DNA from: Candidatus Eiseniibacteriota bacterium
GTDB taxonomy: Bacteria > Eisenbacteria > RBG-16-71-46
DNA: 10,952 bases
Assembly: GCA_031366795.1 (NCBI GenBank)
Contig: JANLOX010000308.1
Coordinates: 1 to 10,952 of the forward strand
Reading direction: 5' to 3'
The notes under the pieces are model-generated. The model had not been told where the DNA came from. It did no database searches and saw only the letters and a program-made list of their open reading frames with translations. Shown piece by piece: positions 1 through 10,952 of this stretch. Every line of letters begins with the position of its first letter. Within the stretch, counting starts at the first letter, position 1. Made by a program: the position numbers and the translations under genes.

Positions 1-204
1 TGGGAATCCAACCGTTGATTTGCACCCGCCGGGCAATTTGCACGTCCATTGTCCAGCCCGCGTCCAGCGGGGTTCAGATCGATCGCAATTCGTCCGATCT
101 AACCTAGGAACCGAAGGGTCGAGCTTGCCCCTGTCCCGATCGCTCTCCTAAACTTCATCAAGCTCGCTCCTGAACTTGGCCAAATTACCGACCCGAGGCA
201 TTCG

Positions 205-1134
205 ATGAACCTGCGGCACGCCTATCGTCCCTGGCTCGCGATCATTCTGCTGGTCTTGGCAGCCTCCCTGTCGGCTGGGTGCAGCAGGTCCCCAACGAAA
301 CCGGTCGCGGTCAAACCGATTCCGCAGGCGGACGCCGACGACATCGTGCAGCTCGTCGCGACCACACTGTCCGCGGATAACGGCGGGTGGTACTGCCTCG
401 TGAAAGCCTTTTCCGAGTCGCTATCCTTCGCTCCGCCGGTGCTTCCGGTGACCGCGGGCGGCGGAGAGCGCTGGTCGGTGCCGCTGTCGCAGGGCAACAG
501 GATTCGCAACGACTTCTCGCTGTCGAAGGGCCAGATCACCTACCTGTTGCAGACGGGATGGATTCACGGCGACGGCACCAAAACCGCCTCGCGCGACACG
601 GCGTCGCGCGATCTCGAGTCGCTTGTTTCCGCTGATGGCGGACGATTCGAAGGGGTGAATGGGATCGAGCTCGGTACCTACGGCTGCCATTCATACGCAC
701 TCAACTCGACGATCGACAGCACGTTCTTCGCCACGAATCTCGCGGCGAGCGATCCCGATACCATCGAGTTTAGTGGGTTCCTCGACGACTCCTGCTTCGC
801 GATCGTGCATAGCACCTTCATGCCGGGGGCATCGGGGCGTTATTGGTACCACCAGAACTTCGCCGACTACACGCTGCGCATCCCCAAGACGGCGCTGATT
901 TCGTCGCCTTACCCGGTGGGATCGACCAGCGAAATCCATTGGAACATCGAGGCCTACGGGCTCAACACACCGGGGCGGCAGGACTTTGGGTTCGGCGAAT
1001 TGATCGAAGCCCGCATGACCTTCGACGGCACGCCCGTCGGCCGACTGGAACTGGCGGACGTTTCCAGCGATCCTTCGTGGTCATACCGCTACACGGTCAA
1101 CCTCAACACCGGCCAGATCGCCCGACTGCCCTAG
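205..1134 (+). CDS. Hypothetical lipoprotein, 309 aa, probably beta-rich
   Basis: ATG at 205 with GAGG at 195-198. Basic n-region (R4, R8), hydrophobic core and lipobox LSAG-C26 (TGC at 280-282), followed by a Pro-rich tether (SRSPTKPVAVKPIP). No catalytic family recognised. Confidence 0.8.
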   Translation: MNLRHAYRPWLAIILLVLAASLSAGCSRSPTKPVAVKPIPQADADDIVQLVATTLSADNGGWYCLVKAFSESLSFAPPVLPVTAGGGERWSVPLSQGNRIRNDFSLSKGQITYLLQTGWIHGDGTKTASRDTASRDLESLVSADGGRFEGVNGIELGTYGCHSYALNSTIDSTFFATNLAASDPDTIEFSGFLDDSCFAIVHSTFMPGASGRYWYHQNFADYTLRIPKTALISSPYPVGSTSEIHWNIEAYGLNTPGRQDFGFGELIEARMTFDGTPVGRLELADVSSDPSWSYRYTVNLNTGQIARLP

Positions 1135-1170
1135 GCACGGCACAGCGCGCATCCGGCCTTGGAGGCTGCG

Positions 1171-2166
1171 ATGCTCGGATTCGCGCTGTTGCCGTTGCTG
1201 GTGGCGATGCCCGTTGCTTCATCTGGGCTCGTCGCTCCCCTCGCCCACACCTACTCGATCGTCGCGCGTGATTCCGTGACCGGCGAACTGGGCGTCGCCG
1301 TCCAATCCCACTACTTCAGCGTGGGCCCCGTCGTTCCGTGGGCCGAGTCCGGCGTGGGCGCCATCGCCACGCAGTCGCTGGTGCTGATCGACTACGGCCC
1401 GCGCGGGCTCGACCTGATGCGCACCGGCATGACCGCGCAGCAGGCGCTCGACGCGCTCAAGGCCGCCGACGCGGGCGTCGACGGCCGCCAGGTCGCGATG
1501 GTCGATGCGCACGGCAACGTGGCGGCGCACACCGGCAAGTCGTGCATCCCATCGGCCGGCATGCACACGGGTGCCCAGTATTCGGTGCAAGCCAACCTGA
1601 TGAGGAACGACAAGGTGTGGCCCGCGATGGCCGCGGCGTACGAGAGCGCGCAGGGCGATCTCGGCGAGCGCATGTTGCAGGCGCTGGAAGCCGGCCAGCG
1701 CGCGGGCGGCGACATTCGTGGCAGCCAGAGCGCGGCGATCCTCGTGGTGAAGGGAACTCCCAGCGGACGGCCGTGGGCCGATCGTGTGCTCGACCTCCGC
1801 GTCGAGGACAACCCGCTGCCCTTGGTGGAGCTGCGCCGGCTGATGCGGCTGCGGCGCGCTTACAACCTCGAGGACGCGGGCGACAATTTCATCTCGGACA
1901 AGAAATTTCCCGAGGCGATGGAAGCCTACGAAGCCGCGATGAAGCTCGCGCCCGATGTCGTGGAGCTGCAGTTCTGGGCTGCCGTCTCGATGCTGACCAA
2001 CGGCCGCGAGGCGGAAGGACTCATGCTGTTCCGCAAGGTATTCGCGAAGGAGAAGCGCTGGGTCGCGCTGGTGCCACGGTTGGCGCAGGTGGGGCTGTTC
2101 CCGAACAACCCCGACAAGCTCGCGAGGGTCGCGGCGCAGGCGAAGGGCTCAACCGCGCCGCAGTGA
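1171..2166 (+). CDS. DUF1028 family (Ntn-hydrolase-like) protein with N-terminal leader and C-terminal TPR-like helices
   Basis: DUF1028 motifs TYSIVARD, GVAVQSHYFSVG, GAIATQS, RQVAMVD, GGDIRGSQSAAILV and DLRVED. ATG 1171 is preferred over TTG 1159 because GGAGG lies at 1161-1165. The tail EAMEAYEAAMKLAPD...FWAAVSML..GREAEGLMLFRKVF is TPR-like. Confidence 0.88.
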   Translation: MLGFALLPLLVAMPVASSGLVAPLAHTYSIVARDSVTGELGVAVQSHYFSVGPVVPWAESGVGAIATQSLVLIDYGPRGLDLMRTGMTAQQALDALKAADAGVDGRQVAMVDAHGNVAAHTGKSCIPSAGMHTGAQYSVQANLMRNDKVWPAMAAAYESAQGDLGERMLQALEAGQRAGGDIRGSQSAAILVVKGTPSGRPWADRVLDLRVEDNPLPLVELRRLMRLRRAYNLEDAGDNFISDKKFPEAMEAYEAAMKLAPDVVELQFWAAVSMLTNGREAEGLMLFRKVFAKEKRWVALVPRLAQVGLFPNNPDKLARVAAQAKGSTAPQ

Positions 2167-2255
2167 ACGCGGCGGCCGCGGGCACGCTGCGGTGAACACG
2201 CGGCGCGCACGCGGCGAGAGACGCTCGCAACGAGGCGCGCCCGCCGGGCCCCGCG

Positions 2256-3008
2256 TTATTCCATCAACTCGCGCAGCCGCGCGTAGCCGGCGCGGCTCAC
2301 GGGCAGCTCGCGGCCGTCCTTCAAGATCGCGACGCGGCTGTCCTTGGCGTAGGGCTCGAGGCGTTCGAGGCGGTCCAAGTTCATCAGGTACGAGCGGTGA
2401 ATGCGCACGAAGCGCGCGGGATCGAGCGACTCCTCGATATCGCCGAGCGTCTGCCCCTTCAGGTAACGCTCGCCACCCGCGTGGATGCACACGTAGTCGT
2501 CCTGCGCCTCGATGTAGTCGACCTTCTCGACGCCCAGCACGTGCACCTTGGCCTGGTCGCGCACGAGAATACGCTCCGCCGGCTTGCGGTCGGGGCGTGC
2601 ATCCGCCGCGAGCCGCGTCGCAGAGACCACGGACGGCTTGCCAATGCGCGCGCGCGCATGGTTCAGGGCGTCCGCCAGCCGCTCGGGGCTGAACGGCTTG
2701 AGCAGGTAGTCGGCCGCGTGGACCTCGAAGGCTCGCAGGGCGTGCTGGTCGTACGCCGTGACGAAGATCACCGCGAGGTCGCGGTCGATCAGTTCGAGCA
2801 CCTCGAAGCCGTCGAGCTTGGGCATCTGGATATCGAGGAACATCAGGTGGGGCGGCGTTTCCGCGACGACCTTGATGGCCTCGAAGCCATTCTCGCACTC
2901 GGCGACGACTTCGATGTCGTGATGGACGGACAGGTACTCGCGCAACAACTGCCGCGCGAGCGGTTCGTCATCGACGATGACGGCACGAATCCGTTCGGAT
3001 GCGTTCAT
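2256..3008 (-). CDS. LytTR/AlgR-family two-component response regulator
   Basis: Receiver motifs VIVDDEPLAR, FLDIQMP (phospho-Asp), FVTAYD and YLLKP. LytTR domain motif FVRIHRSYLMN..LPVSR. Its start overlaps the kinase stop (ATGA, 3005-3008). Confidence 0.96.
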   Translation of the reverse strand: MNASERIRAVIVDDEPLARQLLREYLSVHHDIEVVAECENGFEAIKVVAETPPHLMFLDIQMPKLDGFEVLELIDRDLAVIFVTAYDQHALRAFEVHAADYLLKPFSPERLADALNHARARIGKPSVVSATRLAADARPDRKPAERILVRDQAKVHVLGVEKVDYIEAQDDYVCIHAGGERYLKGQTLGDIEESLDPARFVRIHRSYLMNLDRLERLEPYAKDSRVAILKDGRELPVSRAGYARLRELME

Positions 3009-4132
3009 GCGACCTCCACGGCGGCGCCCGATGTGGGCGTGGCCGATTGCGTTTGAGTTGCGCCTGCTTCGGGTTCGCGATCGACTGCGGGCAACACGAC
3101 TTCCACACGATAGCGGCCGCCGGATTCAATGCATTCTACTCGCGTCGCGCCCGGATGCAGCGAGGCGAGGCGGGATTTCACGTTGGCCACGCCTAATCCC
3201 TGGCCGCGGCTTGCCGGGCGCTCGGGATCAGCGGGGTTCTCGACCGTGATCTCGAGGCGGCCCGCGATGCGGCGCGCGGTGAGCCGCACCACTCCCCCTT
3301 CGATCGAATGCGCGATGCCATGCGTCACGGCGTTCTCGACCAGCGGCTGCAGTAGCAGCGCCGGAACCGGGCACCCGAGTGCCGCGGGATCAATGTCGTG
3401 CTCGAGCTTCAAGCGGTCGCCGAAGCGCACGCGTTCGATCTCGAGGTAGCGCTCTGCAAGATCGAGTTCTTCCTCGAGCGGGATCTCGCGGCGGCCGCCG
3501 AGCGCCAGGCTGCGGCGCAGGAAGTCGGCCAGCATCACGCACATGGTGCGCGCGCGCACCGGGTCCGAGCCGGCCAGCGAGGCCACGGCGTTCAAACCAT
3601 TGAACAGGAAGTGCGGATTGATCTGCGCGCGCAACGCCCGCAACTCGGCGTCACGCGTCTGGACCTGCGCTTCCAGGGCGAGCCGCTCGGCATCGCGTGC
3701 GTCCTCGAACGAGATCATCAGGTAACTGAGCATCGTCACGCAGAAGAACAACAACGCGCCTAACGCGCTGATCAACGGCGCGTCGAAGCGGTAGCGCGAG
3801 AACGCGTCGGGGAAGCTCGGGTGATGCTGGAGCACGTACGCAACGACCGAACCCGCCGCCACCCACAGCGCGACCGAGACCACCAGCGAGAGCACGTGCG
3901 ACACCGTGAAGCGCAGCAGGTTGCGGCCGTCCAGCGGCAGCGCGCGGCACATCGGCCACTGCGCCATGCACATGAAGGCCGCCAGCAGCGTCAGCGGCGC
4001 GCCGATCAGCGCCCCCTCGAGGAGGCCGCGATGCTCGGGCACGGCCAGCGTCGCGCTGACCAGCGCCACCACGGGCAGCCACGCGGCGAGATAGAGCTCG
4101 ACGCGAATCCGGCGGGCAAGGACCGGATGCAT
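3005..4132 (-). CDS. LytS/YehU-type membrane sensor histidine kinase
   Basis: About 4 N-terminal TM segments, H-box LRAQINPHFLFNGLN, YLEIERVRFGDRL, N-box LQPLVENAVTHG and G-box GQGLGVANVKSRL. Start placed at ATG 4132 (MHPVLARR), 1 nt after the upstream stop, rather than at 4174. Confidence 0.93.
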   Translation of the reverse strand: MHPVLARRIRVELYLAAWLPVVALVSATLAVPEHRGLLEGALIGAPLTLLAAFMCMAQWPMCRALPLDGRNLLRFTVSHVLSLVVSVALWVAAGSVVAYVLQHHPSFPDAFSRYRFDAPLISALGALLFFCVTMLSYLMISFEDARDAERLALEAQVQTRDAELRALRAQINPHFLFNGLNAVASLAGSDPVRARTMCVMLADFLRRSLALGGRREIPLEEELDLAERYLEIERVRFGDRLKLEHDIDPAALGCPVPALLLQPLVENAVTHGIAHSIEGGVVRLTARRIAGRLEITVENPADPERPASRGQGLGVANVKSRLASLHPGATRVECIESGGRYRVEVVLPAVDREPEAGATQTQSATPTSGAAVEVA

Positions 4133-4133
4133 G

Positions 4134-4919
4134 TCAGTTCTTGATTTCCACGCCGCCCATGATCGAGAACCCACGAATGATCAAGACCTTCGAAGGATTG
4201 CCCGCGATTTCCTTGCGGTTGTCCTCGATGGCGCCAAGGATCGCCACGCCTTCGTTCTGGATCACCCAATCGCCCGGAACGTAGAGATCGATGCCGCCCA
4301 TCAGCGCGAACACATCGAACACCGCCGGCCCTGTCAAGATGCCGCTGGGCCGCAGGTCGATCTCGCAGCCGCCCATGAATGCCGTCGCGTCACCCGTCTT
4401 GAAGTCGGGCGTGAACACGCGACGCGAAGCACTGCTCATCATGGCGAAGGCGCTGGTGTGCGCGCCGGTGTCGGCGGGTGTGGATGGGGGATCGGGAAAA
4501 CCCGCCCCCCTGCGGTAGCGCCCAACGCCGCGGATTCGCGAGCCGCGCGTCAGCATGTGCACGCCGAAGATGATGATGATCGTGGGCCAGAACAGCCGCC
4601 ACAGGCTGATGCTGATGAGATCGTAATTGTTGGCCAGCAGACCCGCGCCGAGAAACAGGTAGAGCGCGCTCTTCAAGCGGCCCGAGTTGGTGCTCGAATT
4701 GATGAGCTTGGCCAACCCAATGATGATGAAGATGGCAGGCCACATGCGGCTCACCTGCCGCCACACGTCCCCAATGCCCGGAACATCGAGCGCGTCGAGC
4801 AGGAACAACACCCCGACCAGGATGACGGCGAGACCAAGAATCAATCGCCCGGTGAAACGCGGTTGGAAGCCGTGGTCCGGGGTTGTGATTGGCGGGTTCG
4901 ACGTGCTCGGCGTGTCCAT
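4134..4919 (-). CDS. LiaF-like membrane protein (N-terminal LiaI/LiaF-type TM domain plus C-terminal DUF2154-like beta domain)
   Basis: TM helices with WP motifs (GLAVILVGVLFLLD, MWPAIFIIIGL, FWPTIIIIFG). C-terminal repeats AFMGGCEIDLR, ALMGGIDLYVPGDW, AILGAIEDNR and SIMGGVEIKN. GAGGAG at 4934-4929 lies 9 nt upstream of ATG 4919, which favours it over 4928 or 4991. Confidence 0.85.
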   Translation of the reverse strand: MDTPSTSNPPITTPDHGFQPRFTGRLILGLAVILVGVLFLLDALDVPGIGDVWRQVSRMWPAIFIIIGLAKLINSSTNSGRLKSALYLFLGAGLLANNYDLISISLWRLFWPTIIIIFGVHMLTRGSRIRGVGRYRRGAGFPDPPSTPADTGAHTSAFAMMSSASRRVFTPDFKTGDATAFMGGCEIDLRPSGILTGPAVFDVFALMGGIDLYVPGDWVIQNEGVAILGAIEDNRKEIAGNPSKVLIIRGFSIMGGVEIKN

Positions 4920-5004
4920 AGGGGGCATCTCCTCGCGTACTCGGCGCGGATCCGGTCGGGGTGAATCGGAGCGCTTGCCCCGCGAAGCCACCTGGCCTCG
5001 TGCA

Positions 5005-5022
5005 GGCCGGGATCTCCCGGCC
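5005..5022. repeat. Perfect 8-bp inverted repeat GGCCGGGA-TC-TCCCGGCC
   Basis: Read directly from the sequence: 5005-5012 is the reverse complement of 5015-5022. Confidence 0.7.
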
Positions 5023-5029
5023 CACAGCT

Positions 5030-5035
5030 AATCTA
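5030..5035 (-). promoter_or_regulatory. Putative sigma70-type -10 element (TAGATT) of the liaF-like/kinase/LytTR operon
   Basis: Minus-strand TAGATT fits TAnnnT. There is no recognisable -35 at 17 bp, consistent with activator dependence. It lies about 30 bp downstream of the direct repeats. Confidence 0.4.
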
Positions 5036-5066
5036 CGGCAGCTATTGGAGTTCGCTGGCCAGCTAT

Positions 5067-5103
5067 TCGGTGAATGGCGGTTGGGGATCGGTGAATGGAG
5101 GTT
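5067..5103 (-). promoter_or_regulatory. Putative LytTR binding site (direct repeat, 21-bp period)
   Basis: TCGGTGAATGGCGGTT (5067-5082) and TCGGTGAATGGAGGTT (5088-5103) are 15/16 identical and 21 bp apart. The minus-strand core is CCATTCACC. Confidence 0.7.
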
Positions 5104-5185
5104 TTCAGGGGATTCCTGACGCCCCGGAGCAGTATCCTGCGCGCGTACGCAGCTCCACGAGGCATTCTCACAGAGGAGGCCAGGG

Positions 5186-5629
5186 ATGCGGAAGAAGAAG
5201 GCGACGCGGAACAAGGCTGCTGCACGCGGGAAGGTCGCGAAGAAGAAGGCGGTGCGGCGGAAGACGACGGCGCGCGGGAAGAGCGCGAAGAAGAAGCGCA
5301 CGGCGCCGAAGCGTGCGGTGCGGAAGGCGGCCCGCAAGACCGCGGCGAAGCGCGCCGGGAAGAAGCGCGCCACGAAGAAGCGCGCCACGAAGAAGCGCGT
5401 CGCGAAGGTGGCGGCGAAACGCGCGAAGGCCGCGAAGCCTGCGAAGCGCCCGGCGGTAAAGGTGGTCGCGGCGATCCCCAAGCTCCGGCCGACAACGACC
5501 GAGATTCCCGTTGAAGAACCCGAGATCGAAGACGAATTCGAATCCGGAGATGCCCCCGAGCCGCTCGATCTGTTTCCGCCCGATCCGGCGGAGGCGAATG
5601 ATGATGAGGATACCGGGGGAAATTGGTAG
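5186..5629 (+). CDS. Histone H1-like Lys/Arg/Ala-rich protein with an acidic C-terminal tail
   Basis: Strong RBS GAGGAGG at 5173-5179. This frame has G/C-ending codons (AAG, GCG, CGG). Residues 1-101 contain 47 K/R and no D/E; residues 102-147 contain 17 D/E and no K/R (hand count). Confidence 0.8.
   Translation: MRKKKATRNKAAARGKVAKKKAVRRKTTARGKSAKKKRTAPKRAVRKAARKTAAKRAGKKRATKKRATKKRVAKVAAKRAKAAKPAKRPAVKVVAAIPKLRPTTTEIPVEEPEIEDEFESGDAPEPLDLFPPDPAEANDDEDTGGNW
5359..5399 (+). repeat. In-frame 15-bp tandem repeat (GAAGAAGCGCGCCAC x ~2.7) encoding KKRAT
   Basis: Units at 5359-5373 and 5374-5388, plus a partial unit at 5389-5399. Confidence 0.85.
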
Positions 5630-5651
5630 GAATGGAAGGCGGCGCGGGACG

Positions 5652-5674
5652 CGGGCGGTTTTCGAGACCGCCCG
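5652..5674. terminator. GC-rich hairpin between convergent genes, possible terminator or 3'-stabilising stem
   Basis: CGGGCGGT (5652-5659) pairs with ACCGCCCG (5667-5674), 22 nt after the histone-like stop. There is no U-tract on either side. Confidence 0.45.
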
Positions 5675-5747
5675 ATTCAGATCGCCCTCGACAACGGCAC
5701 CCTTCGAACTGCTCAAGACCCACGCTCAACGAAGCTCTCTTCGTCCA

Positions 5748-8700
5748 CTACGCCCCTTGGCTGCCGCGCAATCTTTCGTTGTCGATGAGCTGCCTGATCG
5801 CGCGCAAGGTAAGGTCCGCCTTGTCCAGTTCCCGCAGCACCGACCATTCACTTCTCAGTGACCGTGACAGGGCGACGGGCAAGGAACGCAGCCATGCGTC
5901 GATCGTCAGGTCCACGAACTCGCGCTTCTCCTCGAGGGTCAACTCGCGGGCCAGTAGCAGGCGATTGGCATCTTCGGCGTCGAGCAGTGTTTGAAGCACG
6001 GTCCAGCGCTTGCCCGGCTTCTCCACTGCCAGGGCCGCGAACGCGCCGCTCGAGGTGTCGCGAATCAACTCACTCTCGCGCGTGGCCCGGCTCTCGTGGT
6101 CCTTGGTCTCGTCCCAGCTGTCCGATTCCTCCGCGACGTAGCGCAAGTACATCATGGCGAACAGGCTGGTCGGCGCAACCAGTTCATCCCGCGCCTTCAC
6201 GTCGGCCCACAGTGAGGCAGCCGAGCGCAGCAGGTGCTTCTCGGTCGTCTCGGCGAAGCGGTGGCCGAACACCAGCGACACCGACTCTTTGACGAAAAAA
6301 GGCAGCTCGCTGGACATGATTTCGGAGTACCCGGGCACGAGTCGTTCGAGCACCACCGAGCCACGTTTGTCGAGGGCCGCCAGGTCCGAGGTCACGGCAG
6401 GAAGCCCCAGCGTTGTGCACGCCAGGTTGTAGACAATGGCGCGTGGCAGGGTGACACCCTCGGGCCACGCGTCGCGCAGGTCGCGATTGTCGGGCAGTAT
6501 TCCGCCGCCGCCCCACTCTTCGGGGTATTCGGGAATCGACCGGCTGTAATTGGTCGATCCGGTCGCACGAATGCGCACACGGGTCTGTGGCACGAGCCCG
6601 CCGAATGGTGCGATGATGGGGGCGATGCGTATCAACGTCTGGGTGTGCGCCTTGACGCCACTTTCCAGCAGGGTGGCCAATACCTCGTGGTCGGCAGCGT
6701 TGACCCTGACGGGCGCGCGTGTCTTTGCCGCGGCGGCGCGGTACTTCTGCGCCAAAGCGAGCGTGGCTTCCGGTGAATCGGCGCGAATGCCCTGCAGCGT
6801 GACTCCATCGGCATGGCTGAATTGCGCGATGACGCCTGCATGCCCGGGATCGAACCCGCCCCGGAAACCCGCGCGCCCGCTGCCGATGAGAAGGGTGACC
6901 TTCGGCACGGGAGCCGGGATACGCATGGCGCACTCGGCCAGCCGCCGCTCCGCCTCTTCTCGCCCCGCCAGGGCCAGGGTGTAGGCCGCGTCGGTGGCGA
7001 TCTTGCCGCTCTGCTCGGCGGTGTCCGACATCGCGATGAACACTCGCAGTCGCGCTTCACCGCCGTCGAAACGGGTGACGAACGTATCGGCGTTGGGCAG
7101 CCCCGTGATGCCGCGATTGCGCTCGAAGGCGACATAGAAGGCTTCCAGCAGGTCCGCCAGATGTGCGAGCGCCCCAACATTCTCGATCAGCGGCACCAGG
7201 CGCACCTTCGCCACCTTGGCCATCAACGCCGCGCGCTTCGACGCCGGAATTCTCGCCGACAGGAACCTGTCTACACGCTCGTCGGCGCCCTCGAACAGCC
7301 CTTCGACGGCCTGCAAGTAAAGAGTCCCTATCTTTTGCAGAGCCCCAATGTCGAATCTGGCGTTGACCTGCGGCACCGATAGCTCATTGATCGCGTTCTG
7401 CGAAGGCTCGAAGCCAAGCGTTTCGGCCGCCAGCAGGAAGAGAAAGTTGGCGCGTGCCACCGTCGCGAGCAGCTTGGAGATCTTCTCTTCGTCCTGCTCG
7501 AGCCACGGGTTAGGGACGCGGAAAAGCAGGTGTCGTTCCTCGCCAGGCACGATGCCGTATCGCAAGAGTGCCAGGACCACCTTCTCGGGCATGTCCAGCC
7601 ACTCGGCGCTGATGTTGCGGCCTTCGTAGTCCAGCAGCACTTCGTTGCACGCACCCAGCAGGTCGCCAAGCGTTTCATCGAACTCCTCGCGCGCTTTGAT
7701 GAGCGGGTTCCACTCCAGGTACGACAACGCGCGTCTGGCATGGCCCTCACCTCCGCCGGCCACCCGCTCGGCCAGCCGCAGCTGTTCGGCGCGATGGGTC
7801 GTGGAGTCGGGGTGCTTCGTGCCCGTGAGCCTCGGCGTCTCGCTGGTCGCGCCCTCCAGCCACTTTTCGCGGGCCGCCCTGAAGCTTTCCCTGTCGAGGG
7901 TGTCGAGAGCGGCGTAGCCAGCCTCGGTACACGTTGAGTTCCACACCAGGTCGGCCGGTGTCTTGAGGACAGCCGCGGGGGCGCTCGACCCGAGCCGCCC
8001 CTGGCGCTCGAGGCGCTCCTTGACTCGCTCCATGAAGACCGTCAATTCCTTCACGTCCTTCGATCCGTACGACAACCGCTGCCAGGTGCCGTAGCGTGCC
8101 GCCGAAGGTCCCGAGAACGCCGCGAAGGGAATGCCGCCCACGCGAGCGGTGACGAGGAAGTCGAAGGCGTCTTCGCTGGTCCTCACCACGGCACTCTCGC
8201 GGACACCGTTGCGCACGCGTTCGAACTTCTCGCCCACCAGGCCCGGGAAAGCCAGCGGCGAATAGAAGGTGCCCTCGAAGGGGGTGCGCTCCACGCCCAG
8301 CGACGCGAGTTCGTCGGCAGCGGCTGCCATGTAGTCGCGGCGCTCCCGCATGTAGGGCGAGGGCCGTCGCAACCTTGCCAGCGGGCTTTGCAGTGCCGCC
8401 AGCGCCCAGTCCTGTGCAAGCGTCGACGGGGTGGCCACCAACCACGCCGAGAGATTGGCAATGACCTCGCGGGCCATCACGCCGTTGCTCTTGATCTCGT
8501 CGCTCATCACCAGCCAGCACGCCCGTGCTCCGGTGGAGGCTCCGAACATGTCCATCTTCGACAGACCCGACAGCGTCACCACCCAGGGACGCCACTCAGG
8601 ATTGGAAAACGCCGGGTTGACGAACGCGCCGACGTAGTCGAGCCGCTGGTAAACAGCGTCGTAGAGCACGTAGGCCCTGTGCTTGACGCACACTCCCACC

Positions 8701-9323
8701 AACTCCTCCAGCAGTTTGCGCGGATAGACGCGACCGGTGGGGTTGTGGGGGTTGTTGATGATGACGCTCGAGATGCCGCCCTTAGCCAGCAGCTCTTCGA
8801 GCTCCTCCGGGTCGGGCAGGAAACTCGGCGAACTGGTCTGGAGCTCCACCAGCTTCTTGCCGGCGCGCTCGATGAACCAGTCGTACTCCCACGAGGGGCG
8901 GATGACGACAACGCCCGAGCCTTCAGCGCCCAGGACTTCCAACGCCATCACCAGGCCCGAGCGCGTGCCCGGCGTGAAGATGACCTCATCAGGCAGGAAG
9001 CGCACCTCGCTCGACGGATAGTCGATGAGGCCGTCGAAATTAAAGAACTCCGCCACCTCGCTGCGCACGTCCATGCGGCCCACGGCTGGGCCATAGCTGT
9101 GCACGCTGTTGCGAGTGATGCGCTGGGCTGCACGCGCGACCTCGGGATGCGGCGCGAAGTCCGCGTTCTTGTAGTCGCCCTGCGTGAGGTCGAGTGCCCC
9201 CACCTGCTGCACTCTGCGGGCAAACGCCCTGACCAACGGCTCGGGGGTGGCCATGGCCCTCACGGACAGCTGCATCTCGGGCGAAACCCCTTCGAGGCCA
9301 CCCCGTTCAACCATTCCTGTCAC
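5748..9323 (-). CDS. Bifunctional fusion: class I/II PLP aminotransferase (aspartate aminotransferase-like) plus archaeal-type phosphoenolpyruvate carboxylase (PpcA-like)
   Basis: Aminotransferase motifs: YGPAVG, FTPGTR, NNPHNPTG, YDAVY, SGLSK (K256), GAR and QRLSY. PpcA-like motifs in the expected order: PRLTGTKHPD, DYEGR, FRVPNPWLE, VPLIE, RVFIAMSD, GSGRAGFRGG, VTLQ, YSR, LPRAI..LGLP and terminal RGSQG. One open frame; the GTG start overlaps the upstream TGA. Confidence 0.88.
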   Translation of the reverse strand: MTGMVERGGLEGVSPEMQLSVRAMATPEPLVRAFARRVQQVGALDLTQGDYKNADFAPHPEVARAAQRITRNSVHSYGPAVGRMDVRSEVAEFFNFDGLIDYPSSEVRFLPDEVIFTPGTRSGLVMALEVLGAEGSGVVVIRPSWEYDWFIERAGKKLVELQTSSPSFLPDPEELEELLAKGGISSVIINNPHNPTGRVYPRKLLEELVGVCVKHRAYVLYDAVYQRLDYVGAFVNPAFSNPEWRPWVVTLSGLSKMDMFGASTGARACWLVMSDEIKSNGVMAREVIANLSAWLVATPSTLAQDWALAALQSPLARLRRPSPYMRERRDYMAAAADELASLGVERTPFEGTFYSPLAFPGLVGEKFERVRNGVRESAVVRTSEDAFDFLVTARVGGIPFAAFSGPSAARYGTWQRLSYGSKDVKELTVFMERVKERLERQGRLGSSAPAAVLKTPADLVWNSTCTEAGYAALDTLDRESFRAAREKWLEGATSETPRLTGTKHPDSTTHRAEQLRLAERVAGGGEGHARRALSYLEWNPLIKAREEFDETLGDLLGACNEVLLDYEGRNISAEWLDMPEKVVLALLRYGIVPGEERHLLFRVPNPWLEQDEEKISKLLATVARANFLFLLAAETLGFEPSQNAINELSVPQVNARFDIGALQKIGTLYLQAVEGLFEGADERVDRFLSARIPASKRAALMAKVAKVRLVPLIENVGALAHLADLLEAFYVAFERNRGITGLPNADTFVTRFDGGEARLRVFIAMSDTAEQSGKIATDAAYTLALAGREEAERRLAECAMRIPAPVPKVTLLIGSGRAGFRGGFDPGHAGVIAQFSHADGVTLQGIRADSPEATLALAQKYRAAAAKTRAPVRVNAADHEVLATLLESGVKAHTQTLIRIAPIIAPFGGLVPQTRVRIRATGSTNYSRSIPEYPEEWGGGGILPDNRDLRDAWPEGVTLPRAIVYNLACTTLGLPAVTSDLAALDKRGSVVLERLVPGYSEIMSSELPFFVKESVSLVFGHRFAETTEKHLLRSAASLWADVKARDELVAPTSLFAMMYLRYVAEESDSWDETKDHESRATRESELIRDTSSGAFAALAVEKPGKRWTVLQTLLDAEDANRLLLARELTLEEKREFVDLTIDAWLRSLPVALSRSLRSEWSVLRELDKADLTLRAIRQLIDNERLRGSQGA
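5751..7838 (-). other. ppcA: Archaeal-type PEP carboxylase-like domain (aa ~496-1191) of the fusion
   Basis: Catalytic His H504 in TKHPD, R602 in RVPNP, metal-ligand candidates E714 (PLIE) and D767 (MSD), R821 (FRGG) and R961 (LPRAI) match PpcA motifs recalled from memory (TQHPD, RVPNP, PLFE, RSD, FRG, LPRAI). Confidence 0.82.
8004..9266 (-). other. Aminotransferase class I/II domain (aa ~20-440) of the fusion
   Basis: PLP-Lys K256 (8556-8558), PLP-contacting N194, D222 and Y225, phosphate-binding R267, and alpha-carboxylate Arg R416 (8076-8078) are all present. Confidence 0.9.
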
Positions 9324-10951
9324 CGCCCCGGGTTCTGCATCAGATCCAGCATCCCCGGATCGCTCGATCCCTTCCCGCGCCCCTCCCCTTCATCCGGCAC
9401 GACATCGCCCTCACCCGGTGCCAGGAACAGATTCTTCTCGAGCCCATGCTGGCGGTCGTACAGGTCGCGGTAGCGGCCGTTCGCGGCGTACAGCTGCGCG
9501 TGATCGCCGCGTTCGACGATGCGGCCGGCTTCTACCACGAGGATCTGGTCGGCGCGGCGGATCGTCGAGAGGCGGTGGGCGATGACGAACGTGGTGCGGC
9601 CTTCCATCAGGTGGTTGAGCCCTGCTTGGATCAGGGCTTCGCTCTCGGAGTCGAGGCTCGAGGTGGCTTCGTCGAGGATGAGGATGCGCGGGTCGGCAAG
9701 GATGGCGCGAGCGATTGAGACGCGCTGGCGTTGGCCGCCGGAGAGTTTCACGCCGCGTTCGCCTACCACAGTGTCGAGGCCATCGGGGAACCGATCGGCG
9801 AATTCGTCGACACGGGCGATGCGGCAGGCTTCGCGGATCTGGAGCTCGGGCGCGTCGGGGTTCGAGAACGCCACGTTCTCGCGGATGGTGCCGGCGAACA
9901 GGAAGGTGTCCTGCAACACCACGCCCAACTGCGTGCGGTACGAGTCGAGGCGCACGCGCGACAGGTCGATGTTGTCGACGGTGACGGTGCCGCGCCCTGG
10001 TGAATGGAACGCGGAGACCAATCCGATGATCGTCGACTTGCCTGAACCGGATGAGCCGACGAGCGCGGTCACAGTACCCGCGGGCGAGTCGAACGACACG
10101 TCGTGCAGGACGGGCTTATCGGTTTCGTAGGCGAAGTCGACGTGGTCGAACTTCACGTCGCCCTTGATCACGGGCAGCACGCTTGTGCGATTCGGGTCGG
10201 CGTCTTCGCGCGTCTCGCTCAGCACTTCGCGCGTGCGTTCGAGGCCGGCGAGCGCTTCGGTCAACTGCGTGCCGATCGCCACGACCTGGAAGATCGGCGC
10301 GATCAGGAAGCCGAGGAACAACGTGTACGAGAAGTAACCACCGAGCGTGAGGGTGCCCTTCAAGATGCCGCTGGCGCCGAAGAACATGATCACGGCGCCG
10401 ACCAGGCCCAGCAGCAGCGAGCTCGACAGCTGCATCACCGACTGCGCAGTAAGTGTCGCGAGCACGTTGTCGAGCAGGCGCTTCACGCCCGCGGCGAATA
10501 CGTTCTGCTCGCGCTGCTCGGCGTGATAGCCCTTCACGGTGCGAATGGCGCCGAGTGATTCGGTGAGGCGGCCGGTGACGTCGGCGTTGATCTTGCCGCG
10601 CTCGCGGAAGATCGGGCGTAGCACGGTGAAGGCGCGGCTTAAGACCACGGTGAAGCCGATCAGCACGCTCGCGGCGACCAGCGTCATCGGCATATTGATC
10701 TGCAGCAGCACGACCAGTGACAGCGCCGCGGTGAGTAGCCCGCCCGCGAACTCCACGAGGCCGGTGCCGATCAGGTTACGCACGCCTTCGACGTCGGTCA
10801 TGATGCGCGATACAAGCGATCCCGTCTTGTTGCTGTCGAAGTAGGAGACCGACAACCGCGAGACATGCGCTTGCACGCGGCTGCGCATCTCGGCGATCAG
10901 GCGCTGCGCTTCCTTCGAGAGCAACTGCGTCAGCGTGTAGGACGAAGCGCC
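9320..10951 (-). CDS. ABC exporter, fused permease/ATPase (MsbA/MdlB-like), 5' end beyond the window
   Basis: TM domain followed by Walker A GSSGSGKST, Q-loop VLQD, signature LSGGQRQR, Walker B ILILDEATSSLD and H-loop IAHRLS. The frame stays open to the window edge (GASSYTLTQLLSK), so TTG 10924 is not the real start. Confidence 0.95.
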   Translation of the reverse strand, partial: GASSYTLTQLLSKEAQRLIAEMRSRVQAHVSRLSVSYFDSNKTGSLVSRIMTDVEGVRNLIGTGLVEFAGGLLTAALSLVVLLQINMPMTLVAASVLIGFTVVLSRAFTVLRPIFRERGKINADVTGRLTESLGAIRTVKGYHAEQREQNVFAAGVKRLLDNVLATLTAQSVMQLSSSLLLGLVGAVIMFFGASGILKGTLTLGGYFSYTLFLGFLIAPIFQVVAIGTQLTEALAGLERTREVLSETREDADPNRTSVLPVIKGDVKFDHVDFAYETDKPVLHDVSFDSPAGTVTALVGSSGSGKSTIIGLVSAFHSPGRGTVTVDNIDLSRVRLDSYRTQLGVVLQDTFLFAGTIRENVAFSNPDAPELQIREACRIARVDEFADRFPDGLDTVVGERGVKLSGGQRQRVSIARAILADPRILILDEATSSLDSESEALIQAGLNHLMEGRTTFVIAHRLSTIRRADQILVVEAGRIVERGDHAQLYAANGRYRDLYDRQHGLEKNLFLAPGEGDVVPDEGEGRGKGSSDPGMLDLMQNPGR

Positions 10952-10952
10952 T

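Follow-up and report, generated by a model that had tools for sequence, protein, structure and literature searches.

Phosphoenolpyruvate carboxylase (PEPC) and aspartate aminotransferase (AspAT) catalyze consecutive steps in anaplerosis and in aspartate-forming C4 photosynthesis, oxaloacetate being the sole organic product of the former and a textbook substrate of the latter. Four types of PEPC, none of them fused to another enzyme, are told apart in a 2020 review of the PEP-pyruvate-oxaloacetate node, which describes the archaeal type (atPEPC) as a stand-alone homotetramer with subunits of 55-60 kDa (PMC8100219). Malic enzyme, according to the same review, carries a fused, enzyme-like PTA domain with no activity of its own, through which aspartate and glutamate exert their effects (PMC8100219).

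The gene considered here lies in a window of 10,952 nucleotides, the whole stretch of DNA analysed, from a Candidatus Eiseniibacteriota metagenome-assembled genome (MAG). It occupies 5748..9323 on the minus strand, with 1191 codons plus a stop, a GTG start and no internal stop codons, and the Pfam domains Aminotran_1_2 and PEPcase_2 both fall in this one frame, so that the aminotransferase (AT)/PEPC fusion proposed in a sequence-only reading of the DNA stands. The GTG at 9323 shares bases (GTGA) with the stop of the upstream ABC-exporter gene. Translation more probably begins at the ATG of codon 4 (nt 9314-9312), where an identical protein in the database, of 1188 aa, is annotated to start. 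The second half indeed has no ATG of its own, with methionines at 431 and 578 and none between, and within aa 435-520 only one start-type codon occurs, the GTG that encodes the conserved V460. A scan of 5550-5800, between the convergent genes, found no terminator or promoter. The fusion family is under strong purifying selection.

The most economical reading, which accords with the intact active sites of both halves, would be a coupled conversion of PEP and HCO3- by way of oxaloacetate to aspartate, and from the sequence and the models we put the probability that the fusion is a bifunctional enzyme of this kind at roughly 55%. In such an enzyme the C-terminal 'long' atPEPC half would carboxylate PEP, using bicarbonate and yielding oxaloacetate and phosphate, and the N-terminal subgroup-Ib-like AT half would transaminate that oxaloacetate to L-aspartate, probably with glutamate as amino donor. 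A tether of about 12 residues, followed by a conserved helical element, joins the two halves. What we infer comprises both activities, the oxaloacetate/aspartate pair as AT substrates and any kinetic coupling. Substrate channelling is unproven, and the analysis lends it no support; the full-length model has a pTM of only 0.67, at which the inter-domain geometry is not confidently predicted. A more far-reaching picture, which we regard as doubtful, would have a self-contained 'aspartate synthase' passing labile oxaloacetate directly from the PEPC to the AT site, with AT dimers and PEPC tetramers combined in one larger assembly; this would be a fifth PEPC architecture, exchanged among phyla of soils and sediments as a CO2-to-amino-acid module in a single gene.

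The class-I AT half (aa 1-443; 7995..9323, minus strand) resembles the subgroup-Ib AspATs and prephenate aminotransferases. An Aminotran_1_2 domain had been expected at about aa 40-435; the domain is present (E 7.6e-33, 114.6 bits against a cut-off of 19.7), with a matched span of aa 44-368. K256, in the motif LSGLSKMD (codon 8556..8558, minus strand), was correctly named beforehand as the PLP-binding lysine: it aligns with that of T. thermophilus AspAT and is conserved in the family. The cofactor set of K256, N194, D222, Y225 and R267, which aligns with the same enzyme, is invariant in all 25 full-length members compared, as are R416, Y77, W145 and R121, and S255 is invariant as well. The Arg/Asn/Tyr/Trp substrate-binding set given for subgroup-Ib AspATs (PMC4927141) is found in this half as the invariant R416, N194, Y77 and W145. 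The top NCBIfam match, GntC, was rejected as unspecific, since all class-I AT paralogues of the genome also score with that model.

Both halves might be catalytic with the AT working on another pair (prephenate/arogenate, alanine/pyruvate, aromatic or other 2-oxo acids), its link to the PEPC being only indirect. In structure the AT half lies nearest to T. thermophilus AspAT and to prephenate aminotransferases (TM 0.76-0.82 by target), and prephenate, alanine, aromatic and kynurenine aminotransferases score nearly level with AspAT as structural neighbours; the AT half stays below the cut-offs of the AspAT equivalog models (NF041091, 87.8 against 550; NF004769, 59.8 against 617), the alanine-AT model of NCBIfam scores slightly above those for AspAT, and an arginine, R121, stands where T. 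thermophilus AspAT and its subgroup have lysine (K101). We nevertheless consider such a substrate unlikely. Among PDB sequences T. thermophilus AspAT matches best (E 1.2e-25), R121 keeps a basic residue at a position that we take to recognize the distal carboxylate, and oxaloacetate is all that a PEPC offers by way of organic product; fusion partners, moreover, usually act on consecutive steps.

The AT half may also be mainly regulatory, sensing a ligand such as aspartate or glutamate and tuning the PEPC half while carrying out no metabolic step. The PTA domain of malic enzyme provides a precedent at the same metabolic node, and atPEPC, which has no known allosteric activators, is reported to be inhibited by aspartate competitively with PEP (PMC8100219). 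For the bifunctional reading this inhibition is a difficulty, as a tethered aspartate-forming site could inhibit its own PEPC partner. A classical PEPC coexists with the fusion in 24 of 50 carriers, which suggests that the fusion is specialized and perhaps differently regulated. Against this reading, which we hold to be improbable, none of the catalytic and PLP-binding residues varies among the 25 members compared, and the AT half is more conserved across phyla than the PEPC half (about 80% identity as against about 68%). Pseudo-enzymes usually lose some of their catalytic residues.

The 'long' archaeal-type PEPC half comprises aa 496-1191 (5751..7838, minus strand). PEPcase_2 (PF14010), predicted for about aa 496-1190, does match (E 1.1e-35, 123.5 bits against a cut-off of 25), though Pfam covers only aa 541-1028; alignment to canonical PpcA carries the homology from T502 to R1186. 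An AlphaFold2 model of this half (pLDDT 88.9, pTM 0.90) has the anticipated PEPC fold, being closest to the C. perfringens PpcA structure 3ODM: 3ODM chains take all the top places in the Foldseek search (E 7.8e-21, TM 0.77-0.78 by target), and plant and E. coli PEPC rank next. H504 (codon 7812..7814, minus strand), within TGTKHPD where canonical enzymes have TQHPD, aligns with the histidine of the (Q/K)HPD motif, as the sequence-only reading had it. When 49 columns invariant across 20 canonical PpcA sequences were checked in 17 fusion rows, 36 proved identical in all 17, with the signature motifs all included. Those retained are, among others, T502-H504-P505-D506, D565/E567/G568, R602/P604, P711-L712-E714, S766-D767, P912/R915/R917, P960-R961 and R1186, together with G814, G816, F820, R821 and G822 of the glycine-rich loop GSGRAGFRGG (aa 814-823; 6855..6884, minus strand), five residues common to all canonical PpcA. 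From bacterial PEPC we take the catalytic positions to be the HPD histidine, the PLxE glutamate, the SD aspartate, the FRGG arginine, the PxxRxR and LPRAI arginines and the C-terminal arginine.

The differences from canonical PpcA are substantial all the same, and they raise the question whether this half has changed its chemistry or substrate and is no PEP carboxylase. Identity to canonical PpcA is only about 22-27%, with some 150 extra residues; fusion-clade proteins score 110-125 bits with PF14010, against 380-480 for canonical PpcA, and the NCBIfam equivalog TIGR02751 gives 118 bits against a cut-off of 146.05. Nine canonical-invariant columns are substituted throughout the clade, including Q503K, which adjoins the catalytic-motif histidine, K569R, T840G, Y893H and Y970T. 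Clade-specific helical insertions, absent from canonical PpcA, lie at about aa 1045-1170 (5814..6191, minus strand), ahead of a conserved terminal R1186-G-S-x-G-A. The nearest non-fusion relatives in an exhaustive search, P0274 (930 aa) and P0266 (905 aa), are both uncharacterized, as is the entire 'long' branch; P0274 aligns with the fusion profile in hhalign with a probability of 99.8 (E 4.5e-30) over query residues 66-809. By sequence, the half is an intact but divergent archaeal-type PEPC on a separate 'long' branch with substitutions and insertions of its own. That it has left PEP carboxylation altogether seems to us quite improbable, for the 36 retained columns cover all the catalytic motif positions listed above and the fold match to 3ODM is strong.

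The stretch between the two halves had been read as a linker of about 55 aa starting with GRLGSSAPAA. That sequence is present (aa 442-451), but most of the supposed linker is a conserved helical element. The flexible tether is confined to aa 444-455 (7959..7994, minus strand), where alone the junction varies and is modelled with low confidence, with disorder in the full-length model limited to aa 445-452. In the helical element that follows (aa 456-495; 7839..7958, minus strand), W461, Y470, A472 and F481 are invariant and helices are predicted; pLDDT by block is 76-94 over residues 451-490, and in the predicted model aa 456-495 extend the PEPC half at its N-terminus and pack with it. Nt 7800-8050, where the reads were to be checked, are spanned without indel or joint by contigs of three sequencing runs, possibly those of the source samples. 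That the fusion is an assembly or gene-calling artefact from two adjacent genes, a worry raised by a fragmented MAG of 474 contigs, is refuted for practical purposes by these contigs, by the conservation of the junction sequence itself, by the recurrence of this single frame in 158 of the 173 candidate stretches examined in species-representative genomes, megabase contigs included, and by at least 120 full-length proteins among the database matches listed, all of which show the fusion.

The architecture search has found other carriers in plenty: at least 158 species-level genomes, all MAGs, encode the fusion, and they belong to the Acidobacteriota, Pseudomonadota, Chloroflexota, Myxococcota, Eisenbacteria and Riflebacteria. 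Both domains are present in all of the at least 120 full-length relatives listed, and searches for shorter proteins, as close stand-alone forms of either half, turned up nothing but fragments and frameshifted calls that belong to the fusion family; within its clade the fusion is obligate. Database pipelines label these proteins 'phosphoenolpyruvate carboxylase', and a search of the ESM Atlas returned PEPcase_2 clusters only. No description of such a fusion was found in the literature searched, and it appears never to have been studied before. The suggestion that it was undescribed thus holds for that literature; in sequence databases, however, the architecture is common.

The genome of the window (96% complete) also encodes other class-I aminotransferases and a GTP-PEPCK, and no other PEPC-family gene, classical PEPC, PYC_OADA or ATP-PEPCK was found in it. 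The classical PEPC that accompanies the fusion in 24/50 carriers does so in 16/16 Pseudomonadota (the count leaves out a PF00311 match in G036 that fell below the cut-off). Among Acidobacteriota, classical PEPC occurs in 5/24 carriers and in 46/196 sampled non-carriers (Fisher p = 1.0), equal frequencies that give no signal of functional replacement. Of the 26 carriers that lack classical PEPC, 25 also lack PYC_OADA, as against 129/201 sampled genomes of the same phylum lacking both. The idea of the fusion as a substitute for classical PEPC or pyruvate carboxylase was set aside, the Fisher tests (p = 1.0, 0.37 and 0.16) being non-significant and the comparison hence without discriminating power. 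There is likewise no conserved neighbourhood: when the eight neighbours in the window were compared with 78 loci by tblastn, none was conserved beside the fusion, ABC-type matches occurring in 7/78 loci with the only strong one (L068) downstream of the fusion rather than upstream. When 718 flanking ORFs were clustered all against all, no neighbour family recurred in more than 6 loci, and cluster 1 proved to be the antisense shadow ORF of the fusion itself.

Several observations were weighed against a bifunctional enzyme, namely the sub-equivalog scores of both halves, the nine substitutions, the co-occurrence of classical PEPC and the existence of the stand-alone P0274, as well as the other class-I ATs and the GTP-PEPCK in the genome, the aspartate inhibition and the low pTM. 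If the bifunctional reading is true, it would give abundant uncultured soil and sediment bacteria a direct route from PEP and bicarbonate to aspartate. A natural single-chain PEPC-aminotransferase would add a further PEPC architecture and serve as a ready test case for the channelling of unstable oxaloacetate, and engineers could use it as a compact candidate part to direct anaplerotic or C4-type CO2 fixation towards aspartate-family products.

Several known systems can be set beside the fusion. With atPEPC (PF14010, TIGR02751, 3ODM of C. perfringens) it shares the fold, a PF14010 score above cut-off and 36/49 invariant columns, but its domain of about 700 aa is covalently joined to an AT, where the review describes stand-alone subunits of 55-60 kDa (PMC8100219), and it has clade-specific insertions, Q503K/K569R and a score below the TIGR02751 cut-off. 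Of the stand-alone 'long' proteins, P0274 carries the fusion-clade motif variants TGTKHPD, DYEGR, PQIN and VRIVPLIEN; P0274 and P0266 are about 29-31% identical to the fusion, have large insertions of their own and lack the AT domain. The subgroup-Ib AspAT and prephenate aminotransferases (1BJW/1GCK; Arabidopsis 5WMH/6F5V) are the best sequence and structure matches of the AT half and share its PLP residues (K256, D222, N194, Y225, R267) and substrate-binding residues (R416, N194, Y77, W145), though at an identity of about 23-24%; the fusion AT differs in having R121 in place of lysine and a small insertion in its N-terminal motif, and among close relatives it is never free-standing. Malic enzyme with its PTA-like domain is likewise an enzyme of the PEP-pyruvate-oxaloacetate node with a fused second enzyme-like domain, which is inactive and regulatory (PMC8100219), whereas the AT domain of the fusion keeps its full set of catalytic residues. 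Separate PEPC and AspAT, finally, carry out in anaplerosis and aspartate-forming C4 photosynthesis the same two consecutive reactions that we propose for the fusion, but they do so as two polypeptides with a PEPC of bacterial or plant type, where the fusion unites both in one chain and its PEPC is of archaeal type.

The fusion gene (5748..9323, - strand) is a single frame of 1191 codons with a GTG start and no internal stops, encoding an aminotransferase followed by an archaeal-type PEP carboxylase (PEPC). Both domains anticipated by the sequence-only reading, which proposed that the protein turns PEP and CO2 into aspartate, were found by Pfam search: Aminotran_1_2 (aa 44-368, E 7.6e-33) and PEPcase_2 (aa 541-1028, E 1.1e-35). 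Its finer observations are also borne out: GRLGSSAPAA opens the linker (aa 442-451), the lysine that binds PLP is K256 and the HPD-motif His is H504 (numbering from the GTG), and no Met occurs in aa 432-577, the nearest being 431 and 578. An identical database protein of 1188 aa begins at an ATG three codons after the GTG (nt 9314), which is more likely to be the start. The strand opposite this gene carries very long open frames in these GC-rich genomes (median 1295 aa in 18 of the relatives' loci: L002, L007, L016 and 15 more), with a counterpart in the window at 8388-9473 (+); a naive caller that favours the longest ORF takes the antisense frame for the gene.

When about 5.8 billion proteins were searched by word index, 7994 candidates were scored and 427 of them matched; all 120 matches listed have both Pfam domains (1082-1230 aa, 70-100% identity). 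Of 173 stretches picked by pattern from one-genome-per-species contigs, 158 encode a fusion relative. Across nt 7800-8050, singled out earlier as the place to check the join, contigs from three sequencing runs in two studies pass intact, with no indel and no joint, though they count as consistency only, since the runs may be the window's own assembly samples. With the same architecture in the 158 stretches and in all the listed matches, an assembly chimera can in practice be ruled out. The 78 loci kept from the one-genome-per-species contigs are all MAGs, some on megabase contigs, and by record title come from Acidobacteriota, Gammaproteobacteria (many Steroidobacteraceae), Chloroflexota, Myxococcales, Eisenbacteria and Riflebacteria. 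The fusion is rare, being present in 5/201 evenly sampled Acidobacteriota genomes. An unrooted maximum-likelihood tree of 64 rows is shallow, with phylum labels clustered (7 changes vs 24.4 in shuffles); a Pseudomonadota clade (18 members), a Chloroflexota clade and a Myxococcota/Eisenbacteria group are each nested among acidobacterial sequences, and the sister of the window's copy is from a Myxococcales MAG (90% identity). The pattern is consistent with a gene that crossed between phyla a few times and was kept by vertical descent thereafter; as the tree is unrooted, no donor phylum is named.

The earlier suggestion that such a fusion is undescribed holds for the non-subscription literature searched, where no description was found, but not for the sequences, hundreds of which are in databases under pipeline names such as 'phosphoenolpyruvate carboxylase' or 'aminotransferase/PEPC'. 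A 2020 review of the PPO node, in the portion available, distinguishes four PEPC types and mentions no fused form (PMC8100219), and the words 'aminotransferase' and 'fusion' are absent from the accessible part of the 2012 PF14010 phylogeny paper.

The fusion behaves as a free-standing gene. None of the window's neighbours is conserved next to it in the 78 relatives' loci, and any other neighbour family occurs in at most 6/78. The upstream ABC exporter, with transmembrane and ATPase domains (9320-10951, -, cut by the window edge), is probably co-transcribed with it in the window, because the exporter stop codon overlaps the fusion GTG (GTGA); this pairing is absent from the other 78 loci except for L068, where a homologue lies downstream. 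Convergent to and downstream of the fusion is a histone-H1-like gene (5186-5629, +; 147 aa), whose basic, Lys/Ala-rich product has an acidic tail and a weak, sub-cut-off match to NF038053 (histone H1-like DNA-binding protein); it contains a 15-bp tandem repeat (5347-5407), and the - strand ORFs over it (5028..5729 and 4390..5481) look like shadow frames. A LiaF-like membrane protein (4134..4991, -), a LytS-type histidine kinase (3005..4174, -) and a LytTR response regulator (2256..3008, -) make up a probable envelope-stress sensing module (2256-4991, -), and a DUF1028 protein with a C-terminal TPR-like tail (1159-2166, +) is preceded by an ORF with no family matches (205..1134, +).

No close free-standing aminotransferase or PEPC half was found in searches confined to shorter proteins, with each half as query; the matches were fragments of the fusion family where contigs were short and, where contigs were long, frameshifted calls, recognised by long Arg/Pro-rich out-of-frame tails. 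Among database proteins, P0156, P0181, P0182, P0213 and P0217 are truncated 'PEPC' or 'aminotransferase' calls with such tails on long contigs, in which assembly frameshift errors make the fusion appear split. An exhaustive phmmer search with the C-terminal half against 1.84 billion cluster representatives gave 119 matches: the fusion clade (fragments and a single full-length representative, P0242 of 1196 aa), then P0266 (905 aa) and P0274 (930 aa) at 31% identity, then canonical PpcA (~450-550 aa, 24-32%). These two intermediate proteins are stand-alone and come from other metagenomes; they have motif variants in common with the fusion clade, each with large insertions of its own, and their PEPC branch is uncharacterised. 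Because P0274, which is without an aminotransferase domain, carries the fusion clade's motif variants TGTKHPD, DYEGR, PQIN and VRIVPLIEN (hhalign probability 99.8), the C-terminal half is placed in a separate 'long' branch of archaeal-type PEPC, one with unfused members as well.

The AlphaFold2 model of this half, for which 17 fusion C-halves were aligned with 20 canonical PpcA, is confident (mean pLDDT 88.9, pTM 0.90). Each of its top PDB matches is a chain of 3ODM, the Clostridium perfringens PpcA with which the sequence-only reading had proposed comparing it (E 7.8e-21, TM 0.77-0.78, target-normalised); plant and E. coli PEPC rank after it. All 17 fusion rows agree with the 20 canonical PpcA at 36 of the 49 columns in which the latter never vary (T502, H504, P505, D506, E547, E550, E561, D565, E567, G568, R602, P604, P651, P711, L712, E714, R760, S766, D767, G773, G814, G816, F820, R821, G822, Q844, P912, R915, R917, Y926, R928, P960, R961, I963, P975 and R1186), positions that presumably correspond to the bacterial PEPC motifs supplying the His, the metal-binding Glu/Asp, the Arg of the Gly-rich loop and the PEP-binding Arg. 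A rival explanation is that this 'long' branch has altered chemistry: nine canonical-invariant columns are changed clade-wide by substitution or deletion (Q503K, M563L, K569R, T840G, Y893H, Y970T, P976A, L1189R and loss of the Ser after Q844). The TIGR02751 equivalog score is 118 bits, under the cut-off of 146, PF14010 gives 110-125 bits vs 380-480 for canonical PpcA, and there are several insertions, one of ~125 residues of extra helices ahead of the conserved C-terminus; these sequence features count against plain PpcA membership.

Among PDB sequences, the one that best matches the aminotransferase half is Thermus thermophilus aspartate aminotransferase (AspAT; E 1.2e-25), which, with plant and bacterial prephenate aminotransferases, also heads its structural neighbours in the full-length model (TM 0.76-0.82 by target, ~23-24% identity). 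N194, D222, Y225, S255, K256, R267, R416, Y77, W145 and R121 are invariant in 25/25 full-length members. Among them R416, N194, Y77 and W145 agree with the Arg, Asn, Tyr and Trp given for substrate binding in subgroup-Ib AspAT (PMC4927141). R121 aligns with K101 of the T. thermophilus enzyme, a Lys by which the distal carboxylate of a dicarboxylic substrate is presumably recognised. That this half uses another substrate is a second rival, and the top structural neighbours are only narrowly ahead of alanine, aromatic and kynurenine aminotransferases. The half falls under every AspAT equivalog cut-off, and its top NCBIfam match, GntC, is unspecific and hence uninformative, since every class-I paralogue of the genome, which has further class-I aminotransferases, matches it too; we can therefore only infer specificity for oxaloacetate/aspartate.

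The supposed ~55-residue linker is flexible only over some 12 residues, much of the remainder being conserved and helical. W461, Y470, A472 and F481 are invariant across the junction, and V460, S463, C465, T466, D474, D477 and A484 nearly so; the full-length model (pLDDT 79.4 on average) drops below pLDDT 50 only at aa 445-452, has block pLDDT 76-94 over residues 451-490 and forms three helices at aa 456-491, hence the short tether, which is predicted to hold the two catalytic domains near each other. As pTM is moderate (0.67), the relative orientation of the halves is not confidently predicted.

The carboxylase content of the window's genome (96.3% complete), which has one GTP-PEPCK and no second PF14010 gene, classical PEPC, PYC_OADA or ATP-PEPCK, would by itself suggest that the fusion is the organism's anaplerotic carboxylase. 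Classical PEPC accompanies the fusion in 24/50 other carriers (by record title, Pseudomonadota 16/16, Chloroflexota 3/4, Acidobacteriota 5/24, Myxococcota 0/3, Eisenbacteria 0/2, Riflebacteria 0/1) and PYC_OADA in 7/50; of the 26 carriers that lack classical PEPC, 25 lack PYC_OADA as well. This apparent role as a stand-in vanishes against 201 sampled Acidobacteriota genomes, where classical PEPC occurs in 46 (one being G098, an unpublished genome), PYC_OADA in 27 and neither in 129; Fisher tests of carriers against these controls are not significant, and the phyletic distribution therefore speaks neither for nor against a PEPC role. Whatever the fusion does in Pseudomonadota, it must do alongside classical PEPC. 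The Pseudomonadota carrier genomes G017, G025, G028, G029, G030, G039 and G040 each have two full-length classical PEPC matches besides the fusion, making three PEPC-type genes.

We consider it slightly better than an even chance (about 0.55) that the fusion is a bifunctional enzyme, in which the PEPC half would form oxaloacetate from PEP and HCO3- and the aminotransferase half would convert it to aspartate. This reading draws on the intact active sites of both halves, their very strong conservation (~80% identity across phyla for the aminotransferase half, ~68% for the PEPC half), the obligate nature of the fusion within its clade, and the chemistry, since PEPC yields no organic product other than oxaloacetate, the classic AspAT substrate. 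Aspartate inhibits atPEPC competitively with PEP, according to the available part of the review (PMC8100219), so an aspartate-forming site tethered to the PEPC half could be built-in feedback, or else counter-productive. Whereas canonical PpcA is unfused and of ~450-550 aa, the fusion's C-terminal half is 'long', with insertions, and joined to an aminotransferase; its modelled fold is nonetheless that of the C. perfringens enzyme. A third rival, a regulatory role for the aminotransferase half, would have its analogy in the PTA domain fused to malic enzyme, described as non-catalytic in the part of the review available (PMC8100219), whereas the catalytic residues of the aminotransferase half are invariant in 25/25 members.
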